Sequence record: NC_049823.1
DNA: 50,971 nucleotides
Direction: 5' to 3' (one strand)
Origin: Escherichia phage herni
Part shown: piece after piece, positions 1 through 50,971 of the stretch
How the letters are laid out: each line of letters starts with the position of its first letter
Position numbering within the stretch: the first letter of the stretch is position 1
Translations under genes and position numbers: made by a program
The notes under the pieces: generated by a model
The model's input: only the letters and a program-made list of their open reading frames with translations
What the model was told of the DNA's origin: nothing
Databases searched by the model: none

Positions 1-208
1 CGCCCATTATCCAACAATAATGAATGTTGCCATCAAGCGGCTCACATCCAGCGTTAAGCCAGTTTACTTTCTGGTGAGGAAACGCCATTGATGAATCAGT
101 AGCGTCACGCCGTAACGACCATTTAACGCCGCCAATCTCAATGATTTGTTTAGGCCTCATTCCGTTGAATTGAGTCACGCCAGCGCCATTTTGATTAATG
201 TTTTGCAT
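1..208 (-). CDS. hypothetical protein, N-terminal part only (continues beyond window start)
   Basis: Open minus-strand frame from ATG at 208 (MQNINQNGAGV...) with AGGTGA Shine-Dalgarno upstream; no stop before position 1. Confidence 0.4.
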   Translation of the reverse strand, partial: MQNINQNGAGVTQFNGMRPKQIIEIGGVKWSLRRDATDSSMAFPHQKVNWLNAGCEPLDGNIHYCWIMG

Positions 209-222
209 ATCGGTTCACCTTG

Positions 223-546
223 TTACATTGATTTCATTTTACGCAATGCGCAGATACAAGCGGCAGCAAGATCGGTTAATTCTTTCTCAATGCCATGATG
301 CGAGCCGTCTGCCTTTTCGGTCATTAGCTCTTTGTATTCCATTTCTACAATCGACATTAAGCCGCCTGGCTTGTCAATGTGCGCGTCCCAGGTTTTAGGA
401 TAGTGCTTAGTTCTTTCAATAACACTTCCCATAACTGAATCATGTTCATGATCTCGATCATAATCTCCATCATAGCCATTCCCTCCAATTACTACTCGCG
501 GCAAATGCACGCGCGGTAAATGATAGCCAGCGACACGAATTTTCAT
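223..546 (-). CDS. hypothetical protein (107 aa, His/Asp-rich)
   Basis: ORF track; AAGGGGA Shine-Dalgarno upstream of ATG at 546. Confidence 0.5.
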   Translation of the reverse strand: MKIRVAGYHLPRVHLPRVVIGGNGYDGDYDRDHEHDSVMGSVIERTKHYPKTWDAHIDKPGGLMSIVEMEYKELMTEKADGSHHGIEKELTDLAAACICALRKMKSM

Positions 547-559
547 GAGTATATCCCCT

Positions 560-586
560 TATAAAAAAGCGCCCCGAAAGGCGCTT
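560..586 (-). terminator. rho-independent terminator (minus strand)
   Basis: Hairpin AGCGCC-ccgaaa-GGCGCT followed by a U-run on the minus strand, just downstream of the gene ending at 599. Confidence 0.5.
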
Positions 587-598
587 GATTTATTAGCA

Positions 599-1297
599 TC
601 AGCAACAGCCAGTAAGCGGAGTCTGAGGAGTAGGCAACTTGAAGTTTACCAGTTGCTCGACCTGGTTGATTTTGCAATTCAGTGCGGCGGTCTGGTTTGC
701 CTGAGATAGAGCAAATCGCGCCTCCTGCAACTGAGCTTTCATATCGCAAATCAAAACAGCCTGAGCATCAGCGAACTGTTGGCGCATCAGATCTCGCGTT
801 GCATTGCCTTGTCGCTCAATATTCAGGTTTGTCTCACAGCAACATCTCTCCGCTGCAATCTGTGCCTGATAGGAACGCTCAAGAGCATTAACATCAGCAG
901 CATTAATCGCAGCAACTGTTTGGTTAGTACCGCTAACAATCGCGGTATTCAGTCCGGCGAAACCTTGCACCGATGCAAGCAGGTTTTGCGTATTCTGGCT
1001 GGTAATGCCGTTAAAGGTTGATGCGGCGGAGCGCTCAACGGCAAGGTTTGTTGAGTTTTGGCCTTGCAGAGTTTGCAGCCCCAGGTTGTTTACTCCTGTC
1101 TGGATGTTATTAATACCATCAAGAACAGCGTTAGCACCGACAGCAACAGCCGCACCATCACCACCATAACCACCACGACCATTAAAGCCGTTACCAAACC
1201 ATGACCCAATCAGGCCGCCAACAGCACCGCCAAGACCAGCCGCGCCAGCTTCGCCACCAAAACCACCACCAGTAGGGAGTAAAGTCATATCTGACAT
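599..1297 (-). CDS. glycine-rich hypothetical protein, possibly tail-fibre associated
   Basis: ORF track; N-terminal 60 aa are Gly-rich (GGGFGGEAGAAGLGGAVGGLIGSWFGNGFNGRGGYGGDG), Cys cluster near C-terminus; AAAGAGGAA Shine-Dalgarno; lies directly downstream of the tail fibre gene. Confidence 0.55.
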   Translation of the reverse strand: MSDMTLLPTGGGFGGEAGAAGLGGAVGGLIGSWFGNGFNGRGGYGGDGAAVAVGANAVLDGINNIQTGVNNLGLQTLQGQNSTNLAVERSAASTFNGITSQNTQNLLASVQGFAGLNTAIVSGTNQTVAAINAADVNALERSYQAQIAAERCCCETNLNIERQGNATRDLMRQQFADAQAVLICDMKAQLQEARFALSQANQTAALNCKINQVEQLVNFKLPTPQTPLTGCC

Positions 1298-1432
1298 AGT
1301 AAATTCCTCTTTGACGTTAAAAAATTAAAAAAAAAGTTTGCAACATTTATGTTACGACAAAGAGTATGCGACCAATTATCATGAATAGATATAAAATATT
1401 TGTAAGCGATATGTAAGCAACTGGCATAAAGA

Positions 1433-1461
1433 CGAAAAAAAAGCGCAGCATGAGCCGCGCC
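1433..1461 (-). terminator. putative rho-independent terminator after tail fibre gene
   Basis: Imperfect GC hairpin (GCGCAGC...GCCGCGC) followed by eight U on the minus strand. Confidence 0.4.
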
Positions 1462-1477
1462 TTTTGATTATTTTTTG

Positions 1478-2995
1478 TTAATTATCAGAAGTTTTATTCT
1501 TGTTGATCAAAGCAGAAACAACATCTTTCAGATCTTCAACCTCCTTTTCAAGATTTGAAACAATCTCTTTAAGTTCGCTAATCTCATTCTCAAGAGCTAA
1601 TACCTTGTTAGAGCTGTAAACGAATGCAGAACACAGATCCATCAACAGAACGTTACTATCGAGAGACAGCACATCGTCGGTGTATGCAACCTCCTTCCGC
1701 TCTACCACAACCTCGTTTCCTTCCTCGTCCACGCCCATAACATCCTCGTAGATGGCATACCCAGGAAGCAGGTGCACATACTCTTGGTCAATACTTACAA
1801 GATCCTGAGCGATAAGGCCGTATCGCTGTACGTCAGAATCCTTATACTTGAACATTGCCGGACGCCATTGTCGAACGCGGTTGTAGCTTTCCTCGCCGTC
1901 CGTGTATTGGATTTCTTTTTTAAGGTCGCGGTCTGATAGCGGCGCTTTCTGGAACTCGTTAACCGACGGGTTGACGCTGTTACCGCTAATAAGCCTTTGG
2001 TCTGGCAAGAAGCGGAATAGTGCCTCTGTAAATCCATCCTTCCATACGTGGACTCGGTAGTCTGATAAGTGGGTATCCCTGCCCCTTACCAAGCCAGATC
2101 GCGTCCAATCCGTGTACCACTTATGAATCGTCTGCCCAACCCAGCTATCAATTCCGAAAGACGCGTTGGACAGAATCAAACCGTTACGCTCAACATCATT
2201 GAAGACTAGCGATTCACCCCCGTCTAGGCGTAGTGATGCGTGCTTAACGTTATTATTATCACCAACCCCAAGATTAGTGCGCGCCGCCGCTGCCGTTGTT
2301 GCCGCAGTGCCGCCTTTCTCGATTGGAACGGTGTTCTCCGTAGCTACGGACCCCAAACCAAGATTAGAGCGTGCCGCAGATTTATCAGTTATCCCAACCA
2401 GGTTGCCGGATTTGGTTAGCAGGTTGTCGGGATTTACGCTTTGCGCCCATTGTTCGGCGTTAATTTCAGATTGCTTGGCGTTGACTTCAGAGGTTTTAGA
2501 TTTTGTTTCCGATAGCTTTGCTGCATCCTCAGATGCTTTAGCTGCATTCTTCGATACAAGTGCTTCCGACGCTGAATTGCTTGCGTTAGTCTCAGAAGTC
2601 TTCGCGGCGTTTTCCGCCACCTGATCAACCATCGCCTTAAACGCTTCCCAATCAAACGTTTTGAAAAATTCAATAGCTTCCTCGATCTGAGTTTCTTTGC
2701 TTTGATAGTAACGCAGCGTTTCCGCAACATCTTGCGCCAGGCCATCAACAGTGATTGAGTCATGCAGCAAAATAATGTAGTTGCTTCGCCCAATTTCAGC
2801 GCCGCCAGTTGTGATGGCGCGGATTTGTGTATCGCTGATAACTTCACTGATCACAGCCGCTTGGAATGGTGCATCAATGAAAAAGATTGTTGCACCAGGA
2901 CGAATGAGCGTTAGTTGCTCTCGCCATTTCGTTTCGTATCCAGTTATATAACCTTGAGCGTCCATTGACGCCTGTCCGGTTCTGTAAATTGCCAT
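1478..2995 (-). CDS. tail fibre protein with C-terminal intramolecular chaperone (peptidase S74-like) domain
   Basis: C-terminal SDRDLKKEIQ...RYGLIAQDL matches the conserved S74 chaperone signature, followed by a coiled-coil tail; start chosen at MAIYRTG (ATG 2995, GGGAGA Shine-Dalgarno) instead of the track start 3094 that reads through the intergenic terminator. Confidence 0.75.
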   Translation of the reverse strand: MAIYRTGQASMDAQGYITGYETKWREQLTLIRPGATIFFIDAPFQAAVISEVISDTQIRAITTGGAEIGRSNYIILLHDSITVDGLAQDVAETLRYYQSKETQIEEAIEFFKTFDWEAFKAMVDQVAENAAKTSETNASNSASEALVSKNAAKASEDAAKLSETKSKTSEVNAKQSEINAEQWAQSVNPDNLLTKSGNLVGITDKSAARSNLGLGSVATENTVPIEKGGTAATTAAAARTNLGVGDNNNVKHASLRLDGGESLVFNDVERNGLILSNASFGIDSWVGQTIHKWYTDWTRSGLVRGRDTHLSDYRVHVWKDGFTEALFRFLPDQRLISGNSVNPSVNEFQKAPLSDRDLKKEIQYTDGEESYNRVRQWRPAMFKYKDSDVQRYGLIAQDLVSIDQEYVHLLPGYAIYEDVMGVDEEGNEVVVERKEVAYTDDVLSLDSNVLLMDLCSAFVYSSNKVLALENEISELKEIVSNLEKEVEDLKDVVSALINKNKTSDN

Positions 2996-3052
2996 GCGTT
3001 TTCTCCCATGTTGCATGTTAATGTCAATGCAGATAATAGCATTTGATAAGGC

Positions 3053-3077
3053 AAAAAAAAACCCCGCAATGCGGGGT
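3053..3077 (-). terminator. rho-independent terminator after primase gene
   Basis: Hairpin CCCCGCAATGCGGGG followed by nine U on the minus strand. Confidence 0.6.
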
Positions 3078-3094
3078 AAAAGTAGCAGTGACAT

Positions 3095-4027
3095 TTAGAG
3101 AAGAGATTCAGGTTTGTAAACCTTCCTCTCTATCCCTTGCCTGTAATTATCATTAATCGGCATCATAATTTCAAGACCTCTTTCCTCAGCAGCAATGATC
3201 GCGTCACGGTCTGTACTCTTACAGACAACTCGCATTCTTCTGTTGCCTTTATACCTGTAAGCTACAATCTCAATGTTAGTTGCATCAAAGCAGGCCCAAA
3301 CCTCTTGACCAGTTGCAAGGTGAATATGTTGCGCATCAATCCAGTCAACGCAAAGATAGATCGTCTTATCTGTGCTTCCTGTTCTCACAATTGACCCGCG
3401 CGTGTAGTCCTTTGCGAGAAAAGACTTATTACCTTCTTCATCAATGAAAAGCACATTGCACATTTCATCATCAATTTCATCTGAATGTACCAGGTAACAT
3501 GGGAGCGCGTGAATGTATCGACCATCTTTAACGCCGCATTCATAATGACCATCTTCAGGCGGGTATATTCCTTCATATGTGCTTAACGGCGTGCGATCAA
3601 ATTTTAGTGTTTTTGACATAACGCGCTCGCAGCATTCATGGCTTGCCTGTTTCCCAAATGAATAACCAGAATCACGAGATACTCGCTTATTTGCCTTGAT
3701 TCTATAGTCCTGCGGAACTTTTCCAAGAAAGCGGCCCAAAATATTGATCACTTCGCTGTAAGGTTCTCCGGTTAGTTTCATGATCCAACCAATTCCAGTA
3801 TCATTACCGCACACGTTGCAGATCGCACCGCCATCGCCTTTTTTATCGCAAAGTTTATCCGTCCACCTGAAGCGATCCTTTCCGCCGCAGTGGGGGCAAG
3901 ATTGATGCTTGCCGTTAAAAACTTCATTTGGAAGACCGCAAATACTTTGTAGCGCCTCACGCCATAATCCCTGCATATATGGGAGAACATCTTCCTTTTG
4001 ATAAACCATAAAGTTTTCGTTATTCAT
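3095..4027 (-). CDS. putative DNA primase (zinc-ribbon plus Toprim-like)
   Basis: CPHCGG...CNVCG zinc-ribbon near N-terminus, acidic DxD-like motifs downstream; start at MNNENF (ATG 4027, GAGGTG Shine-Dalgarno); sits beside the helicase locus. Confidence 0.5.
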   Translation of the reverse strand: MNNENFMVYQKEDVLPYMQGLWREALQSICGLPNEVFNGKHQSCPHCGGKDRFRWTDKLCDKKGDGGAICNVCGNDTGIGWIMKLTGEPYSEVINILGRFLGKVPQDYRIKANKRVSRDSGYSFGKQASHECCERVMSKTLKFDRTPLSTYEGIYPPEDGHYECGVKDGRYIHALPCYLVHSDEIDDEMCNVLFIDEEGNKSFLAKDYTRGSIVRTGSTDKTIYLCVDWIDAQHIHLATGQEVWACFDATNIEIVAYRYKGNRRMRVVCKSTDRDAIIAAEERGLEIMMPINDNYRQGIERKVYKPESLL

Positions 4028-4083
4028 ATGCACCTCAAACAAAAAAAGCCTGACAGATGATAACATCATTCCAGGCATTGTTT

Positions 4084-4557
4084 TTAGCAATTAGTGCTTT
4101 CAGGTTTATACAGGAATCCGCCAGGTTCATAATCTGACATTCTTACCACTCGCAACATTTCACGCTTATCACATCTCTTTGTGAGCGGTTTGCCATTGGA
4201 ATCAAATCGCAGGTCTGGACGACAGAATGATGCGCGATAGCCTTGACATCCATATTTTTTGTAATCGTTATGCACCTTTTGAGCGCCAGCGGCTGAAATC
4301 ATACCACGAACGCGCCACTGATTTACAGTTTGCTGGCTAACGTTAAGACGTTTTGCCATTGCTGACACGCTTCCGTAATACTCAATAAGGATGTCAAGTC
4401 GCGCTTTTAGTCCGGCGCGCACTTCATCTTTTAAAACATAGTATCCCGTAGGGCGCTTGCGCTTCTTCTTGTCCTTGCCTCTTCGAGTTCCGTTATTGCC
4501 ATTAATTGTTCGCTTGTCAATCTTTCCTGTTGATACTGCGATTCGTTGCTCTTTCAT
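4084..4557 (-). CDS. helix-turn-helix DNA-binding protein
   Basis: ORF track; predicted HTH segment AKRLNVSQQTVNQWRVRGMIS; very basic N-terminus; GGAGA Shine-Dalgarno. Confidence 0.55.
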   Translation of the reverse strand: MKEQRIAVSTGKIDKRTINGNNGTRRGKDKKKRKRPTGYYVLKDEVRAGLKARLDILIEYYGSVSAMAKRLNVSQQTVNQWRVRGMISAAGAQKVHNDYKKYGCQGYRASFCRPDLRFDSNGKPLTKRCDKREMLRVVRMSDYEPGGFLYKPESTNC

Positions 4558-4570
4558 TATTCATTCTCCA

Positions 4571-4616
4571 ATAGCATTTTTTGTTAAACGATGATTTAAT
4601 GATTGTGTATTATACA
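4571..4616 (+). promoter_or_regulatory. conserved intergenic motif copy (ATAGCATTTTTTGTTAAA) plus ATTATA hexamer 22 nt downstream
   Basis: Matches the repeated motif; co-oriented with the helicase gene. Confidence 0.4.
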
Positions 4617-4646
4617 CACCAAATGGCATTACTCAAAGGTTTTAGA

Positions 4647-6686
4647 ATGATTCCAAACATTGAAAAGCAAATATCAGCACTTGGTGAAGCGGTAATTAAA
4701 TCCATTCAGGAGCGATTCACTGTTGGAGAGATTGTGCCTTACCCTTACCAGTGCGTTGCATACGCTGAGATCGCAAAGCGTATGAAAAATTATGAGCATC
4801 CATTCTTTGTTAAAGCGTCCGTATCGGCTGGCAAAACATTGATGTTTGCAATGGTTGCTCACCAGTGCCGGAAAATGGGCTTGAAAATGATGGTCCTTGC
4901 TCGCCAGGCTGAGATTGTGGATCAGGATTCTGAAGAGATAACAAATATTGGTGTGCCGAACTCCATCTATTGTGCAGGACTGAAGACAAAAAGCGCATAC
5001 TTTCCGATCGTTGTTGGTTCTGAGGGAACTGTAGTTAATGGACTGTTTAAAGCGCTTGGCGACTATGTTCCGCACGTTATCGGGATTGACGAGTGTCACC
5101 AGGTGGATTGGGAAGACCTTGCCGACGCAATAGAGAAAGACGAATCATTTTTACAAATGACGACGAAGAAAGGCGAAAAAGTACCAAATCCAGATTATGA
5201 CATAACGAGCGATAACGAATGCGAAGAGTTCCTGATTGGTGAGGATGGCTTACCAATGGAGGGAACAGGCCGCACGCAATACACTGTTATTATCATGGAA
5301 ATGATGCGACGTTGCAGGAAAGCATATGGTCATGAACTGCGCATCTTTGGTATGACTGGTTCGGAGTTTCGCGGAGTAGTCCCGATCCTAGTAGAAGACA
5401 AAAAACAGAAAGGATTCTGGCGTGAACAGGTTACTAATATTGACACCAACTACCTGATCAAATTCGGTTCTGTTGTGCCAACAAATTTTGGCGACGTTGG
5501 CGATCTAGGGTATGACCTTTCAGAGTTTGAGGCATCCAGCGAGGATGGCGTCGCAGACTTTGACGCTAAAACGCTTCGCAGGATGGAACAAAAAATTCAT
5601 GAAGAAGCGACCATGACAAAGCGCATCATGGCGAAAGTTCACGAGATCTGTAAAAACCGTAACGGCGTACTTGTGACATGTGCAGGAGAAAGGCATTGCA
5701 AAGAGGCAGCGGCGGCATTGCCACCTGGAACGACTTACAGGATCATTACTGGTAAGACTGGCGACAACCAGCGCAAGGAGTGGTTGAGGGAAGCATACGA
5801 AGGGAAGGTAAAATACATCTTCCAGGTTCAGGCGCTAACTACTGGCGTTAACGTGCCGTTTTGGGATACGTCTGTTATTCTGCGTAAGATTGGATCGCTA
5901 ACTTTGCTGATTCAGCTTTTAGGACGCGGAATGCGACTTCTTAAGAAATGGCATAAGGAACAAGGCTTCAAGAAAGATGATCACCTGGTTATGGATTTTT
6001 CAGGAACGATGGACGAGTTAGGTGAGCTTTATTTTGATCCGATACTGGAACAGGCGCAACATCAGAAGCGATTCAGGAACGGTAAAGATCCGAAGCCTTG
6101 TCCTGTTTGCGGAACTCTTAATAGCTATTATGCTCGTCGTTGTATGCACGTAGACGAAAACGGCAACAGATGCGAGTGGTTCTTTAAATTCAGGACATGT
6201 GATGATCAGATTGACACGCGCACTAAAAAGATTATTCAGCGCGGTTGTGGAACGAAAAATGATATTGCGGCCAGGGTATGCAGACATTGCGACATGTCAT
6301 TGATTGACCCTAACGAGAAGTTAAGCGGAAAGCACTACACAAAAAACGACTGGTTTCAGGTGCAATCTTTCTCGGTTGACATGACGAAAAACCAGAAAGG
6401 GATAATATTTAATTATGAGCTTTCCGATGGCATAGACACTTTCAGGGCGAGAGAGATATTTTTCCCTGAATCTGAGAGCCAAATTTGCCGCGCAAAATGG
6501 CGAAGCGTTGCTCTTAAGCACATACCAGATCGCCGTGTTGCTGGCATGGTGGCGAGCTATCGTAATGCACGTAAAATCATGCAATATGTGAATCACATCA
6601 TGCCACCATCGCGTGTAACTCACCGCAAGACTAGCAAGGGTGAAGATAATTTGTACAAGAAGGACTTTAATTATGGCAATGACTGA
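4647..6686 (+). CDS. superfamily 2 DNA helicase with C-terminal zinc-ribbon region
   Basis: Walker A SVSAGKT, DExH box IDECHQ, C-terminal CxxC pairs; start ambiguous (ATG 4623 with no Shine-Dalgarno, or ATG 4647 with AAAGG; track start TTG 4581 lies inside the upstream motif). Confidence 0.7.
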   Translation: MIPNIEKQISALGEAVIKSIQERFTVGEIVPYPYQCVAYAEIAKRMKNYEHPFFVKASVSAGKTLMFAMVAHQCRKMGLKMMVLARQAEIVDQDSEEITNIGVPNSIYCAGLKTKSAYFPIVVGSEGTVVNGLFKALGDYVPHVIGIDECHQVDWEDLADAIEKDESFLQMTTKKGEKVPNPDYDITSDNECEEFLIGEDGLPMEGTGRTQYTVIIMEMMRRCRKAYGHELRIFGMTGSEFRGVVPILVEDKKQKGFWREQVTNIDTNYLIKFGSVVPTNFGDVGDLGYDLSEFEASSEDGVADFDAKTLRRMEQKIHEEATMTKRIMAKVHEICKNRNGVLVTCAGERHCKEAAAALPPGTTYRIITGKTGDNQRKEWLREAYEGKVKYIFQVQALTTGVNVPFWDTSVILRKIGSLTLLIQLLGRGMRLLKKWHKEQGFKKDDHLVMDFSGTMDELGELYFDPILEQAQHQKRFRNGKDPKPCPVCGTLNSYYARRCMHVDENGNRCEWFFKFRTCDDQIDTRTKKIIQRGCGTKNDIAARVCRHCDMSLIDPNEKLSGKHYTKNDWFQVQSFSVDMTKNQKGIIFNYELSDGIDTFRAREIFFPESESQICRAKWRSVALKHIPDRRVAGMVASYRNARKIMQYVNHIMPPSRVTHRKTSKGEDNLYKKDFNYGND

Positions 6687-7092
6687 TAAAGGCGATTATC
6701 TGGAGTTTTACGAAAGAGATCCGACGGATACGCTAAAAGAGGAATCACACCAGATCGGGGCGTTTCAATGGTTGACTTATGCTTACCCTGAATTGCTGGC
6801 ATGGCATACGAAAAACGAGGGCGACAAGGGGATCGCCACCGCAATGATGGATCAGCAAGCCGGACTCGTTAAGGGCGTAAGTGATTTTATCATCCTGATT
6901 GGATTAAAAGGCCGTTATCCGTTTGCAGCAATTGAGATGAAGCGCGTCAATAAGTCTGGAAAGGGTAAGGCTTCACCAGTCAGTAAGGAGCAAAAAGCCT
7001 TCTTACGACGTGTGCGCGAGCTTGGCGGATTCGCTGCCGTAACATACGGATATAAGCAATTCATGATCGCTGTAGAATACATGATGAAATAG
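6673..7092 (+). CDS. VRR-NUC domain nuclease
   Basis: PD-(D/E)XK-like core GVSDFIIL...IEMK; start at MAMTDKG (AAGGA Shine-Dalgarno) overlaps the helicase stop. Confidence 0.55.
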   Translation: MAMTDKGDYLEFYERDPTDTLKEESHQIGAFQWLTYAYPELLAWHTKNEGDKGIATAMMDQQAGLVKGVSDFIILIGLKGRYPFAAIEMKRVNKSGKGKASPVSKEQKAFLRRVRELGGFAAVTYGYKQFMIAVEYMMK

Positions 7093-7132
7093 CACTTTTT
7101 GTTAAAACAGGCGCGAAGGATTGCGCCATAAT
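7087..7132 (+). promoter_or_regulatory. conserved intergenic motif AAATAGCACTTTTTGTTAAAAC, hairpin GGCGC-n8-GCGCC, CATAAT
   Basis: Motif contains the TAG stop of the upstream gene; ATAAT-like hexamer lies about 35 nt upstream of the Dam gene start. Confidence 0.45.
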
Positions 7133-7166
7133 AACACCAGTTCAACAAGCAACAGGTAATTAAGAA

Positions 7167-7868
7167 ATGATCAAAGAAACCGAAGTGACATTTGAACAAA
7201 TCGAACGAGAAACATTCATTGGCAATGCTCTTGCTACCGGAGGCTATTACCAGGCTGTTAAACCAAATCAATATTATAAAGTCACTGGCAACCGCTATAA
7301 CGGCAGCAATACGCCGGACGTTGTGCGAGATTTGTGGTCTACGCCGTCTGAGCTTGTCGCATGGATGGAAATCGAATACGGTGATTATGACATCGACGCT
7401 GCGGCAAGCAAAGAAAATGCTGTATGTGAAAAATTCTACAGCAAGGAAACAAATTGCTTAAAGCGTTGGTGGGGTAGTAATAAGCATATCTGGCTGAATC
7501 CACCGTACAGCAATATAACGCCTTTCGTTAAGAAAGCGATTGAGCAAATGGAGCACAATAACCAGATCGACATTCTGTTACCTTGCGACACATCGACAGG
7601 ATGGTTTTATGAGGCACAACAGAAAGCAGCGGAAATAATCTGGATCACTGGCGAAGTTTACCAGGAGGAAGGAATAGAATATTCCAGAACTGGACGGCTT
7701 GCTTTCACTTCAGCGCTTACAGGTAAACCAGTGCAGGGAAACAACAAAGGAAGCGTTATTTTCATCATGCGCGAACTTAAAGAAGGTGAGCAGCAGAAAA
7801 CTCGATACGTTAAGATCAGCGACATTTGCCCGTCAGTGGCAGAGCGTCGAGCAAGAAAGCGGAGTTAA
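7167..7868 (+). CDS. dam: phage Dam-type DNA N6-adenine methyltransferase
   Basis: WLNPPYS catalytic motif (NPPY) and overall phage Dam-family layout; AGGTAA Shine-Dalgarno. Confidence 0.75.
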   Translation: MIKETEVTFEQIERETFIGNALATGGYYQAVKPNQYYKVTGNRYNGSNTPDVVRDLWSTPSELVAWMEIEYGDYDIDAAASKENAVCEKFYSKETNCLKRWWGSNKHIWLNPPYSNITPFVKKAIEQMEHNNQIDILLPCDTSTGWFYEAQQKAAEIIWITGEVYQEEGIEYSRTGRLAFTSALTGKPVQGNNKGSVIFIMRELKEGEQQKTRYVKISDICPSVAERRARKRS

Positions 7869-7872
7869 TATC

Positions 7873-8112
7873 ATGCAGAAAGAAAGAAGCGTTTATTTAA
7901 ATGAAACTGGAGAGTGGTTGTTATTTCGCGCTATGGTTTGCGAGGCGCTTGATAAAAACGAGTTCATAAAACCGCTATTAGGTTGTGATCCGTGGGAGTT
8001 TACAAGCGCGCTTGATATGAGCTTTGAGGAAACAAGAAAACTACCGCTTGAAAAATGGCATGAGCAGATCGGTAAAGACTTGCAAGAGTTTTACGAATCC
8101 GCGACAAAATAG
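7873..8112 (+). CDS. hypothetical protein (79 aa)
   Basis: ATG 7873 with GGAG Shine-Dalgarno; track ORF 7699 overlaps the Dam gene; stop embedded in the next motif copy. Confidence 0.5.
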   Translation: MQKERSVYLNETGEWLLFRAMVCEALDKNEFIKPLLGCDPWEFTSALDMSFEETRKLPLEKWHEQIGKDLQEFYESATK

Positions 8113-8155
8113 CACTTTTTGTTAAAAAGCCCGGCCCTGTGTCGGGCATAATTAT
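8107..8155 (+). promoter_or_regulatory. conserved intergenic motif, hairpin GCCCG-n9-CGGGC, ATAATT
   Basis: Motif copy; co-oriented with the gene at 8185. Confidence 0.45.
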
Positions 8156-8184
8156 TTCATCAAAACGAACAAGAGGAAAACAAA

Positions 8185-8364
8185 ATGGTTGTTTACGATC
8201 CACGCGCTTTTAAAATTGCTCAAGAAGTTTCACGCGAATCTGTTGCTGGCGGTTCGGTTAACGGCTATCAGTTTGATTGGTCGGCAGCAATGACCTTGCT
8301 TAAGGTTGCATATGGTCACGCGCCAATTGAAACAGCGGAGGCATATTATAAGCATGAAGGTTGA
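8185..8364 (+). CDS. hypothetical protein (59 aa)
   Basis: ATG with GAGGAAA Shine-Dalgarno; below the ORF-track size cut-off, found by reading. Confidence 0.4.
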   Translation: MVVYDPRAFKIAQEVSRESVAGGSVNGYQFDWSAAMTLLKVAYGHAPIETAEAYYKHEG

Positions 8365-8596
8365 ACAAGGTAGGCAGGCTGTATGGGATCACGCAAAGGA
8401 ATGTGGGATCTCTGAAGACATAGCCAGGATAGCAAAATATTTTGATATTGCTGACATAAGCATTATAAGCGGCGACAAAATGACTTTTCTCAATGAACGC
8501 CCGCGCAAGATGCATCGCGTCCCAGCAATACCAACAAAGATTGATTTCAAAGAGGCTATGGCGAAAATTCGCGAGCCGCGCAAATACTACAAATGA
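8354..8596 (+). CDS. hypothetical protein (80 aa)
   Basis: ATG 8354 (MKVEQGRQ...) preferred over the track start 8306, which would overlap the previous gene by about 60 nt. Confidence 0.45.
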   Translation: MKVEQGRQAVWDHAKECGISEDIARIAKYFDIADISIISGDKMTFLNERPRKMHRVPAIPTKIDFKEAMAKIREPRKYYK

Positions 8597-8607
8597 GGAT
8601 TATTATC

Positions 8608-8682
8608 ATGTGGCGTTTGTTACTTTTGCCCTTACCTGTTATGATGGCGATCTCTATTGTATATGTTGTCATAATGAGATAA
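8608..8682 (+). CDS. possible 24-aa hydrophobic micro-protein
   Basis: MWRLLLLPLPVMMAISIVYVVIMR; GAGGA Shine-Dalgarno 8 nt upstream. Confidence 0.25.
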   Translation: MWRLLLLPLPVMMAISIVYVVIMR

Positions 8683-8694
8683 GGAGAATTTTTG

Positions 8695-9810
8695 ATGAAG
8701 CAAATCAAAATCACAGATGAACAATTTATCAATGAGCGCAAGCAGGGAAAGACATATAAGCAGATAGCTAATGAGTATGGTATGAACGTTCGCAGCATTG
8801 AGCGACGCGCAGCGCGACTTGCAAAGCAAGGTAAAGTTACAACCATCGGATCACCTGGCTTTGGCGTTACTGGAGAATCAAAGCTAATTGATAAAGATGG
8901 CAATGTGGTTATGACATGGATTAAGACAAGCAAGGACCGCGAGCAGTTAGAAGCATTAATGCAGGCCGCTATGGATGCATTTAGCGAAGAAGTTCCGCGA
9001 CTTGATCCGCAACCAGAATCACAAAAGGATTATAGCGAGACGTTATCACTGTATCCGATCTTTGACATGCACTTGGGCGCAATGGCGCATAAGCATGAAT
9101 GCGGAGAGAATTGGGATACAGCAACAGCAGAGCGCGTAATGAATAATTTCATTGATTATTCTATCCAGTGCGCGCCGGATAGCGAAAAAGCTGTTTTGCT
9201 GATTGGTGGCGATATGCTTCACAGTGACGGACTTGAAGCGGTTACACCTGCAAGCGGTCACGTATTGGATCAAGATAGTCGATACGCAAAACTTGTTTAT
9301 GTTGCCATCCGGTCAGTGCGTCGAGCAATCACAAAGCTGTTATCAAAACATAAAAACGTAGAGATTCAGATAATTGAAGGCAACCACGACCAAAGCGGCA
9401 TGATCTGGTTGCGCGCAGCAATGGCGGCAGCATATGAGAATGAGCCGCGAGTGCATGTTGATGTGTCTCCGCGAGTGGTTCATCACACACAATATGGCAA
9501 AACATTCCTGGCATACCATCATGGGCACACTATCCGCAAGCCTGAAACATTGCTCATGATGTGTGCGGCAGACTGGCGCGAAGACTTCGGAAATTCAAAA
9601 ATGATGTATGCTCACGTAGGGCACTGGCATCATCAGACAGTAACTGAAACAAGCCTGGGCATTGTTGAAGTGCATAGCACTATGGCGGCAAAAGATGCAT
9701 ATGCGGCGCGCGGTGGATGGCGTTCTCGACGCCGTGCGGCTGTTATTGTTTACGATGAAGAATACGGAGAGGTAGGGCGATTTATGCATTATCCAGAAAT
9801 GGCTTATTGA
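8695..9810 (+). CDS. HTH domain fused to calcineurin-like metallophosphoesterase
   Basis: N-terminal HTH (KTYKQIANEYGMNVRSIERRAARL); phosphoesterase motifs FDMHLG, GGDMLHSDG, EGNHDQ, GHWHHQ; AAGGAGA Shine-Dalgarno. Confidence 0.7.
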   Translation: MKQIKITDEQFINERKQGKTYKQIANEYGMNVRSIERRAARLAKQGKVTTIGSPGFGVTGESKLIDKDGNVVMTWIKTSKDREQLEALMQAAMDAFSEEVPRLDPQPESQKDYSETLSLYPIFDMHLGAMAHKHECGENWDTATAERVMNNFIDYSIQCAPDSEKAVLLIGGDMLHSDGLEAVTPASGHVLDQDSRYAKLVYVAIRSVRRAITKLLSKHKNVEIQIIEGNHDQSGMIWLRAAMAAAYENEPRVHVDVSPRVVHHTQYGKTFLAYHHGHTIRKPETLLMMCAADWREDFGNSKMMYAHVGHWHHQTVTETSLGIVEVHSTMAAKDAYAARGGWRSRRRAAVIVYDEEYGEVGRFMHYPEMAY

Positions 9811-9853
9811 ACTTTTAATCATTAAAATATAAATATAAATCATAAATTTAATT

Positions 9854-9884
9854 GGGCGTGGCATTTTGCTTCGCCCTTTTTTTA
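9854..9884 (+). terminator. rho-independent terminator
   Basis: Hairpin GGGCG-n13-CGCCC followed by TTTTTTTATT. Confidence 0.6.
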
Positions 9885-9956
9885 TTCCTTTTTGTGCGTT
9901 CAATGGTTAGGATACAATCAATTAATTGTTGACTTTTATCTACAGGAGATCTAATC

Positions 9957-10172
9957 ATGAAAGATTTTTTAAACGCTGCAACTTCCGGCACTGGCGGAGC
10001 GTCAATCACTGGCGCGGTAACTGGTCAAACAACTATTGCAATAGCCAGCTTCGTTTTGATGGCTGCATTTGGTATGTGGGGCGCTTATCTTCGCTGGCGT
10101 GATAGTAAGGCGCTACGTGACGCGCTTGAATGCGGTGATATTAAGAAAGCTATTGAGATCAGAGGTAAATAA
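9957..10172 (+). CDS. holin (likely pinholin partner of the SAR endolysin)
   Basis: 71 aa, hydrophobic segment [21 protein letters not shown], charged C-terminus; immediately upstream of and overlapping the endolysin start. Confidence 0.6.
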
Positions 10173-10660
10173 TGAGTATAAAACAAAGAGTGACCGCTGC
10201 GGCTTTTGGCGTTGCTCTTGCCCTTACTTCTCCGCTACTGGAGGAAATAGAAGGAGTAAAACATAAGCCGTACAAAGATATTGCTGGGGTATGGACGGTT
10301 TGCGCCGGAATAACTGGCCCTGACGTAATACAAGGCAAAACGTACACACAAAGAGAGTGCGATGCACTACTGGCGAAGCATATCAAGATCGCAAAGGATG
10401 AAGTTGATAAGCGTGTAAAGGTTGACATTCCTGATACAATGCGCGCAGCAATGTATTCATTCACATACAATGCTGGAACTGGAGCTTTTAGAAATTCAAC
10501 CATGCTTAAGCTGATTAATAACGGTCGTTATATGGAAGCGTGCGATCAGTTATGGAGATGGACAAAATACACCAATCCAAAAACAGGAAAGAAAGAAACG
10601 TCTAAAGGACTGCGCAACCGCCGCGCGGTGGAATTTAAATATTGCATTAAGGATCTGTAA
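10172..10660 (+). CDS. SAR endolysin (T4-type lysozyme fold with signal-anchor-release N-terminus)
   Basis: Weakly hydrophobic Gly/Ala-rich N-terminal segment [17 protein letters not shown] followed by E-x8-D-x5-T catalytic spacing ([19 protein letters not shown]). Confidence 0.8.
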
Positions 10661-10662
10661 TT

Positions 10663-11061
10663 ATGCGAAAGTTATCAATAATCGCTATCGCTGTTATTTT
10701 GTCTGGATGTTCAAGCGTTACGCCACTGACCGGATTAATAGGTAGCAAGCCGGAAATCACAGCACAGGCAGGATCGGAGAACGTAAAGCAGGCCGTTGGC
10801 GTTACCGCAAAGCAGGACACCAGCACAAAACAGGAAACTACAATAAAGGAATCTGCGGTTGATAAGGTGGACACTTCCAGCAAGAAGGATTTCACTACGT
10901 CAACCATTCATGCAAACACCATCAAGGCTGATAAAATCCAGGTTGTGCAGGGTGAGCAAAGGAAGTGGTACGATCCTATAATCTATTGCGCTGCAATTTT
11001 CAGTGGTCTTTTGTCAATGCTTTACTTTTCCTACCGCAAAGGCAACGAAAAGGAGGCTTAA
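10663..11061 (+). CDS. unimolecular spanin (outer-membrane lipoprotein with C-terminal transmembrane helix)
   Basis: Lipobox LSGC at N-terminus, Thr/Lys-rich linker, C-terminal helix IIYCAAIFSGLLSMLYF; architecture of the T1 gp11 class. Confidence 0.65.
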   Translation: MRKLSIIAIAVILSGCSSVTPLTGLIGSKPEITAQAGSENVKQAVGVTAKQDTSTKQETTIKESAVDKVDTSSKKDFTTSTIHANTIKADKIQVVQGEQRKWYDPIIYCAAIFSGLLSMLYFSYRKGNEKEA

Positions 11062-11077
11062 CGCCTCCTTTGTTTTA
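11052..11077. terminator. bidirectional rho-independent terminator between convergent lysis and leftward genes
   Basis: Hairpin GGAGGC-ttaac-GCCTCC flanked by T-runs on both strands. Confidence 0.55.
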
Positions 11078-11311
11078 TAGTGAATCCATCAAATCTTGAA
11101 AGCTGTTTCCGCTATAATCATTCTCTACAAGAATGTAAGCACCTTTCTTCTTTATATCCCATAACATTTCATTGTATTCGTAACGATTTATTTCAAACGT
11201 GCTGCCATCTTCTCTTGTCGCAGTTCCTTTGTCATTGAAAACATCAAAAGTTACATTGATGATTTTTGTCTCTTTCTTTGTTACTTTGATAGCCATTTTT
11301 AAAATCCTCAT
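11075..11311 (-). CDS. hypothetical protein (78 aa)
   Basis: ORF track; GAGGA Shine-Dalgarno upstream of ATG 11311. Confidence 0.5.
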   Translation of the reverse strand: MRILKMAIKVTKKETKIINVTFDVFNDKGTATREDGSTFEINRYEYNEMLWDIKKKGAYILVENDYSGNSFQDLMDSL

Positions 11312-11355
11312 ATTCGTTCCGATGAAACAAATATACCCGATACGAGATCGGGAGT

Positions 11356-11375
11356 TTTAACAAAAAGTGCTATTC
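11356..11375 (-). promoter_or_regulatory. conserved intergenic motif (minus orientation), hairpin, TATATT
   Basis: Reverse complement of AAATAGCACTTTTTGTTAAAA; contains the stop of the upstream minus gene. Confidence 0.4.
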
Positions 11376-11564
11376 GATACGCTTTACAGTAACCAACAAA
11401 ACGCCGTCCTCATCACACAAATTATGCTCTGATATGTTAAACGCTCGCATGTCAGAATGAATTAGCGTTAACATTGCGTGCATGAAGTCTTCATGTGAGA
11501 TTGAACTTACGGCGCAGAACTTCAATATTTTGTCTATTAGCATTTGACGTAAACAGTTCTTCAT
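11370..11564 (-). CDS. hypothetical protein; start uncertain
   Basis: ORF track; overlaps the upstream gene by about 70 nt unless it starts at an internal Met (MHAMLTL, 11474). Confidence 0.3.
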   Translation of the reverse strand: MKNCLRQMLIDKILKFCAVSSISHEDFMHAMLTLIHSDMRAFNISEHNLCDEDGVLLVTVKRIE

Positions 11565-11883
11565 CGCTCATTTCTCCGATCCGTAAAACATCCCTAACCC
11601 ATTCGTTTTGCATACCTTCCAGGCTGTAAAGTTCAAACGAGAAAGGGCGATTTGCGGATCCTTTCTTACACCAGAACTTTCCACCAACTCCATCAAGATA
11701 ACCAGCTGTCATCATTCTTGCGCAAAACTCTTTTGAAACGGCAGTAGCAAACATTCTCGGCGTAAATCCTGCGGCCCTTGCGAGCCGCTCACATTCTCTA
11801 TGCTGAAAGATAAATTTTGCTATATGTTGACGCGTAAACCATTCGAATGACTCACACCAGCGATACAGATCCAGAAGAAACAT
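11491..11883 (-). CDS. hypothetical protein (130 aa)
   Basis: ORF track; start overlaps the stop of the upstream ATPase gene (TAATTATG). Confidence 0.45.
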   Translation of the reverse strand: MFLLDLYRWCESFEWFTRQHIAKFIFQHRECERLARAAGFTPRMFATAVSKEFCARMMTAGYLDGVGGKFWCKKGSANRPFSFELYSLEGMQNEWVRDVLRIGEMSDEELFTSNANRQNIEVLRRKFNLT

Positions 11884-11885
11884 AA

Positions 11886-13470
11886 TTACCCCAGCAATGT
11901 TGGATTTACAAAAACAACGCCATTAATCACACAAATATAATTTCTTTCTTCAAGCATCGGCAGCAGTTGCGTTTCCATACGCTTCATTACGCCAGCCTGG
12001 CCAACAAACGGCTTAACTTTTCGTGCAGCCTCATATATGGCGCGAACATTCAAGATCCCATTGTTAGCCTTACCGTGTCGAGTGATAATCTCGATTAGTT
12101 TACCCATTTCAGCATCATCACCAGCATAGCCAGAAGCGTTGGCGGAGCTAATGTATGTTTTGCTCAACTCGCTAAACATCAGCAGTGCTTCTTGAACGGT
12201 TTCAACTTCAATCTCTTTCGACTTCTGAGGGTATCCACCAGGATTAAACCAGTCGCGGATAGTGTGCAAAACCGAAGCAATCCTGATCACCTGCTTATCC
12301 ATTTTGCCAAGAGCACCGCGCAGCATTGTATGCGAATACTTTCCGCCATCAGCAAGGTGCGGCTCCATCTCCTGACGAGCCATGTTAAGAACTCGCATTG
12401 CGGATTTGCTGATCTTAAGCTGGATGTTTGATTCACTCATGATGTTATGGATCAGCTTAAAATATTGACTTTTCAGTTCTCCATCAACAGGCTCATAAGT
12501 AGAATCACCGTTATCATCAACAAACTTTCGACGACCTAAAAATGATTCCTCACGCACAAGCAAATAACGCTCACTCACACCGATACCGCGCGATCCTGCA
12601 TCCATGATGGCATTGATTGTTTCATCCTGGGCAATCACCGCCATACAGCCAAGAGCTTTAAAACTCATATTGTTGTCAGCGTTTGCACGAGCTATAGAAA
12701 CATGACCATGATCCCATGCTTTCAGCACAAGTTCGCTGTTGGTTTTACGTTCGCTATTAGCATATGTCAGACCTAAAAGGCTGTTAATACTCGTTGCCTC
12801 GTCTGAAATCACAGCAAAGTTACCCTGGCGATTGTTGATTCTTGCAAGTCCTTCCGGCGTGGTGTCGGACACAGGGAAAACAATGTCACACATCTTTTCC
12901 AATTTTTCTTCCAGATCTTCTTTCTCCTGGTACAGAGATTCCATATCAGCGCCGGAGCGCTCGCTTTTCATCTCTTTTGCAAGACCTGCCAACTTTGCCT
13001 GAATCTTTTTTCTTTCCTTCTTTCGCTGATCGTTAATTCTTTCCACTTCTGCAACCATTGGAGCAAGTGCCAGGCTGTTAACGGCAGATTTACCAGTTGA
13101 AGGAGGCTGACTTGTGACAACATAAAGAGCGGTCGGCTGATCCGTTCCGTGATACTCAACCGTGAAGCGTCCAAGCATTGCAGCAGACACGCAGCCGATA
13201 AAATGCATATATGCCGATGATTCAGGGAACTGAACTGAGCGAGCAATGTTGCGCGCCAACTTACCAACAACATCAACATCATTGCCAAGAGAAATTACAG
13301 GGTAGCGATCATTTCCGTTATTAACATCATTAACCTCACCCCAAAAGCTGGACGATTGACGGTATCCGTTTGCCTGAATGGACACGCGCACCGGAGACAA
13401 TCCTTGTGCATCAGCTAATTCGATAATTTGTTTTGGTGTTAGTTTGTTGGTTTCAAACGAAAAATTCATT
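11886..13470 (-). CDS. P-loop ATPase, DnaB/DUF3987-like (possible helicase or primase-associated)
   Basis: Walker A QPPSTGKSAV resembling the DnaB H1 motif, Walker B-like AVISDEA; start at MNFSFETNKL (ATG 13470, AAGGAG Shine-Dalgarno). Confidence 0.55.
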
Positions 13471-13524
13471 GATGATAACTCCTTTTTTTGATGCGGCAAT
13501 AATACCGCACCAATGCTACCCGCA

Positions 13525-13544
13525 TTTAACAAAAAATGCTATTT
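13525..13544 (-). promoter_or_regulatory. conserved intergenic motif (minus orientation)
   Basis: TTTAACAAAAAATGCTATTT; contains the TAG stop of the gene ending at 13539. Confidence 0.4.
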
Positions 13545-13760
13545 GATCCGCTCTATGCTAACTAAGATTTTTTCTGGTTCCCTTGCGCTATGGCAATGCG
13601 CGGTTACGGAATCAGCAAAATCAAAATAAAGTGATTTGTGGTAAGAAAGACCAATCAGCCATCCAACCATCGTTTTCTTTATTGGCCTGACTATATCGCC
13701 AGGCTTGAAGGTTTTTGTTGCTGAATGAGTCACCTTATAGCGATATTCAGCCTTGATCAC
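13539..13760 (-). CDS. hypothetical protein (73 aa)
   Basis: ORF track; start overlaps the upstream stop. Confidence 0.45.
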   Translation of the reverse strand: MIKAEYRYKVTHSATKTFKPGDIVRPIKKTMVGWLIGLSYHKSLYFDFADSVTAHCHSAREPEKILVSIERIK

Positions 13761-14143
13761 TTATACATAGCCTCAAATAAATGACAGCCACCAGCGGAAA
13801 ATCCTACTTCTTCGCGGTATAGCGTCCAGCGGTCGCCAGCTTCATCAAAAACATAACCAGCAACAGCACCAAGCGCGCGACCTTGCTCAATCTGGTAGCG
13901 CTTTCCTTCTTTGAAATGCTTTTTGCACGGGATCTTGTGATCTACAAATGTGCATTTAATTGTTTTTGTCTTGATATGACGATAGTCAGACTCAACAGCG
14001 TTTTGCCACTTGCTACCCTTTGTAATGCTCTTTACCTGGAATTGTTCCAACTCGATCACATCATCGCTACCAGCAATTTTTTCGTATACAGCTTTATAAC
14101 GACCGTTCATCAAAACGTTGGTTTTATTGCAGATAACTTTCAT
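13757..14143 (-). CDS. hypothetical protein (128 aa)
   Basis: ORF track; AAGGAGA Shine-Dalgarno upstream of ATG 14143. Confidence 0.5.
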   Translation of the reverse strand: MKVICNKTNVLMNGRYKAVYEKIAGSDDVIELEQFQVKSITKGSKWQNAVESDYRHIKTKTIKCTFVDHKIPCKKHFKEGKRYQIEQGRALGAVAGYVFDEAGDRWTLYREEVGFSAGGCHLFEAMYK

Positions 14144-14199
14144 CGTTTATTTCTCCTTTCGTTTCGGTGAAGTGATTATGCCAGGCTTTTACACCTGGC

Positions 14200-14220
14200 T
14201 TTTAACAAAAAGTGCTATTT
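14200..14220 (-). promoter_or_regulatory. conserved intergenic motif (minus orientation) with hairpin GCCAGG-n7-CCTGGC and ATAAT
   Basis: TTTTAACAAAAAGTGCTATTT; contains the stop of the methyltransferase gene. Confidence 0.45.
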
Positions 14221-14925
14221 TGCGTTTGCTTCAAAGACGGCGCGAGCAAAACCGCGCGGTGTGAGGGAGCGGATCATCTTTGTGCGAGACGATTTTCCGC
14301 CAGTTTTGGCCCAACCAGGATTATCCTTGTCGCCATCTTTAGGAATGATTGTTGCGCGCGGAGGAATAACAAATCCGTTTCCAGTCCAAAGGCATGTTTT
14401 CTTAAAGTACCGATCCCGTGCCGGAATAATATCAGGAAAGTCGGGATGTTTATCATCTTCCGGCAGATAGCCAGCATAATCGCACGGATGGAACGTATAA
14501 TCAGGCTTGCGCCATAGCGTTGACAGCTTGCCTACAGGATTCTCTATCATGTACGGAACACCGAAATAATCAGCAATTTGCGCCGCTATTTTGCAAGTGT
14601 CGGCGGCTTCATCCTGGAACGATGGATTCTCAATGCGTTTTTTAGCCCAATGGCGAGATCCGCTATTTGCAAGGTCAGTGCATGGAGGGAACGCCATAAT
14701 AAAATCAGGCTTACCCCAATTTTCAAGTTTTGCGGTATATTTGAATAGATCATCAATCCACGCGTTAACGTAAAAGATATTGTCATGGATTATGCGCACT
14801 GAGTGGTAATCACCGTGATCAGCATCATCGTAATTAAAGCAAATGCATTTATATCCAGCATCAGCCCAATCTTTAACGGCTTTACCAGATCCATCAAACA
14901 AAGAGAAAATTAAACCCTTATACAT
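14215..14925 (-). CDS. putative DNA cytosine-5 methyltransferase
   Basis: Motif I-like FSLFDGSG, motif IV-like FPPCTDLANSG (PC dipeptide), motif VI-like IENPVG; GAGGTGA Shine-Dalgarno. Confidence 0.55.
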   Translation of the reverse strand: MYKGLIFSLFDGSGKAVKDWADAGYKCICFNYDDADHGDYHSVRIIHDNIFYVNAWIDDLFKYTAKLENWGKPDFIMAFPPCTDLANSGSRHWAKKRIENPSFQDEAADTCKIAAQIADYFGVPYMIENPVGKLSTLWRKPDYTFHPCDYAGYLPEDDKHPDFPDIIPARDRYFKKTCLWTGNGFVIPPRATIIPKDGDKDNPGWAKTGGKSSRTKMIRSLTPRGFARAVFEANAK

Positions 14926-14934
14926 TTCATCACC

Positions 14935-15159
14935 TCAAAACGGAAAGCATCGCGGACAGTTAGGATCAAAATTGCAGCCGCAATCATTAACAATCATCGT
15001 TGGATCTGCAAATGCAGCACCGCATTCATGTTCCATATCCATTTCACCCAACGCATCATCAAGTGTCCTGATCTTATATGCAACTTCAAGAGCAGCCTCT
15101 TTATTCAGCCCAGCATCTTCCGCTTTTTGCAGTCGCTCAAAAAATCCGTCCTGGCTCAT
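14935..15159 (-). CDS. small Cys-rich hypothetical protein (possible zinc binding)
   Basis: ORF track; C-terminal CGCNFDPNCPRC cluster. Confidence 0.45.
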   Translation of the reverse strand: MSQDGFFERLQKAEDAGLNKEAALEVAYKIRTLDDALGEMDMEHECGAAFADPTMIVNDCGCNFDPNCPRCFPF

Positions 15160-15269
15160 TTCATAAGCTCCTTGATAACAATCAGAATAGTAGCAATAAC
15201 AGCAGTGACAACTAAAAGACCAGCAAGGCTCATCATCACACCAAATAAAATATCAAGAAATTTCGTCAT
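15156..15269 (-). CDS. possible 37-aa single-pass membrane protein
   Basis: MTKFLDILFGVMMSLAGLLVVTAVIATILIVIKELMK; AGGTGA Shine-Dalgarno; stop overlaps the next start (ATGA). Confidence 0.35.
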   Translation of the reverse strand: MTKFLDILFGVMMSLAGLLVVTAVIATILIVIKELMK

Positions 15270-15315
15270 TATTATCACCTTTATTTAAAGGGAGGCGAAA
15301 CCTCCCGTTTATTAA

Positions 15316-15543
15316 TTAGATAGCCTTCCAACTTTCAATGAACATGCTGTTCTCTTCAAGAAGTTTAATCAATTCTTCGCGCGTATATTTGCGGATTTTA
15401 CTACCTGGATGCGAGCCAACAACAAACACACCTTTACCGCTCGTGATTGTTAACTGGTTGATTCCGCAAGATTTATCCATCTTAATGGCGACGCGGTGAT
15501 GTGCATCAACAGTGTGCATGATGTTAGTGATTTTGGCTTTCAT
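15316..15543 (-). CDS. hypothetical protein (75 aa)
   Basis: ORF track; GAGGAT Shine-Dalgarno. Confidence 0.5.
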   Translation of the reverse strand: MKAKITNIMHTVDAHHRVAIKMDKSCGINQLTITSGKGVFVVGSHPGSKIRKYTREELIKLLEENSMFIESWKAI

Positions 15544-15717
15544 TATGCAATCCTCATTATATTTGGTGTGGTAACTATATCAGGTTTGAGAAATATTGTT
15601 TAGCAATTTGTGCTATCAGTTGAAATAGCTATGGCGATTTGCTCGCTTTCCGTCTCCGCCATAATGATCATTAGAAACGGGAATCATCCAGGAATTATGA
15701 AATATTATTAGTCTCAT

Positions 15718-15999
15718 CTAATTAATGCCAACAACGTTAAAACTTACAGCTTTTGTTGCGCTAAACACATACGCTTCAACAGCCTCACCAAATACACGAA
15801 TTTTTCCCTGGCCGTACTGCGCATTCATATTGCGCCAAACCGTCCTGTTAGAACAGAACGCGCTACCAGTCTTGATAAGATTATCCATCTCTTTCCTTAG
15901 ATCATGATAATCAAGCCAGAATCTATAAGCGCGTTGTTTAATGAGTTGTGCCTTGATTGTTTCAGTTGAGTTTTTAAAATCGCTGTTTGTGTAGGACAT
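15718..15999 (-). CDS. hypothetical protein (93 aa)
   Basis: ORF track; GGAGG Shine-Dalgarno; start overlaps the upstream stop. Confidence 0.5.
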   Translation of the reverse strand: MSYTNSDFKNSTETIKAQLIKQRAYRFWLDYHDLRKEMDNLIKTGSAFCSNRTVWRNMNAQYGQGKIRVFGEAVEAYVFSATKAVSFNVVGIN

Positions 16000-16193
16000 T
16001 ACACAACCTCCATAAAAGTATTGAATCCACGCAGTTTGAAAGCATTGCCATGTTTAACAACGTTCCATGTCAGGCCGGAGTGATACGCAACCATATCCTC
16101 AAGATCAATGGTGATGATAGCGCCTTTCTTAAAGATTCCTTTCTCGTGAGTGGTGTCACGCTGTACAACTTTAACATCAACTTGATTTTCCAT
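15999..16193 (-). CDS. hypothetical protein (64 aa)
   Basis: Start at MENQVDVK (ATG 16193, GAGGAT Shine-Dalgarno); the track start 16244 reads through the promoter-like motif. Confidence 0.45.
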   Translation of the reverse strand: MENQVDVKVVQRDTTHEKGIFKKGAIITIDLEDMVAYHSGLTWNVVKHGNAFKLRGFNTFMEVV

Positions 16194-16248
16194 CTTTAAA
16201 TCCTCGTTCGTTGTCGATGGATGTAATATACCATTCAGGCGCATAACG

Positions 16249-16269
16249 TTTTTAACAAAAAGTGCTATT
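16249..16269 (-). promoter_or_regulatory. conserved intergenic motif (minus orientation)
   Basis: TTTTTAACAAAAAGTGCTATT; contains the stop of the gene ending at 16265. Confidence 0.4.
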
Positions 16270-16555
16270 CAACAACAGATCCAGTTAAAGAGATAAGTGC
16301 CCTTGTGATCTTGTGTCTGCGATACTGACGCGCAACAACCGGAAGATTTTCACCGCTTTGATGACCGAAGCAGATCGGCAACTCACCTTCAAGCGATCGG
16401 AATCCGCCAAATTCAAGATCACGCACAGGCTTTGAGCGCCACGCTTCAATAAATCCGCGTTCGTCACGCGTGATATAGCGGTATATGTTCGGGAGGGGCA
16501 ATTGTATCCCCTCAAAATCCACTGTATCGGTATAGCTGTAAAACTTAGAACTCAT
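16265..16555 (-). CDS. hypothetical protein (96 aa)
   Basis: Start at MSSKFYS (16555), overlapping the stop of a small upstream ORF. Confidence 0.45.
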   Translation of the reverse strand: MSSKFYSYTDTVDFEGIQLPLPNIYRYITRDERGFIEAWRSKPVRDLEFGGFRSLEGELPICFGHQSGENLPVVARQYRRHKITRALISLTGSVVE

Positions 16556-16697
16556 AGTCAACAACTCCAAATTCGTTAACAATTTGCGCCTTATAGAATC
16601 CGCCATTTTTCGCCAGGTTATAACATGCCGCTACAGTTTCAAATTCGCGCACTTCCGGCTGGCTGTTTTCGTGTTCCCAGGTAATCAGAGTAACCAT
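16545..16697 (-). CDS. hypothetical protein (50 aa)
   Basis: MVTLITWEHENSQPEV...; GAGGAT Shine-Dalgarno; not in track (below 60 aa). Confidence 0.35.
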   Translation of the reverse strand: MVTLITWEHENSQPEVREFETVAACYNLAKNGGFYKAQIVNEFGVVDYEF

Positions 16698-16755
16698 TTT
16701 CAAATCCTCGCATTCGTTATCGATGTGTGTAATGTACAGGAATACGAGGATTGAG

Positions 16756-16776
16756 TTTTAACAAAAAGTGCTATTT
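16756..16776 (-). promoter_or_regulatory. conserved intergenic motif (minus orientation)
   Basis: TTTTAACAAAAAGTGCTATTT; contains the stop of the gene ending at 16775. Confidence 0.4.
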
Positions 16777-17041
16777 AGTCCAGGAATTCGATTTCGCGCT
16801 CGCCAGTTAACGGATCTTTAATCCAGAATCCTAGCGCCTCACCGTAAATACCGCCATAGAATCCAAGCGCCGACAGATCTTCACCTTTAACGAATGCCAG
16901 GTTTCCGCTACGGCTTACGTGAGACACGTTAACGATAACCGGAAAGGTGCGATCCTTAAACGCAGGCCGCAGGGCGTAACACCCGTTATTGAGCAAACGT
17001 GCTTTGCGCTTAACTGGAATAGGTGCATTGATTCGCGCCAT
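16775..17041 (-). CDS. hypothetical protein (88 aa)
   Basis: ORF track; AAGGAGA Shine-Dalgarno. Confidence 0.5.
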   Translation of the reverse strand: MARINAPIPVKRKARLLNNGCYALRPAFKDRTFPVIVNVSHVSRSGNLAFVKGEDLSALGFYGGIYGEALGFWIKDPLTGEREIEFLD

Positions 17042-17054
17042 CTTTATTTCTCCT

Positions 17055-17300
17055 TCATTGTTGATCGTGTTTAACTGCCATCAGAATATCACAGGACTCG
17101 TTAATAAATTTTGCCATGCGCTTATCATCACCATCAGGGATTAGCGCGTTAAACTCGCGTTTGCTACTGAACACAGTCACTTTATGGAATGATGCGAACG
17201 GCATCGACGGGAACTCGACTGTTTGCGTCAAGATCCGCAAACCCATCTTTTTGGCCCTTACCTGGGCCTCGGCAAGTTCAAAATCCACTTCACTAATCAT
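17055..17300 (-). CDS. hypothetical protein (81 aa)
   Basis: Start at MISEVDF (17300), overlapping the upstream stop. Confidence 0.45.
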   Translation of the reverse strand: MISEVDFELAEAQVRAKKMGLRILTQTVEFPSMPFASFHKVTVFSSKREFNALIPDGDDKRMAKFINESCDILMAVKHDQQ

Positions 17301-17569
17301 TTCTTGATCTCCTCGGCAATAAACTTCAGGACTTTGCGCAAAAAAACTTCGTTGTTGATGGTTGCTGGCAATTCCTCTTTCACTTCTTGCGGCAGATAGA
17401 TATTGTCGTGCCAGGTTAAGCAATCGTAATTGATACGATAAGAGCAAAGCCACTCGCAATCGTTATCCGCTTCCCAAATGCAGAGTTGCAGAACATCGCC
17501 AAAATCCTCAACAGTCAGATCCAGACCGTGACGCTTTGCAAAGTTGAAAGTGGTTTTGCTGATGTTCAT
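17297..17569 (-). CDS. hypothetical protein (90 aa), first gene of the leftward early block
   Basis: ORF track; AGGAGA Shine-Dalgarno. Confidence 0.5.
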   Translation of the reverse strand: MNISKTTFNFAKRHGLDLTVEDFGDVLQLCIWEADNDCEWLCSYRINYDCLTWHDNIYLPQEVKEELPATINNEVFLRKVLKFIAEEIKK

Positions 17570-17631
17570 TGCTATCTCCTGATGGGTATCTCGTTTCGAT
17601 GTGTCTAATGTACCCGATCAGGGCAATTCAG

Positions 17632-17652
17632 TTTTAACAAAAAGTGCTATTT
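17632..17652 (-). promoter_or_regulatory. conserved intergenic motif (minus orientation) heading the leftward block
   Basis: TTTTAACAAAAAGTGCTATTT about 60 nt upstream of the gene starting at 17569. Confidence 0.45.
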
Positions 17653-17791
17653 GCTTACTGGTTATTATTCCACCTATTCCATTAATCAGGAATAACAGGA
17701 ATAAATCATTCGCGATCACCTGGATTGTGAGACTTTGAGTTTGATCAATTTTAATCAAGTGATTAACTTTTTGTGTGGAGGGGATAGAGAA

Positions 17792-17869
17792 ATGTGGCCC
17801 TCTTGCGTCCTTTCCTGCAATCCTGGCGCGCACAACTGTTATTTCTGTTCCTCGTGTTATCTCAAATAA
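17792..17869 (+). CDS. possible 25-aa Cys-rich micro-ORF
   Basis: MWPSCVLSCNPGAHNCYFCSSCYLK with GGAGG Shine-Dalgarno 10 nt upstream; function unknown. Confidence 0.2.
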   Translation: MWPSCVLSCNPGAHNCYFCSSCYLK

Positions 17870-17891
17870 GCCTCCGCACTTTGAGATAACA
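17855..17891. repeat. perfect 12-bp inverted repeat TGTTATCTCAAA / TTTGAGATAACA with 13-nt loop
   Basis: Read directly from sequence; overlaps the stop codon of the micro-ORF. Confidence 0.6.
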
Positions 17892-17934
17892 GGATTGGCG
17901 TTCACCAACAAAAAGAACAAAATAAAATTTATAT

Positions 17935-18115
17935 ATATACCCATAAAATCAATAAGTTAGTTATATATGTATTTATATTTGTTATTTACTGTTGTGCTTG
18001 TTCTGTGGGTATATGGTGGTGTGGTATTGTTTGTGGTGATATATATGTGTGATTGTATATTTTTTAATCAATTGTGATGTGTGGTGATTTTTGTATGTAT
18101 ATATATGGGTATGAA
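17935..18115. repeat. AT-rich then TG-rich low-complexity element (copy A), homologous to 47450-47650
   Basis: AAATCAATAAGTTAG..TATATAT.TATTTATATTTGTT core followed by (TG)n-like tracts. Confidence 0.5.
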
Positions 18116-18239
18116 GTAATCCTCCGTCAACCAAGTCAACAAGGTCATTTTTAACATAAAAACCAATGACTTAACTGAAGCATTTTGTTATCTTTAAACG
18201 CGCCACGTGCCAAAAATTGTTGTTAAAACACAAAATATA

Positions 18240-18268
18240 TTGACATGCAGGAAAGGCAAGGCAATAAT
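18240..18268 (+). promoter_or_regulatory. sigma70-like promoter (TTGACA, 17 nt, AATAAT)
   Basis: Near-consensus -35 and spacer length about 37 nt upstream of the gene at 18305. Confidence 0.5.
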
Positions 18269-18304
18269 TCATCCAGTTTAAACGCAACAAAAGGAGTAGA
18301 TGCT

Positions 18305-18790
18305 ATGAGCGAAGAAAATATTAGCACCATGTCGCGTAGTGAGTTTTGCGATATGCTTCGCGACTTGGGCGCGGCAATTGGTAGTGGTGAGCGTAATAAT
18401 GTATTCATGCCAGCACTTTTTTTGTGCGCTAATGTGGAGAACGGCGAAGCAATTACGGCATCGTACATGCGCCAAGTTGTCAACCGTGTGCCAGAAGTAA
18501 AGCAAAAAGGCGTGATCAGCATTAAGCGAAAGGTGACTGATGAGGGTGATGGCTTTGTGTTTACGCTCACCGAAGCCAAAAGCAAGCCTCGCGTTCTGAC
18601 TGGTGAAGAAATCGACGAGATCGCAGAAAAGCGCGCAGAGAAGGCGGTAAGCAAAATTCTTAATCACCTGGTAAACGTAATGCCAAATATCACAGACATG
18701 GAAGGCGACAAACTTGCTGGAGCGTGTGAGGCTATCGGGCGCTACCAGGATATGATTCGTAAACTCGCTGGAGGAAAAGAGGATGAATAA
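18305..18790 (+). CDS. hypothetical protein (161 aa), first gene of the rightward small-gene block
   Basis: Start at MSEENIS with AAGGAG Shine-Dalgarno; the track start 18245 lies in the promoter. Confidence 0.55.
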   Translation: MSEENISTMSRSEFCDMLRDLGAAIGSGERNNVFMPALFLCANVENGEAITASYMRQVVNRVPEVKQKGVISIKRKVTDEGDGFVFTLTEAKSKPRVLTGEEIDEIAEKRAEKAVSKILNHLVNVMPNITDMEGDKLAGACEAIGRYQDMIRKLAGGKEDE

Positions 18791-19043
18791 GGCATTAATT
18801 GGAGTTTTGATTGCAATTGCTACCCTGACCGGATGCGAAAAGGCATCTGAATCAACAGTTGTCGTAGGAGTGGAGTCAGATTTTAAAGTCGATCGCCTGT
18901 TTACTGTTGATGGATGCACTGCGTACCGATTCTATGACAACGGTCGAGCAATCTATTACACCAATTGTAAGGGAGCAACGGATAGCACATACCGCAGCGG
19001 CAAAAACGTAATGCACCAACAAGTCACAACAGATATGAAATAG
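18783..19043 (+). CDS. lipoprotein (86 aa)
   Basis: Signal peptide plus lipobox LTGC; stop embedded in the next motif copy. Confidence 0.6.
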   Translation: MNKALIGVLIAIATLTGCEKASESTVVVGVESDFKVDRLFTVDGCTAYRFYDNGRAIYYTNCKGATDSTYRSGKNVMHQQVTTDMK

Positions 19044-19085
19044 CACTTTTTGTTAAAATGCCAGGTGCGAATCCTGGCATAATAG
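19038..19085 (+). promoter_or_regulatory. conserved intergenic motif, hairpin GCCAGG-n7-CCTGGC, CATAAT
   Basis: Motif copy co-oriented with the gene at 19116. Confidence 0.45.
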
Positions 19086-19115
19086 CCTCATTGAAACGAG
19101 ATTGAGGAAAACAAA

Positions 19116-19301
19116 ATGGCACGTCGCATCACCAAAGACCTTAAAGTTCTTAACAAAGAAAACGTAGTTAAAATCCTGGTTGTCTGGGGATACAACGAAG
19201 AAACAGCAAAGCAGAAGGTAGAGGCAGGTTATGACCTGACTGTAAAAGCAATGCCAAACGACGACGCCAAAGGCATTGCAAACTATGTGGCTTTCTTTTA
19301 A
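19116..19301 (+). CDS. hypothetical protein (61 aa)
   Basis: ORF track; GAGGAAA Shine-Dalgarno. Confidence 0.5.
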   Translation: MARRITKDLKVLNKENVVKILVVWGYNEETAKQKVEAGYDLTVKAMPNDDAKGIANYVAFF

Positions 19302-19316
19302 TTAGCAGGTGAATAA

Positions 19317-19502
19317 ATGAAAACGAAATTAGTTCATAAATCAGAAATCAAGATCGGCGATACTGTGATTCACAACGGAGAGCTTAGAACTGTTGGCAAA
19401 GAGTCAATAAGCCACGATGAATTTATGGGAATCTTGTTGTTCGGTGACTCTTATCGGCTTGGTTATAAAATGGTTGAGCTTGTGGAAGAGGTAAAATTCT
19501 AA
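19317..19502 (+). CDS. hypothetical protein (61 aa)
   Basis: ORF track; AGGTGA Shine-Dalgarno. Confidence 0.5.
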   Translation: MKTKLVHKSEIKIGDTVIHNGELRTVGKESISHDEFMGILLFGDSYRLGYKMVELVEEVKF

Positions 19503-19548
19503 ATAGCATTTTTTGTTAAAACTCAAAAACGATAACCAGGCATAATAA
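19501..19548 (+). promoter_or_regulatory. conserved intergenic motif AAATAGCATTTTTTGTTAAAAC with ATAATA downstream
   Basis: Motif copy co-oriented with the gene at 19601. Confidence 0.45.
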
Positions 19549-19600
19549 ATCACATAGGGCGGCACGGCGTCGCCCACAAAACCAATCAGGAGAAAGCACC

Positions 19601-20548
19601 ATGTTAAAACTTGCTGACATTAAATTCCCGATCACCTTCGAATCTCGCGGCGTTGGTCATTTCATGTTTACCGACGAGAATACATGCACTAAGTTTAACG
19701 AATACGGAAATCCAGACGCTTCAACAATGGAGATTGAACACTTCATTGATGCGCATAACAAGCATTACAATTCGCTAAAAGACTACGGCTATGCAATGCC
19801 AGGATACACCTGTTTTCACTACAAGCAATATAAAGGCCAGGTGTTACCAATGCGCGCACAGGACATTGCGAGCGCTGCGACTTATGCGCGGGCAATTCAC
19901 GCGCCAGAGAATGCAGAGCCACTAGTAAAAATGCACGCCTGCGACTACAAAAAATTGTGGTGCTTAAGTGTGGATAACATCAAGTATCCGATCGTATTCC
20001 GCACGGTTGGTAACTCAACGATTCGCTATACGTCACCAGACAACGGCGTTTATAGCGATGGTACGAAATCAGAGTTGAAAGTTGATTTCTTTGTCAATGG
20101 TCACAACAAATTCAATCCACACAATGAAGAAGATAAGGTGTACTACGTGGAAGACATTACAAAACACTTGTTTGGGGAAACACCATTCGGCGGCGGAAAA
20201 ACGTCAATTCAAAAAATCATTGGCGATGAGATCCACAAGGCAGCCGTTGAAATGAAAGCGCCTGGAGGCTGTAAGATTGATAAAAGCGACCTTATCACCA
20301 TTCGTTCAAAGATTGGCGGAGTTGAATACGAGGGAAAAATTGAAAAAATGCCGCTCGGCGCTTCAATCATCGGCATCAAAGACGACAACGGCGATTGGCA
20401 TGATGTTTCTTTCCCGATCAAGCGTATCGAAGTGCTAGACGACTTGATTTGCCTCCTGGCGCATCATGGCAGCTATAAGAACAATCCGTTCTCCGCAGAG
20501 CTAAACATTAAGCGCGGAACGATGGTTAAGTGGAAGGTGAAAGTGTAA
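19601..20548 (+). CDS. hypothetical protein (315 aa)
   Basis: ORF track; AGGAGA Shine-Dalgarno; no family recognised. Confidence 0.6.
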   Translation: MLKLADIKFPITFESRGVGHFMFTDENTCTKFNEYGNPDASTMEIEHFIDAHNKHYNSLKDYGYAMPGYTCFHYKQYKGQVLPMRAQDIASAATYARAIHAPENAEPLVKMHACDYKKLWCLSVDNIKYPIVFRTVGNSTIRYTSPDNGVYSDGTKSELKVDFFVNGHNKFNPHNEEDKVYYVEDITKHLFGETPFGGGKTSIQKIIGDEIHKAAVEMKAPGGCKIDKSDLITIRSKIGGVEYEGKIEKMPLGASIIGIKDDNGDWHDVSFPIKRIEVLDDLICLLAHHGSYKNNPFSAELNIKRGTMVKWKVKV

Positions 20549-20592
20549 ATAGCACGAATTGTTAAAACTCAAATGTGGGGCCAAGTATAATG
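20547..20592 (+). promoter_or_regulatory. conserved intergenic motif variant AAATAGCACGAATTGTTAAAAC with TATAAT
   Basis: Motif copy; TATAAT 21 nt after TTGTTA. Confidence 0.45.
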
Positions 20593-20621
20593 GCCTCACT
20601 TTCAACGAAGGAGATAAAACT

Positions 20622-20852
20622 ATGTACATTAACAAGAAGATGAAATGCATTTCCGTTAACTATGGTTGCTCTGGCATGTTCAAGCCTGGCGAAATCTATA
20701 TGGCGCAAAAGTTGAAATCATCAACCGGATCTTTTTGCGTGAGCAATAGTAAGGGGAATCGCATGTTCCTGAACGGTGGCGAGGGAACTAAGGTTATGGC
20801 ACACGCTATGGTAATTGCTGAATTTGAAGAGGTGAAAGATGGAAACAAATAA
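20622..20852 (+). CDS. hypothetical protein (76 aa)
   Basis: Start at MYINKK with AAGGAGA Shine-Dalgarno; the track start 20559 reads through the motif. Confidence 0.5.
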   Translation: MYINKKMKCISVNYGCSGMFKPGEIYMAQKLKSSTGSFCVSNSKGNRMFLNGGEGTKVMAHAMVIAEFEEVKDGNK

Positions 20853-21060
20853 GCGCGTTAAGCACAAGTTTATTGATAATCATCGCGATGCACTTGAGGT
20901 ATATAAGTTCGGCGATCGCGTGTTTATTGATGGCACGTTTGAAGGTGGGCGCAGGCCGGATTTTAGGTCGATACTAACCATTGACCAGGTGCGCAAGCTG
21001 GCGGATAAGTTAAATGATCTGGCAGATGAAATCGAATACAAGCAAATTCATTTTAATTGA
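20839..21060 (+). CDS. hypothetical protein (73 aa)
   Basis: ORF track; GAGGTGA Shine-Dalgarno. Confidence 0.5.
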   Translation: METNKRVKHKFIDNHRDALEVYKFGDRVFIDGTFEGGRRPDFRSILTIDQVRKLADKLNDLADEIEYKQIHFN

Positions 21061-21071
21061 TAGGTTTGATA

Positions 21072-21785
21072 ATGAAAAAATACGAATTTGAACTTTGGGG
21101 CAGCAAATACCATTTTTCCACGAGCAAGCCGATTGTTATCGTTGACCTGGACGGAACGTTATCAGACGGAACGCATCGCTTGCACCTGCTTCCGACAGAA
21201 GATTTGCACCTTACAGAAAGCTGGTCTGAGTTCAATAAGGCGGCTGTTGGCGATTCGCCGATTAAGAGCACGGTTGCAGTGGTTAACGGTTTGTGGATGT
21301 CTGGATTTGCCATCGTTATCCTGACCGGACGCAGCGATGAAGTGATGGAGGACACCTGCAAATGGCTTAACGAAAACGGCATCAAGTACGATGCGTTAAT
21401 CATGCGCCGCAAGGAAGACAACCGCAAAGACACAATCATCAAAGAAGAAGTCTTGCGCGCTATCGGACTGGAAAACATTGTGTGCGCTTTTGATGATTCG
21501 CCGAACGTGGTTAAGCACTTCCGCAGCCTGGGAATCACAACCTATCAGGTCACGGAATACGACAAGCCACATAGTCACATCCAATCGCACGGCGTTGAAG
21601 CAATCAAGATCACGAAGCGCGCCCGATTCGTTGGCAGCAAAGACAGCCTTGTGAATTCCAGCTTTACTAGAGGAATAACCTATGACGTTGTTTCTTATCA
21701 TGACAAGAGCTTTATAGTTCATGATGATTCTGGATGCGCCTGGTCATTCGATCATAGTGACGGCGATTTTGTTAATGCTGAATAG
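21072..21785 (+). CDS. HAD-superfamily phosphatase (Pnk-phosphatase or nucleotidase-like)
   Basis: HAD motif I VIVDLDGTLSD near N-terminus; start at MKKYEF (ATG 21072), the track start 21057 is TTG. Confidence 0.55.
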   Translation: MKKYEFELWGSKYHFSTSKPIVIVDLDGTLSDGTHRLHLLPTEDLHLTESWSEFNKAAVGDSPIKSTVAVVNGLWMSGFAIVILTGRSDEVMEDTCKWLNENGIKYDALIMRRKEDNRKDTIIKEEVLRAIGLENIVCAFDDSPNVVKHFRSLGITTYQVTEYDKPHSHIQSHGVEAIKITKRARFVGSKDSLVNSSFTRGITYDVVSYHDKSFIVHDDSGCAWSFDHSDGDFVNAE

Positions 21786-21826
21786 CACTTTTTGCAAAAA
21801 CAGATTATCGGGCTTGCGGTATAGTA
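21781..21826 (+). promoter_or_regulatory. conserved intergenic motif variant AATAGCACTTTTTGCAAAAAC, hairpin CGGGCTT-n10-AAGCCC
   Basis: Motif copy containing the upstream stop. Confidence 0.4.
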
Positions 21827-21856
21827 AGCCCATCGACAACAAACGAGGATTAAATC

Positions 21857-22120
21857 ATGGCTAACAAGATCGAGTTTTTTAAAGCGGTAGACAAGATTGA
21901 TGGCGCGTCAAGTTTCTTTGCTATCCAGTCAATTGACGGTGAGGATATTGGGCACAACGTTATCCTTAGCGATGGAGGATTAGAACTTAGTGACTTGGTA
22001 GGTCGAGTTGTGTCATACGGTAAATGTTTACACCCAGATTCGAAACTAGAGCCGCGACGCAGCGACATGCAAAATCCAGTTCTGCTTTACACTCTGGTAA
22101 TTGAAGGAGTCAACAAATGA
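21857..22120 (+). CDS. hypothetical protein (87 aa)
   Basis: ORF track; GAGGAT Shine-Dalgarno. Confidence 0.5.
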   Translation: MANKIEFFKAVDKIDGASSFFAIQSIDGEDIGHNVILSDGGLELSDLVGRVVSYGKCLHPDSKLEPRRSDMQNPVLLYTLVIEGVNK

Positions 22121-22302
22121 TTTGGTTACTTGTATTTTTAGTGGTTTTCTTTTATATTTCAGGCTTATTCATCTTCCGCGCGCTGGTGAAAACATGCGAT
22201 TGCACGGATAAAGATCAGCCTCTTGTTCTGATGTTCTGGTTTGTGTGGTTTTGGGTGGCGCTTTATCAGATTGTGAGCGAAAAAAGCGGCTTTAAGTGGT
22301 GA
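22117..22302 (+). CDS. small membrane protein (61 aa)
   Basis: Two hydrophobic helices (LLVFLVVFFYISGLFIF and LVLMFWFVWFWVALYQI). Confidence 0.5.
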   Translation: MIWLLVFLVVFFYISGLFIFRALVKTCDCTDKDQPLVLMFWFVWFWVALYQIVSEKSGFKW

Positions 22303-22357
22303 TTCTTACTATAGCGCATTCACGCAGTGCGCTATGTTGAGATAACAACATGAGATC

Positions 22358-22495
22358 ATGAAGATGCGAAACTTCGAAAAAATCGTATCCAAAAAGAAGC
22401 GATACAGCTACCACGAGCACCAAGAGATGAATCAACGCTATCGCAAGAAGCGCCAGCGCCCAGGTAAACATTCAAGCCGATATGGAGAAAACTAA
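22358..22495 (+). CDS. possible 45-aa highly basic protein
   Basis: MKMRNFEKIVSKKKRYSYHEHQEMNQRYRKKRQRPGKHSSRYGEN; weak Shine-Dalgarno. Confidence 0.2.
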   Translation: MKMRNFEKIVSKKKRYSYHEHQEMNQRYRKKRQRPGKHSSRYGEN

Positions 22496-22496
22496 T

Positions 22497-23087
22497 ATGA
22501 AGCGAGACATTATCATCCTTAACGGACCGCCAGGAGTTGGCAAGGATACGCTTGCGGCATACTTAACGGGACATCGTTACGCAGCCGTTAAAGCGTCGTT
22601 TAAACAGCCTATGTTTGATATTGCATTCTCCATGCTTGGCGTTTACCGATATGACGAGTTCATTGATCTGTATAACGACCGCGAGCAGAAAGAAAAGCCT
22701 CAAGCAATCTTGCAAGGCAAGTCGCCTCGCCAGTTCATGATCTGGATTAGCGAAGAAATTATGAAGCCAGCTTTTGGCGAGCAATATTTCGGAAATCGCA
22801 TGGTTGAGCAAGTACACGAGATGTACAGGGATTTAGCTGTTGTAATTAGTGATGGTGGATTCCCTGAAGAAATCAAGCCGCTCGTTAAGGCAGGCCATGA
22901 AGTTCACATTTGCCGACTGCATCGCGAGGGATTCACGTTTGATGGAGATTCGCGAAACTATATTGACCTGAGCGGATACCATCACCGCGTCAAGCATTAC
23001 GACTTCACAATGATTGATGGCGATCCGGAAAAGACTGTTAACGAGATCATTAAATCGGTCCAGTGGAAACACATTAAAATCGAATAG
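22497..23087 (+). CDS. P-loop kinase, deoxynucleoside monophosphate kinase-like
   Basis: Walker A ILNGPPGVGKDT (GKDT as in phage dNMP kinases); start at MKRDII with GGAGA Shine-Dalgarno. Confidence 0.55.
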   Translation: MKRDIIILNGPPGVGKDTLAAYLTGHRYAAVKASFKQPMFDIAFSMLGVYRYDEFIDLYNDREQKEKPQAILQGKSPRQFMIWISEEIMKPAFGEQYFGNRMVEQVHEMYRDLAVVISDGGFPEEIKPLVKAGHEVHICRLHREGFTFDGDSRNYIDLSGYHHRVKHYDFTMIDGDPEKTVNEIIKSVQWKHIKIE

Positions 23088-23130
23088 CACGAATTGCTAA
23101 ACTCGTGGCGCAATGCCTCGCTATAATGCA
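23086..23130 (+). promoter_or_regulatory. conserved intergenic motif variant AATAGCACGAATTGCTAAAC with TATAAT
   Basis: Motif copy containing the TAG stop of the kinase gene. Confidence 0.45.
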
Positions 23131-23158
23131 AACACCAATCAACGAGAGGGCTTGAAAC

Positions 23159-23560
23159 ATGTTAGAACTTAAAGACATTCGCGTTGGAACAAAATTTCGC
23201 GTAACCTGGGCAGATGAATATTGCGGAGTTAGTAAGGGCCAGGTTGTTACGGTGGATAGTATTTATCGCGGGTGCAGCAAAGACTTTCGCCGACCACGCA
23301 TCAAGAATGGCTATATCATAACTCGCCGTCTTGGATTTGATCATTATTGCGTAGTGGCTACTCAAGGAGTTTTGATTGAGCTTGAGCGAATAAGCGATCA
23401 TCGCGGCTGTCATGTTAAGACAATGAAAATACCATTTCAGCGAGCGCGATACGATGCGCGACGTATGCGCAGACTTGCGCGAAATGCGATCAAGTTCAAA
23501 AAGCCTGATAATGTTCTTTACGGCATGTACAAGGGGATTGCGCGAAATGCTGGGAAATAA
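23159..23560 (+). CDS. hypothetical protein (133 aa, basic C-terminus)
   Basis: ORF track; GAGAGG Shine-Dalgarno. Confidence 0.5.
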   Translation: MLELKDIRVGTKFRVTWADEYCGVSKGQVVTVDSIYRGCSKDFRRPRIKNGYIITRRLGFDHYCVVATQGVLIELERISDHRGCHVKTMKIPFQRARYDARRMRRLARNAIKFKKPDNVLYGMYKGIARNAGK

Positions 23561-23678
23561 CAACAATGCAACCAATCCAAAGCCGCCATTTGATTTTCAT
23601 GAAATCATGATTGTGTTATTCTTGATTCTCTTAGTTATTTATTCAGTGAGGGCCGCACTATGGTTTTTAACGCACTAA
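23550..23678 (+). CDS. possible 42-aa membrane peptide
   Basis: MLGNNNNATNPKPPFDFHEIMIVLFLILLVIYSVRAALWFLTH. Confidence 0.3.
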   Translation: MGNNNNATNPKPPFDFHEIMIVLFLILLVIYSVRAALWFLTH

Positions 23679-23923
23679 AACGAATCTTTAAACCTGAATG
23701 CCGGATCGTTTCTTGCACAGAATGCAAGATTTATTACCTGCAACGCCGCCGCGTTATCAGTGGAGATTGGGAATATCTGACGGATGACGCTTTCGGCTTT
23801 TGGGCTATGGAGTTCAATAGCTACAGCGAAGCGCGCGAATACGCTAAAAAGTTGCACAAGTTACGACCTTACAAACTGCGTTTGCTGGTTGTCAAAAAGT
23901 GCGACGTATGGGATCACGTATGA
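23660..23923 (+). CDS. hypothetical protein (87 aa)
   Basis: ORF track. Confidence 0.45.
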   Translation: MVFNALKRIFKPECRIVSCTECKIYYLQRRRVISGDWEYLTDDAFGFWAMEFNSYSEAREYAKKLHKLRPYKLRLLVVKKCDVWDHV

Positions 23924-24099
23924 AAAGAGTGATTATCACCTTTATTGCACTTATCGCTGGTTGCTACCTGGCTTATGGATATAGCGGCATTGTTGAGTCA
24001 ATCGGCGGATTGATTATCTTCATGGCTGGCGGATATGCTGGCTATGGTGACGGATTCAAAGACGGTAAGCGATACATGCTGACCGGGAAAAAGAAGTAA
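23920..24099 (+). CDS. small membrane protein (59 aa)
   Basis: Start at MKRVIITF overlapping the upstream stop; two Gly-rich hydrophobic helices. Confidence 0.4.
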   Translation: MKRVIITFIALIAGCYLAYGYSGIVESIGGLIIFMAGGYAGYGDGFKDGKRYMLTGKKK

Positions 24100-24142
24100 T
24101 GTTAACCGCGCCGCTTAGGTGGCGCCAAAAGGAGGAAAGCAA

Positions 24143-24430
24143 ATGTCTAAAAGCAATCGTAAAATGTTGATTAACGCATTCGAAAAGGCAGCGCTTGAGC
24201 GTGGTTGGAATGACTCATTTCATACAGCAAACTGTATCAGACGTTACGGATTCAAGAATTGCCGCTCATGGGCGCGTGAAATGGCTTCATGGTATGATTT
24301 TGATGCTCATTACCTTGATATGGATTGCGCCCTTGTAGAAATGATTGAGCAGGCAGCGCTAGAGGATCGACCATTAACGCAATCTGATTTTGACGATTTT
24401 GTGCGCGATGAAATTTATTATATGAGCTAA
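24143..24430 (+). CDS. hypothetical protein (95 aa)
   Basis: Start at MSKSNRK with AAGGAGGA Shine-Dalgarno. Confidence 0.5.
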   Translation: MSKSNRKMLINAFEKAALERGWNDSFHTANCIRRYGFKNCRSWAREMASWYDFDAHYLDMDCALVEMIEQAALEDRPLTQSDFDDFVRDEIYYMS

Positions 24431-24475
24431 TAGCACTTTTTGTTAAAACTTCCGCGAGGGCATTTGTTAAAGTGT
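24429..24475 (+). promoter_or_regulatory. conserved intergenic motif AATAGCACTTTTTGTTAAAAC with hairpin
   Basis: Motif copy containing the TAA stop of the upstream gene. Confidence 0.45.
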
Positions 24476-24505
24476 CCTCATTGAAGCGAAACAGAGGAAA
24501 TCAAA

Positions 24506-24718
24506 ATGAAAATTCGAATCACCAGGGTTGACATTGACCGCAACGACGGAAGCATTACCATTGAGCAATGCGGGTTTAAAGTTGGTGACATTGTAGATGT
24601 TGACGGATTCTTTCGCGATGGTTCTTACTGCGTGTTGGCAATCCGCAACACGGAAGAAATTCGAATCGGTGATAACATCGGCGTAAACCATGACGAATGC
24701 GAGGTAGTAGAAGAATGA
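24506..24718 (+). CDS. hypothetical protein (70 aa)
   Basis: ORF track; AGAGGAAA Shine-Dalgarno. Confidence 0.5.
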   Translation: MKIRITRVDIDRNDGSITIEQCGFKVGDIVDVDGFFRDGSYCVLAIRNTEEIRIGDNIGVNHDECEVVEE

Positions 24719-25023
24719 TCACGATTAACCTTTCAGAAGAACAAGCAAAGAAACTCCTGCACGCTGTAGGTTCTCGTGCACTTTGCGGATCAACTGATGA
24801 AATGATTATTGATCATGAGGTTGCAAGAGAGCTTTTTACTCAGCTTGATCAAAAATTCTCACCACGTCCGACTGACGCGGCAGAAACTGCAAAATGGCTT
24901 GCTGAGAATGGATACACGGCTTTAAAAGTTCACAACTGGAAACGAAAGCGCAAAAAGACTATTGATCGTGTATCTGGTGTTGTTTCTCGCTGCATTATGG
25001 TTGATGTGGAGAAATTAAAATGA
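24715..25023 (+). CDS. hypothetical protein (102 aa)
   Basis: Start at MITINLSEE overlapping the upstream stop. Confidence 0.45.
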   Translation: MITINLSEEQAKKLLHAVGSRALCGSTDEMIIDHEVARELFTQLDQKFSPRPTDAAETAKWLAENGYTALKVHNWKRKRKKTIDRVSGVVSRCIMVDVEKLK

Positions 25024-25331
25024 TTTACATTCACACTTACGGGATCTGGAAGTTTGCCAACAAGCAGATCCGAAATATTTACGACACGCTCGACGATGCT
25101 AAAGCACAGCAACGCGTTTTGGGTGGTGTAATTCAGGCTTTTGAGCCTGTGGAAGATATTGAGCACCGCGAGCATTTAAAAGATGTTGTCATTGATGAGA
25201 TCTCTTGCTTGATTGATGATATGACAAATCACGGGCCTGGTTCTCCGTGGGAAGAAGCCGGATCGACGGAGTGGGATTGCGCTAAAGTTGCAACGCTTAA
25301 CAAATTTCGTGAGTTGCTCGACGATTTTTAA
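25020..25331 (+). CDS. hypothetical protein (103 aa)
   Basis: ORF track. Confidence 0.5.
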   Translation: MIYIHTYGIWKFANKQIRNIYDTLDDAKAQQRVLGGVIQAFEPVEDIEHREHLKDVVIDEISCLIDDMTNHGPGSPWEEAGSTEWDCAKVATLNKFRELLDDF

Positions 25332-25401
25332 TTAAAATTGAATGCCTCATACAGCGAACAGGACGCATTTTGACGAGGCATTTTTAAGGTAAGGTGATTC
25401 A

Positions 25402-25530
25402 ATGGATAACTACATAAAACCTTCGCAATGGTGCGCGCAGAAGCAAGAGGAAGCATTAGAGCGCGGCGATACTGAAACAGCAATGCATTATTTCGAAATG
25501 TACAACTTGTGGAAGGGTAGAGGTCTGTAA
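25402..25530 (+). CDS. possible 42-aa protein
   Basis: MDNYIKPSQWCAQKQEEALERGDTETAMHYFEMYNLWKGRGL; AAGGTGA Shine-Dalgarno; stop overlaps the next start. Confidence 0.3.
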   Translation: MDNYIKPSQWCAQKQEEALERGDTETAMHYFEMYNLWKGRGL

Positions 25531-25760
25531 TGTTTGGAATGAACGAGGCACAATTCAACGCTGCAAAACGCCAGGCTAAGAAGTGCGGCGAGGCAATGAA
25601 GGCGGATGTTGAAAAGCGCGGGAAGTATGTTGATGAAGTTATGAAGGGAATTATTGCCGAACATTATCAGCCAGTTGCGCCAATGCTGACAATCACCCAA
25701 TTCATCTGGTTGTGTGGTTATCTTCGCGGGAGATGGGGAAGCGCATTTGACCGCGAATGA
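25530..25760 (+). CDS. hypothetical protein (76 aa)
   Basis: ORF track. Confidence 0.5.
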   Translation: MFGMNEAQFNAAKRQAKKCGEAMKADVEKRGKYVDEVMKGIIAEHYQPVAPMLTITQFIWLCGYLRGRWGSAFDRE

Positions 25761-25850
25761 TTGACAACGATTTCCTGATTGGATAGCATATCAATCGTTT
25801 ACATAAGAGCGGCTAAGGCCGAACGGGTGGCGCGGTTGCCACGCAACAAC

Positions 25851-25892
25851 GGCGATATGCAGGTTTTTACCGTAAGACGTATCGCCTTTTTT
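25851..25892 (+). terminator. putative terminator (long-loop hairpin plus T-run)
   Basis: GGCGATA-n22-TATCGCC followed by TTTTTTAT. Confidence 0.35.
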
Positions 25893-25904
25893 ATAGGTGA
25901 ATAT

Positions 25905-26138
25905 ATGGAAAAGTACAAATTAACTTTCATGTTTGATGGCATGGTGATGAATCCAATAAATGGTTACGCTTGCAATAGCTTTTCTGTTACCGTGAATGAT
26001 GATGAAATTGATGATGATGGTAAATTTATTCGAATAGGTGATTACATTTATCCTATTCACAATATCAATTGCATCAAGCGCGAGATTGTTAATGATGAAG
26101 TACAAAGTAAAGCTGACAATCAGACGAATGGGGCGTAA
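25905..26138 (+). CDS. hypothetical protein (77 aa)
   Basis: Start at MEKYKLTF with AGGTGA Shine-Dalgarno; the track start 25779 reads through the terminator. Confidence 0.45.
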   Translation: MEKYKLTFMFDGMVMNPINGYACNSFSVTVNDDEIDDDGKFIRIGDYIYPIHNINCIKREIVNDEVQSKADNQTNGA

Positions 26139-26280
26139 TTGCTCTTCATGCAAACAAATTTTTGAATGTGAGGTTGAAGCGCGCGGAGAGCTTGAGGCAG
26201 CAGCAAGAGCAAAAGAGTTGTCCGGCGCTAATCAAGACACTCACCAGTTTTCAATAGATCTTGTAAGAAAAATATCATGA
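26095..26280 (+). CDS. hypothetical protein; start uncertain
   Basis: Track ORF 26038-26280; the first ATG overlaps the previous gene. Confidence 0.3.
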   Translation: MKYKVKLTIRRMGRNCSSCKQIFECEVEARGELEAAARAKELSGANQDTHQFSIDLVRKIS

Positions 26281-26516
26281 GTTCTGTAATTATTGGTTTG
26301 GTTTCTTTAATCATTGGTGTTCTAATCGGCTTTGTTGCTGTATCTTTCGTGGTGGCTGTTGGCGTTCGCTATAAGTCAAAAAAGGGTGAATTTGCTTTAG
26401 CGTTTTGGGATGAAGAGCAGAAAGTTTGGCAGGTTCGCGGTCACTATTTATCAATCGGTGGCATGATTCACAGCACTATGAAAACAAATCCAGAGAAAGT
26501 AAAATACAAGTATTGA
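26277..26516 (+). CDS. membrane protein with N-terminal transmembrane helix (79 aa)
   Basis: VIIGLVSLIIGVLIGFVAVSFVVAVGV. Confidence 0.5.
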   Translation: MSSVIIGLVSLIIGVLIGFVAVSFVVAVGVRYKSKKGEFALAFWDEEQKVWQVRGHYLSIGGMIHSTMKTNPEKVKYKY

Positions 26517-26522
26517 CCAACT

Positions 26523-26547
26523 ACCCGTCAAATGGCGGGTTTTTTAT
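26523..26547 (+). terminator. putative rho-independent terminator
   Basis: ACCCG-n8-CGGGT followed by TTTTTTATT. Confidence 0.45.
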
Positions 26548-26596
26548 TGCCTGCAATTTGTCTATAATGATGCTTTGTTATAAAGGAGGGCGCATT

Positions 26597-27118
26597 ATGG
26601 CTAAAAACGTTGAGCCAGCCGTAAAGGCTTGCAATTTTAAAAAACTATATAATAAGCAATATGGCGATATAGCAAAAATGACAAAGGCGCACAAGTACAC
26701 GCCGGAACAGGTATTTGATCTTGCTGTTCGTTACTTTACGTGGGCCGAGGAAAATCATATACAGGCTGCGGAAACGGCATCCTTTCAGGGTGACGTATAC
26801 GAAAGCAAGATTCACAAGCCGCGAGTGTTCACCTTAAACGGATTCCGATTATTCGCTGGCCTTTCTGCTTCCGTACTTGAAAAATGGCGACGTGAGCCAG
26901 GATTCAGCGAGGTTATGGACTTTATCGACGGCGTTGTTTACGAGCAAAAATTCCAGCTTGCTGCAAACAATATTGTTAACGCCGGATTCATTGGTAAAGA
27001 GATCGGCATTGAAAAGCCAGCCACCGTTACCATTGAGAATAACACAAGCGCCAGCGTTGACGCTGTAACGGCGGAGGAAGTCAAAGAGGCGGTAATTGAC
27101 ATTCTGGAGAAGATATAA
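26597..27118 (+). CDS. terS: terminase small subunit (putative)
   Basis: 173 aa, immediately upstream of and translationally coupled to the large terminase; AAAGGAGGG Shine-Dalgarno; assignment is mainly positional. Confidence 0.55.
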   Translation: MAKNVEPAVKACNFKKLYNKQYGDIAKMTKAHKYTPEQVFDLAVRYFTWAEENHIQAAETASFQGDVYESKIHKPRVFTLNGFRLFAGLSASVLEKWRREPGFSEVMDFIDGVVYEQKFQLAANNIVNAGFIGKEIGIEKPATVTIENNTSASVDAVTAEEVKEAVIDILEKI

Positions 27119-28686
27119 TGCTGATTTGGGAAGACTTAACAGCGGCGCAAAAACGCGCCGTTAAGGAAATGAGCGAATATTCATTCGAAAAGATGATCCG
27201 CATTTGGTTTCAGTTATTGCAAGGTCAGAAATTCTTAGGAAACTGGCATTTCAGTTACCTATGTAGCGAAGTTGAAAAAATCATCAAAGGCGAGTCACAG
27301 AATGTAATTTTCAACATAACGCCAGGCAGTGGTAAAACAGAGATATTCTCGATCCACATGTCACCTTATGCGTCATTGAAAAGTAAGAAGGTGCGAAATC
27401 TTAATCTTTCGTTTAGTGATGGCCTTGTCCAGCAGAATAGCAACCGCATCAAAGAGATTATTGGTTCTCCAGAATGGCAGGAGCTATGGCCTGGAAAGCT
27501 GGCAAAGGCGAGCGCAAAGGATTTGATTGTAACCGATGGCGGCAAGGTTAAATTGCAAGTTAACTCGCGTTCTATCGGTGGTCAGGTTACTGGTCTGCGT
27601 GGCGGCTACATGGATGATGGATTTACTGGTATGCTGGTTCTTGACGATCCAGACAAGCCGGATGATATGCTTTCTAAGGTGAAGCGCGAAGCCGGACACA
27701 TGCGCCTAAAGAACACGGTGCGATCACGTCGAATGAAGGACACCACGCCAATCGTAATGGTCCAGCAACGGCTACACGTCAATGATTCAACATGGTTCAT
27801 GACAAACGGCGGCATGGGCGGCATCCAGTTTAAGGTGGTCAGTATTCCGGCGCTCGTTACTAAGGGATATCGCGAAACGCTTCCTGATTGGTTAAAGCCT
27901 GAGTTTGATCGCGATGTTTTGTCCAGTAAGCCAGTAATGATTGATGGTGTTGCTCATTATTCATTCTGGCCTGCTAAGGAAAGCGCGGAGGAATTACTTG
28001 CACTTCGAAATGCTGATCCGTACACGTTTGCTAGTCAGTATCAGCAACAGCCTGTTGCGCTTGGCGGCAACGTGTTTAAAACAGAGTGGTTTCAGTATTA
28101 CGGTAGCAGCGAGAAATGCACGCTACCAAAACCGGATCGCTTTGAATATACATTTATCACGGTTGATACCGCGCAGAAAACAGGGGAGCTTAACGACTAC
28201 TCCGTGATCTGTTATTGGGGGATGTATAAAGATCGCGTTTACTTCATTGATGGTGTTCGCGGAAAATGGGAAGCGCCAGACCTTGAGACTAATTTTGTTG
28301 CGTTCGTTAATCAGTGCTGGAAGCGCAATAAAGAATGCGGAACGTTGAGAAGGATTCATGTTGAAGATAAATCGTCTGGCACTGGCTTGATTCAGAGCGC
28401 AGCGAAAAAAATCATGATCAAGATCAATCCCGTTCAGCGCGATAAAGACAAGGTTACTCGTGCAATGGACGCAGCGCCAGTAATGCGCGCCGGACGTGTA
28501 GCACTTCCAGAATCCCACCCTATGCTGGCTGAGATACTGGCTGAAGTTGCGGCGTTTACATTCGATGATTCGCATCCTCATGATGATATTGTTGATAACA
28601 TCATTGATGCTGTTAACATTGAAATGAACATGGCAGATGATCCGGTAGGAAGAATGAAAAAATTGGCAGGTTTGCGGAACAAATAG
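27118..28686 (+). CDS. terL: terminase large subunit
   Basis: 522 aa; acidic VLDDPDKPDD ATPase-type motif; size and position before the portal gene. Confidence 0.8.
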   Translation: MLIWEDLTAAQKRAVKEMSEYSFEKMIRIWFQLLQGQKFLGNWHFSYLCSEVEKIIKGESQNVIFNITPGSGKTEIFSIHMSPYASLKSKKVRNLNLSFSDGLVQQNSNRIKEIIGSPEWQELWPGKLAKASAKDLIVTDGGKVKLQVNSRSIGGQVTGLRGGYMDDGFTGMLVLDDPDKPDDMLSKVKREAGHMRLKNTVRSRRMKDTTPIVMVQQRLHVNDSTWFMTNGGMGGIQFKVVSIPALVTKGYRETLPDWLKPEFDRDVLSSKPVMIDGVAHYSFWPAKESAEELLALRNADPYTFASQYQQQPVALGGNVFKTEWFQYYGSSEKCTLPKPDRFEYTFITVDTAQKTGELNDYSVICYWGMYKDRVYFIDGVRGKWEAPDLETNFVAFVNQCWKRNKECGTLRRIHVEDKSSGTGLIQSAAKKIMIKINPVQRDKDKVTRAMDAAPVMRAGRVALPESHPMLAEILAEVAAFTFDDSHPHDDIVDNIIDAVNIEMNMADDPVGRMKKLAGLRNK

Positions 28687-28700
28687 CACGAATCGACAAA
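28681..28700 (+). promoter_or_regulatory. conserved intergenic motif variant AAATAGCACGAATCGACAAA (no hairpin, terminator follows)
   Basis: Motif copy containing the TAG stop of terL. Confidence 0.35.
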
Positions 28701-28715
28701 CCAATATATAATCAA

Positions 28716-28741
28716 AGGCTGGTAAATCCAGCCTTTTTTAT
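28716..28741 (+). terminator. rho-independent terminator
   Basis: AGGCTGG-taaat-CCAGCCT followed by TTTTTTATT. Confidence 0.6.
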
Positions 28742-28754
28742 TGGAGGAAAGATA

Positions 28755-30035
28755 ATGAGTAAATCACGAATCGTTAAGGCTGACGGCTATAACGAGATCT
28801 TTAAAGGCGAGAATTGCAAATCGCGAGTAGAGCAACCATTCTACATGCAATCAATGCCATACAAGACACTTGCTGACTTTTACGAAAAAGATGGCCTGGC
28901 AAAAAGGATTATTGACGTAGTACCAGAGGAAATGGTTTCCCCTGGCTTTACTGTTGACGGCGTGGCAGACGAGGCGGCATTCCGTTCTTTGTGGGATGAG
29001 AAGCGATTGAATGCAAAAATCATTGATGCGCTTTGCTGGTCGCGTTTGTTTGGCGGATCTGCAATCATTGCTCTTGTTCAGGATGGGCGAGCGCTCAAAT
29101 CACCTGTAAAGCCTGGAGCTATTCTGGAAGATGTGCGCGTTTATGATCGTTATCAGATTCGCGTTGAAGCGCGCGAAACTAATCCCCGCAAGGTTCGCTA
29201 TGGTGAGCCAGTGCTTTACACTGTAACGCCAGGCGGAGACTTGCCGGAATACCAGGTACACTACACGCGAGTTTGCATTATCGATGGTGAGCGGATACCT
29301 AACGCAAAACGACGCAGCAATGATGGATGGGGTGAGTCAGTTCTTAACAAGCGACTTATTGAGGCTATTGTTGATTATAACTATTGTGAAACATTAGCGA
29401 CGCAATTATTGCGAAGAAAACAACAGGCAGTATGGAAAGTTAAAGGTCTTGCGGACTTGTGTGATGATGAGGAAGGTGTTAGCGCGGCACGCCTGAGACT
29501 TGCGCAGGTTGACGACGAGGGCGGCGTAGGCAAGTCCATTGGTATTGATGCTGAGGATGAGGAATATGATGTTCTTAACTCTGACATTAGCGGCGTTGAT
29601 TCTTTTCTGGAAAAGAAAATGGATCGCATAGTTTCCCTTTCAGGTATTCATGAAATCATCCTGAAAAATAAAAACGTTGGCGGCGTTAGCGCAAGCCAAA
29701 ACACGGCGCTTGAAACATTCTATAAGCTGATTGAAAGAAAACGCGTTGAGGATTACAAGCCTATCCTTGAATTTCTATTGCCGTTCATCATTAGTGAACA
29801 GGAGTGGAGCATTGAGTTTTCACCTTTGAGCGTACCTAGCGATAAAGATCAGGCTGAAATTCTGAATAAGAATATCGACTCAATCAGCAAGGCTATTGAT
29901 GGTCAGTTCCTTGATGTTGAAGAGGCGCGCGACACGTTGCGAGCAATCGCCCCAAGCGTTAAACTAAAGGACACTAATAAAATCAAGCTGCCGGAGCCAA
30001 CTGAGCCGGAGCCAGGCACACAGGGGAATGAGTAA
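28755..30035 (+). CDS. portal protein
   Basis: 426 aa directly downstream of the terminase; GGAGGAAA Shine-Dalgarno; acidic C-terminus. Confidence 0.75.
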   Translation: MSKSRIVKADGYNEIFKGENCKSRVEQPFYMQSMPYKTLADFYEKDGLAKRIIDVVPEEMVSPGFTVDGVADEAAFRSLWDEKRLNAKIIDALCWSRLFGGSAIIALVQDGRALKSPVKPGAILEDVRVYDRYQIRVEARETNPRKVRYGEPVLYTVTPGGDLPEYQVHYTRVCIIDGERIPNAKRRSNDGWGESVLNKRLIEAIVDYNYCETLATQLLRRKQQAVWKVKGLADLCDDEEGVSAARLRLAQVDDEGGVGKSIGIDAEDEEYDVLNSDISGVDSFLEKKMDRIVSLSGIHEIILKNKNVGGVSASQNTALETFYKLIERKRVEDYKPILEFLLPFIISEQEWSIEFSPLSVPSDKDQAEILNKNIDSISKAIDGQFLDVEEARDTLRAIAPSVKLKDTNKIKLPEPTEPEPGTQGNE

Positions 30036-30799
30036 TGAAAGTGAAGGGCGTCGTTAAACAATGGCGCTTTCCTGAAGCAAGCGAGCGGCAATTTAGCCGC
30101 TCAATTCAGGAGGCAATTAGAGATCTTGTGGTTCTCATGCGCAAGCGAACAAAAGCGATGAAGTTTGACGCAACAGATAATGAGATCAACAGCGCAGAAG
30201 ATGAAATTAACAGCCTGGCAACTGACCTTATAGCTGGCATTGTTTCCACTCTTCCTGCAATCGCGTTGACCATTTATAAATTCAATGCGAAGCAGTTTAT
30301 CAATGTTGCCAAGTCAACTGGCGGAAAGGATAACACGGCGGTAATTGTTTTGATCGCGATTGGCGCTAACGCTAACGAGGAGTGGTATCAGACGCTTTAC
30401 GGTCAATGGCACGGCCTTACAGAATCATCGCTAAGGAAGCTATTCACAAATATTGTGTCTGACTGGTCAACAAACATTCGCAATGCAAACTTTCGCGGAA
30501 GCAATGATAAACAGGTTAATGATCTTGCAGAAAAGAGATTTGCTGTTTATAGCTCTTGGGGTAAAACTAGATCAGAAAACATTATCGGCGCGTGGAATAG
30601 TCGCCTGATGCGCCAGCGCCTTTATGATGCTAAGGTGACTCATTATTTCTGGCATGGGATGTTAGATGATAGAGAGCGATTGCAGCATGTATTATGGGAA
30701 GGTAAAAGAATAGCGCTTGATGCAATTCATGATTTCCCTGGTGAGCCGTGGGGTTGCCGTTGCTGGGCGATTCCAGATTGGAATAATAAAGGAGAGTAA
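30035..30799 (+). CDS. head morphogenesis (minor head) protein
   Basis: 254 aa, coupled to the portal stop; assignment is positional. Confidence 0.45.
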   Translation: MKVKGVVKQWRFPEASERQFSRSIQEAIRDLVVLMRKRTKAMKFDATDNEINSAEDEINSLATDLIAGIVSTLPAIALTIYKFNAKQFINVAKSTGGKDNTAVIVLIAIGANANEEWYQTLYGQWHGLTESSLRKLFTNIVSDWSTNIRNANFRGSNDKQVNDLAEKRFAVYSSWGKTRSENIIGAWNSRLMRQRLYDAKVTHYFWHGMLDDRERLQHVLWEGKRIALDAIHDFPGEPWGCRCWAIPDWNNKGE

Positions 30800-30802
30800 T
30801 TA

Positions 30803-31915
30803 ATGAAGGCAAAACAAAGATTTGATAGCGTCCAGGTTAAGGCGCATTTTGATGATAATGGATTTTTAGTGGATCGCCCAATTGTGGCGCGAATTGGTTT
30901 GCAGGAGTACCGCACACCGTATGGAATCAGACGAGAGTTCCGACCAGCGTCAGAGGTATTTAAGGCTGATTCGCTTGCTACGTTCGCAGGCAAGCCGATC
31001 ACTATCGGTCACGTCACAGTGACTCCAGATAATGCGGATCAGGTTGTTGTTGGTTCATGCGCTGGCGCTGGTGTTCCAAATGGGATTGGCGTTGAAGTTC
31101 CGTTAAGCATTTACTCAAAGCGAGCAATTGAGAGCGCAAAAAAGAAAGACACAGCGGAAATTTCAGTTGGTTACACATCGGTTGATATTGACAAGCCAGG
31201 CTGGGGTAATAATAAAACCGGTGATTACTTGTTTGAGGAAGACCTAAAGGAAGACTGGAAGCCTGATTCTCCTGATTGGGTTAAATTTGACGCCATTCAG
31301 ACGAATATCCGTGTTAATCACATTGCACTTGTCTTTCGTGGTCGTGCTGGCATTGCCAAATTAAATCTTGATAGTGAACAGGATTTTCCGTATAGTGACG
31401 AGGTTCTAAATGACAAAGGAGATGAGGAAATGACAGTAAAAATCAAACTTGATGGCGCGGTAGAATTTGATGTTCCAAAGGCCGTTGCTGATCATATTGA
31501 GGCGTTAAAGGCAGATGCAAAAGCTGCAACCGAAAAAGCTGATGGCCTTGAGGCCGAGCGCGACGCCCTGAAAACTAAAGTCGATGGCATTCCGGCGCAG
31601 ATTGCAGAAGCTGTTAAGAAGGCAAAGACTGACGCAGAAGAACATGCCAAGCTGGTTGCAGATGCAACAGAAATTGGCATCAAGTGTGACGGCTTGGACG
31701 CTAAAGCGATCAAGGTTGCTTACGTCAAGGAAGTCACTGGCGCTGATATTTCAGAAAAAGCCGATGCATATATTGAAACAGCTTTTGACCTTGCGAAGCA
31801 GTCTGATAAAATGGCGGCGCAGCGTAAATCTGTTAAGGGCGATTCTTTCGAATCTGGCAAGAGTGAAAAAACCGACTCCCTTGATCCGACTGCGCGTTTG
31901 AAAAAACTTAAATAA
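30803..31915 (+). CDS. prohead protease or scaffold protein (coiled-coil C-terminus)
   Basis: 370 aa; C-terminal Ala/Lys/Glu-rich coiled coil (AVADHIEALKADAKAATEKADGLEAERDALKTK) typical of scaffolds; position before the capsid gene. Confidence 0.5.
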   Translation: MKAKQRFDSVQVKAHFDDNGFLVDRPIVARIGLQEYRTPYGIRREFRPASEVFKADSLATFAGKPITIGHVTVTPDNADQVVVGSCAGAGVPNGIGVEVPLSIYSKRAIESAKKKDTAEISVGYTSVDIDKPGWGNNKTGDYLFEEDLKEDWKPDSPDWVKFDAIQTNIRVNHIALVFRGRAGIAKLNLDSEQDFPYSDEVLNDKGDEEMTVKIKLDGAVEFDVPKAVADHIEALKADAKAATEKADGLEAERDALKTKVDGIPAQIAEAVKKAKTDAEEHAKLVADATEIGIKCDGLDAKAIKVAYVKEVTGADISEKADAYIETAFDLAKQSDKMAAQRKSVKGDSFESGKSEKTDSLDPTARLKKLK

Positions 31916-31927
31916 GGAGAAATAAAC

Positions 31928-32440
31928 ATGGCTACAATTGGAGCAAGTTATTTTGCTGTAATGTCTCGTGCGTTACCTGGTCAGGTTTCTGACACTTCAG
32001 CTTATAATATTGATGGCGCTTGTGTTCTTGAGAATGCGGAAGGCAACCAGAACAAAAACATTTTTGTTGGTGTTGCAATCCAGCATGGCGGCGTTGATGC
32101 TATGGGCAATAAGCTAATTAAGCCGATGGCGGCAAGCGGCAAGGCTTACGGTGTTGCAATTCGATCCCACTTCCAGACGACTTCTGCTGACGGTCGAATG
32201 ATTTATGAATCTGGCGGCGGAATCAACGTAATGACTGAAGGGCGTGTTTGGATGTTGGCTAAAGACGCCACCGCGCCAGCGTTCGGCACTACAATCAAAC
32301 TGTCTGAGGATGGTCAGGTTGATACCGCGTCTGGCACTATCGAAACCAACTGGATCGCGACTGGTGATTTCACCGAGTTTCAAGGCTTGAAGCTGGTAGA
32401 GGTTCAGGTGCAAAAAGTTCCGGCAGTTTCAGCAGGTTAA
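31928..32440 (+). CDS. head-associated structural protein (paralogue 1)
   Basis: 170 aa; shares a pattern with the gene at 32486 (G..VW.L......G....DG....G....W..TG); AAGGAGA Shine-Dalgarno. Confidence 0.45.
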   Translation: MATIGASYFAVMSRALPGQVSDTSAYNIDGACVLENAEGNQNKNIFVGVAIQHGGVDAMGNKLIKPMAASGKAYGVAIRSHFQTTSADGRMIYESGGGINVMTEGRVWMLAKDATAPAFGTTIKLSEDGQVDTASGTIETNWIATGDFTEFQGLKLVEVQVQKVPAVSAG

Positions 32441-32447
32441 TAAATAT

Positions 32448-32471
32448 GGCGCTCACTGAGCGCCTTTTTTA
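32448..32471 (+). terminator. rho-independent terminator
   Basis: GGCGCT-cactg-AGCGCC followed by TTTTTTAT. Confidence 0.65.
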
Positions 32472-32485
32472 TATTTGGGGTTATC

Positions 32486-32920
32486 ATGAGTGATTATTCA
32501 GTCATTGTTGGCGCTGAGTCGCCAGGGTGCATGGTCGATTCTTCAATAATGGTGATTAACGGATCTTTCGTGTGCGGAGATGAATTTATTGCGCCAGGTA
32601 AGATTGTTCGACTATCACATATAACAAATGGATACAAAATAGCCAGTATTAATGGGGATCTTGTTATTGGCGTGGCAGTAAGGCCGCTGGACTCGTGCAT
32701 ATATGAGGATGGTGATCCAGTTAGTGTTGTTAGTCGAGGTATTGTGTGGTGCTTAACTTCTGAGAGCGAAGCGCCAGAATATGGAGATAAAGTATTTGTA
32801 ACGCAAGATGGAGATGCGGCATACAGTGAAGGCGACTTACTGAGCGGTTGGATCTTTACTGGCGAACATGTAAAGATTGATCATGATTCATATATTGTCG
32901 GGGTAAGCATTGACTCATAA
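32486..32920 (+). CDS. head-associated structural protein (paralogue 2)
   Basis: 144 aa; similarity to the gene at 31928. Confidence 0.45.
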   Translation: MSDYSVIVGAESPGCMVDSSIMVINGSFVCGDEFIAPGKIVRLSHITNGYKIASINGDLVIGVAVRPLDSCIYEDGDPVSVVSRGIVWCLTSESEAPEYGDKVFVTQDGDAAYSEGDLLSGWIFTGEHVKIDHDSYIVGVSIDS

Positions 32921-32939
32921 CACAAAATTATGTTGCACG

Positions 32940-32957
32940 TTTAACAAAAAATGCTAT
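32940..32957 (-). promoter_or_regulatory. conserved intergenic motif in inverted orientation relative to the downstream capsid gene
   Basis: TTTAACAAAAAATGCTAT on the plus strand. Confidence 0.35.
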
Positions 32958-33003
32958 CATTGGTCCGTTACATACTAACGACCTTTATATATGGAGGAAG
33001 AAA

Positions 33004-33978
33004 ATGGAAAAAGAAAAATTTGATCAGCTAGATGCGGATATTGTTTCTAGCTATCTGGCTACTCGCGGCGTTAAAGGTGATGCGTCCGATATGGGTATCT
33101 GGACGGCGCAAGAGCTTCACAAGATCCGCTCAACTGCTTACGAGAAAGAGTATCCGGCAGGTTCTGCGCTTCGTGTGTTCCCTGTAACTAATGAGCTTTC
33201 TGATACTGATAAAACTTTTGAATACCAGATGTTTGATAAGGTTGGTTACGCAAAAATTATTGCTGATTACACCGATGACCTGCCGACCGTTGACGCGCTG
33301 ATGTCCAGCGAATTTGGTAAAGTGTTCCGCTTGGGTAACGCGTTCTTGATCTCCATTGACGAAATCAAGGCTGGTCAGCGCACTGGCAAGAGCCTTTCCA
33401 CTCGCAAGGCAAACGCAGCGCAAAACGCTCATGATCAGGAAGTTAACCGCCTGGTGTTTAAGGGTTCAAAGCCGCATAAGATTCTTTCAGTGTTTGAACA
33501 CCCTAATCTGACAAAGATCGTGTCAACTGGCTGGTTAAGTGCTGATGAAAACACTAAGTTCCCGCAGGCAGCATCTGATGAACTGGAAAAGGCTATTGAA
33601 ACCATTCAGACCATCACCAATGGTCAGCACCGCGCAACCAATATCCTGATTCCGCCGTCTATGCGCAAGGTTCTTTCCGTTCGAATGGAAAACACCACTG
33701 AAAGTTATCTGGAATACTTCCAGAAACAAAACAGCGGAATCACCATCGACTCAATCGCAGAGCTTGAGGATATTGATGGCACTGGAACGAAAGGTTGTCT
33801 GGTATATGAGAAAGACCCAATGAATATGTCTATCGAAATTCCAGAAGCATTTAACATGCTTCCGGCGCAACCAAAAGATCTGCATTTCAAAGTTCCGTGC
33901 ACTTCAAAATGTACTGGCCTGACGATTTACCGTCCGTTTACGCTAGTGCTTATTACTGGCTTGAAAAAATCAAGTTAA
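33004..33978 (+). CDS. major capsid protein
   Basis: 324 aa; strong GGAGGAAG Shine-Dalgarno; flanked by strong terminators; position in the head module. Confidence 0.65.
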   Translation: MEKEKFDQLDADIVSSYLATRGVKGDASDMGIWTAQELHKIRSTAYEKEYPAGSALRVFPVTNELSDTDKTFEYQMFDKVGYAKIIADYTDDLPTVDALMSSEFGKVFRLGNAFLISIDEIKAGQRTGKSLSTRKANAAQNAHDQEVNRLVFKGSKPHKILSVFEHPNLTKIVSTGWLSADENTKFPQAASDELEKAIETIQTITNGQHRATNILIPPSMRKVLSVRMENTTESYLEYFQKQNSGITIDSIAELEDIDGTGTKGCLVYEKDPMNMSIEIPEAFNMLPAQPKDLHFKVPCTSKCTGLTIYRPFTLVLITGLKKSS

Positions 33979-33990
33979 TCGTATAACATT

Positions 33991-34020
33991 GGGGAATCCT
34001 TAACTGGATTCCCTTTTTTA
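33991..34020 (+). terminator. rho-independent terminator
   Basis: GGGGAATCC-ttaact-GGATTCCC followed by TTTTTTATT. Confidence 0.65.
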
Positions 34021-34034
34021 TTGGAGGTTATGAA

Positions 34035-34307
34035 ATGGCTAAAGAAAAAACTGTAACGCTAAAGGTTTCCGGCGTGTGTCTTATCATTGTTGATGGTGAG
34101 CATTATCATCCAGGCAAAGAGTTTGACGTAGAAGAATCAAAATTGAAAACAAGCGCGTTTGAATATCTAATTGCAAAAGGCGATCTGGAGGTTAAAGATA
34201 ACTCCGCATTGAACGAAGAAATCAAACAGAGCGCAGCAAGCAAACGTAAAAAAGACCCGCGAGAGGGCAAGAGCAAAGCCGAACTTGAAGACGGCGGCAT
34301 CTATTAA
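34035..34307 (+). CDS. hypothetical structural protein (90 aa)
   Basis: ORF track; GGAGG Shine-Dalgarno. Confidence 0.5.
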
Positions 34308-34313
34308 TAAAGA

Positions 34314-34336
34314 GGGCGCTTATAGCGCCCTTTGTC
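34314..34336 (+). terminator. putative terminator
   Basis: GGGCGCT-tat-AGCGCCC followed by TTTGT. Confidence 0.4.
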
Positions 34337-34354
34337 ATATCTGGAGGAAACACA

Positions 34355-34771
34355 ATGGTTGATGAATTTTTCACTGACGCAGAAATCACGCAGCAAATCG
34401 TGAAATTAGCGCCACCGATGAAGCAGATTGATCCAGATTTAATGGTGGCATGGATTGAGCTTGCAAAGGAATTTGTTTGCAAGAAGCGGTTTAAAGAATC
34501 ATATCCAAAAGCGGTTGCTCTTTATACGTTGCACCTTATGACGCTTGACGGAGCTATGAAGCAAGAAGGGGAAAGCGTAGAGAGTTACTCAAGGCGCGTG
34601 GCGTCATTTTCCCTGACTGGTGAATTTAGCCAGACTTTTGATCGAGTGTCAGGCGACTCTGACGGAAAAGAGATTAGACAAACTCCCTGGGGGAAAATGT
34701 ACGAAACGCTAAATCGTAAGAAAGGCGGTGGATTTGGCCTTGTGACTGGATTTCGGAGGAGTTGCAAATGA
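34355..34771 (+). CDS. head-tail connector or adaptor protein (putative)
   Basis: 138 aa; positional. Confidence 0.4.
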
Positions 34772-35139
34772 ACTATAACGAGATCGCAAGAATGGCAACC
34801 GAAGGAATTAACTTCTTTAGTGATGGCAAAGGTGAGTTTAAGTGCATAACGCAGCGTGGAAGCGTTGAAATCATCGGAGGCGAAGAAGTAGAAAAGCCAG
34901 AGATTAGTGTAATGATTAAGGGTTTAATTCGATCCCCAAAAGTTCGAGAGGTTGACGGCGAGACAATACGAGTAACCGATAAGTTGGGAGTTTTTAACAA
35001 TAAAGTTGAAATTAAGAACGGGTATCATATTGATGTTGATGGTGAATTATATGTTGTAGTTGAAGCAAGACCAATCAGACAAACCAATGTCACTGTTGCT
35101 TATCGGCCTATTTTGAGAAGGATTTCTGTACATGGCTAA
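34768..35139 (+). CDS. head-tail joining protein (putative)
   Basis: Start at MNYNEIAR with GGAGGAG Shine-Dalgarno; positional. Confidence 0.4.
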
Positions 35140-35575
35140 AAACTACACGATAAGGGAATTTCACGGCAACATTGATGCGTGGATAAACGCCGTTGATAGT
35201 GGACTAAAAGATTGCGTGGAGTTATTCGCCGAAAAAGTACACACAGATTTGGTTAAGCGTTCTCCGGTAGATACTGGTCGTTACCGTGGAAACTGGCAGG
35301 TAACAGCAAATAAGCCGCCATTGTATGCGCTTAACCAGTACGATAAGCACGGCGACAAAACGATCGCTGAAGGTAAGCGAGCTATATACGCAATATTGAG
35401 AGGTGGCGGAGCGGTAAGGGCTATTTATTTTTCAAATATGCTTATTTACGCTAACGCGCTTGAATACGGTCATTCAAAACAAGCGCCAGCGGGTGTGCTT
35501 GGTATTGTTGCCGTTAAGTTGCGTTCATATATGGCTGAAGCAATAAAAGAGTCGAGGGCAAAAAATGCACTATGA
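35132..35575 (+). CDS. HK97 gp10-like tail or neck component
   Basis: SPVDTGRYRGNW motif typical of the HK97 gp10 family. Confidence 0.55.
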   Translation: MAKNYTIREFHGNIDAWINAVDSGLKDCVELFAEKVHTDLVKRSPVDTGRYRGNWQVTANKPPLYALNQYDKHGDKTIAEGKRAIYAILRGGGAVRAIYFSNMLIYANALEYGHSKQAPAGVLGIVAVKLRSYMAEAIKESRAKNAL

Positions 35576-35963
35576 ATTAATGCTATCGGCGCGTAAGGCG
35601 CTGGCGACTGAATACGAGAGCAGATTCACGATCGCTTATGAAAACGTAGAGTTTACGCCACCTGGTGACGGTTCGCCGTGGTTGAAGTTTGACTATGCCG
35701 AAGTTGACACAGAATACTTGTCATTGGATCGAAAATGCGTTTCATATATCGGAATGATTCAGGTTGGCATTGTGTTTCCACCAGGTTACGGAACTGACAG
35801 GCCGCGCGTTCTAGCTAAAGAGATTGCGCAATTCTTTTACGATGGTAAAATGCTGGAGCATGGTTATATATATGAGGGTGCAAGAGTTCACAAGCCGCTC
35901 AAGAGTGAAAGCGGTTGGCTTCTCCCTATAAGGTTTTATGTTCGAATTGAAACAAAGGAGTAA
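35565..35963 (+). CDS. tail terminator or completion protein (putative)
   Basis: 132 aa; positional. Confidence 0.4.
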   Translation: MHYELMLSARKALATEYESRFTIAYENVEFTPPGDGSPWLKFDYAEVDTEYLSLDRKCVSYIGMIQVGIVFPPGYGTDRPRVLAKEIAQFFYDGKMLEHGYIYEGARVHKPLKSESGWLLPIRFYVRIETKE

Positions 35964-35968
35964 AAATT

Positions 35969-36631
35969 ATGCATTTACCAAATGGATCGCAAATTTTCGT
36001 TGAGAGCAATCGCGGAAGCGCTATTGAGGCAACGGCAGTATCAAACGCTAAAGATCCTGTATTCACCGTTGCATCTGGCGGAACTGCGTACAAGAAAGGT
36101 GATTATGTTATCATCACTGCGTCTTCTTGGGGTAAGCTGATTGATCGTGTTATGCGTGTAAAGACTAACGGTGAAGAAACAAGCGTAACTCTTGAGGGTG
36201 TTGATACTACCGATCAGAACGTGTTCCCGACTGGCGGCACTGCATCTTTTGCTAAGATTGATGCATGGACAGAGATCCCTTGCGTTCAGGATTTGTCGCA
36301 GGACGGCGGCGAACAGCAATACTATACTTATCAGTGTTTGGCAGACGATCAGGAACAGCAGTTACCTACATATAAGAGCGCTGTTTCTCTTACTTACACT
36401 TTTGCGCACGAATACGATAACGCGATCTATCCGCTATTGCGTGCAGCAGACGAATCCGGCGAAGTGACAGCGCTTCGCATGTATGTACCGAAAGCGAAAG
36501 AGATGCGTTGCTGGGCTGGTGTCCTTTCGTTTAACGAAATCCCACAGACCACAGTTAACGAAATGGAAACTGTTTCCCTGTCTGTATCCCTGAAAGGTCG
36601 ATTCACCTTCCTACCTTCTCAAGTAGCATAA
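35969..36631 (+). CDS. major tail protein
   Basis: 220 aa immediately upstream of the chaperone and tape measure genes; strong terminator downstream. Confidence 0.6.
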   Translation: MHLPNGSQIFVESNRGSAIEATAVSNAKDPVFTVASGGTAYKKGDYVIITASSWGKLIDRVMRVKTNGEETSVTLEGVDTTDQNVFPTGGTASFAKIDAWTEIPCVQDLSQDGGEQQYYTYQCLADDQEQQLPTYKSAVSLTYTFAHEYDNAIYPLLRAADESGEVTALRMYVPKAKEMRCWAGVLSFNEIPQTTVNEMETVSLSVSLKGRFTFLPSQVA

Positions 36632-36636
36632 TAACA

Positions 36637-36660
36637 AGGGGCGTTGCGCCCCTTTTTTTG
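36637..36660 (+). terminator. rho-independent terminator
   Basis: GGGGCG-tt-GCGCCCC followed by TTTTTTTGTT. Confidence 0.65.
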
Positions 36661-36698
36661 TTACTGTACAATCATGCTACACGATTCATAATCAATTC

Positions 36699-36717
36699 TT
36701 TTAACAAAAAGTGCTAT
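36699..36717 (-). promoter_or_regulatory. conserved intergenic motif in inverted orientation, directly upstream of the tail chaperone gene
   Basis: TTTTAACAAAAAGTGCTAT on the plus strand, ending 13 nt before the ATG. Confidence 0.35.
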
Positions 36718-36730
36718 CAAGGAGAAAGAA

Positions 36731-37048
36731 ATGTCAAAAATGAAATTGACGATTGGGCCGCTTCCTGACTTTAAATTACCAGTGAAATTTGCAATGCCTA
36801 ACGGAGAAGATCAAACAATTATCTTCACAGTTCGCCACCGCAAAACAAGTGAGATTCACGATCGCTACACTTCCGACACTCCGATGAGCGATGTTGAAAT
36901 GATCACCTTCCTTGCTTCCGGTTGGAATCTTGATGATGAATTTAACGAAGAAAATATTAAACAGCTTCTTGATTACTACCCAGCAACAGCAATCGGATTA
37001 ACTAGCGCATACATGAAAGCGCTTGCGGGGCAGCGAGTAAAAAACTAA
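36731..37048 (+). CDS. tail assembly chaperone (lambda G-like, zero-frame product)
   Basis: 105 aa between the major tail and tape measure genes; ends at a slippery heptamer. Confidence 0.65.
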   Translation: MSKMKLTIGPLPDFKLPVKFAMPNGEDQTIIFTVRHRKTSEIHDRYTSDTPMSDVEMITFLASGWNLDDEFNEENIKQLLDYYPATAIGLTSAYMKALAGQRVKN

Positions 37049-37082
37049 AAAGGGCGGTTTACCTGTTTTATCAGAAACCGCC
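37039..37082 (+). other. -1 programmed ribosomal frameshift site: heptamer A AAA AAC, 7-nt spacer, 8-bp stem hairpin
   Basis: Heptamer at 37039-37045 in the zero frame immediately before the TAA stop; hairpin GGCGGTTT-n14-AAACCGCC at 37053-37082. Confidence 0.6.
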
Positions 37083-37359
37083 GACAGATGCAGAGCTTGA
37101 GGCTGTTGGCCTTACAAGGGCAGACTATGAAGGAGAAGATCCGCCAGAGGTTATATTTGATGAAAGCATGATGCAATCATGGGATATATTTTGCGCAATG
37201 CAAACACAATGGAGATGTTCAGGCGGTGGCGCTTACGGATTTGATTATAATGTCTTGCCTATGCTTTTTGAGATTTACAAGGTTGAGGATCGCGAGATGG
37301 CGCTAAACGACTTGCGAATCATGGAGCAAAAAGCACTTGAAATGATGCATTCAAAATAA
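37042..37359 (+). CDS. -1 frame extension of the tail assembly chaperone (lambda GT-like fusion C-terminus)
   Basis: The -1 frame is open from 37006 to 37359 with no independent Shine-Dalgarno start; position matches the G/GT arrangement. Confidence 0.55.
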   Translation, partial: KLKRAVYLFYQKPPTDAELEAVGLTRADYEGEDPPEVIFDESMMQSWDIFCAMQTQWRCSGGGAYGFDYNVLPMLFEIYKVEDREMALNDLRIMEQKALEMMHSK

Positions 37360-37381
37360 GCGCCTGCGGGCGCTTTTTTAT
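37359..37381 (+). terminator. rho-independent terminator
   Basis: AGCGCC-tgcg-GGCGCT followed by TTTTTTATT. Confidence 0.6.
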
Positions 37382-37398
37382 TACCTGGAGGATTAATA

Positions 37399-40071
37399 AT
37401 GTCAGAACAATACGCAGGATTGACGCTTGGGGTTGATGTATCTCAACTCAACAATGCTGTAAAATCTTTGCAGCAATTCAAAAAGGCAAACGACGACGCA
37501 AAGGGGAGCGTTGAGAGCTTTGTTGATTCAGAGGTTGTTGCAAGGCAAAGAGCCAAACAATTGGCTGAGGAATTGGCGAAACAGAAACAGGAATTTAAAG
37601 CAATTCAGTCGGCAATAGATCCGACAGCAAGCAAAATGGATAAGTTGCGCCAGGCAGCAACACAGCTTGATGCGCTTTGGAAAAAAGGAATTGTGCCGGA
37701 TGATACATTCTTTGAGTTAGGATCAATTCTTGAGACGCAGCAAAACAAACTGATCGCAACTAAAAAGGCGCTAACTGAAGAAGGTCGCGCGGCGCTTGAG
37801 GAAGCAAAAAACAAGGCAAGGGCAGAGGCTGAGGCAAGAAAGTTCATTGCGGCATTGCAGGCGCAAGCTGACGCAGCGGAAAAAACAAAATCAGAGCTTG
37901 TCGAAATGAGAGCCGCACAACTTGGAGTCAGTGCAGAAGCTGCGCCATTTATTGCAAAAATGAAGGAGCAGGAAAAACAAGCCTCAAAACTTGGCGTTTC
38001 TATGGGGCAGTACAAGCAAGCAATGGCGCAATTGCCAATGCAGATCACTGACGTTGTTACTTCTCTTGCTTCAGGTATGCCAGTATGGATGATCGCAATC
38101 CAGCAAGGGGGGCAAATCAAGGACTCATTCGGCGGTGTTGCTAATACGTTTAAAGCGCTAATGACATTTGTCACGCCTTTAAGTGTAGGAATGACGGCGC
38201 TGACTGGTGCTCTTGGTTATGCTGCATATAATGCATACAAAGCAAATGCACAATTGAAGGAGATCACAAAAACCGTTCAGGAGGCAACAGGTCTTTCAGG
38301 TGAGTTTGCAGAGCGGATCGCAACTGGAATCCAGGCGCTATCTGACAAGACAGGTGAGAGCGCCGATAATCTGGCAAAGGCATACATAAGCACTAAGGAC
38401 GGAGCAAACGAGGCCATACAAAAACTCGTCGATGTTGGGTTTACCTATGACGAAGCAAAGGCAAAAGTAAACGAATACAAAAACGCATCAAGTTTTGTAA
38501 GTCTTAACAATGAAATTGCTGATCACAAAAACAAAGTTCTTGAGCTTGGCGATTCATGGTATGCGGTCTTAAAAGCAAAACGTGATTATGCTTCACCGTC
38601 AGGCGGGCTGTTGGGGAAAGAGCTTGGTTATGTGAATCCAATGCTGCAATTTGCGAAGAACACCTATGAGGATATAGGAAAGATCGTAAAAGATGCGAAT
38701 AAGGATATGGCGGAACGAGCAGCACGCATCGACAGAGAAAACCTTTCCTTAAACAGAGTTCGAGCGGCGCAAGAGGCTTTAAACAAAGCCATAGAGGATC
38801 AGAAGAACGTAGCAAGGACAGCAGACGAAGAGTTGAAAAAACGAGCGGCTGAGAACGTGGAGTTCAGGCGAAAAGAGCTTGAAGAGGCGAAGAAGGCGCA
38901 GCAGCAAAAGGAGAAAGTTGGTGGAGTTGTAAAAGCACCAACAGAGCAGCTTGATAAGGAACTATATGTTCTCAAGGCGCAACTTGAAACGCTGAAAGAG
39001 CACAGAACTGTAAATGATGTTATTTCACGCCAGAGGCAATCTTTGTGGAGCATTGAAAAGCAGATCCAGATCCTGGAGGAAGCGCAAAGCAAACGTAAGC
39101 TGACAAAAGCGGAACAGGCGTTACTAAACGAGCAAAAAGCAGTTATTGCTATGGCAAAAGAAAAGGCCGAGATAGGCGATCAGATTGTTTTGCAACAGAG
39201 AAAGAATAAGCAATACCAGGACGGGCTTAAATTCATTCAGCAAACATCAGATGCTATTGACGCTATGAACTTGCGACAGTCTGGAGCTACAGATCTGCAA
39301 ATCCAGCGAGAGCTTGAGTTGAAGAAGTTGCGAACTGATTATGTTGCTGGTGGCGGTAGTATCGACGATGAAATTTATCAGCAGATGGAAGCAAAGCTGA
39401 AAGAGTATTACGCCACTGAGGATCAGCTTCGAAATAACTGGATTGCAGGAGCAAAAAACGCTTGGGAGGTTTACGGACAAGATGCAATGGATATGTACGG
39501 CAACGTGCAAGATATTGCAAGCGAGGCGCTCAATGGTCTAACCAATCAAATGGCTACATTCCTTGCAACCGGTAAGGCAAACTTTAAGAGCTTCGCAACG
39601 TCAATCATCCAAATGATTATTCAGATGATCACAAAGATGGTTATCTTTAATGCCATATCTGGTGCGATTGGAGGTGACACTTGGACGATTGGAAGCCTTC
39701 TTAAAAATGTTGGATTTGCAACAGGTGGATACACTGGCGACGGCGGGAAGTATGAGCCAGCAGGTGTTGTCCATAAAGGCGAGTTTGTCATGACGAAGGA
39801 GGCCACGAAACGGATCGGAGTTGGAAATCTTTACAAAATGATGCGCGGTTATGCAAATGGCGGCGTTGTTGGCGGCACTTCATACACTGGCGGCGGAGTT
39901 TCATCTGGAGCAACAAATCTTAATATTGGCGGGATCAGCGTTGATATTAACAACGGAAGCGATCCGAAAGGGTTGGAGACTGGCGTAAAAATGATTTTCA
40001 CTGATATGATTAAGCGTTCCTGTACGCAGGGTGGGGAAGTTTACGAATTTGTTATGTCTAAGCGGGGGTGA
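37399..40071 (+). CDS. tail tape measure protein
   Basis: 890 aa, long Ala/Lys/Glu/Gln-rich coiled-coil, hydrophobic segments, Gly-rich C-terminus; position after the chaperone. Confidence 0.85.
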
Positions 40072-40127
40072 TAGTGAAACTTGAGCAATTCAAATGGTGC
40101 ACGCAAACGCAAGGAGGCGGCGGCACT

Positions 40128-40424
40128 ATGACCACATCGAATAACGACAGGGAAATCTCATTTGGCAATGGTTACACGCAGGTTGCTTCAGGAGGGTTTA
40201 ACACGGTACGCAGGGAGTTTCCCATTGTCTATGTTGGCAAGGATTACAGAGACGTTGTTGACTTCCTGAATGGACACAGGCTGAAGCCGTTTTTATGGTT
40301 TATGCCTGACGGTCAACCTGGTCTATTCAGGGTAAAATCTGGTAGCGTTGGATTAACTCCAATATCAGCAACCGTTCAGGAAGTGAAAGCAACATTTACT
40401 GAACAATTTACATCAATGCAATAA
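40128..40424 (+). CDS. minor tail protein (lambda M-like)
   Basis: Start at MTTSNN with AAGGAGG Shine-Dalgarno (the track start GTG 40068 overlaps the tape measure stop); size and position. Confidence 0.5.
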   Translation: MTTSNNDREISFGNGYTQVASGGFNTVRREFPIVYVGKDYRDVVDFLNGHRLKPFLWFMPDGQPGLFRVKSGSVGLTPISATVQEVKATFTEQFTSMQ

Positions 40425-40428
40425 TTCA

Positions 40429-40452
40429 AGCCGCCTTTGTGCGGCTTTTTTA
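40429..40452 (+). terminator. rho-independent terminator
   Basis: GCCGC-ctttgt-GCGGC followed by TTTTTTATT. Confidence 0.6.
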
Positions 40453-40485
40453 TTGATGATACAATGTACGAAAGGAGGTGCAATT

Positions 40486-41247
40486 ATGGCTAATGAAACA
40501 ACAGGTCGCGCGGATCTTGAAAATTGTCTGCAAAGCCTTTACCCTGGCGAGATTATCACGCTAATTGAAATTGACGGAACAAAGTTTGGCGCAAACATTT
40601 ACCGCATACACAATGAGAACATCTCATACACTGCGGAAGAATTATTGCAGGCGCGAGAAACTGGAGTTCTTCCGCCGAAAGAGATTACATTCCGTGGTGA
40701 GGTTTACGGCGCGCGCCCGTTCGGAATATCAGGTATCAACTTCACAAGCAACGGAAAGGCTGATAAGCCACAATTGATACTGTCAAACCTTGACAGCCAG
40801 GTGAGCGCGATGATTCGCAACTTTAACGGCATGATGCAAGCTAAGGTTACAATCTGGATCACGCCAGCAGAATTAATGGGTAAAGATGGCAGCATTAAAG
40901 ATGGCGCTTCAAGAAAGCTGGTTTATTACATTGAGCGCCCAAGCCATTACAATAGAATGATGGCAAAGTTTGATCTGACATCGCCTTATGATATGGATGG
41001 AATAATGATTCCTCCGCGAATAACTCAAAGCGTTTGTTATTGGGCGCAGCGTGGATGGTATCGAAGCGGAAAGGGTTGCGGATACAATGGATCGCGAATG
41101 TTTGACAAAGACAACAATCCTGTAACCGATCCATCTCAAGACTTTTGCGCCGGAACTGTAACAGCGTGCAAACTTCGTTTTGGTGCAGATCAGCAGCTTG
41201 ATTTTGGCGGTGCGCCAGTAGCAAGCCTGTTAAGGAGAAATCAGTGA
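40486..41247 (+). CDS. minor tail protein (lambda L-like)
   Basis: 253 aa; start at MANETT with AAGGAGG Shine-Dalgarno; position. Confidence 0.55.
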   Translation: MANETTGRADLENCLQSLYPGEIITLIEIDGTKFGANIYRIHNENISYTAEELLQARETGVLPPKEITFRGEVYGARPFGISGINFTSNGKADKPQLILSNLDSQVSAMIRNFNGMMQAKVTIWITPAELMGKDGSIKDGASRKLVYYIERPSHYNRMMAKFDLTSPYDMDGIMIPPRITQSVCYWAQRGWYRSGKGCGYNGSRMFDKDNNPVTDPSQDFCAGTVTACKLRFGADQQLDFGGAPVASLLRRNQ

Positions 41248-41978
41248 TGATTAGTGCAAAAATAAAACTTGAAATAATGCAGCACGTAAAAGATGAATAC
41301 CCGCGCGAGGCGTGCGGTGTTATCACTCAAAAATCACGCGTGCAAAAATACCGCCGCATAACCAACGTACATGATGATCCTGAAAATCATTTTGAGATGG
41401 ACGCAATTGAATACGTTGAAGCGTGCGAAAGTGGCGAGCTTATTGCTGTTGTGCATAGCCACACTGGAGACGGGGCAAGTACAATTCCAAGCGCCCATGA
41501 TACATGCATGTGTGATGAAATGGGTGTTTCATGGGTTATTGTGTCATGGCCCGAAGGTGATATGAGAATCATTGAGCCTGAATCTCGTCCTCTGATTGGT
41601 CGCCCGTGGTCGCTTGGGGCGTATGATTGCTGGGGGCTTATTATGGCATGGCATAAGCAACATGGCGTTATCCTGAATGACTTCAGGAAACCATATGAAT
41701 GGTGGAAGCCTGAGCACGGTGAAAATCTTTATCAAGAAAATTATCTGAAAGAGGGCTTTATTGAAACAGGAGAGCCGCCAAAACCTGGTGATATGGTTAT
41801 CTTTCAGCTTTCCGCGCCAGTGTGGAATCATGCAGGTATTTATCTTGGCAACAACCAATTGCTCCATCATGCCTTTGGCAAGTTGTCAAGGGTTGATTTG
41901 TATTCTGGATGGTATCAGGAACATGCAAAAATGGTTTGTAGACATAAGGATCTAAAATATGACTTTGAAGGTAATTAA
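41247..41978 (+). CDS. tail assembly protein (lambda K-like, MPN/JAB plus NlpC/P60 domains)
   Basis: JAMM-like motif HSHTGDGASTIPSAHD and Cys-containing DCWGL; AAGGAGAAA Shine-Dalgarno. Confidence 0.7.
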   Translation: MISAKIKLEIMQHVKDEYPREACGVITQKSRVQKYRRITNVHDDPENHFEMDAIEYVEACESGELIAVVHSHTGDGASTIPSAHDTCMCDEMGVSWVIVSWPEGDMRIIEPESRPLIGRPWSLGAYDCWGLIMAWHKQHGVILNDFRKPYEWWKPEHGENLYQENYLKEGFIETGEPPKPGDMVIFQLSAPVWNHAGIYLGNNQLLHHAFGKLSRVDLYSGWYQEHAKMVCRHKDLKYDFEGN

Positions 41979-42555
41979 ATTATCTGGATCTTTAGGCCGA
42001 AGATTTGGAGTATTTCATAAGCTGGCTGTTGATTCATACCCAGAAGCAATACGCGCACTATCTTCGCAGGTGGAAGGATTCAAGGACTACATGCAAAGCG
42101 AAGTAGGATCGCGTATGCGTTACGCTGTATTTGTTGACGGTAAGAATGTAGGACAGCACGATGAAAAAGCGTGGCAATGCGCAAAGGAAGTGAGGATTAT
42201 TCCAATCCCAACAGGTTCAAAGTCTGGTGGGTTGTTTCAGGTTGTTCTTGGGGCGGTTATTATGGCGACTGCATTTTTCACTGGCGGCGCTTCACTTGCG
42301 TTTATGGGTGCTTTTGCATCGTCTGCTTTCATGATGGGTGGTGCTATGGTGCTTGGCGGCGTAATGCAAATGATTTCACCACAGCAAGGCGGGTCGCGGT
42401 TATCATCCCAATCAGCAGAGAATAAGCCGTCTTACGCTTTTGGCGGTGCAGTTAACACAACGGCGGCAGGATACCCAATACCATTGCCATACGGTCAAAG
42501 GACCGTCGGCGGAGCTATCTGGTCGGCTGGTAGTTATGCAGAAGATAAGGCTTAA
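41959..42555 (+). CDS. tail assembly protein (lambda I-like)
   Basis: 198 aa with Gly/Ala-rich hydrophobic C-terminal half; position between the K-like and J-like genes. Confidence 0.55.
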   Translation: MTLKVIKLSGSLGRRFGVFHKLAVDSYPEAIRALSSQVEGFKDYMQSEVGSRMRYAVFVDGKNVGQHDEKAWQCAKEVRIIPIPTGSKSGGLFQVVLGAVIMATAFFTGGASLAFMGAFASSAFMMGGAMVLGGVMQMISPQQGGSRLSSQSAENKPSYAFGGAVNTTAAGYPIPLPYGQRTVGGAIWSAGSYAEDKA

Positions 42556-42563
42556 TATAAAAG

Positions 42564-42590
42564 AGTCGCGCGTTGCGCGGCTTTTTTTTT
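42564..42590 (+). terminator. rho-independent terminator
   Basis: GC-rich hairpin followed by nine T. Confidence 0.6.
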
Positions 42591-42635
42591 GCCCGTATAA
42601 TTCAACAAATCAAATAGCACAAAAGGTGAAAAAGC

Positions 42636-45600
42636 ATGGCTGAAAATATGATAACGGGCAGTAAGGGTGGATCATCAAAACCTTATGTTCCGAAAGAGAT
42701 GGAAGATAACCTGATCTCAATCAACAAAATCAAAATACTTCTTGCCGTTTCCGATGGTGAGTGCGATCCAAGTTTTACACTTCGCGATCTGTATCTTGAT
42801 GATGTTCCGGTAATTGCAGACGACGGAACTGTTAACTACCAGGGTGTGAAAGCTGAATTTCGACCTGGAACGCAGACGCAAGATTACATCCAGGGATTTA
42901 CTGACACATCAAGCGAAGTGACGCTGGCGCGTGACATTACTACATCAAATCCTTATGTAATTTCTGTAACCAACAAAACATTATCGGCTATCAGAATCAA
43001 AATGCTAATGCCAACAGGCATTAAGCAAGAGGATAACGGCGATCTTGTCGGCGTTAAGGTTACTTATGCTGTTGATATGGCTGTTGACGGAGACTCTTAC
43101 AAAGAAGTATTGCTAGACACCATCGAAGGTAAAACGCGTTCCGGTTACGACAGAAGCCGAAGGATTGACCTTCCGGCATTTAATGATCGCGTATTGCTTA
43201 GGGTTAGAAGGGTTACGGCAGACAGCGCATCCTCTCGCGTTACTGATCTGATTAAGCTACAAAGTTACGCTGAGGTTATTGATGCAAAATTCCGTTATCC
43301 TCTGACTGGTCTTGTATACGTTGAACTTGACAGTGAGTTGTTCCCTAACCAGATCCCTAACATTTCAATCAAGAAGAAATGGAAGTTAATTAATGTTCCG
43401 AGCAATTACGATCCAGTAATGCGAGAGTATCACGGTTCATGGGATGGTACTTTCAAGAAAGCGTGGTCGAACAATCCGGCGTGGGTTCTTTATGACATTA
43501 TCACAAACCAGCGATACGGATTAGATCAGCGAGAACTTGGCGTGCAGGTTGACAAATGGAGTCTTTACGAAGCGGCGCAATACTGCGATCAGAAAGTGCC
43601 GGATGGAAAAGGCGGTACAGAGCCGCGTTATCTATGCGACGTTGTGATTCAAAGCCAGATTGAGGCTTATCAGCTTATTCGTGATATTTGCTCAATCTTC
43701 CGAGGCATGAGCTTTTGGAATGGCGAGAGCTTGTCAATCGTCATTGATAAGCCGCGCGATCCGTCGTACATCTTCACCAATGACAACGTTGTTGATGGTG
43801 ATTTTCAGTACACAACAGCAAGCGAAAAGAGCATGTACACGCAGTGCAACGTGACGTTCGACGACGAACAAAACATGTACCAACAGGACGTAGAGGGCGT
43901 ATTCGACACCGAGGCAGCATTGCGATTTGGATACAATCCTACAAGCATAACAGCGATTGGATGTACACGCAGGAGTGAGGCTAATCGGCGCGGTCGATGG
44001 ATACTAAAAACTAACTTGCGCAGCACTACGGTAAACTTTGCTACTGGACTGGAAGGCATGATCCCATCAATAGGTGATGTGATTGCTATTGCTGACAACT
44101 TTCACAGCAGCAACCTTAAGTTAAACCTATCAGGGCGCGTGATGGAAGTTTCAGGCTTGCAGGTGTTCGCTCCGTTTAAGATTGACGCGCGACCAGGTGA
44201 TTTCATTATCATCAACAAGCCAGACGGGAAGCCAGTTAAGCGCACAATCTCAAAAGTAAGCGGTGACGGAAAAACCATTGAGCTAAATATTGGGTTTGGA
44301 TTTGAGGTTAAACCTGACACGGTTTTTGCAATCGACCGCACTGATATTGCATTGCAGCAATACGTTGTAACGAGTATCGGCAAAGGTGATGATGATGATG
44401 AATTTACATACTCCATCACGGCTGTTGAATATGACCCGAACAAATACGACGAGATTGATTATGGAGTAAACATTGACGACAGGCCAACTTCAATTGTCCA
44501 GCCTGACACAATGGCAGCGCCTGAAAATGTGCAAATATCCTCCTACTCGCGAATTGTCCAGGGTGCAAGCGTTGAAACAATGGTTGTGTCGTGGGATAAA
44601 GTACCTTACGCATCGCTGTATGAAATGCAGTGGCGAAAAGGTGATGGCAACTGGCTGAATACACCACAGACTGCAAACAAAGAAATTGAGGTTGAAGGTA
44701 TTTATTCAGGAAACTACCAGGTAAGGGTTAGATCTGTTTCTGCTTCAGGTTCGACGTCGCCGTGGTCCAGAATTGTAACAGCTTCACTGACTGGTAAGGT
44801 AGGAGAGCCAGGCGCGCCAGTTAACTTAACTGCATCCGACAATGAGGTGTTTGGCATTCGTGTTAAGTGGGGGATGCCAGAAGGCAGCGGAGACACGGCA
44901 TACATTGAGCTTCATCAGTCGCCGGATGGAACGGCTGAAAACTCAAGCCTGTTAACTCTGATCCCATATCCACAATATGAATACTGGCACGGTACGCTTC
45001 CGGCTGGTCATGTTGTATGGTATAGAATCCGCAGTGTTGACAGAATCGGCAACGTTTCCGGATGGACTGATTTTGTTAGAGGCATGGCTTCAGATGATGT
45101 GGAGGCTGTTTTAGGCAATATTCTTGATAAGATTTTTGATACCGAAGCAGGGAAGGATCTGAAAGAGAATGCCATTGATAGCGCAAACAAAATCAAGGAT
45201 CAGGCGCAAAGCATCATTCAAAACGCATTGGCGAATGATGCAGACGTTAGGATTATGAGGAAGGAAAACGGAAAACGCAAAGCCGAATTCAGGCAATCAA
45301 TACAGTTGATCGCAGATGAAACTGAGGCGCGCGTTACCGCAATGACGCAACTCAAGGCTGAATTTGACGAGGAAATAACTAGCGAAGTAACGAGGCTTGA
45401 TCAGGCAATTGCAACAGAATCGGAAACGCGAGCAACAGCCATTGAGGAATTGAAATCACAGATTGGAGATGATATTCAGGGGCAGTTAACGAGAGTTGAG
45501 GAGGCGATTGCAAGCGAAACAGAGGCGCGCGTTTCTGCTGACACAGCATTAACAGCGAAGTTTGGAGATGTTGAATCAGCGCTGACGGAAAAACTTGATT

Positions 45601-46061
45601 CATGGGCTGGCGTTAATGGAGTTGGCGCACAGTACGCAATGAAACTTGGATTGACATACAACGGTCAGAAGTACAGTGCTGGTATGGTGATGCAGCTTTC
45701 GCAGGGTTCATCCGGCCTTATTTCGCAGATTTTGTTTGATGCGAACAGGTTCGCTATCATGACAAGTTCGACCGGAGGGTCGTATACATTGCCTTTTGTG
45801 GTTGAAAATAACCAAGTTTTCATTAACAGCCTGTTAGTGAAAAACGGATCAATCACAAACGCCATGATCGGTAACTTCATCCAATCAAACAATTACGTTT
45901 GGAATCAAACAGGATGGAGGCTGGATAAAAACGGAACGTTTGAAAATTATGGTTCTACTCCTGGAGAGGGGGCCATGAAAATGACAAACGAAACGATCAG
46001 CGTTAGGGATGCAAACGGCGTTTTGCGTGTTCAGATTGGTAGGCTTACTGGTACGTGGTAA
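42636..46061 (+). CDS. host specificity / central tail fibre protein (lambda J-like)
   Basis: 1141 aa; position after the K/I-like genes; fibronectin-III-like segment; C-terminal heptad-like ETEAR repeats. Confidence 0.85.
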   Translation: MAENMITGSKGGSSKPYVPKEMEDNLISINKIKILLAVSDGECDPSFTLRDLYLDDVPVIADDGTVNYQGVKAEFRPGTQTQDYIQGFTDTSSEVTLARDITTSNPYVISVTNKTLSAIRIKMLMPTGIKQEDNGDLVGVKVTYAVDMAVDGDSYKEVLLDTIEGKTRSGYDRSRRIDLPAFNDRVLLRVRRVTADSASSRVTDLIKLQSYAEVIDAKFRYPLTGLVYVELDSELFPNQIPNISIKKKWKLINVPSNYDPVMREYHGSWDGTFKKAWSNNPAWVLYDIITNQRYGLDQRELGVQVDKWSLYEAAQYCDQKVPDGKGGTEPRYLCDVVIQSQIEAYQLIRDICSIFRGMSFWNGESLSIVIDKPRDPSYIFTNDNVVDGDFQYTTASEKSMYTQCNVTFDDEQNMYQQDVEGVFDTEAALRFGYNPTSITAIGCTRRSEANRRGRWILKTNLRSTTVNFATGLEGMIPSIGDVIAIADNFHSSNLKLNLSGRVMEVSGLQVFAPFKIDARPGDFIIINKPDGKPVKRTISKVSGDGKTIELNIGFGFEVKPDTVFAIDRTDIALQQYVVTSIGKGDDDDEFTYSITAVEYDPNKYDEIDYGVNIDDRPTSIVQPDTMAAPENVQISSYSRIVQGASVETMVVSWDKVPYASLYEMQWRKGDGNWLNTPQTANKEIEVEGIYSGNYQVRVRSVSASGSTSPWSRIVTASLTGKVGEPGAPVNLTASDNEVFGIRVKWGMPEGSGDTAYIELHQSPDGTAENSSLLTLIPYPQYEYWHGTLPAGHVVWYRIRSVDRIGNVSGWTDFVRGMASDDVEAVLGNILDKIFDTEAGKDLKENAIDSANKIKDQAQSIIQNALANDADVRIMRKENGKRKAEFRQSIQLIADETEARVTAMTQLKAEFDEEITSEVTRLDQAIATESETRATAIEELKSQIGDDIQGQLTRVEEAIASETEARVSADTALTAKFGDVESALTEKLDSWAGVNGVGAQYAMKLGLTYNGQKYSAGMVMQLSQGSSGLISQILFDANRFAIMTSSTGGSYTLPFVVENNQVFINSLLVKNGSITNAMIGNFIQSNNYVWNQTGWRLDKNGTFENYGSTPGEGAMKMTNETISVRDANGVLRVQIGRLTGTW

Positions 46062-46066
46062 AATCA

Positions 46067-46092
46067 AAGCGGGGCATTTGCCCCGCATTTAT
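46067..46092 (+). terminator. rho-independent terminator
   Basis: GCGGGGC-attt-GCCCCGC followed by ATTTAT. Confidence 0.5.
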
Positions 46093-46104
46093 GGAGGTTT
46101 AATA

Positions 46105-46410
46105 ATGGCTGAATATGGTGTTTCAACGTGGGATGCTAACGGGAAGTATAACAACTACGGAATCAAGCCAGTTTCCGTTGTTGGTGTCATTAGCCTTGCG
46201 GCTGGTCAGACAAGCGGATCGTGGAGCTTTAGCATTCCAAGTGGTTTTAAGGTTGGGTATGTTGTTTCGCTTGATGAGGGTGCTAGAGGGGTTGGAAGGG
46301 AAATAGTAGCATCTGGAAACACAATAAGAATCAGTCCTACATCTTCAGTTGGTGCAAATAGATATTCTTCTTCAAAGTGTGAGTTAGTTGTTTTTCTTGA
46401 GAGGGCTTAA
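46105..46410 (+). CDS. hypothetical protein (101 aa), MAEYG paralogue 1
   Basis: Start at MAEYGVSTWDANGKY with GGAGG Shine-Dalgarno. Confidence 0.5.
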   Translation: MAEYGVSTWDANGKYNNYGIKPVSVVGVISLAAGQTSGSWSFSIPSGFKVGYVVSLDEGARGVGREIVASGNTIRISPTSSVGANRYSSSKCELVVFLERA

Positions 46411-46411
46411 A

Positions 46412-47053
46412 ATGGCTGAATATGGAGCAATGTTATCTTTATCAAATGGGAATCCATTTATCACACCAAAATCAACGCCATTTTGCTTATATGGCAAGTA
46501 CACTTATTCATCTTCTGGCACTTCTGCCTATCATAGCGCAAGCGCAAATATACCATTGAATCAATCTTATCCATGTATGGCATTTATAAAAACAACAAAC
46601 ACACAGCAGCCAACTGCATTAATAGCTTACAGGAATGGTGGCAACATTTATGTAAACGGAGGCAATCCATACGGGCAATCATTTACAATGACTGTTTATA
46701 TATTTGCCATATTCCCTCAAACTCTACCCAAATATGGTATGGCTATATGGGATGCAAGCGGCAAGTTGGTTTTAACTAATGAAAGCAGGGTGCTAACAGA
46801 TCTTGTTACAATTGGTACTCCTGGTTCTTCAGGTGGAACGAATATAGATCAAACGTTATCTGGTTCTTATGCCGTTTGCCCTTCAAGGCTTGGTGCGGTT
46901 GTAGGCATGGGTGCTTCTGACATATATACATCATGCAGGTATGATGGTTCAAGCACAAGGATAGGTGCAGCAAGGACAACGCCAGGAACAGGATCTATAA
47001 CAAATAACGGAAATTCAATAATTGCAATAAGGACTGATATTTACGACCAATGA
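46412..47053 (+). CDS. hypothetical Ser/Thr/Gly-rich protein (213 aa), MAEYG paralogue 2
   Basis: Start at MAEYGAMLSL; internal YGMAIWDASGKL resembles the N-terminus of the previous gene. Confidence 0.5.
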   Translation: MAEYGAMLSLSNGNPFITPKSTPFCLYGKYTYSSSGTSAYHSASANIPLNQSYPCMAFIKTTNTQQPTALIAYRNGGNIYVNGGNPYGQSFTMTVYIFAIFPQTLPKYGMAIWDASGKLVLTNESRVLTDLVTIGTPGSSGGTNIDQTLSGSYAVCPSRLGAVVGMGASDIYTSCRYDGSSTRIGAARTTPGTGSITNNGNSIIAIRTDIYDQ

Positions 47054-47082
47054 AAAAGGGGCTTTCGCCCCTTTATTTTTAT
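47053..47082. terminator. bidirectional rho-independent terminator between convergent genes
   Basis: GGGGC-tttc-GCCCC flanked by an A-run upstream and a T-run downstream. Confidence 0.6.
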
Positions 47083-47310
47083 TTACATACTGCAATCAGC
47101 GTTTTTAAAGTTATCAATACTTACCCACTGAAAATTAAACGGATAGCCAGCCTTAACAAGAGTGCGGTCGCCAACTCGTTTTACTCCAAAAATAGCAACT
47201 GAATACTGCATACCGCTATTTTCATAAATAGCCGTGCATTCACGCTTAGGCATATTTGCGCAACCAGTCAGGGTTGCGGCTGCAATCAAAACGGCGATTA
47301 ATTTTTTCAT
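47083..47310 (-). CDS. small outer-membrane lipoprotein, possibly Cor-like superinfection exclusion protein
   Basis: 75 aa; signal peptide with lipobox LTGC; size and position next to tail genes as for Cor-type proteins; functional assignment is inference. Confidence 0.45.
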   Translation of the reverse strand: MKKLIAVLIAAATLTGCANMPKRECTAIYENSGMQYSVAIFGVKRVGDRTLVKAGYPFNFQWVSIDNFKNADCSM

Positions 47311-47366
47311 CTTGGTATCTCCTTAGTTGTTGTTGGTTGCAACTATACACGATCTTGCGGCGGTCG

Positions 47367-47385
47367 TTTAGCAAAAAGTGCTATT
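47367..47385 (-). promoter_or_regulatory. conserved intergenic motif (minus orientation) upstream of the lipoprotein gene
   Basis: TTTAGCAAAAAGTGCTATT. Confidence 0.4.
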
Positions 47386-47449
47386 CTGTTCTTTTTGTTT
47401 TCCTGCGTTCTCAAATCTGCGGAGGCGTAAATTTAGCGCAAAAAGTGAG

Positions 47450-47650
47450 CAACAATAGAGCGTAATAAATACAGATAAATATATATACATATATATAAAT
47501 CAATAAGTTAGCAGTATATATATTTATATTTGTTTTTTCTTGTTATCTATGTTTTGTGTGATTTTGTGTGTCTGGTAATTTTTATGTGGTTGTGTATGTG
47601 TCAGTGCTTGTGTGTGTCTATATATCCATATCCGGCGCAAATGGAGGAAC
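47450..47650. repeat. AT-rich then TG-rich low-complexity element (copy B), homologous to 17935-18115
   Basis: AAATCAATAAGTTAGCAGTATATATATTTATATTTGTT followed by TG-rich tracts. Confidence 0.5.
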
Positions 47651-47763
47651 AAGAGAACAAAAAGACAACAAAGATATTTATCAATCACTTACATGTAAAT
47701 TTTGTTATCCGATTCGTCTGGAACGTTGTTAGAACAGAAAAAACAAAATAACTGTTGACTAAA

Positions 47764-47791
47764 CGCATTAAATAGCTAAAATGCAGGCATA
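47764..47791 (+). promoter_or_regulatory. sigma70-like promoter (TTGACT, 16 nt, TAAAAT)
   Basis: Near-consensus hexamers about 20 nt upstream of the gene at 47812. Confidence 0.5.
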
Positions 47792-47811
47792 CCAACAAAC
47801 GAGGGCAAATC

Positions 47812-48873
47812 ATGAATAAGTTTATGGCGTACACCAGCGAAGAAATGAGCAACGAGCTTTATCACGATCCAGAAGCGTGGACGGCTGATTATGTTAGCGG
47901 TTCAAGCCTGGCAGAGATTTACAGCACATGCCCGGCAGCGTGGAAGTTCAAGCCGCGTGACGACAAGAGCAAGGCGCTAGTTTTTGGTACGCAGTCGCAT
48001 ACCAACTTTGAAAGCAAGGAGCTTTTCGAAAAAACTTATCGCCGTGCGCCAGCGCCAGAAGACTTTAAGGATCTGATAACCAGCCAAACGGCGCTTGCTG
48101 CAAAGCTGAAATCATTTGGCCTGAAAGGTACAACCGGAAAGACTTACCCCGAACTTATAAAAATGATGGTTGACTGCGGAGAAGACCTTAACGTCATGTG
48201 GTTAATCGACATGATCGCAGAAAGTCAGGCCAGGGCCGATGGGGTTCAGTTAATCGAGGCTAAAGATTACGATTCGTGCGTGGCAATGCGCCAGGTTCTG
48301 GAATCAATACCGGAACATAACGCATGTATGAATAGCAAGACGGCACAGCGTGAATTATCGTTGTTCGGTGAAATTAACGGCGTAAAAGTCAAAGTGCGAT
48401 GCGATCACGTTGACGTAACAAAGAACGTCACCGCAACGCTGATTGATGGTTACGATGAAAAAGGCCAGCCGATTTGCCGCGATATTATTTATCCAGAGGC
48501 CATTGTGATCACAGACTACAAAACTACAATGAGCGCGAATCCGGCTGAGTTTATGCGCCTGGCTTACAATCACGGCTATTATTTGAAAATGGCGTTGCAA
48601 TGTGATTTATTCAGAAAAGCGTATCCAGAAGAAAAGCGACCTATAGTTGTGCGACTGTTAGCGCAAGAGAAGAAAGAGCCTTATTTGCCGTTGGCTTTCC
48701 GAATGAATAGCGAGCAGTTGAAGATCGGGCGCATTCAGTACATGAGCGTGATTAACCAGTTTGCCATGTGCCAGCAACATGACGTTTGGCCTTCGTATTC
48801 AAACGGTGAGCCTGAGGTTTGCCTTGATACTCCTGATTGGGTGCGCCGCCAGTTTAAGCAATATCTTATTTAA
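47812..48873 (+). CDS. PD-(D/E)XK recombination exonuclease
   Basis: RCDHVD and IVITDYKTT nuclease motifs; sits upstream of the Erf and SSB genes. Confidence 0.6.
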   Translation: MNKFMAYTSEEMSNELYHDPEAWTADYVSGSSLAEIYSTCPAAWKFKPRDDKSKALVFGTQSHTNFESKELFEKTYRRAPAPEDFKDLITSQTALAAKLKSFGLKGTTGKTYPELIKMMVDCGEDLNVMWLIDMIAESQARADGVQLIEAKDYDSCVAMRQVLESIPEHNACMNSKTAQRELSLFGEINGVKVKVRCDHVDVTKNVTATLIDGYDEKGQPICRDIIYPEAIVITDYKTTMSANPAEFMRLAYNHGYYLKMALQCDLFRKAYPEEKRPIVVRLLAQEKKEPYLPLAFRMNSEQLKIGRIQYMSVINQFAMCQQHDVWPSYSNGEPEVCLDTPDWVRRQFKQYLI

Positions 48874-48954
48874 ACAGCACAAATAGCTAAACAAATGAAA
48901 AATGCGGTGTTATAATTCACCGCACAAGTTAACAACAAGCGTGAGGAAATAAAC

Positions 48955-49233
48955 ATGGAAAACAAGCAAGTGTCAGAGGTGGCAGTTCATATCAACAATT
49001 TTGCAACTGGCATGGCTATGTTGCTTCGTGACTTTGTGGCGCCACTTGATCCAACTGCAGGCGAAGAAGAAATGGAGTACATCAGAAAAGTAATTGATGC
49101 GGTCGATAACGTCGTACTTATTGCAACAATGAGCGAAGACAACGATGAAGCAATCAAGGCGGTAAAAGAAAGTTCTGATCGCATGATGGAAAATCTGATT
49201 AAATTACACACCAAAGAAGAAACAAAGCACTAA
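48955..49233 (+). CDS. hypothetical protein (92 aa, acidic)
   Basis: ORF track; GAGGAAA Shine-Dalgarno. Confidence 0.5.
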   Translation: MENKQVSEVAVHINNFATGMAMLLRDFVAPLDPTAGEEEMEYIRKVIDAVDNVVLIATMSEDNDEAIKAVKESSDRMMENLIKLHTKEETKH

Positions 49234-49278
49234 CAGCAATAAGGCGGCGAAAGCCGCCATTAATTACGGGAATTAATC

Positions 49279-49935
49279 ATGAAACTATCAGAGCAATTCG
49301 ACAAGGTTTTGCCAGCACTGCATAAGGCGCGCAGTTTGTTTGTAAAGGTGAAGAAGGATAAGCAAAACACGCACCTTAAAAACCGTTACGCAACACTTGA
49401 TGCCGTACTTGATGCAATCACTCCAGCACTCAACGATAACGAGCTAATGTTGATGCAGGATATGATTGAAAGCGAACAACCTAACCGAATCAAGGTTGAA
49501 ACTACAGTCATGCATGTTTCCGGTCAGTGGGTTAAATTCTATGCTGAATTACCAATAGTTAAAAACGATCCTCAAGGCGTCGGATCTGCATTCACATATG
49601 CTCGTCGTTATGCAGCCGCAGCCGCATTTGGATTAAGCCAGGCAGACGATGACGCACAGATTGCCGTTAAATCTGCAAACGACTGGAAGCGTGACATTGA
49701 GAAATGTGAAAGCGTAAACGAATTACAAGAAGTGCTCAAATCAGCATGGAAGGCAAGCGATCCGGCAAGCAAGCAGGTAATTAAAGAGCATTACGAAAAA
49801 CGCAAAGCAGAGCTTGAGATAGGCAAAGCACGAGGATTTAATCCAGCACAACCAAAACAAAATCTTGCCTCGCCAGAAGTTGACACAAAAAACGACGAGC
49901 AAGTAAAATCACAAAGTATCACTGATTTTGAATAA
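49279..49935 (+). CDS. erf: Erf-family single-strand annealing protein
   Basis: N-terminal region with NRYATLDAV and FTYARRYA typical of the Erf family. Confidence 0.65.
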
Positions 49936-49942
49936 TTGACAT

Positions 49943-49964
49943 GGGGCGCTTGCGCCCCTTTCTT
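49943..49964 (+). terminator. rho-independent terminator
   Basis: GGGGCGC-tt-GCGCCCC followed by TTTCTT. Confidence 0.55.
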
Positions 49965-49979
49965 ACAGGAGTATAAAAC

Positions 49980-50429
49980 ATGCATATTATTACTGGTGAG
50001 ATCCGAAAAGAGCCGCGAGTAAAGCAAATGCCTAACGGCAGCACACTTTATGTGGTTGAGCTTTCAGAGCGATACAAAGATAAAGATGGAAACTGGCAAT
50101 ATACAAACTACAGTTTCTTTTTTAATGCTAAAACAGAAGGTCTTAAGGGTTGGTATGATGAGGCGTTCCAGGTTGGCAAGGTTATTTCTTTATCTTGCGA
50201 CACGCTGCGCATTGAGACGCGTGAATATAACGGAAAGATGTATTCAAGTTTAATGCCAGGAGGATTTGCAAATCTTATCTTCAGCCAGCGCGGTGAAAGC
50301 CAGCAACAATATCAGCAGCGAACGCAAGGAGGATGGGGCCAACAACAACAGAATCAACCGCAACAACCTCAACAGCCAAGACAAAGCAATCAACCTCCTA
50401 TGGACTTTGACGACGACATCCCTTTCTGA
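49980..50429 (+). CDS. ssb: single-stranded DNA-binding protein
   Basis: OB-fold-like N-terminal region, Gln/Gly-rich linker, acidic C-terminal tail DFDDDIPF. Confidence 0.8.
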   Translation: MHIITGEIRKEPRVKQMPNGSTLYVVELSERYKDKDGNWQYTNYSFFFNAKTEGLKGWYDEAFQVGKVISLSCDTLRIETREYNGKMYSSLMPGGFANLIFSQRGESQQQYQQRTQGGWGQQQQNQPQQPQQPRQSNQPPMDFDDDIPF

Positions 50430-50435
50430 TCAACA

Positions 50436-50458
50436 AAGGGGCATTACGCCCCTTTATC
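50436..50458. terminator. bidirectional terminator between convergent genes
   Basis: GGGGC-atta-GCCCC flanked by A and T runs. Confidence 0.5.
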
Positions 50459-50701
50459 ACTTTCAGCCATCCCAAGCACGGCAATTACTTTAACAGCAAT
50501 TCTCTTTGCTAGTTCAGTTTGATGCGCATTTAATTTTCCGGTAGTCATTATTGACAGCATTCCGCTCATACTACCTAGCCCGTTAAAATCTGACATTGCT
50601 GATTTCATTATTGATATTGGCAAATGACCTTCGTCAGCTATTGTGTGCGCTCTCTCTGACAGGTCTTTAACTACCTGATCAATTCCTTCACTTTTCGTCA
50701 T
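50444..50701 (-). CDS. hypothetical protein (85 aa)
   Basis: ORF track. Confidence 0.45.
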   Translation of the reverse strand: MTKSEGIDQVVKDLSERAHTIADEGHLPISIMKSAMSDFNGLGSMSGMLSIMTTGKLNAHQTELAKRIAVKVIAVLGMAESDKGA

Positions 50702-50957
50702 TTGCTTTTCCTTCAGGAGTTGATTGTTGTTCTGGCATTACAGGCCATGGGCTAATTGATTCCCTTTCTGCGACTGGCTTTTCAGGTTCAATTCCTAAAA
50801 ACTTTCCTACAAACTCACCAACAAAATTTGAGCTATCGCTTACATAAACATGCATCCTGTCCAGATCTGCAACAGTAACGCTATTTGGTGCGATCATGAT
50901 CCTCTGTTGGTGAAAACCGATATACATCACATTAGCCGGACGCTCAAGAGTCCCCAT
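50688..50957 (-). CDS. hypothetical protein (89 aa)
   Basis: ORF track; start close to the window end. Confidence 0.45.
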   Translation of the reverse strand: MGTLERPANVMYIGFHQQRIMIAPNSVTVADLDRMHVYVSDSSNFVGEFVGKFLGIEPEKPVAERESISPWPVMPEQQSTPEGKANDEK

Positions 50958-50971
50958 ATTTGGCGCAATTA

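Follow-up and report, generated by a model that had tools for sequence, protein, structure and literature searches.

A probable T1-type lysis cassette of holin, SAR-type endolysin and unimolecular spanin in Escherichia phage herni

Introduction

Three consecutive genes of Escherichia phage herni raise the question of whether they form a lysis cassette and, if so, by which type of holin, endolysin and spanin the host envelope would be opened. The window analyzed here is the whole 50,971-nt sequence NC_049823.1, to which all positions refer. Reading the letters without database searches, a first-pass annotation had proposed a holin, an endolysin of the signal-anchor-release (SAR) type and a unimolecular spanin (u-spanin). 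The T1 counterpart, gp13/gp12/gp11, was reportedly described as a lysis cassette by Summer and colleagues in 2007. It comprises the holin gp13, the endolysin gp12 and the u-spanin gp11 (Kongari et al. 2018, PMC6139136). The latter is the prototype of the u-spanins; its wild-type lipobox reads LSGC, and it can stand in for lambda RzRz1 in complementation. The cassettes of the gp11 family, in which phage pSf-1 is listed, encode a pinholin together with a SAR endolysin (PMC6139136). The core arrangement exonuclease-holin-endolysin-spanin is present in 508 of 522 Drexlerviridae (PMC13164509).

We conclude that the window represents a T1-like phage of the Hanrivervirus type (Drexlerviridae), and that the locus is very probably the lysis cassette of this coliphage, orthologous to T1 genes 13-12-11. 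The cassette as such is already known: it is annotated in near-identical phages, and its type and spanin family have been published.

Results

Gene layout and boundaries of the locus

The locus consists of three open reading frames on the plus strand, taken from the ORF list and all starting with ATG (Table 1). The stop codon of the holin gene and the start codon of the endolysin gene have one base in common (TAATG), as in essD/rrrD, a gap of 2 nt separates the endolysin gene from the spanin gene, and Shine-Dalgarno-like GGAG, GAGG or AGGA sequences lie 5' of each of the three start codons. The tight packing noticed at first reading is thus borne out by the coordinates, the overlap and the gap. 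Matches to the profiles PHROG 2877, PF00959 and PHROG 7, and PHROG 1804 indicate that the three are not chance ORFs. Gene order is that of T1, whose proteins have near-identical lengths (71, 162 and 133 aa), are 59, 65 and 45% identical to the herni holin, endolysin and spanin, respectively, and include the same LSGC lipobox. Of 23 related viral contigs that were fetched, 22 carry the trio in this order, as does T1; in the remaining contig the endolysin gene lies 129 nt from the end of the locus, so that the holin position falls outside its coverage.

Table 1. Features of the lysis locus, with positions in the window. TMD, transmembrane domain.
Feature	Position	Strand	Description
Intrinsic terminator	9854..9883	+	Hairpin at 9854-9876, then U run; closes the upstream exonuclease gene
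GGTTAnnAT element (GGTTAGGATACA)	9905..9916	+	44-52 nt 5' of the holin ATG
Holin, T1 gp13 family	9957..10172	+	71 aa; PHROG 2877 and identity to T1 gp13
Endolysin, GH24/T4-type lysozyme	10172..10660	+	162 aa; SAR-type domain ~7-23; triad E27/D36/T42
Unimolecular spanin	10663..11061	+	132 aa; lipobox LSGC (Cys16), periplasmic domain 17-104, TMD 105-124, basic tail
Hairpin terminator	11049..11071	both	Spanin stop codon in the loop; between convergent genes

Hairpins delimit the locus on both sides. The RNA fold of the upstream hairpin has an energy of -14.6 kcal/mol (z = -4.0; none of 200 shuffles was as good), and a hairpin followed by a T-run was found at the same place in all relatives including T1. 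The downstream hairpin folds on the plus strand (-14.7 kcal/mol, z = -3.3) and on the minus strand (-15.4 kcal/mol, z = -4.4), was also detected by a terminator scan, and coincides with an annotated terminator in phages vB_EcoS_G29-2 and T1. T1 shares with herni both the exonuclease gene upstream and a terminator hairpin covering the stop codon of the spanin gene. In T1, exonuclease and holin are separated by two genes, one for an HNH endonuclease and one with an SH3 domain (gene 14) (PMC13164509), whereas in herni this interval amounts to only 146 bp with the terminator.

When the regions upstream of the holin genes of the relatives and T1 were aligned, the GGTTAnnAT element was the sole well-conserved block, possibly a -10-like promoter element. 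As a recurring promoter motif of the phage it was not supported: the long form occurs once in the window, with 0.8 copies expected, and the short form ten times, with 5.2 expected, a count reached by 6 of 100 shuffles, and most of these copies are intragenic. A consensus scan recognized no sigma-70 promoter 5' of the cassette; the single consensus match, TTGACT-18-AATCAT, ends on the holin ATG and was discarded, the number of matches being equal to the shuffle expectation. Neither Rfam nor a tRNA scan turned up anything in the window, and NCBIfam yielded sub-threshold matches only.

Genome position and relatives

The cassette closes a rightward block that includes helicase, VRR-NUC, Dam and exonuclease genes and faces a leftward block in convergent orientation. 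It had initially been placed at the end of the early arm and far from the structural genes. The terminal position in the block stands, as does the distance to the terminase gene (about 16 kb), but only about 7 kb separate the cassette from a tail-fibre gene on the opposite strand; that the block is an early arm we infer and do not read from the sequence. At the DNA level the cassette shows 99% identity with vB_EcoS_G29-2 and 98% with Bas06 KarlJaspers, and over its whole length identities of 95-99% were observed with the Hanrivervirus phages vB_EcoS_G29-2, egaa, Bas06 KarlJaspers and pSf-1. The few substitutions relative to these phages include Ser38 and His90 of the spanin, which in nearly all relatives are Ala and Gln. 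The records of the Hanrivervirus relatives already name the genes holin and endolysin and label the third Rz-like spanin or u-spanin, the last being the label used for Bas06 KarlJaspers.

The spanin belongs to the T1 gp11 type

The product of the third gene matches PHROG 1804 ('Rz-like spanin') over its full length (3.8e-48), and BLASTP aligned it to T1 gp11 with 8e-35. Its N-terminus is composed of MRK, a hydrophobic run of 10 residues (Kyte-Doolittle hydropathy, KD, of 3.26) and the lipobox L13-S14-G15-C16, the same as in wild-type gp11. The first-pass annotation had named a lipobox LSGC and a C-terminal transmembrane helix as the hallmarks of this protein; both were found, and both are conserved, LSGCS being invariant in 23 distinct relatives and the C-terminal TMD and basic tail being present in all 23. 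Ser17 occupies position +2 and Ser18 position +3, with no Asp at +2, and all relatives have Ser at +2. By the established rule of the Lol pathway, a lipoprotein with no Asp at +2 is sorted to the outer membrane. The C-terminal segment P105-Y124 comprises 20 uncharged residues with a KD of 1.51 and is followed by RKGNEKEA. It is the least hydrophobic such helix among the relatives, and much less so than that of gp11 (summed Hessa values of +1.2 kcal/mol versus -3.7 kcal/mol). Cysteines are present only at positions 16, the lipidation position, and 109, inside the TMD, leaving the periplasmic domain free of Cys. In the gp11 family this domain is predicted to be rich in beta-strands and not to form a coiled coil (PMC6139136).

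An assignment to a T1 gp11-type u-spanin, as opposed to a two-component i/o-spanin pair, is upheld by the homology to gp11, by the architecture, and by the outcome of a search for lipobox ORFs, which found no embedded lipobox ORF and no i/o-spanin pair elsewhere in the window. Other lipoprotein ORFs in the window were limited to Cor (47083-47310, minus strand) and an 86-aa ORF (18783-19043). The latter was rejected as a second, two-component spanin: the 181-aa ORF ahead of it has no TMD, and thus no i/o-spanin pair is formed there. The cassette differs in this respect from those of phage 21 and DLP12, having a unimolecular spanin and no embedded Rz/Rz1 pair. With lambda Rz/Rz1 the herni protein has in common the predicted role and overall topology of an outer-membrane lipid anchor joined across the periplasm to an inner-membrane helix, but it is one polypeptide instead of two, lacks periplasmic cysteines and has no detectable sequence similarity to the lambda pair.

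The endolysin resembles the SAR endolysins R21 and RrrD

The endolysin matches PF00959 (5e-38) and PHROG 7 'endolysin' (3e-55). Its best solved relatives are R21 of phage 21 (3HDE) and RrrD of E. coli DLP12 (4ZPU), both at 2e-41; it is about 50% identical to R21 and 51% to RrrD, and the phmmer alignment begins at residue 3, covering the anchor region. In this comparison the SAR-type domain and the catalytic residues are aligned, E27/D36/T42 with E35/D44/T50 of R21. The E-D-T spacing claimed earlier was confirmed: the triad is spaced 9/6, as in lysozymes of the T4 type (Glu-8aa-Asp-5aa-Thr), and is invariant in an alignment of 47 sequences.

Preceded by K4 and R6, the segment V7-L23 is uncharged, with a KD of 1.84 and 53% Gly/Ala/Ser/Thr, values slightly below those of the R21/RrrD SAR segment (KD 1.99, 65%), which is 20 residues long in R21 versus 17 here. 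A basic N-terminus followed by an uncharged run of 14-20 residues was found in 114 of 120 database homologues (mean KD 1.76, 50% Gly/Ala/Ser/Thr). The description of this segment as weakly hydrophobic and Gly/Ala-rich needs one correction: the charge and hydropathy agree with it, but there is only one Gly, so that 'Ala-rich' fits better. Cysteines occur only at 44, 63, 124 and 158, and their absence from the SAR segment, shared with R21 and RrrD, sets the protein apart from the disulfide-isomerisation type represented by P1 Lyz. In R21 and RrrD a linker of six residues (TGPSGN) connects the SAR domain to the catalytic Glu; the herni endolysin lacks this linker, and in an AlphaFold model (pLDDT 88; residues 1-11 below 50) helix 14-27 runs straight into E27. 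Foldseek compared this model with full-length R21/RrrD (3HDE/4ZPU) at TM scores of 0.81-0.84, versus 0.60 for truncated, inactive R21 (3HDF). Homology to R21/RrrD across the anchor region and the match of the model to their full-length forms sustain the assignment as a SAR-type endolysin. These resemblances suggest that the domain may stay uncleaved and be released upon depolarisation.

The holin belongs to the T1 gp13 family

The 71-aa protein matches PHROG 2877 'holin' from residue 1 to 71, its full length (1.2e-35), and is encoded just 5' of the endolysin; its description as holin-like is corroborated by this membership in the T1 gp13 family. It has one strong TMD at 25-45 (KD 1.62) and a charged C-terminal tail. 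Abutting the TMD without a loop is the conserved segment 4-23, which is rich in Gly, Ser, Thr and Ala (75% Gly/Ala/Ser/Thr) and has a KD of 0.63, compared with 0.68 for TMD1 of EssD. The motifs FGxWGAY and TGG are kept across relatives. With S21 and EssD the protein has in common the length of 71 aa and a similar hydropathy layout, but it differs from them in having no detectable homology, dual start or inter-helix loop: BLASTP gave no match to S21/EssD even at E values of 100 or less, and the start codon is single, since neither an upstream start in the same frame nor another Met close to the N-terminus is present. Pfam holin families did not match the protein either, the only hit being a sub-threshold DUF3262. 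Since similarity to S21/EssD and a dual start are both lacking, the term 'pinholin' rests on context.

Alternative readings of the three proteins

A weak match of the 132-aa lipoprotein to PHROG 1119 'Cor' (1.8e-5) could be taken to mean that it is a Cor-like superinfection-exclusion protein or another outer-membrane lipoprotein and no spanin; the match, however, covers residues 1-57, essentially the lipoprotein signal region, and is dwarfed by that to the spanin profile. Given, in addition, the 45% identity to gp11, a C-terminal TMD that Cor does not have, the location directly 3' of the endolysin gene and a separate bona fide Cor gene elsewhere in the window (PHROG 1119, 3e-28), we regard this reading as virtually untenable. 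An ordinary cleavable Sec signal peptide on the endolysin, which would yield a secreted soluble lysozyme as in the oenococcal phage fOg44, appears unlikely. Although the uncharged run is short and contains A15-L16-A17 with Gly at -5, it extends six residues beyond this A-x-A, with no polar c-region before the site, and the R21 SAR domain with which it aligns carries A-I-A at the corresponding place and, in experiments, is not cleaved efficiently (PMC8385771). Relatives commonly have small residues at 15 and 17, but the -1 position is Thr in T1 gp12 and Met in another relative. The low pLDDT of residues 1-11 would suit a signal peptide, whereas the continuity of helix 14-27 with Glu27, and the likeness of the model to full-length active R21 and not to its truncated inactive form, favor a SAR domain. 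A precedent for cleavage is T4 RI, whose supposed SAR domain proved to be cleaved (PMC8385771). Finally, T1 endolysin alone lyses E. coli, which the cytoplasmic T7 endolysin does not, and this holin-free lysis by gp12 is compatible with either export mode (PMC10954549).

For the SAR-type endolysin, depolarisation would suffice, which speaks against a canonical large-hole holin or one with a single TMD in N-out/C-in orientation, and for an S21-type class II pinholin with two TMDs. The former nevertheless keeps appreciable weight, and we judge it somewhat improbable. Segment 25-45 is the only one to reach TMD-like hydropathy, GenBank notes give one TMD for the holins of vB_EcoS_G29-2 and T1, and the missing loop, the missing similarity to EssD/S21 and the missing dual start point the same way. 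Segment 4-23, on the other hand, is conserved and close to EssD TMD1 in hydropathy, and T1-type holins have been proposed to possess two TMDs and to be class II pinholins (PMC11447400, PMC6139136). Consistent with a pinholin, the T1 holin expressed by itself is weakly bactericidal and causes no lysis (PMC10954549). The 'single hydrophobic helix' of the first-pass annotation accordingly holds for the strong segment and agrees with the GenBank notes, but runs counter to the proposals in the literature; segment 4-23 is as low in hydropathy as TMD1 of EssD, and either one or two membrane helices may be present in the holin.

Discussion

The most probable reading, a lysis cassette orthologous to T1 genes 13-12-11, is contradicted by none of the observations and can be cast as a sequence of events. 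One transcript, between the two intrinsic terminators, would carry all three genes, and the TAATG overlap and the 2-nt gap suggest that their translation would be coupled. The holin, most likely a small-hole pinholin, would build up in the inner membrane, trigger at a set time and collapse the membrane potential. By homology, the endolysin would be exported by Sec via its weakly hydrophobic N-terminal domain and be held, inactive and tethered, on the periplasmic side of the inner membrane, holin-free export having been demonstrated by experiment only for the 65%-identical T1 gp12 (PMC10954549). Upon depolarisation the domain would exit the bilayer and the enzyme would refold such that, as in R21, Glu27 completes the E-D-T site and peptidoglycan is cleaved. 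The spanin, if it behaves like T1 gp11, would be lipidated at Cys16 and, because the +2 residue is Ser and not Asp, be sorted to the outer membrane, with its C-terminal helix staying in the inner membrane, so that one polypeptide would span the periplasm. After loss of the peptidoglycan mesh, the spanin would draw both membranes together and disrupt the outer one.

A more speculative idea, to which we give little credence, is that the T1-type holin is a distinct, non-S21 pinholin in which the Gly/Ser/Thr-rich segment lies against one true TMD, and that all three lysis proteins shift topology when the potential collapses. If true, the linker-less SAR endolysin and the clade's unusually weak spanin C-terminal helix would be read as signs of potential-dependent topology changes in all three proteins.

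The locus also reminds us that SAR behaviour has been ascribed to T1-type endolysins by inference, and that both the hole size and the topology of T1-type holins were assigned in the same way. As a discovery the cassette is minor, and the practical value of reading it in this way is correct annotation: it is a conserved lysis module, in a textbook arrangement for the Drexlerviridae.

Organization and relatives of the lysis cassette

Three tightly packed genes at 9957-11061, as proposed in the first-pass annotation, were matched exactly by the ORF list. The holin and endolysin genes overlap by one base (TAATG), only 2 nt separate the endolysin and spanin genes, and a Shine-Dalgarno-like motif lies ahead of all three starts. 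The region 9800-11200 shares 99% DNA identity with vB_EcoS_G29-2 (Drexlerviridae, Tempevirinae, Hanrivervirus) and 95-98% with egaa, Bas06 KarlJaspers, pSf-1 and others, and these near-identical records are annotated with a holin, an endolysin and an Rz-like spanin or unimolecular spanin (u-spanin). T1 has the same order, an exonuclease gene upstream, then holin ST13, endolysin ST12, spanin ST11, a terminator and convergent genes, at identities of 59% (gp13, holin), 65% (gp12, endolysin) and 45% (gp11, spanin). A search with the spanin as query retrieved 23 related viral contigs. The complete trio occurs in 22 of them; in the other, L025, the locus stops 128 nt short of the endolysin start, leaving the holin position uncovered. 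About 20 GenBank records titled 'Campylobacter phage' (e.g. A15a, A139) carry the coliphage cassette at 95% identity to 9800-11200, which points to wrongly assigned hosts, or to contamination of the data set by T1-like phages.

Coordinates of the cassette genes, flanking terminators and other lipoprotein loci
Feature	Position	Strand	Remarks
Holin ORF	9957-10172	+	71 aa; ORF list
Endolysin ORF	10172-10660	+	162 aa; ORF list
Spanin ORF	10663-11061	+	132 aa; ORF list
Hairpin terminator with U-run	9854-9876 (hairpin)	+	directly 3' of exonuclease gene; -14.6 kcal/mol, z = -4.0
Hairpin terminator	11049-11071	both strands fold	between convergent genes; spanin stop codon in loop
Cor-family lipoprotein gene	47083-47310	-	75 aa; PHROG 1119, 3e-28; superinfection-exclusion family
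Rightward ORF pair	18245-19043	+	181 aa and 86 aa, overlapping; within leftward gene block

Genomic context and upstream region

The cassette ends a rightward block of helicase, VRR-NUC, Dam methylase and repair exonuclease genes, and the leftward block facing it begins with a DUF3987 helicase. About 16 kb separate the cassette from the terminase gene, and a tail-fibre gene lies on the opposite strand about 7 kb upstream. One study reports the exonuclease-holin-endolysin-spanin core for 508 of 522 Drexlerviridae (PMC13164509). The exonuclease-holin interval spans only 146 bp (9811-9956) and lacks the accessory SH3-domain (DUF7244) gene of that study, whereas T1 and most Tunavirinae have it there, in agreement with its published patchy distribution. 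No tRNA genes, and no Rfam families at the gathering threshold, were detected in the whole window.

A hairpin terminator flanks the cassette on each side. A consensus scan found no credible sigma-70 promoter upstream of the holin gene. In an alignment with all relatives and T1, GGTTAnnAT is the one block that is conserved from the terminator to the ribosome-binding site. It follows the hairpin terminator at a distance of about 20 nt (together 9854-9916), occupies the same position in the related viral loci compared (L001, L003-L026) and does not clearly recur elsewhere in the window. Terminator and block also precede the holin gene in T1, where the gene upstream differs. The block may be a dedicated lysis-gene promoter element.

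Holin

The 71-aa protein matched PHROG 2877 'holin' over its full length (1.2e-35), while a Pfam search gave nothing above threshold (DUF3262 was sub-threshold). Residues 25-45 form one clearly hydrophobic segment (Kyte-Doolittle hydropathy, KD, 1.62) followed by a charged tail, and GenBank notes on relatives (G29-2, T1) record a holin with one transmembrane domain (TMD); the earlier description of a single hydrophobic helix is therefore fair. The literature differs, since T1-type holins are classed as class II pinholins both in the TLS re-annotation (PMC11447400) and in the Young laboratory spanin survey (PMC6139136). Residues 4-23 are conserved, 75% Gly/Ala/Ser/Thr and of KD 0.63, close to TMD1 of EssD, the S21-like pinholin of prophage DLP12 (KD 0.68). 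EssD shows no sequence similarity to the holin, which, unlike S21 and EssD, lacks a dual start and a loop joining its two segments.

Endolysin

The endolysin matched PF00959 (5e-38), and its closest solved structures are the phage 21 signal-anchor-release (SAR) endolysin R21 (full-length 3HDE and truncated 3HDF) and the DLP12 endolysin RrrD (4ZPU), at E about 2e-41. Identity to RrrD is 51% in the catalytic part. The T4 lysozyme triad is E11/D20/T26. Its 9/6 spacing recurs in E27/D36/T42, bearing out the E-D-T arrangement noted at first reading; these residues align with R21 E35, D44 and T50 and do not vary across 47 aligned sequences.

The alignment with R21 begins at residue 3 and so includes the N-terminal anchor region. 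V7-L23 is uncharged (KD 1.84, 53% Gly/Ala/Ser/Thr), preceded by K4 and R6 and followed by EE, and a basic N-terminus with an uncharged run of 14-20 residues, most commonly 17, occurs in 114 of 120 database homologues. The six-residue R21 linker TGPSGN is absent, placing the catalytic Glu four residues past the hydrophobic run. In an AlphaFold model built on the homologue alignment (mean pLDDT 88; residues 1-11 of low confidence), helix 14-27 leads into E27. Foldseek ranked RrrD and full-length R21 highest (TM 0.81-0.84 over all 162 columns), compared with a TM of just 0.60 for truncated, inactive R21.

A SAR-type N-terminus is highly likely. Its rival, a signal peptide that is cleaved off, could draw on the shortness of the hydrophobic run and on A15-L16-A17 with Gly at -5. 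However, the run extends six residues beyond this motif, the helix bearing it is continuous with the catalytic Glu, and position -1 is Thr or Met in T1 gp12 and another relative. In R21 itself the aligned position reads A-I-A, and experiments found that R21 is not cleaved efficiently (PMC8385771). Expression of T1 gp12 on its own is enough to lyse E. coli, whereas cytoplasmic T7 endolysin does not lyse it (PMC10954549); this shows export without a holin and fits SAR and cleavage alike.

Spanin

The 132-aa protein matched PHROG 1804 'Rz-like spanin' (3.8e-48). Its N-terminus comprises MRK, a 10-residue hydrophobic run, L-S-G-C16 and S-S. The lipobox recognized earlier is thus present, equals that of wild-type T1 gp11 (PMC6139136) and, with the following Ser, does not vary among 23 distinct relatives. 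In the periplasmic part, the conserved KPEITAQAGAENVKQ block is retained and cysteines are absent. At the other end, P105-Y124 provides 20 uncharged residues followed by a basic tail, fitting an N-out/C-in anchor. The helix is more hydrophobic in every relative; the version in the window has KD 1.51 and a summed Hessa energy of +1.2 kcal/mol, compared with -3.7 for gp11. It is nevertheless a plausible membrane anchor, in line with the transmembrane helix originally proposed. Identity to several relatives is 85-92% as far as residue 105, past which they are unrelated; the C-terminal module (residues 105-132, 10975-11061) is thus clearly mosaic in the family, its membrane helix being a swappable unit.

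Two residues distinguish the window's spanin from the 22 other distinct relatives: Ser at position 38 (10774-10776), where all others, T1 included, have Ala, and His at position 90 (10930-10932), where 21 have Gln and one Lys.

A Cor-like reading of the spanin was rejected, as the weak Cor match is limited to the signal region and the genuine Cor gene lies elsewhere, among tail genes on the strand opposite to the cassette. The ORF pair at 18245-19043 encodes two hypothetical proteins, one hydrophilic (181 aa, PHROG 4841) and the other a lipoprotein (86 aa, lipobox LTGC, Glu at +2, PHROG 6360); because the larger has no membrane helix, this is not an i/o-spanin pair. With gp11 homology, lipobox and C-terminal helix, and no two-component pair found in the window, the initial preference for a unimolecular spanin over an i/o-spanin pair holds.

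Interpretation

The sequence itself shows the gene packing with its translational coupling, the homology to T1 gp13/12/11 and of the endolysin to R21, and the architecture of all three proteins. Published work covers the arrangement, the family to which each protein belongs and the combination of a SAR endolysin with a u-spanin (PMC6139136, PMC11447400, PMC13164509); the finding is correct, ordinary and already known, down to the annotation of near-identical genomes. The locus is very probably a T1-type lysis cassette working as described for T1 and phage 21. The holin would trigger and form holes, its triggering and their size being inferred; the endolysin would be tethered and then freed on depolarisation, the spanin would be lipidated and sorted, and membrane fusion would be the last step.

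What the first reader, a model, noticed from the sequence alone, without database searches (positions are those of the whole stretch)
11075..17569. Leftward block of about 20 small ORFan genes as candidate host-takeover or anti-defence reservoir
The block is tightly packed, often with ATGA/TAATG overlaps, and is punctuated by the conserved motif. It includes a Cys-rich 74-aa protein (CGCNFDPNCPRC), a 37-aa membrane peptide and many 50-130 aa proteins with no recognisable family. In phages this kind of region typically holds anti-restriction, anti-CRISPR or host-shutoff genes.
Basis: inference. Interest (0 to 1): 0.5.

Follow-up and report, generated by a model that had tools for sequence, protein, structure and literature searches.

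The report
T1-like phage early gene block
This is the leftward early/DNA-metabolism arm of a T1-like coliphage already in GenBank: a conserved helicase and methylase core plus a variable set of small genes, two from families known to set off bacterial abortive-infection defences, none shown to inhibit one.

Summary
Positions 11075-17569 hold 18 tightly packed leftward genes (92% coding, ATGA/GTGA/TAATG overlaps). They are split into about 8 units by six copies of a 20-nt promoter-associated motif.

Two parts of the description are wrong. The genes are not ORFans, and they are not all small. The window is a Hanrivervirus (Drexlerviridae), 99.5% identical to phage vB_EcoS_G29-2. The block corresponds to T1 ORFs ST10-ST1.

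Comparison with 24 full-length relatives splits the block in two:
- **Conserved core** (g2, g3, helicase, g6, methylase, g8, g10).
- **Variable promoter-proximal part** (g11-g18, plus g1 and g9).

Two genes belong to families shown experimentally to trigger defences. g6 is 75% identical to the SECphi27 protein that triggers Mokosh type I. g13 is a Gp54-family protein; Bas11 Gp54 triggers CapRelSJ46.

No known anti-defence family matched. Strong avoidance of 6-bp palindromes argues against a general anti-restriction protein. The anti-defence reading is plausible for the variable half but unproven.

The parts
11049..11071 (.). Hairpin AAAGGAGGC-TTAAC-GCCTCCTTT between the convergent lysis cassette and g1; likely bidirectional terminator closing the block
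   Evidence: annotated as a terminator in G29-2
11075..11296 (-). g1, 73 aa, phrog_10679, unknown function; variable (3 of 24 full-flank relatives)
11355..11374 (-). Motif copy 1 (promoter-associated 20-mer), followed by 19 nt and TATATT; drives g1
11370..11564 (-). g2, 64 aa, phrog_9539; overlaps the g3 3' end by 74 nt; present in 24 of 24 relatives, including an unannotated T1 ORF (44002-44193)
11491..11883 (-). g3, 130 aa, phrog_2794 (T1 ST10); starts 2 nt after the helicase stop; conserved SDEELF motif; core gene, probably a helicase partner (inference)
11886..13469 (-). g4, 527 aa, DUF3987 / phrog_2373 'DNA helicase' (T1 ST9); Walker A motif PPSTGKS
13524..13543 (-). Motif copy 2 (2 mismatches), then 19 nt and TATTAT; drives g4-g3-g2
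13539..13760 (-). g5, 73 aa, GTG start overlapping the g6 stop; phrog_12725; weak SH3-like sequence hits (E 0.4); 17 of 24 relatives
13757..14143 (-). [not shown]
14200..14219 (-). Motif copy 3, then 19 nt (containing a hairpin) and CATAAT; drives g6-g5
14215..14925 (-). g7, 236 aa, C5-cytosine methyltransferase-like (phrog_757). Invariant FDGSG, FPxCT and ENPV motifs. No Pfam PF00145 hit. Present in 23 of 24 relatives, absent from T1.
14935..15159 (-). g8, 74 aa, the Cys-rich protein (phrog_9323; T1 ST6). Acidic helical N-domain, optional CxC-x5-CxxC knuckle, near-invariant C-terminal Pro-Phe tip. Core gene, 23 of 24.
15156..15269 (-). g9, 37-aa single-pass membrane peptide. The ORF is kept, with hydrophobic substitutions, only in Hanrivervirus/Warwickvirus relatives; it occupies an insertion slot between g10 and g8.
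15290..15306 (-). GC-rich hairpin GGGAGG-TTTCG-CCTCCC after g10; terminator-like
15316..15543 (-). g10, 75 aa, phrog_4344 (T1 ST5), unknown function; 20 of 24. Preceded by a sigma-70-like site, CTGATA-16-TATAAT, at 15583-15556.
15616..15717 (-). g11, 33-aa micro-ORF (phrog_32259) with conserved NDHYGGDGKRAxRHSYFN. Found in 21 of 44 loci, also where g12 is absent. Fused in frame to g12 only in phage egaa.
15718..15999 (-). g12, 93 aa, no PHROG or Pfam family; only in close relatives (6 of 24). The 'homing endonuclease' label in one GenBank record is not supported.
15999..16193 (-). g13, 64 aa, Pfam PF25180 'Phage antiviral trigger protein Gp54' (3.3e-37). Matches PDB 9AXB at 1.8e-13. Has V7 and A25 where Bas11 Gp54 needs A7 and I25 to activate CapRelSJ46.
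16250..16269 (-). Motif copy 4, then 19 nt and TATATT; drives g13-g12-g11
16265..16555 (-). g14, 96 aa, phrog_1972, unknown; variable (7 of 24)
16545..16697 (-). g15, 50 aa, Pfam DUF7170 (1.8e-28), acidic; 13 of 24
16756..16775 (-). Motif copy 5, then 19 nt and TACATT; drives g15-g14
16775..17041 (-). g16, 88 aa, matches the C-terminal part of phrog_9595 and of T1 ST71 (on the other arm in T1); 8 of 24
17055..17300 (-). g17, 81 aa, no family; 4 of 24
17297..17569 (-). g18, 90 aa, phrog_6147, acidic (pI 4.8), 4 Cys. First gene of the block. 97% identical in SECphi27 although its helicase is only 88% identical. 12 of 24.
17632..17651 (-). Motif copy 6, then 19 nt and TACATT; first promoter of the block (just outside the stated coordinates)

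Best explanation
The block is the leftward early/DNA-metabolism arm of a Hanrivervirus (T1-like, Drexlerviridae) genome, equivalent to T1 ORFs ST10-ST1. It sits between the lysis cassette and the AT-rich divergent control region.

It is probably transcribed as about eight short units. Six start at a family-wide promoter-associated element (a 20-mer, 19 nt, then a -10-like hexamer). One starts at a conventional sigma-70-like site.

It has two functional halves:
1. A conserved core (g10, g8, C5-methyltransferase-like g7, g6, g5, DUF3987 helicase g4, g3, g2). It accompanies the helicase in every relative and most likely acts on phage DNA replication and modification.
2. A promoter-proximal variable set (g18-g11, plus g9 and g1) of small accessory proteins. 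These most likely bind host factors.

Shown here: gene content, organisation, conservation pattern and family membership. Taken from the literature: the g6 and g13 families are directly or indirectly sensed by Mokosh type I and CapRelSJ46. Inferred: that any gene inhibits a defence system; that g6's conserved C-terminal half is a Gp54-like barrel and a distant paralogue of g13; and that g8 uses an SSB-like C-terminal Pro-Phe tip to dock onto SSB-interacting proteins.
For: - **Identity:** 99.5% to vB_EcoS_G29-2 and 94-99% to other Hanriverviruses.
- **T1 map:** g2-g3-g4, g6, g8 and g10 correspond to the ST10 region, ST9, ST7, ST6 and ST5.
- **Families:** DUF3987 at 2.3e-43 and PHROG helicase at 1.9e-244. 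PHROG methyltransferase at 8.5e-86, with invariant FDGSG / PC / ENPV motifs.
- **Two-part conservation** in 24 full-flank relatives. Core genes occur in 17-24 of 24; variable genes occur in 3-15 of 24.
- **Promoter element:** 17 copies against 0.02 expected, co-oriented with genes. Every copy is followed after 19 nt by a -10-like hexamer and an RBS-bearing leader. The element is conserved in T1.
- **g6:** 75% identical to the SECphi27 Mokosh type I trigger, whose escape allele is E7fs.
- **g13:** Gp54 family; Bas11 Gp54 binds and activates CapRelSJ46 and is non-essential (PMC11578894).
- **g8:** the family ends in [IVLF]P[FW] in 20 of 22 distant short members. The phage SSB ends in DDDIPF.
Against: - No transcription data were available, so the promoter role of the motif is inferred. 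Its spacing does not fit a canonical -35 element.
- The function of every small protein remains untested.
- The g6 model is only moderately confident (pLDDT 73.7, and lowest in the C-terminal half). The sequence-level g6-g13 signal is weak.
- The g8 tip in this phage is RCFPF, without the acidic residues of the SSB tip. Two distant members carry an extra C-terminal Trp.
- Conservation with the helicase does not prove a replication role. g6 is core, yet its SECphi27 homologue tolerates a frameshift.
Confidence: 0.7

Rival explanations
1. One reading: the block as a whole is a reservoir of anti-restriction, anti-CRISPR, other anti-defence or host-shutoff genes.
For: - Small early genes next to a divergent control region.
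- The variable half turns over between relatives.
- Two families are sensed by abortive-infection systems. Phage counter-defence proteins are often what such systems sense, as with Ocr and PARIS (cited in PMC11578894).
- A methyltransferase-like gene is present.
- The authors of PMC11578894 themselves speculate that Gp54 may inhibit another defence system.
Against: - No hit to any known anti-defence family.
- Half of the block is a conserved core containing a helicase.
- Six-base palindromes are depleted 4-fold or more, for example AAGCTT at 0 against 16 expected.
- Most Drexlerviridae are reported as very RM-sensitive, with no link between methyltransferase genes and resistance.
- Gp54 and the SECphi27 128-aa protein are not toxic alone.
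Confidence: 0.3
2. The whole block is a replication/recombination module; the small proteins are helicase loaders, origin binders or replisome adaptors with no role in host immunity.
For: - The helicase sits in the centre, and g3 starts 2 nt after its stop.
- g2, g3, g6, g8 and g10 co-occur with it in all relatives down to T1.
- The g8 tip resembles the SSB tip used for replisome contacts.
Against: - g11-g18, g1 and g9 are absent from most relatives that keep the helicase.
- The g6 homologue and Gp54 are dispensable in the laboratory.
- The main primase, the SNF2 helicase and the recombination genes lie elsewhere in T1-like genomes.
Confidence: 0.15
3. Many of the small ORFs are not genes; they are chance reading frames in a regulatory or non-coding stretch.
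For: g11 (33 aa) and g9 (37 aa) are very short. g11 lacks a clear Shine-Dalgarno sequence.
Against: - 92% coding density on one strand, with matching GC skew.
- Shine-Dalgarno sites precede 16 of the 18 genes.
- 15 of 18 have PHROG families.
- g11 and g9 keep open frames with conservative substitutions across diverged relatives.
- No Rfam or tRNA hits.
Confidence: 0.03

Closest known systems
Coliphage T1 ORFs ST10-ST1 (right-end leftward gene block, NC_005833) and the same block in Hanrivervirus genomes (vB_EcoS_G29-2, egaa, pSf-1, JakobBernoulli/Bas07)
   Same: Same position after the holin-endolysin-spanin cassette and same strand. Same helicase with the ST10, ST7, ST6 and ST5 homologues. 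Same promoter-associated 20-mer. 99.5% nucleotide identity to G29-2.
   Different: T1 lacks the methyltransferase here, carries an HNH endonuclease instead of g5, and has unrelated genes in place of g11-g18. The T1 g8 homologue (ST6) has no zinc knuckle.
Gp54 of phage Bas11 (PDB 9AXB; Pfam PF25180), direct activator of the CapRelSJ46 toxin-antitoxin defence (PMC11578894)
   Same: g13 is a full-length family member: 126.5 bits against a 27-bit cut-off, about 54% identity, with conserved FKKG, YHSG and W43. The g6 model has its best structural match to this fold.
   Different: g13 carries V7 and A25 where Bas11 needs A7 and I25. The paper shows A7V or I25V abolishes activation, and that homologues from SECphi27, Bas5, Bas8 and Bas10 do not trigger. 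g13 is therefore probably not a CapRelSJ46 trigger (inference). g6 has no significant sequence similarity to Gp54.
SECphi27 128-aa protein of unknown function, trigger of Mokosh type I (Stokar-Avihail et al., bioRxiv 10.1101/2022.08.27.505566)
   Same: g6 has the same length, the same genomic position and 75% identity over 127 residues.
   Different: Activation of Mokosh by this allele was not tested. A quarter of the residues differ.
C-terminal tip of bacterial SSB (DDDIPF), the docking peptide for SSB-interacting proteins
   Same: The g8 family has a folded N-domain, a low-confidence and often acidic linker, and a near-invariant hydrophobic-Pro-Phe/Trp carboxy terminus. The phage's own SSB ends in PPMDFDDDIPF.
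   Different: g8 has no OB fold. Most members insert a CxC-x5-CxxC knuckle directly before the tip. The tip in this phage is RCFPF, without acidic residues. No binding data exist.
Dcm-type C5-cytosine DNA methyltransferases
   Same: g7 has the FxGxG, PC and ENV-type motifs in canonical order and a PHROG 'DNA methyltransferase' match. CCWGG is not depleted in the genome.
   Different: Only 236 aa. No Pfam PF00145 hit. Only marginal PDB sequence similarity, covering motifs I-IV (E 0.06). No recognisable target-recognition domain. Activity and specificity are unknown.

Membership tests
Gp54 family (Pfam PF25180), for g13 | Score above the Pfam gathering threshold over the full-length model | tested here: met
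   126.5 bits against a 27-bit cut-off; profile positions 1-65 of 65
Gp54 family (Pfam PF25180), for g13 | Sequence similarity to the crystallised Bas11 Gp54 | tested here: met
   phmmer against PDB 9AXB, E 1.8e-13; 54% identity in alignment A8
Gp54 family (Pfam PF25180), for g13 | Activates CapRelSJ46 (needs A7 and I25 according to PMC11578894) | tested here: not met
   g13 has V7 and A25. This is a sequence-based prediction only; no assay was possible.
SECphi27-type Mokosh type I trigger, for g6 | Full-length homology to the SECphi27 128-aa protein | tested here: met
   74.8% identity over 127 of 128 residues at the syntenic position. The sequence in the paper's supplement equals LT961732 6629-7015.
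SECphi27-type Mokosh type I trigger, for g6 | Toxic only when co-expressed with Mokosh type I | not testable with these tools
   Needs a co-expression assay
Gp54-like beta-barrel fold, for g6 | Structural superposition on 9AXB clearly better than on SH3 or other small barrels | tested here: met
   [not shown]
Gp54-like beta-barrel fold, for g6 | Significant profile-profile sequence similarity to the Gp54 family | tested here: inconclusive
   hhalign P 0.009 and 0.015, probability 3-4%, same register in both runs
C5-cytosine DNA methyltransferase, for g7 | Motifs I (FxGxG), IV (PC) and VI (ENV) in order and conserved | tested here: met
   F10-D-G-S-G14, P80-x-C82 and E128-N-P-V131 are invariant in 17 diverged homologues
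C5-cytosine DNA methyltransferase, for g7 | Match to Pfam DNA_methylase (PF00145) or to solved C5-MTases | tested here: not met
   No Pfam hit at E 0.1 or below. Best PDB profile hit is DNMT3B at E 0.06, covering motifs I-IV only.
C5-cytosine DNA methyltransferase, for g7 | Target-recognition domain, motifs IX and X, and methyl-transfer activity | not tested
   RSLTPRGFA resembles motif IX by eye only. No structure was predicted and no assay was possible.
DUF3987 helicase, for g4 | Pfam DUF3987 above threshold plus a Walker A motif | tested here: met
   149.2 bits against a 27-bit cut-off. PPSTGKS is read directly in the translation.
Known anti-defence protein families (Ocr, ArdA, KlcA/ArdB, Acr, Gam and others as represented in Pfam, NCBIfam, PHROG and PDB), all small ORFs | Sequence match to any such family | tested here: not met
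   No such hit. AntiDefenseFinder and dbAPIS models were not available.
SSB C-terminal tip mimic, for g8 | Hydrophobic-Pro-Phe at the free carboxy terminus, conserved across the family | tested here: met
   P73 and F74 are at least 90% conserved in 34 sequences of 30-91% identity. 20 of 22 distant short members end in [IVLF]P[FW](W).
SSB C-terminal tip mimic, for g8 | Acidic residues directly preceding the tip | tested here: inconclusive
   Present in the knuckle-less members (DYDDFIPW, EDVDDYIPW in T1) and as one D or E in most CxxC forms. Absent in this phage (RCFPF).
SSB C-terminal tip mimic, for g8 | Binds the SSB-Ct pocket of ExoI, RecQ, PriA, chi or similar proteins | not testable with these tools
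   Needs complex prediction or binding assays
Sigma-70 promoter, for the 20-nt motif | -10 hexamer plus a -35 hexamer at 16-18 nt spacing | tested here: inconclusive
   A -10-like hexamer lies at a fixed 19 nt after the motif in 17 of 17 copies. TTAAAA would sit at 19 nt and TTGTTA at 22 nt, so the spacing is non-canonical.

The most novel reading that the evidence does not exclude
Two readings remain open.

1. g6 and g13 may be diverged paralogues built on the same rare six-stranded Gp54 barrel. T1-like phages would then deploy a small family of such barrels as host-factor binders. Two mechanistically unrelated abortive-infection sensors, Mokosh type I and CapRelSJ46, would each have evolved to recognise one of them.

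2. The Cys-rich g8 may be a previously undescribed kind of phage protein. It would present an SSB-like Pro-Phe carboxy-terminal tip to compete with, or bridge to, host SSB-interacting proteins such as ExoI, RecQ or PriA, or defence proteins that dock on SSB.
Probability: 0.3. Interest if true: 0.6.

Novelty: already known. Interest (0 to 1): 0.4.

Why it matters
Taken as a block, this is ordinary: a published phage genus, an annotated region and known gene families. Its value is as a map. It separates the genes worth screening for counter-defence (g1, g9, g11-g18) from a conserved core. It links two genes to published defence triggers that the public annotations still call hypothetical.

If the g6/Gp54 fold relationship holds, it gives a structural handle on how Mokosh type I senses infection, which is still unknown. 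It would also suggest that different defence systems converge on one phage protein fold.

If the g8 tip docks on SSB partners, it would be a new way for a phage to rewire host DNA-repair traffic.

Tried and rejected
- **Sequence searches against PDB.** All small proteins were searched as three concatenated queries, and g3, g6, g7 and g8 as family profiles. Only g13 gave a hit (Gp54). g5 gave marginal SH3 hits at E 0.4.
- **NCBIfam.** Nothing for ten proteins.
- **All-against-all hhalign of the 18 families.** No significant pair. g6-g13 ranked third at P 0.009.
- **BFVD Foldseek with the g6 model.** Only uncharacterised members of its own family.
- **Rfam and tRNA scans.** Empty.
- **Literature.** The motif string gave no paper. 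A search for a phage SSB-tip mimic gave nothing relevant. The RAZR triggers of SECphi27 are a recombinase and the portal, not genes of this block.
- **GenBank labels not supported** by any profile search here: 'YdbL' (g3), 'MORN repeat' and 'phosphoglucomutase' (g6), 'polyribonucleotide nucleotidyltransferase' (g10), 'homing endonuclease' (g12).
- **g11 as a pseudogene remnant of g12.** Rejected. The in-frame TAG is the rule in 7 of 8 relatives, and g11 occurs without g12.
- **g5 homologue search.** The last homologue search returned only 8 close relatives, so no structure was attempted.

Full report
**What the window is.** The stretch 11075-17569 is 99.5% identical to Escherichia phage vB_EcoS_G29-2 and 94-99% identical to other Hanrivervirus genomes (Drexlerviridae, T1-like). 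311 phage records match at least part of it. In those records the region is annotated as hypothetical proteins plus a 'DNA helicase' and a 'DNA methyltransferase'. It follows the rightward holin-endolysin-spanin cassette (9957-11061). It ends at an AT-rich divergent region (17945-18244). GC skew is negative exactly across it.

**Checking the observation.** Using the starts supported by Shine-Dalgarno sites and by the relatives' annotations, I count 18 minus-strand genes (g1-g18), with 92.3% of the bases coding.
- The 74-aa Cys-rich protein and the 37-aa membrane peptide are also there.
- The 'conserved motif' is AATAGCACTTTTTGTTAAAA. It has 17 copies in the window against 0.02 expected, six of them in or at the edge of the block and all on the coding strand.
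- 'About 20 small ORFans' overstates the case. Two genes are large: g4, a 527-aa protein with Pfam DUF3987 at 2.3e-43, and g7, a 236-aa protein matching PHROG 757 'DNA methyltransferase' at 8.5e-86.
- 15 of the 18 genes fall in PHROG families; two of those 15 also match Pfam families, PF25180 and DUF7170.
- No Rfam family or tRNA lies in the region.

**Organisation.** Every motif copy is followed after exactly 19 variable nucleotides by a -10-like hexamer (CATAAT, TATATT, TACATT, TATTAT, TATAGT). A leader of about 30 nt with an RBS comes next. The motif fills five of the seven intergenic gaps of 46 nt or more, and it also precedes g18.
- The gap before g10 has a conventional sigma-70-like site. 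The gap after g10 has a GC-rich hairpin.
- The likely units are [g18 g17 g16] [g15 g14] [g13 g12 g11] [g10] [g9 g8 g7] [g6 g5] [g4 g3 g2] [g1]. The block closes at a bidirectional hairpin at 11049-11071.
- The same 20-mer with the same spacing occurs in T1, so it is a family-wide element.
- Its spacing does not fit a canonical -35 hexamer. Whether it is an UP-like element or a factor-binding site is open. I found no paper containing the sequence.

**Conservation splits the block in two.** I anchored on the helicase and fetched 38 IMG/VR loci, then added T1, SECphi27 and four GenBank relatives. Each protein was searched against all of them by tblastn. The counts below come from the 24 loci with complete flanks.

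| Group | Gene(s) | Present in (of 24) |
|---|---|---|
| Core | g2, g3, g4, g6 | 24 |
| Core | g7, g8 | 23 |
| Core | g10 | 20 |
| Core | g5 | 17 |
| Variable | g11 | 15 |
| Variable | g13, g15 | 13 |
| Variable | g18 | 12 |
| Variable | g16 | 8 |
| Variable | g14 | 7 |
| Variable | g12 | 6 |
| Variable | g9, g17 | 4 |
| Variable | g1 | 3 |

In T1 the core corresponds to ST10 (g3), ST9 (g4), ST7 (g6), ST6 (g8) and ST5 (g10). An unannotated ORF overlapping ST10 corresponds to g2. T1 lacks the methyltransferase here. So the promoter-distal half is a conserved module built around a helicase. The promoter-proximal half behaves like an accessory region.

**Links to published immunity work.**
- *g13* scores 126.5 bits on Pfam PF25180 'Phage antiviral trigger protein Gp54'. 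It matches the crystallised Bas11 Gp54 (9AXB) at 1.8e-13.
  - Zhang et al. (PMC11578894) showed that Gp54 of Bas11 binds and activates the CapRelSJ46 toxin-antitoxin defence. It is non-essential, non-toxic alone and of unknown function.
  - They also showed that homologues from SECphi27, Bas5, Bas8 and Bas10 do not trigger, and that A7V or I25V abolishes activation.
  - g13 has V7 and A25. I therefore predict that it is a family member but not a CapRelSJ46 trigger.
- *g6* is 75% identical, at the syntenic position, to a 128-aa SECphi27 protein.
  - The supplement of Stokar-Avihail et al. gives the sequence of that protein and an escape allele (E7fs at 6995). This identifies it as the 'protein of unknown function (128aa)' that is toxic only together with Mokosh type I.
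- Both family prototypes are therefore dispensable in the laboratory and are sensed by abortive-infection systems.

**New structural link.** An AlphaFold2 model of g6 from a 41-sequence alignment is all-beta, with mean pLDDT 73.7.
- The CapRel paper calls this barrel topology very rare, with SH3 domains as nearest neighbours at z 3.8.
- Profile-profile alignment is weak but consistent. g6 residues 56-126, the half conserved down to T1, align with g13 residues 4-64 at P 0.009 in one run. An independent run gives the same register at P 0.015. KKxFKxGKRYQIE lies over KGIFKKGAIITID.
- I read this as likely distant paralogy, resting mainly on a moderate-confidence model.

**The Cys-rich protein g8.** Sixteen diverged homologues from the fetched loci show an invariant helical N-terminal signature, AGLN..A..VA...L..ALG.MD..E. 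A CxC-x5-CxxC knuckle is present in most but missing in T1.
- A full HMMER scan of 1.84 billion representatives found 31 relatives.
- Of the 22 distant members I fetched that are 91 aa or shorter, 20 end in [IVLF]P[FW], two of these with an extra Trp.
- Members without the knuckle have acidic linkers, for example ...DDEIGDYDDFIPW and, in T1, ...EDVDDYIPW.
- This resembles the SSB C-terminal tip, DDDIPF. The phage's own SSB (49980-50429) ends in PPMDFDDDIPF. g8 is the only other ORF of 40 aa or more in the window that ends this way.
- Caveat: in this phage the tip is RCFPF, without acidic residues.
- I found no paper describing a phage SSB-tip mimic.

**The methyltransferase-like g7.** FDGSG, FPxCT and ENPV are invariant in 17 homologues and sit in the canonical order of C5-methyltransferase motifs I, IV and VI.
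- There is no Pfam PF00145 hit. PDB similarity is marginal: DNMT3B at E 0.06, covering motifs I-IV only.
- CCWGG and GATC occur at expected frequency, whereas 6-bp palindromes are strongly depleted:

| Site | Observed | Expected |
|---|---|---|
| GAATTC | 3 | 12.7 |
| AAGCTT | 0 | 16 |
| GGATCC | 1 | 12.9 |
| GATATC | 1 | 9.9 |
| CTGCAG | 1 | 9.6 |

- Site avoidance of this strength argues against a potent general anti-restriction protein. So does the BASEL report that most Drexlerviridae are very RM-sensitive, with no simple link to their methyltransferase genes.

**Other small genes.**
- g9 is a real insertion. Its frame is kept with hydrophobic substitutions in Hanrivervirus and Warwickvirus relatives. 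The same slot holds other membrane peptides or nothing elsewhere.
- g11 is an independently conserved 33-aa ORF (NDHYGGDGKRAxRHSYFN). It occurs in 21 of 44 loci, with or without g12. Only phage egaa fuses the two.
- g18 is the first gene of the block. It is acidic and 97% identical in SECphi27, whose helicase is only 88% identical.
- g1, g12, g14, g15 (DUF7170), g16 and g17 remain without any functional lead.

**Verdict.** The block is real, dense and punctuated by a promoter-associated motif. It is already in public databases and is not made of ORFans. The anti-defence reservoir idea is a fair hypothesis for the variable half. It is indirectly encouraged by the two trigger families, but nothing here shows inhibition of any defence, and about half of the block looks like conserved DNA-metabolism machinery. 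The two points worth following up are the g6/Gp54 fold relationship and the SSB-like tip of g8.

Noticed in passing
window 4570, 7088, 8108, 19039, 19502, 20548, 21781, 24429 (+); 32939, 36699, 47366 (-): Eleven more copies of the 20-mer AATAGCACTTTTTGTTAAAA lie outside the block, each with a -10-like hexamer 19 nt downstream. Three are antisense to the rightward structural genes. The element is conserved in T1, yet its spacing does not fit a canonical -35. It may be a factor-dependent or UP-type promoter element of the whole family.
   Followed up: partly
whole window: Six-base palindromes are strongly depleted: AAGCTT 0 against 16 expected, GGATCC 1 against 12.9, GATATC 1 against 9.9, CTGCAG 1 against 9.6, GAATTC 3 against 12.7. 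GATC and CCWGG occur at expectation. This is restriction-site avoidance that spares Dam and Dcm sites.
   Followed up: partly
window 49980-50429 (+): The phage-encoded SSB ends in PPMDFDDDIPF, the same tip as E. coli SSB. The phage SSB can therefore presumably engage host SSB-interacting proteins.
   Followed up: no
window 17945-18244: An AT-rich divergent intergenic region with direct repeats (GTGTGGT..TATATATGTGT at 18019 and 18079) and several short inverted repeats. The deposited end of the G29-2 genome maps at about 17785, just beside this region, so the window is a circular permutation of that record. The region may hold pac or control sites.
   Followed up: no
window 17618-17944 (-): A 108-aa ORF (g19) with a hydrophobic N-terminus and no Shine-Dalgarno sequence. 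It is annotated in Bas07 but not in G29-2, and the first motif copy lies inside its 3' end. Relatives occur in only 4 of 24 loci. It is doubtful as a gene.
   Followed up: partly
L043 (T1, NC_005833) 44002-44193 (-): T1 has an unannotated 64-codon ORF that overlaps the 3' end of ST10 and is 47% identical to g2. The g2/g3 overlap is conserved across the family, so T1 probably has one more gene than annotated.
   Followed up: partly
window 11491-11883 (g3), residues 105-111: g3 homologues share an invariant acidic motif, SDEELF (D107, L110, F111), near the C-terminus. In some relatives the alignment ends there. It could be another short docking motif next to the helicase.
   Followed up: no
L003 (phage egaa) 5342-5725: In phage egaa the TAG between g12 and g11 is CAG, giving a fused 127-aa ORF. 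All seven other relatives with both genes keep the stop.
   Followed up: yes
GenBank records of relatives: Several product names for these genes look spurious, with no support from Pfam, PHROG or NCBIfam here: 'YdbL' (g3), 'MORN repeat-containing protein' and 'phosphoglucomutase/phosphomannomutase' (g6), 'polyribonucleotide nucleotidyltransferase' (g10), and 'putative homing endonuclease' (g12). A g8 homologue in Pseudomonas phage Motto is also labelled 'putative cytosine DNA methylase'.
   Followed up: partly
and host tallies: About 20 records named 'Campylobacter phage' (for example A118 and A14b) carry this block at 70-80% protein identity. That is unexpected for a T1-like enterobacterial phage lineage and may reflect contamination or mislabelling of those records.
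   Followed up: no

What the first reader, a model, noticed from the sequence alone, without database searches (positions are those of the whole stretch)
11886..13470. DnaB/DUF3987-like P-loop ATPase among the small early genes
The 528-aa protein has Walker A QPPSTGKSAV (resembling the DnaB H1 motif ARPSMGKTA) and a Walker B-like AVISDEA, but lacks the remaining DnaB motifs in recognisable form. It is separate from the SF2 helicase and primase on the other arm, so the phage may carry two helicase-like systems or an ATPase with another role.
Basis: partly seen in the sequence, partly recalled or inferred. Interest (0 to 1): 0.4.

Follow-up and report, generated by a model that had tools for sequence, protein, structure and literature searches.

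The report
T1-type phage MCM-like replicative helicase (DUF3987)
The gene is real and encodes the DUF3987-type ring helicase that all T1-like phages carry and that databases already label "DNA helicase"; its fold resembles the archaeal/eukaryotic MCM motor, not bacterial DnaB, so the finding is ordinary, with one correction to its interpretation.

Summary
The window is the complete genome of Escherichia phage herni (Drexlerviridae, T1-like). The ORF exists on the minus strand at 11886..13469, not 13470, and encodes 527 aa, not 528. It has a strong AAGGAG ribosome-binding site. Both quoted motifs are present: QPPSTGKSAV at residues 121-130 and AVISDEA at 219-225.

It is a clear DUF3987 member (Pfam E=2e-43; PHROG 2373 "DNA helicase" E=2e-244). 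It is 100% identical to a protein NCBI already names "DNA helicase", and it occurs in 919 phage records, including T1 gene 9.

K127, E224, R261, Q281, R301 and K389 are invariant or nearly so across 137 diverse relatives. Relatives are fused to primase modules, or lie directly beside the homologous primase gene. This phage has no DNA polymerase and no other ring helicase. Its SF2 helicase is RadD-like and sits next to a VRR-NUC nuclease.

Best reading: a hexameric replicative helicase that works with the phage primase and the host polymerase. That role is inferred, not shown. The gene is already known, so interest is low.

The parts
11886..13469 (-). CDS of the 527-aa DUF3987-family AAA+ helicase (stop codon at 11886-11888); orthologue of phage T1 gene 9
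   Evidence: ORF list; Pfam DUF3987 E=2e-43 over residues 82-431; PHROG 2373 'DNA helicase' E=1.7e-244; 100% identical to 'DNA helicase [Escherichia phage herni]'; T1 ST9 lies at the syntenic position
13479..13484 (-). Ribosome-binding site AAGGAG, 9 nt before the ATG at 13469
   Evidence: Sequence read directly; homologues all begin at this Met
13170..13469 (-). N-terminal, mainly helical region (residues 1-100). It is poorly conserved in its first ~60 residues. In relatives this position holds primase-linked modules
   Evidence: DSSP of the model: helices 12-22, 26-34, 37-42, 67-79 and 83-98; alignment; relatives carry DnaG Zn-ribbon/DUF6371, PriCT_2 or DnaB_N here
13080..13109 (-). Walker A / P-loop QPPSTGKSAV (residues 121-130); K127 is invariant
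   Evidence: Coordinates; K127 in 137/137, Q121 in 133/137 and P122 in 132/137 relatives
12885..13079 (-). Long antiparallel helical hairpin inserted after the P-loop helix (residues 131-195). It is a family-wide feature
   Evidence: Model helices 127-169 and 173-192; 47-85 residues (median 77) separate K127 from the TPE motif across 137 relatives
12795..12815 (-). Walker B AVISDEA (residues 219-225); E224 is invariant
   Evidence: Strand 217-222 in the model; E224 in 137/137; D223 is D/A/S across the family
12651..12713 (-). Beta-hairpin immediately before the sensor-1 strand (residues 253-273), with invariant R261 near its tip. Candidate pre-sensor-1 DNA-binding hairpin
   Evidence: Strands 253-259 and 268-280; R261 in 137/137. 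Assignment as PS1 hairpin is inferred from topology, not from a superposition
12561..12629 (-). Sensor-1 candidate Q281 (12627-12629) and arginine-finger motif GVSERYL (residues 297-303, 12561-12581)
   Evidence: Q281 in 136/137; G297 and R301 in 137/137. The functional assignment rests on position after strand 4 and on resemblance to the MCM SRF motif (inference)
12240..12494 (-). Helical lid domain (residues 326-410) with RGALGKMDK; invariant K389 and mostly conserved R384 (sensor-2 candidates)
   Evidence: Model helices 330-344, 355-372, 381-388 and 390-406; K389 in 137/137, R384 in 99/137
11889..12239 (-). C-terminal helical linker plus winged-helix domain (residues 411-527)
11491..11883 (-). 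130-aa protein of unknown function. Its ATG lies 2 nt after the helicase stop. Candidate accessory factor (inferred from linkage only)
   Evidence: ORF; PHROG 2794, unknown function; a homologue follows the helicase in 80/80 Drexlerviridae loci, within 14 nt in 75 of them; found in 833 phage records
3095..4090 (-). Stand-alone Zn-ribbon/TOPRIM-type DNA primase, the inferred working partner. The ORF limit is given; the annotated start in the near-identical phage G29-2 is about 60 nt shorter
   Evidence: Pfam Zn_Ribbon_Prim E=1.4e-10 and PHROG 510 'DNA primase' E=8e-108; 29% identical (E=2e-38) to the primase whose gene overlaps a DUF3987 gene by 4 nt in L087

Best explanation
The gene encodes the replicative DNA helicase of this T1-like phage. 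It is a DUF3987-family AAA+ ATPase whose motor domain is built like MCM ('superfamily 6'), not like DnaB.

Inferred mechanism: subunits assemble into a ring. ATP binds at subunit interfaces, between the P-loop (K127) and Walker B (E224) of one subunit and the arginine finger (R301) of its neighbour. Hydrolysis moves the basic beta-hairpin (R261) in the central channel, which pulls single-stranded DNA through and unwinds the fork.

The phage's separate Zn-ribbon/TOPRIM primase (3095-4090) would prime on the unwound strand. The phage SSB would coat the strand. The host polymerase would synthesise DNA, because the phage encodes no polymerase.

The C-terminal winged helix and the variable N-terminal region are the likely docking or DNA-recognition modules. 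The RadD-like SF2 helicase with its VRR-NUC neighbour is a second, recombination/repair-type system.

Shown here: family membership, an intact and conserved ATPase site, the MCM-like fold, the winged helix, and the genetic linkage to primases. Inferred: ring assembly, helicase activity, polarity, partnership with the primase, and the role in replication.
For: - **Family:** Pfam DUF3987 E=2e-43; PHROG 2373 'DNA helicase' E=1.7e-244.
- **Catalytic residues:** across 137 representatives at roughly 25-40% identity, K127, E224, R261, G297, R301 and K389 are at 100%, and Q281, T204 and E206 at 98-99%.
- **Rosetta-stone fusions:** relatives carry a DnaG Zn-ribbon plus DUF6371 (P0158), PriCT_2 (P0237) or the DnaB N-terminal domain (P0205) in front of the DUF3987 domain. 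Viral fold hits include primase-polymerase and TOPRIM fusions.
- **Gene neighbourhood:** in phages whose protein is 35-39% identical, the gene abuts the primase gene. Examples are TW1 (DUF3987-primase-SF2 helicase), GP-1, L086, and L087 (HTH-primase-DUF3987 with a 4-nt overlap). The L087 primase is homologous to the window's primase (E=2e-38).
- **No alternative in this genome:** every ORF of 500 aa or more is assigned (tail fibre, SF2 helicase, this gene, TerL, tape measure, J), so there is no DNA polymerase and no other ring helicase. The SF2 helicase is RadD-like (NCBIfam NF053632, E=2e-58, below its cut-off) and is followed by VRR-NUC.
- **Literature:** DUF3987 was classed as a divergent MCM-related SF6 family with a C-terminal wHTH and predicted to be a phage replicative helicase (PMC4889955; PMC5862659). 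One PriCT-DUF3987 protein (AgaPH) was shown to be an oligomeric helicase that depends on ATP and on its Walker A/B motifs, and that binds its primase-polymerase (PMC11724360).
- **Core gene:** found in 919 phage records, including T1, Tls and Rtp.
Against: - No experiment exists on this protein or any Drexlerviridae orthologue that I could find.
- In this phage family the gene is not next to the primase. It lies 7.4-9.6 kb away in 67 loci, so coupling is inferred from distant relatives.
- The Pfam MCM model does not match at E<=1, and TM-scores to MCM are only 0.3-0.37 because MCM's N-terminal tier has no counterpart here.
- No helix-2 insert is evident in the model.
- The hairpin region (residues 231-270) has low confidence, pLDDT 55-67.
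- Oligomeric state was not modelled.
- The second hairpin arginine, present in 128 of the 137 relatives (93%), is alanine here (A264).
- Related AAA+ proteins such as ComM, RavA and BrxL are not replicative helicases.
Confidence: 0.8

Rival explanations
1. It is an initiator-helicase. The same protein recognises the phage replication origin through its C-terminal winged helix, melts the origin and loads itself, as P4 alpha, SaPI Rep or papillomavirus E1 do. No separate initiator or loader is then needed. This refines the best explanation rather than replacing it.
For: A C-terminal winged helix resembles the ORC/Cdc6 winged-helix domains. No recognisable initiator or helicase loader turned up among the window's larger ORFs or the neighbours that I scanned. 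An AT-rich repeat-bearing intergenic region at 17945-18244 could serve as an origin.
Against: No iterons were found in or beside the gene. Winged helices in MCM and many other proteins mediate protein contacts rather than sequence-specific binding. The conserved, translationally coupled 130-aa protein or one of the many small proteins of unknown function could be the initiator or loader. No origin is mapped.
Confidence: 0.3
2. It is a DnaB-like (superfamily 4, RecA-fold) helicase, as the first reader suggested from the P-loop resemblance.
For: QPPSTGKS looks like the DnaB H1 motif ARPSMGKT. Some relatives carry a genuine DnaB N-terminal domain (P0205). The one characterised DUF3987 helicase unwinds 5'->3' as DnaB does.
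Confidence: 0.02
3. It is an AAA+ DNA translocase with a non-replicative role. One option is branch migration in recombination-dependent concatemer formation, as ComM or RuvB do. Another is takeover or counter-defence, with host DnaB doing the fork unwinding.
For: ComM, RavA and BrxL are among the structural relatives. The gene sits among small early genes of unknown function, one of which may be a Mokosh trigger, rather than in the primase/recombination cluster.
Against: Primase fusions and primase adjacency dominate among the relatives examined. The phage already has a RadD-like helicase, VRR-NUC, exonuclease VIII, Erf and SSB for recombination. There is no meaningful match to PADLOC defence models; the only hit is a marginal coiled-coil one to JetC, E=0.005. 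A stand-alone primase without a dedicated helicase would be unusual.
Confidence: 0.1
4. It is a helicase loader or clamp-loader-like AAA+ ATPase that recruits the host DnaB, as DnaC or lambda P do functionally.
For: It is an AAA+ protein with a winged helix. The phage depends on the host polymerase.
Against: ORC, Cdc6 and DnaC-type proteins match only through the ~85-100-residue winged helix, whereas MCM motors match over ~250 residues. The invariant basic hairpin is typical of translocases. A homologue has direct helicase activity.
Confidence: 0.03

Closest known systems
DUF3987 (Pfam PF13148) helicases, e.g. AgaPH (the PriCT-DUF3987 protein of a Seonamhaeicola mobile element); phage T1 gp9 and E. 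coli phage AAS23 gp49 are annotated orthologues
   Same: Same Pfam family, well above threshold. Same QPxxxGKS P-loop, S-[DAS]-E Walker B, long helical hairpin insertion, ER[FY]L arginine motif and C-terminal small (winged-helix) domain. Genetic association with primases.
   Different: This protein has no PriCT domain and no fused primase module. In Drexlerviridae the gene has been separated from the primase gene by 7-10 kb and is instead coupled to a 130-aa protein of unknown function. A264 replaces the second hairpin arginine. No biochemistry exists for this clade.
MCM helicases (archaeal MCM, eukaryotic MCM2-7, MCM8/9) and the MCM-like staphylococcal Cch
   Different: No sequence-level match to Pfam MCM. 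No N-terminal OB-fold/zinc tier. No evident helix-2 insert. A ~65-residue helical hairpin follows the P-loop helix. Lysine rather than arginine is the invariant lid residue. The only tested DUF3987 enzyme moves 5'->3', opposite to MCM.
DnaB / T7 gp4 (SF4 RecA-fold replicative helicases)
   Same: Probably the same job: a ring helicase at the fork that works with a Zn-ribbon/TOPRIM primase. Some DUF3987 proteins even carry the DnaB N-terminal domain.
   Different: A different fold (AAA+ versus RecA) and different motifs. No sequence or structural match.
P4 alpha and other primase-SF3 helicase proteins
   Same: The window's primase is of the P4-alpha/COG4643 Zn-ribbon type. The functional logic of primase plus AAA+ helicase plus DNA-binding domain is the same.
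   Different: P4 alpha fuses all modules in one chain and uses a D5-like SF3 motor. Here the primase is stand-alone and the motor is DUF3987.

Membership tests
DUF3987 (PF13148) | Match to the family HMM above the gathering score | tested here: met
   149.4 bits against a cut-off of 27, E=2.1e-43; residues 82-431 cover HMM positions 3-350 of 364
DUF3987 (PF13148) | Conserved Walker A (variant GxxxxGK[ST]) and Walker B acidic residue | tested here: met
   QPPSTGKS with K127 in 137/137; SDE with E224 in 137/137
DUF3987 (PF13148) | [quoted passage not shown] 2016) | tested here: met
DUF3987 (PF13148) | Fusion to, or immediate adjacency with, an AEP or DnaG-type primase | tested here: inconclusive
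   Not adjacent in this window (7.8 kb apart) or in 67 Drexlerviridae loci. Adjacent or overlapping in 4 of 4 more distant phage relatives examined, and fused in other relatives
DUF3987 (PF13148) | ATP-dependent DNA unwinding | not testable with these tools
   Shown only for AgaPH (PMC11724360)
MCM family proper (PF00493) | Match to the MCM HMM | tested here: not met
   No MCM hit at E<=1 in the Pfam scan. Literature reports only a profile-profile link
MCM family proper (PF00493) | AAA+ core structurally superposable on MCM | tested here: met
MCM family proper (PF00493) | N-terminal OB-fold/zinc-binding tier | tested here: not met
   Residues 1-100 are helical or loop in the model. MCM matches cover only the ATPase part; TM-score normalised to the MCM chain is ~0.3
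MCM family proper (PF00493) | Helix-2 insert and pre-sensor-1 beta-hairpins | tested here: inconclusive
   A hairpin at 253-273 before strand 274-280 fits PS1. Helix 205-215 runs straight into the Walker B strand with no insert. No superposition could be inspected, and the region has pLDDT 55-67
DnaB family (PF03796 / PF00772) | Match to the DnaB_C or DnaB N-terminal HMMs | tested here: not met
   Neither was reported at E<=1
DnaB family (PF03796 / PF00772) | RecA-type core fold | tested here: not met

The most novel reading that the evidence does not exclude
The T1-family replisome is a hybrid. An MCM-like AAA+ ring helicase would travel 5'->3' on the lagging strand like DnaB, as reported for the one characterised DUF3987 enzyme. 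It would recruit a bacterial-type TOPRIM primase and hand the fork to host Pol III, making phage replication independent of host DnaB, DnaC and DnaG. It might also load itself at an origin through its winged helix, or with the coupled 130-aa protein. That would make it an AAA+ functional analogue of DnaB with a polarity opposite to every structurally understood AAA+ helicase.
Probability: 0.3. Interest if true: 0.55.

Novelty: already known. Interest (0 to 1): 0.2.

Why it matters
For the scan it mainly corrects a label. The phage's ring helicase is an MCM-like AAA+ motor of the DUF3987 family, not a DnaB relative, and it is probably the replicative helicase. The SF2 enzyme on the other arm is a RadD-like repair/recombination helicase.

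More broadly, DUF3987 proteins are very common in phages, satellites and integrative elements, with 2315 cluster representatives found here, yet only one has been assayed. T1-like phages grow on E. coli K-12 and would be a convenient system for three questions. How does an MCM-like motor cooperate with a TOPRIM primase and a hijacked bacterial polymerase? What is its polarity? How is it loaded?

None of this is surprising to a specialist. The prediction dates from 2016, and the gene is already annotated as a helicase.

Tried and rejected
- **Sequence searches against PDB chains.** The single protein and the 37-sequence profile gave only coiled-coil noise (augmin, designed helical bundles), so no solved close relative exists.
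- **Second database search with a profile.** It returned the same 175 proteins and did not widen the family. The exhaustive representative search did widen it.
- **NCBIfam and PADLOC.** NCBIfam has no model for this protein. PADLOC gave only a marginal coiled-coil hit to JetC (E=0.005), so there is no link to a defence system.
- **Origin-like iterons.** Searches in and around the gene gave only short two-copy matches of the kind expected by chance. The only repeat-rich spot is the 17.9-18.2 kb intergenic region.
- **Small upstream ORFs.** I tested whether the small ORF upstream of the helicase in this phage (73 aa) and in phage TW1 (82 aa) are homologous. They show no similarity. The HTH proteins upstream of the primases in the window and in L087 also show no BLASTP similarity.
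- **Literature.** Searches for T1 genetics and host dna-gene requirements, and for defence-escape mutations in this gene, found nothing usable. The supplement of the 2016 survey is not held.
- **Longer TTG start at 13532.** Rejected: it has no support from homologues, and a strong SD sequence sits before the ATG.

Full report
**What the window is.** The target protein is 100% identical to "DNA helicase [Escherichia phage herni]", whose contig is 50,971 bp, the same length as the window. The surrounding DNA is 99.5% identical to the Drexlerviridae (Hanrivervirus) phages vB_EcoS_G29-2 and egaa. The window is therefore a complete T1-like siphophage genome.

**Checking the observation.** A minus-strand ORF runs 11886..13532 from a TTG. 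The real start is the ATG at 13469. AAGGAG lies 9 nt upstream of it, and every aligned homologue starts at that methionine.
- The CDS is 11886..13469 and the protein is 527 aa.
- QPPSTGKSAV is residues 121-130 and AVISDEA is residues 219-225.
- The gene sits in a block of mostly small minus-strand ORFs.
- It is 7.8 kb from the primase (3095-4090, minus strand) and the SF2 helicase (4581-6686, plus strand). The Dam methylase, an exonuclease and the lysis cassette lie between.

**Family.** Pfam DUF3987 matches residues 82-431 with E=2e-43, and nothing else matches meaningfully. PHROG 2373 "DNA helicase" matches end to end with E=1.7e-244, and the last ~90 residues also match a separate PHROG.
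- tblastn finds the protein in 919 phage records, 904 of them at near full length. These include T1 (gene 9), Tls ("yfiJ putative ATPase"), Rtp (rtp67) and hundreds of Klebsiella T1-like phages. It is a core gene of Drexlerviridae.
- An exhaustive HMMER scan of 1.84 billion cluster representatives finds 2315 relatives at E<=0.001.
- A published description of a related Pantoea phage already lists the same trio: DUF3987 putative helicase, Zn-ribbon primase, and SSL2-type helicase plus VRR-NUC (PMC8004638).

**Fold: MCM-like, not DnaB-like.** An AlphaFold2 model built on a 37-sequence alignment is confident (mean pLDDT 87.2, pTM 0.85). Only residues 1-6 and roughly 231-270 are weak.
- The next full-core matches are RavA, further MCM subunits (Mcm3, MCM8) and BchI; the staphylococcal MCM-like helicase Cch, ComM and BrxL also appear. 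All are AAA+ proteins.
- Foldseek ranks 1-43 are MCM chains.
- No DnaB, RecA, T7 gp4 or Twinkle structure appears in either list, and the Pfam DnaB models do not match.

This agrees with Kazlauskas et al. 2016. They linked DUF3987 to MCM by profile comparison, noted the C-terminal wHTH and the primase association, and proposed a replicative role (PMC4889955; see also PMC5862659).

It is not an MCM family member in the strict sense:
- There is no sequence-level MCM match.
- There is no OB/zinc N-terminal tier.
- No helix-2 insert is evident.
- A ~65-residue antiparallel helical hairpin follows the P-loop helix. This hairpin is conserved in length across the family, with a median of 77 residues between K127 and the TPE motif.

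**Is the ATPase intact?** I aligned 137 representatives (about 25-40% identical to the query) and counted residues per column.

| Residue | Conservation (of 137) | Location or assigned role |
|---|---|---|
| K127 | 137 | Walker A |
| E224 | 137 | Walker B |
| R261 | 137 | beta-hairpin before the sensor-1 strand |
| G297, R301 | 137 each | G-x-x-E-R-[FY]-L, which resembles the MCM SRF arginine-finger motif |
| K389 | 137 | lid helix |
| Q281 | 136 | end of strand 4; sensor-1 position |
| T204 | 136 | TPE motif |
| E206 | 135 | TPE motif |

The pattern of P-loop, Walker B, hairpin with a basic tip, sensor 1, arginine finger and helical lid is what a ring-forming AAA+ translocase needs. Assigning each residue to those roles is inference from topology, because I could not inspect superpositions.

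Two oddities stand out. The Walker B aspartate is D in only 54 of 137 (A or S in 77), though it is D here. The second hairpin arginine, R in 128 of 137, is alanine here (A264).

**Evidence that it works with a primase.**
1. *Fusions.* Ten longer relatives were scanned. One has a DnaG-type CHC2 zinc ribbon plus DUF6371 in front of the DUF3987 domain. One has PriCT_2. One has the DnaB N-terminal (primase-binding) domain. Structure hits among viral proteins include primase-polymerase, NrS-1-like and TOPRIM fusions.
2. *Neighbourhood.* In phages whose protein is 35-39% identical to this one, the gene touches the primase gene.
   - Pseudoalteromonas phage TW1: DUF3987-primase-SF2 helicase-exonuclease VIII-SSB-resolvase.
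   - Klebsiella phage GP-1.
   - Metagenomic locus L086: DUF3987-primase-SF2 helicase.
   - L087: HTH-primase-DUF3987 with a 4-nt overlap.
   - The L087 primase is homologous to the window's primase (29% identity, E=2e-38).
3. *Rearrangement in Drexlerviridae.* In 80 loci the primase lies 7.4-9.6 kb downstream on the same strand wherever enough flank is present (67 loci). A 130-aa protein of unknown function directly follows the helicase in all 80.
4. *Biochemistry in the family.* The PriCT-DUF3987 protein AgaPH elutes as an oligomer. It unwinds 5'-tailed and forked DNA with ATP or dATP, loses activity on Walker A or B mutation, and binds its primase-polymerase (PMC11724360).

**What else the phage has.**
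- The window's primase is a stand-alone Zn-ribbon primase. It covers only the first half of its PHROG profile.
- The SF2 helicase has ResIII and Helicase_C domains. It is most like the repair helicase RadD (NCBIfam NF053632, E=2e-58, below the equivalog cut-off) and is followed by a VRR-NUC nuclease.
- Exonuclease VIII, Erf and SSB lie at 47.8-50.4 kb.
- Every ORF of 500 aa or more is accounted for: tail fibre, SF2 helicase, this gene, large terminase, tape measure, J-like tail tip.

There is thus no phage DNA polymerase and no other ring helicase. The simplest division of labour is as follows. The DUF3987 ring helicase, primase and SSB form the phage-specified part of a replisome that uses the host polymerase. 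The RadD-like helicase, VRR-NUC, RecE-like exonuclease and Erf serve recombination and repair.

**Rivals.**
- *Self-loading initiator-helicase using the winged helix.* This is compatible with everything seen and cannot be separated from the main reading here. No iterons were found at the gene.
- *Non-replicative translocase.* This is disfavoured by the primase linkage and by the absence of meaningful defence-model matches.
- *Loader role.* This is disfavoured because initiator-type AAA+ proteins match only through the winged helix.
- *DnaB membership.* This is rejected.

**Novelty and score.** The gene is already annotated as a DNA helicase. The family assignment and its predicted function were published in 2016, and a family member was shown to be a helicase in 2025. 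What is left open is biochemical: polarity, loading, partners and host-polymerase recruitment in T1-like phages. Novelty is "already known" and interest is 0.2. The most novel reading still allowed is an MCM-like motor acting as a DnaB analogue with 5'->3' polarity in a hybrid replisome, at probability about 0.3.

Noticed in passing
window 13757-14143 (-): This 128-aa protein of unknown function (PHROG 2684) lies two genes upstream of the helicase. It is 75% identical to the syntenic 128-aa gp13 of phage SECphi27. Stokar-Avihail et al. report that a '128aa protein of unknown function' of SECphi27 triggers the Mokosh type I defence system. This may be its orthologue, but I could not confirm that gp13 is the protein they meant. 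Homologues occur in 79 of 80 Drexlerviridae loci.
   Followed up: partly
window 11491-11883 (-): The ATG of this 130-aa protein (PHROG 2794, unknown function; sometimes annotated 'YdbL') lies 2 nt after the helicase stop. A homologue directly follows the helicase in 80/80 Drexlerviridae loci, and it occurs in 833 phage records. It has no Pfam or PDB sequence match. It could be a helicase accessory or loading factor.
   Followed up: partly
window 17945-18244: This is a ~300-bp non-coding region where the minus-strand early block meets the plus-strand genes and the GC skew changes sign. It is AT-rich, with a 32-nt direct repeat 60 nt apart, a 12-nt tandem repeat and several inverted repeats. An 11/12 sigma-70-like promoter match lies at 18240-18268. 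It is a candidate divergent early control region and possibly the origin.
   Followed up: no
proteins P0205, P0158, P0237 (relatives, not in the window): P0205 joins a bona fide DnaB N-terminal domain (Pfam E=2e-22) to a DUF3987 AAA+ motor in place of DnaB's RecA-type domain. P0158 joins a DnaG CHC2 zinc ribbon and DUF6371 to DUF3987. P0237 carries PriCT_2. Seven other long relatives have 350-650-residue N-terminal extensions with no Pfam match.
   Followed up: partly
window 4581-7092 (+): The SF2 helicase on the other arm is most similar to the E. coli repair helicase RadD/YejH (NCBIfam E=2e-58, below cut-off). It overlaps the start of a VRR-NUC nuclease gene. RefSeq labels the orthologue 'putative HKD family nuclease'. 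I saw no support for that label in the Pfam scan.
   Followed up: partly
phage records MG065675, MG065640, MG065669 and others (about 21 records): Records named 'Campylobacter phage' with host Campylobacter jejuni carry helicase and neighbouring genes 94-99% identical to this E. coli T1-like phage. This suggests mislabelled hosts or contaminating coliphages in those submissions.
   Followed up: no
DUF3987 family alignment (137 representatives); window residues D223 and A264: The canonical Walker B aspartate is Ala or Ser in 77 of 137 family members, while the following glutamate is invariant. The RxxR pair on the putative DNA-binding hairpin is R-x-x-A in this protein, with the second arginine present in 128 of the 137 representatives.
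   Followed up: no
T1 locus L004 16086-16625; pSf-1 hits H13/H14; Shigella phage 2019SD1 hit H66: HNH homing-endonuclease genes sit immediately beside the helicase gene in T1 (gene 8) and within the matched region in pSf-1. In 2019SD1 the helicase match is broken into five pieces. The locus seems to be a hotspot for mobile endonuclease insertion or for assembly errors. The window itself has no such insertion.
   Followed up: no

What the first reader, a model, noticed from the sequence alone, without database searches (positions are those of the whole stretch)
14215..14925. Putative C5 cytosine methyltransferase in the leftward early block, in addition to a Dam-type enzyme
The phage encodes a Dam-like N6-adenine methyltransferase (7167-7868) and a second enzyme with C5-methyltransferase-like motifs (FDGSG, PC dipeptide in FPPCTDLANSG, ENPVG). 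Two orphan methyltransferases with no cognate nuclease suggest broad anti-restriction protection. The C5 assignment rests on short motifs only and the protein is short (236 aa) for a canonical Dcm.
Basis: partly seen in the sequence, partly recalled or inferred. Interest (0 to 1): 0.5.

Follow-up and report, generated by a model that had tools for sequence, protein, structure and literature searches.

The report
Known phage Dcm-like cytosine methyltransferase
The gene is a real but already annotated small phage enzyme that methylates cytosine in DNA, and a 96%-identical copy in a sister phage has been shown experimentally to make 5-methylcytosine and to trigger the bacterial retron Ec86 defence, so the finding is correct but ordinary.

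Summary
The ORF at 14215-14925 (minus strand, 236 aa) exists as described, and FDGSG, FPPCTDLANSG and ENPVG are all present. The window is a T1-like coliphage (Hanrivervirus, Drexlerviridae); this region is 99.8% identical to phage vB_EcoS_G29-2, where the gene is annotated "DNA methyltransferase". BASEL phages call it "Dcm-like C5 cytosine methyltransferase".

Sequence profiles are weak: Pfam PF00145 scores 12 bits against a cut-off of 22, and there is no similarity to E. coli Dcm. Other evidence is clear:
- Cys82 is invariant in 81 homologues.
- The protein is 96% identical to the KarlJaspers enzyme. The Dcm of K42, a KarlJaspers strain, was shown by Wang et al. (2023/2024) to put 5mC on retron Ec86 msDNA and to trigger that defence.

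A new indirect clue comes from a Nanopore-only assembly of the sister phage 2019SD1. It miscalls 84 of 84 aligned CCWGG sites, against 24% of all 5-mers. That is the known footprint of Dcm-type 5mC.

The Dam-type enzyme (7167-7868) and the orphan status are confirmed. "Broad" anti-restriction is not supported: protection covers at most two motifs, and the rest of the genome relies on palindrome avoidance. Novelty: already known.

The parts
14215..14925 (-). Coding sequence of the 236-aa Dcm-like DNA C5-cytosine methyltransferase (orthologue of G29-2 gp76, BASEL bas06_0055 and bas07_0054, and the K42 Dcm)
14884..14898 (-). Motif I, FDGSG (aa 10-14), the SAM-binding glycine loop after strand beta-1
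   Evidence: Sequence. hhalign and HMMER place it on FAGLGG of M.HhaI, FSGAGG of M.HaeIII and FDGIAT of DNMT3B. F10, D11, G12 and G14 are conserved among close homologues.
14659..14691 (-). Motif IV, FPPCTDLANSG (aa 79-89). The catalytic nucleophile Cys82 is encoded at 14680-14682
   Evidence: Sequence. C82 is invariant in 81 diverse homologues. It aligns with the PC of M.HhaI, M.HaeIII and DNMT3B. C82 is one of the four residues changed in the inactive mutant of the K42 enzyme.
14530..14544 (-). Motif VI, ENPVG (aa 128-132), with the Glu that protonates cytosine N3 in canonical enzymes
   Evidence: E128 and N129 are at least 90% conserved and P130 is invariant. The segment aligns with ENV of canonical enzymes. 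E128 was changed in the K42 inactive mutant.
14386..14415 (-). Position of motif VIII, DRYFKKTCLW (aa 171-180). A non-canonical D-x-Y-x-K-K replaces QxRxR and leads into strand 177-182
   Evidence: D171, K175, T177 and W180 are at least 90% conserved and Y173 is invariant. The strand is seen in the model. K175 and K176 were treated as substrate-binding residues and mutated in the K42 enzyme. The equivalence to motif VIII is inferred from strand order, not from a residue-level structural alignment.
14236..14271 (-). Motif IX-like C-terminal segment, RSLTPRGFARAV (aa 219-230). The protein ends 6 residues later, with no canonical motif X (GNxVxxP)
   Evidence: BLASTP aligns it locally with RRLTPRECARLM of E. 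coli Dcm, and hhalign with RKLHPRECARVM of M.HhaI. R219, S220, P223, G225 and A229 are at least 90% conserved.
14933..14936 (-). Shine-Dalgarno GAGG of the methyltransferase gene, overlapping the TGA stop of the upstream 74-aa ORF
   Evidence: Sequence, conserved in KarlJaspers and JakobBernoulli. Two retron-escape mutants of phage K42 carried a base change 9 bp upstream of the dcm start codon. That position corresponds to window base 14934, inside this GAGG (inference).
14180..14199 (-). Hairpin GCCAGGU-GUAAAA-GCCUGGC, 16 nt after the stop codon, annotated as a terminator in G29-2. It is itself built from one CCAGG and one CCTGG site
   Evidence: Folding gives -13.7 kcal/mol, z = -2.2. G29-2 carries an ARNOLD terminator annotation at the matching position. 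The simple terminator scan did not call it because there is no T-run.
7167..7868 (+). Second orphan methyltransferase: phage T1-type Dam (N6-adenine, GATC family), 233 aa
   Evidence: Pfam PF05869 at E = 6.4e-61. PADLOC oMTase at E = 6e-103. Annotated as Dam-like in G29-2 and in BASEL phages.

Best explanation
The ORF encodes a small, stand-alone, SAM-dependent DNA (cytosine-5) methyltransferase of the phage family phrog_757.

Mechanism (inferred from the fold, the conserved residues and a mutant of the K42 enzyme). The enzyme flips out a target cytosine. Cys82 of the FPPC loop attacks C6, Glu128 of ENP assists, and the methyl group of SAM is transferred to C5.

Target (probable, not proven for this enzyme). 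The target is most likely the inner cytosine of CCWGG, the same mark as host Dcm.

Timing and role (inferred). Together with the phage Dam, it would fully methylate fast-replicating phage DNA that host enzymes would leave under-methylated. That protects CCWGG sites against EcoRII-type enzymes, and the CCWGG subset of CCNGG sites against SsoII/Ecl18kI-type enzymes. It does not create McrBC targets, because the methylated C is preceded by C.

Cost (shown for the K42 enzyme). The same activity methylates the msDNA of retron Ec86/Eco1 and sets off that abortive-infection system.
For: Fold and active site:
- AF2 model with pLDDT 95.2 and pTM 0.92.
- Foldseek matches DNMT3A/B at E about 4e-8.
- C82 is invariant, and P80, T83, E128, N129 and K175 are at least 90% conserved in 81 homologues of 33-87% identity.

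Experiment on a close orthologue:
- Our protein is 227/236 identical to KarlJaspers Bas06.
- In K42, a KarlJaspers strain, all four retron-escape mutants hit this 711-bp gene or its ribosome-binding site.
- Expression raised 5mC on msDNA by LC-MS, while the C82A/E128A/K175A/K176A mutant did not.
- Changing the msDNA CCTGG abolished defence. The work was published as Cell Rep 2024;43:114857 (reference seen).

Target motif, indirect:
- The Nanopore-only (R9.4, Albacore 2.3.1, Canu) assembly of Hanrivervirus 2019SD1 has 0 CCWGG in 50 kb.
- It miscalls 84/84 CCWGG sites aligned to this window, against 24% of all 5-mers and 21-27% of one-off motifs (Fisher p = 2e-52).
- Such miscalls are the documented signature of Dcm 5mC with those basecallers.
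- In the window, CCWGG (119 sites, O/E 1.01) and GATC (O/E 0.99) escape the avoidance that hits CCSGG (3 sites, O/E 0.25), GGWCC (0.43), GGCC (0.53) and 30 of 64 hexamer palindromes.

Orphan status: no restriction endonuclease is annotated in the reference genome.
Against: - Sequence profiles alone do not place it in the family. Pfam PF00145 gives E = 0.13 and 12.1 bits against a cut-off of 22. NCBIfam gives nothing. PDB profile searches give E of about 0.1 or worse.
- There is no canonical motif VIII (QxRxR) or motif X (GNxVxxP). Only about 36 residues lie between the motif VIII strand and motif IX, where M.HhaI has roughly 100 (my own estimate).
- CCWGG specificity was assumed from the name 'Dcm' in the K42 paper and was tested only through msDNA mutants, in a dcm+ host.
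- The Nanopore footprint cannot separate the phage enzyme from host Dcm, and 2019SD1 carries a diverged allele of the gene.
- Presence or absence of the gene across 118 related loci did not predict CCWGG avoidance. T1 and an Rtp-sized contig lack the gene and still do not avoid CCWGG.
- BASEL found no link between the methyltransferases and restriction resistance. The anti-restriction role is therefore inferred.
Confidence: 0.85

Rival explanations
1. It is a C5-methyltransferase, but its target is not (only) CCWGG. With its tiny recognition region it could be relaxed, for example CCNGG or CWG, or could prefer hairpin or single-stranded DNA such as msDNA. The CCWGG mark on virion DNA would then come from host Dcm.
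For: - There is no sequence similarity to E. coli Dcm (BLASTP E = 1.9).
- Only about 36 aa lie where a target-recognition domain normally sits.
- The K42 experiments were done in dcm+ MG1655, yet control msDNA had little 5mC. The phage enzyme therefore does something host Dcm does not.
- The specificity was assumed rather than mapped.
Against: - All three changes to the msDNA CCTGG (AATGG, ACTGG, CATGG) abolished triggering.
- The Nanopore footprint in 2019SD1 is confined to full CCWGG. One-off motifs, CWG and CCSGG are miscalled only at or below background rates.
- These phages were isolated on wild-type K-12, which carries McrBC (host field). Methylation in a purine-mC context would be restricted by McrBC (established knowledge).
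- CCSGG is almost purged from the genome, which would be unnecessary if it were protected.
Confidence: 0.12
2. Its main biological role is not classical anti-restriction. Possible alternatives are mimicry of the host 'self' mark against methylation-reading defences such as DISARM-type systems, or control of phage replication, packaging or gene expression. Restriction evasion would then be secondary.
For: - BASEL saw no pattern linking methyltransferase content to restriction resistance in Drexlerviridae.
- T1 and an Rtp-sized relative do without the gene.
- The family persists in more than 1,500 phage records although it is a trigger for retron Ec86.
- A review cited CCWGG methylation as the self mark of a DISARM system.
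Against: - No experiment or genomic association found here points to a specific alternative role.
- The gene has no conserved partner beyond lineage synteny. The upstream 74-aa ORF occurs in 447 records against 1,501 for the methyltransferase.
- GATC is depleted (23 against 52.5 expected) in the Rtp-sized contig, where no Dam was found in the locus. This fits the simple logic of methylate or avoid.
Confidence: 0.2
3. It transfers a group other than methyl, for example carboxymethyl from Cx-SAM like phage CmoX, as the first step of a hypermodification.
For: - E. coli makes Cx-SAM through its own CmoA, which can feed such an enzyme.
- The motif X asparagine that selects SAM in M.HhaI has no clear counterpart here.
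Against: - LC-MS on the K42 enzyme found 5mC.
- No cmoA or ligase gene is annotated in the reference genome, and six of its larger hypothetical proteins scanned against Pfam showed no methyltransferase-like or ligase domain.
- M.HhaI, DNMT3A/B and M.MpeI match equally well or better.
- The Nanopore miscalls match the known Dcm 5mC pattern.
Confidence: 0.03
4. It is an RNA (tRNA) C5-methyltransferase like DNMT2, or a degenerate inactive remnant.
For: - Pfam is below threshold and motif X is missing.
Against: - The catalytic residues are invariant over thousands of homologues.
- The K42 enzyme methylates DNA and needs its catalytic residues.
Confidence: 0.02

Closest known systems
Dcm of phage K42 / KarlJaspers (Hanrivervirus), the trigger of retron Ec86 (Eco1); Wang et al., bioRxiv 10.1101/2023.08.16.553469 and Cell Rep 2024;43:114857
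   Same: Same 711-bp gene at the same genomic position. The protein is 227/236 identical to the KarlJaspers Bas06 protein. C82, E128, K175 and K176 have the same numbering. The Shine-Dalgarno is the same one that the escape mutants hit.
   Different: There are nine substitutions relative to Bas06. The K42 sequence itself could not be retrieved here. The protein of this window has not been tested.
E. coli Dcm (M.EcoKDcm, 472 aa, CCWGG)
   Same: Same chemistry, and probably the same target and methylated base. It shares motifs I, IV and VI and an RxLTPR motif IX.
   Different: There is no significant sequence similarity (BLASTP E = 1.9). Our protein is half the size, with no N-terminal extension, no long recognition domain, no motif X and no vsr partner gene. 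The name 'Dcm-like' is functional and does not imply orthology.
Catalytic domains of DNMT3A/DNMT3B
   Different: Sequence identity is 15-16%. They are eukaryotic, CpG-specific, and act as DNMT3L-containing oligomers.
Type II C5-methyltransferases M.HhaI and M.HaeIII (Pfam PF00145)
   Different: PF00145 is below its gathering score. M.HhaI has roughly 100 residues between motifs VIII and IX (my own estimate) plus motif X, and belongs to a restriction-modification pair. This enzyme is an orphan.
Phage CmoX, DNA cytosine C5-carboxymethyltransferase (PDB 8yf3)
   Different: CmoX uses Cx-SAM through an Arg in place of the motif X Asn and is encoded next to cmoA and a ligase. None of that was found here, and the K42 enzyme gave 5mC.

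Membership tests
DNA (cytosine-5) methyltransferase superfamily (Pfam PF00145; ten-motif enzymes) | Motif I (FxGxG) SAM-binding loop | tested here: met
   F10-D-G12-S-G14. It aligns to FAGLGG, FSGAGG and FDGIAT of M.HhaI, M.HaeIII and DNMT3B. It follows strand 5-9 in the model.
DNA (cytosine-5) methyltransferase superfamily (Pfam PF00145; ten-motif enzymes) | Motif IV Pro-Cys with the catalytic cysteine | tested here: met
   P81-C82. C82 is invariant in 81 homologues and aligns with the PC of M.HhaI and DNMT3B.
DNA (cytosine-5) methyltransferase superfamily (Pfam PF00145; ten-motif enzymes) | Motif VI Glu-Asn-Val | tested here: met
   E128-N129-P130, with Pro in place of Val. E and N are at least 90% conserved and P is invariant. 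It aligns with ENV.
DNA (cytosine-5) methyltransferase superfamily (Pfam PF00145; ten-motif enzymes) | Motif VIII QxRxR | tested here: not met
   The strand in that position is preceded by D171-R-Y173-F-K175-K176 and not by QxRxR. Basic residues are present but the motif is not canonical.
DNA (cytosine-5) methyltransferase superfamily (Pfam PF00145; ten-motif enzymes) | Motif IX (RxLTxRE...) after a target-recognition region | tested here: met
   R219-S-L-T-P-R224 aligns with RRLTPRE of E. coli Dcm and RKLHPRE of M.HhaI. The region before it is only about 36 aa.
DNA (cytosine-5) methyltransferase superfamily (Pfam PF00145; ten-motif enzymes) | Motif X (GNxVxxP) C-terminal helix | tested here: not met
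   The protein ends 12 residues after R224 and no GN(S/A)V is present. Whether the terminal helix 224-234 takes the structural place of motif X could not be checked, because the fold tools return no residue-level alignment.
DNA (cytosine-5) methyltransferase superfamily (Pfam PF00145; ten-motif enzymes) | Score above the Pfam gathering threshold | tested here: not met
   12.1 bits against 22, E = 0.13, covering only aa 7-93. Only 5 of 81 family members reach E <= 0.01.
DNA (cytosine-5) methyltransferase superfamily (Pfam PF00145; ten-motif enzymes) | C5-MTase three-dimensional fold | tested here: met
DNA (cytosine-5) methyltransferase superfamily (Pfam PF00145; ten-motif enzymes) | Formation of 5-methylcytosine in DNA | not testable with these tools
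   Published for the Dcm of K42, a KarlJaspers strain: LC-MS with an inactive quadruple mutant; our protein is 96% identical to KarlJaspers Bas06. Indirect support comes from the CCWGG miscall footprint in a sister phage.
Phage family phrog_757 / K42-type 'Dcm' (retron Ec86 trigger) | Full-length match to the family profile and near-identity to the characterised enzyme's lineage | tested here: met
   phrog_757 at E = 8.5e-86 over aa 2-235. 96% identical to KarlJaspers Bas06. Same gene neighbourhood.
Phage family phrog_757 / K42-type 'Dcm' (retron Ec86 trigger) | Activation of retron Ec86/Eco1 by msDNA methylation | not testable with these tools
   Shown only for the K42 enzyme.
Orthologues of E. 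coli Dcm (CCWGG; dcm-vsr operon) | Sequence orthology to Dcm | tested here: not met
   BLASTP E = 1.9, with only a 12-residue motif IX patch aligning.
Orthologues of E. coli Dcm (CCWGG; dcm-vsr operon) | Linked vsr very-short-patch repair gene | tested here: not met
   dcm overlaps vsr in K-12. No Vsr is annotated in the reference phage genome.
Orthologues of E. coli Dcm (CCWGG; dcm-vsr operon) | CCWGG target specificity | tested here: inconclusive
   Supported indirectly. 84/84 CCWGG sites are miscalled in the ONT-only 2019SD1 assembly. CCWGG is not avoided in the window. The msDNA CCTGG is required for triggering. Host Dcm cannot be excluded as the source of the mark.
CmoX-type cytosine C5-carboxymethyltransferases | Neighbouring cmoA (Cx-SAM synthase) and Arg replacing the motif X Asn | tested here: not met
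   No cmoA or ligase is annotated, and six larger hypothetical proteins scanned against Pfam showed no methyltransferase-like or ligase domain. There is no motif X to carry the Arg.

The most novel reading that the evidence does not exclude
The enzyme reaches the same CCWGG target as host Dcm by convergence. It is a 236-aa minimal C5-methyltransferase that is structurally closest to DNMT3, has only about 36 residues where a recognition domain should be, and has no motif X. Its recognition element, perhaps the invariant insert at aa 146-176 (YGGYLPEDDKHPxFPDxIPARDAY), would then be unlike any solved one. It would be among the smallest sequence-specific DNA C5-methyltransferases, and it would copy the host's own mark.
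Probability: 0.4. Interest if true: 0.4.

Novelty: already known. Interest (0 to 1): 0.15.

Why it matters
For genome annotation it matters little. The gene is already labelled in GenBank and in the BASEL collection, and its lineage has a published function. Its wider relevance is also already described: phage orphan methyltransferases help evade restriction and can also be sensed by the host, as when retron Ec86 fires once its msDNA is methylated. What remains open is narrow. The target has never been mapped directly, and nobody knows how so small an enzyme, unrelated in sequence to Dcm, reads CCWGG. One practical by-product is that old Nanopore-only phage assemblies can be mined for methylation footprints.

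Tried and rejected
- Sequence-only family assignment gave nothing significant. This covers Pfam, NCBIfam, and HMMER against PDB with the single protein and with 20- and 81-sequence profiles. hhalign against M.HhaI alone aligned only motif IV. Against six canonical enzymes it gave E = 3e-4 with probability 39%.
- A residue-level structural alignment to settle motifs VIII and X was not possible, because the fold tools return summary scores only.
- The idea that the Cys-rich 74-aa upstream ORF (14935-15159) is a specificity partner was rejected. It is confined to Drexlerviridae-type genomes (447 records), while the methyltransferase is in 1,501 records from several phage groups.
- I tested whether phages lacking the gene avoid CCWGG, using 118 loci plus T1. 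The result was inconclusive. T1 and an Rtp-sized contig lack the gene and show no avoidance, and distant family members vary.
- Phage 2019SD1 at first looked like a natural specificity switch (0 CCWGG, normal CCSGG). This was rejected: it is a basecalling artefact of an unpolished Nanopore assembly that GenBank flags UNVERIFIED_ASMBLY. I reinterpreted it as a methylation footprint.
- The search for related loci with the 81-sequence alignment failed because it had no conserved stretch. The 20-sequence alignment worked.
- The Cell Reports version of the retron paper is not held, so I used the preprint.
- One similarity search was run on the wrong region by mistake. It showed only that window 20000-24000 is mosaic, at best 94% identical to any record.

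Full report
**Observation.** The window has an ATG-started ORF at 14215-14925 on the minus strand encoding 236 aa. FDGSG (aa 10-14), FPPCTDLANSG (aa 79-89, Cys82) and ENPVG (aa 128-132) are all there. A GAGG ribosome-binding site lies 8-11 nt upstream, overlaps the stop codon of a 74-aa ORF, and is conserved in sister phages. A hairpin follows the stop codon at 14180-14199.

**Identity of the window.** The region is 99.8% identical to Escherichia phage vB_EcoS_G29-2 and 99.7% identical to phage egaa. These are T1-like siphoviruses of the genus Hanrivervirus (Drexlerviridae, Tempevirinae). In G29-2 the gene is gp76, 'DNA methyltransferase'. In BASEL phages JakobBernoulli and KarlJaspers it is 'Dcm-like C5 cytosine methyltransferase'.

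**Is it really a C5-methyltransferase?**
- Sequence profiles are surprisingly weak. Pfam PF00145 gives 12.1 bits against a cut-off of 22, over the N-terminal third only. NCBIfam gives nothing. HMMER against all PDB sequences gives E of about 0.1-0.6, whether with the protein or with family profiles. There is no significant BLASTP similarity to E. coli Dcm.
- The phage-specific profile phrog_757 'DNA methyltransferase' matches at E = 8.5e-86.
- The family is large and uniformly short. It has 3,363 clusters at 90% identity and 1,270 representatives at 50% identity, is present in 1,501 of 50,697 phage records, and its members are mostly about 210-260 aa.
- In an alignment of 81 members down to 33% identity, Cys82 is invariant. 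Pro80, Thr83, Glu128, Asn129, Lys175, Arg219, Pro223 and Gly225 are at least 90% conserved.
- An AlphaFold2 model from that alignment is very confident (pLDDT 95.2, pTM 0.92).

**Anatomy.**
- Motifs I, IV and VI are canonical.
- The strand where motif VIII should lie (aa 177-182) is preceded by D-R-Y-F-K-K rather than QxRxR.
- Only about 36 residues separate it from R219-SLTPR, which aligns with the RxLTPRE of motif IX in Dcm and M.HhaI.
- The chain ends 12 residues after R224, with no GNxVxxP motif X.
- A highly conserved insert, YGGYLPEDDKHPxFPDxIPARDAY (aa 146-176), precedes the motif VIII strand.

**Experimental knowledge.**
- Wang et al. (bioRxiv 10.1101/2023.08.16.553469; published as Cell Rep 2024;43:114857, reference seen) selected mutants of phage K42, a KarlJaspers strain, that escape retron Ec86.
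- Expressing the gene was toxic only with the retron present, and it raised 5mC on msDNA by LC-MS.
- A C82A/E128A/K175A/K176A mutant was inert.
- Altering the CCTGG in the msDNA stem-loop abolished defence.
- Our protein has the same length and the same residue numbers, and is 227/236 identical to KarlJaspers Bas06. Position -9 falls in our GAGG at window base 14934.
- Later papers treat this as established.

**Target motif.** The K42 paper took CCWGG from the name 'Dcm' and worked in a dcm+ host, so the specificity is not formally mapped. I found two indirect lines of evidence.
- The window avoids palindromes strongly. Seventeen of 64 hexamer palindromes are absent and 30 have O/E below 0.5. 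CCSGG occurs 3 times (O/E 0.25), GGWCC has O/E 0.43 and GGCC 0.53. GATC (O/E 0.99) and CCWGG (119 sites, O/E 1.01) are not avoided.
- The sister Hanrivervirus 2019SD1 at first seemed to be a mirror image, with 0 CCWGG and normal CCSGG. Its genome was sequenced only on Nanopore R9.4 with Albacore 2.3.1 and Canu, without short-read polishing. GenBank flags it UNVERIFIED_ASMBLY.
- All 84 window CCWGG sites that align to 2019SD1 are miscalled there, typically CCAGG to CCGGG or CC-GG and CCTGG to CCCGG or CACGG. The background is 24.1% of all 5-mers and 21-27% of the one-off motifs CCWGH, DCWGG, CDWGG and CCWHG (Fisher p = 2e-52).
- Default ONT basecallers of that period are documented to miscall Dcm-methylated CCAGG and CCTGG in consensus sequences (Wick et al. 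2019).
- The simplest reading is that Hanrivervirus virion DNA is almost fully modified at CCWGG, and only there. The footprint cannot tell the phage enzyme from host Dcm. 2019SD1 carries a diverged copy of the gene that is broken by frameshift errors in the assembly.

**Context and role.**
- The Dam-type enzyme at 7167-7868 is confirmed.
- No restriction endonuclease is annotated in the reference genome. The nucleases present are of the recombination or repair kind: RecE-like exonuclease, VRR-NUC and a repair exonuclease. Both enzymes are therefore orphans.
- Anti-restriction is the natural inference. Methylating CCWGG blocks EcoRII-type enzymes without creating McrBC sites (established knowledge).
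- The role is unproven and narrow rather than broad. BASEL found no pattern linking methyltransferase content to restriction resistance.
- T1 itself lacks the gene.
- A survey of 118 related loci showed no clean relation between carrying the gene and CCWGG usage.
- The documented consequence of the activity is a cost, namely detection by retron Ec86.

**Rivals.**
- A different or relaxed specificity is possible, with probability about 0.12.
- A role other than restriction evasion has probability about 0.2.
- Carboxymethyl transfer like CmoX is unlikely. The K42 enzyme gave 5mC, and no cmoA or ligase gene was found.
- An RNA methyltransferase or a dead remnant is very unlikely.

**Verdict.** The gene is already annotated, and the Dcm of a near-identical phage lineage is already characterised, so novelty is 'already known' and interest is low. 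The remaining open points are the unmapped specificity and the way so small an enzyme, unrelated in sequence to Dcm, recognises its site.

Noticed in passing
L131 (MT360681.1 / NC_049820.1, Shigella phage 2019SD1) 1-50000; compared with the whole window: The public genome of this sister phage has no CCWGG site in 50 kb, and all 84 alignable CCWGG sites are miscalled. The assembly is Nanopore-only (Albacore 2.3.1, Canu), so this is a 5mC footprint and not biology. Its 53 CCSGG sites and several broken genes, including its methyltransferase and helicase, appear to be the same artefact. Old ONT-only phage assemblies could be mined this way for methylated motifs.
   Followed up: yes
whole window (1-50971): Restriction-site avoidance is strong and selective. 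CCSGG occurs 3 times against about 52 expected from composition. GGWCC occurs 9 times against 67. Seventeen of 64 hexamer palindromes are absent. GATC, CCWGG, GCGC and TGCA are not avoided. T1 does not avoid CCSGG (65 against 59). The cause of the CCSGG purge is not established; unprotected CCNGG- or CCSGG-type restriction is one possibility.
   Followed up: partly
L035 (46,219-bp contig, the size of phage Rtp), 14 kb: This relative has neither the C5 methyltransferase nor a Dam in the fetched locus. Its GATC count is less than half of expectation (23 against 52.5), whereas Dam-carrying relatives have GATC above expectation. This looks like a small natural example of 'methylate or avoid'.
   Followed up: no
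window 4581-7868 (+): Immediately upstream of Dam sit a 679-701-aa SF2 helicase whose Pfam hits are ResIII and Helicase_C, and a separate VRR-NUC nuclease. The order helicase, PD-(D/E)xK nuclease, adenine methyltransferase superficially recalls a type III restriction-modification layout. T1 has the same order of helicase, a small ORF and Dam. It is probably a replication or recombination module.
   Followed up: no
window 14935-15159 (-): A 74-aa Cys-rich ORF (…DCGCNFDPNCPRCFPF) ends inside the methyltransferase's ribosome-binding site. It has no Pfam match and is found in 447 phage records, which appear to be all T1-like genomes of about 50 kb. It looks like lineage synteny rather than a partner of the enzyme.
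   Followed up: partly
window 14180-14199 (-): The hairpin after the methyltransferase gene is formed by a CCAGG site pairing with a CCTGG site, so both arms carry the enzyme's presumed target. It has no T-run and is only a weak terminator candidate.
   Followed up: partly
phage collection hits: About 20 records named 'Campylobacter phage' (for example A14a and A123, host Campylobacter jejuni) are 80-96% identical at the protein level to this E. coli T1-like phage. Their names or host assignments look doubtful.
   Followed up: no
BFVD hits (A0A6J5SE15, 1,397 aa; A0A6J5NPY6, 1,126 aa): The same minimal methyltransferase fold (28-30% identity) occurs as a domain of very large proteins in uncultured phages. 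One of them is annotated Helicase/UvrB N-terminal.
   Followed up: no
window 20000-24000: This part of the window is only 92-94% identical to any phage record, G29-2 included, whereas 13500-15600 is 99.8% identical to G29-2. The genome is a mosaic and not simply a G29-2 isolate.
   Followed up: no
L115-L124 and many Drexlerviridae loci: GGWCC is completely absent (0 against 23-44 expected) from many Klebsiella- and E. coli-type T1-like loci. This suggests strong pressure from SinI/Eco47I-type (GGWCC) restriction.
   Followed up: no
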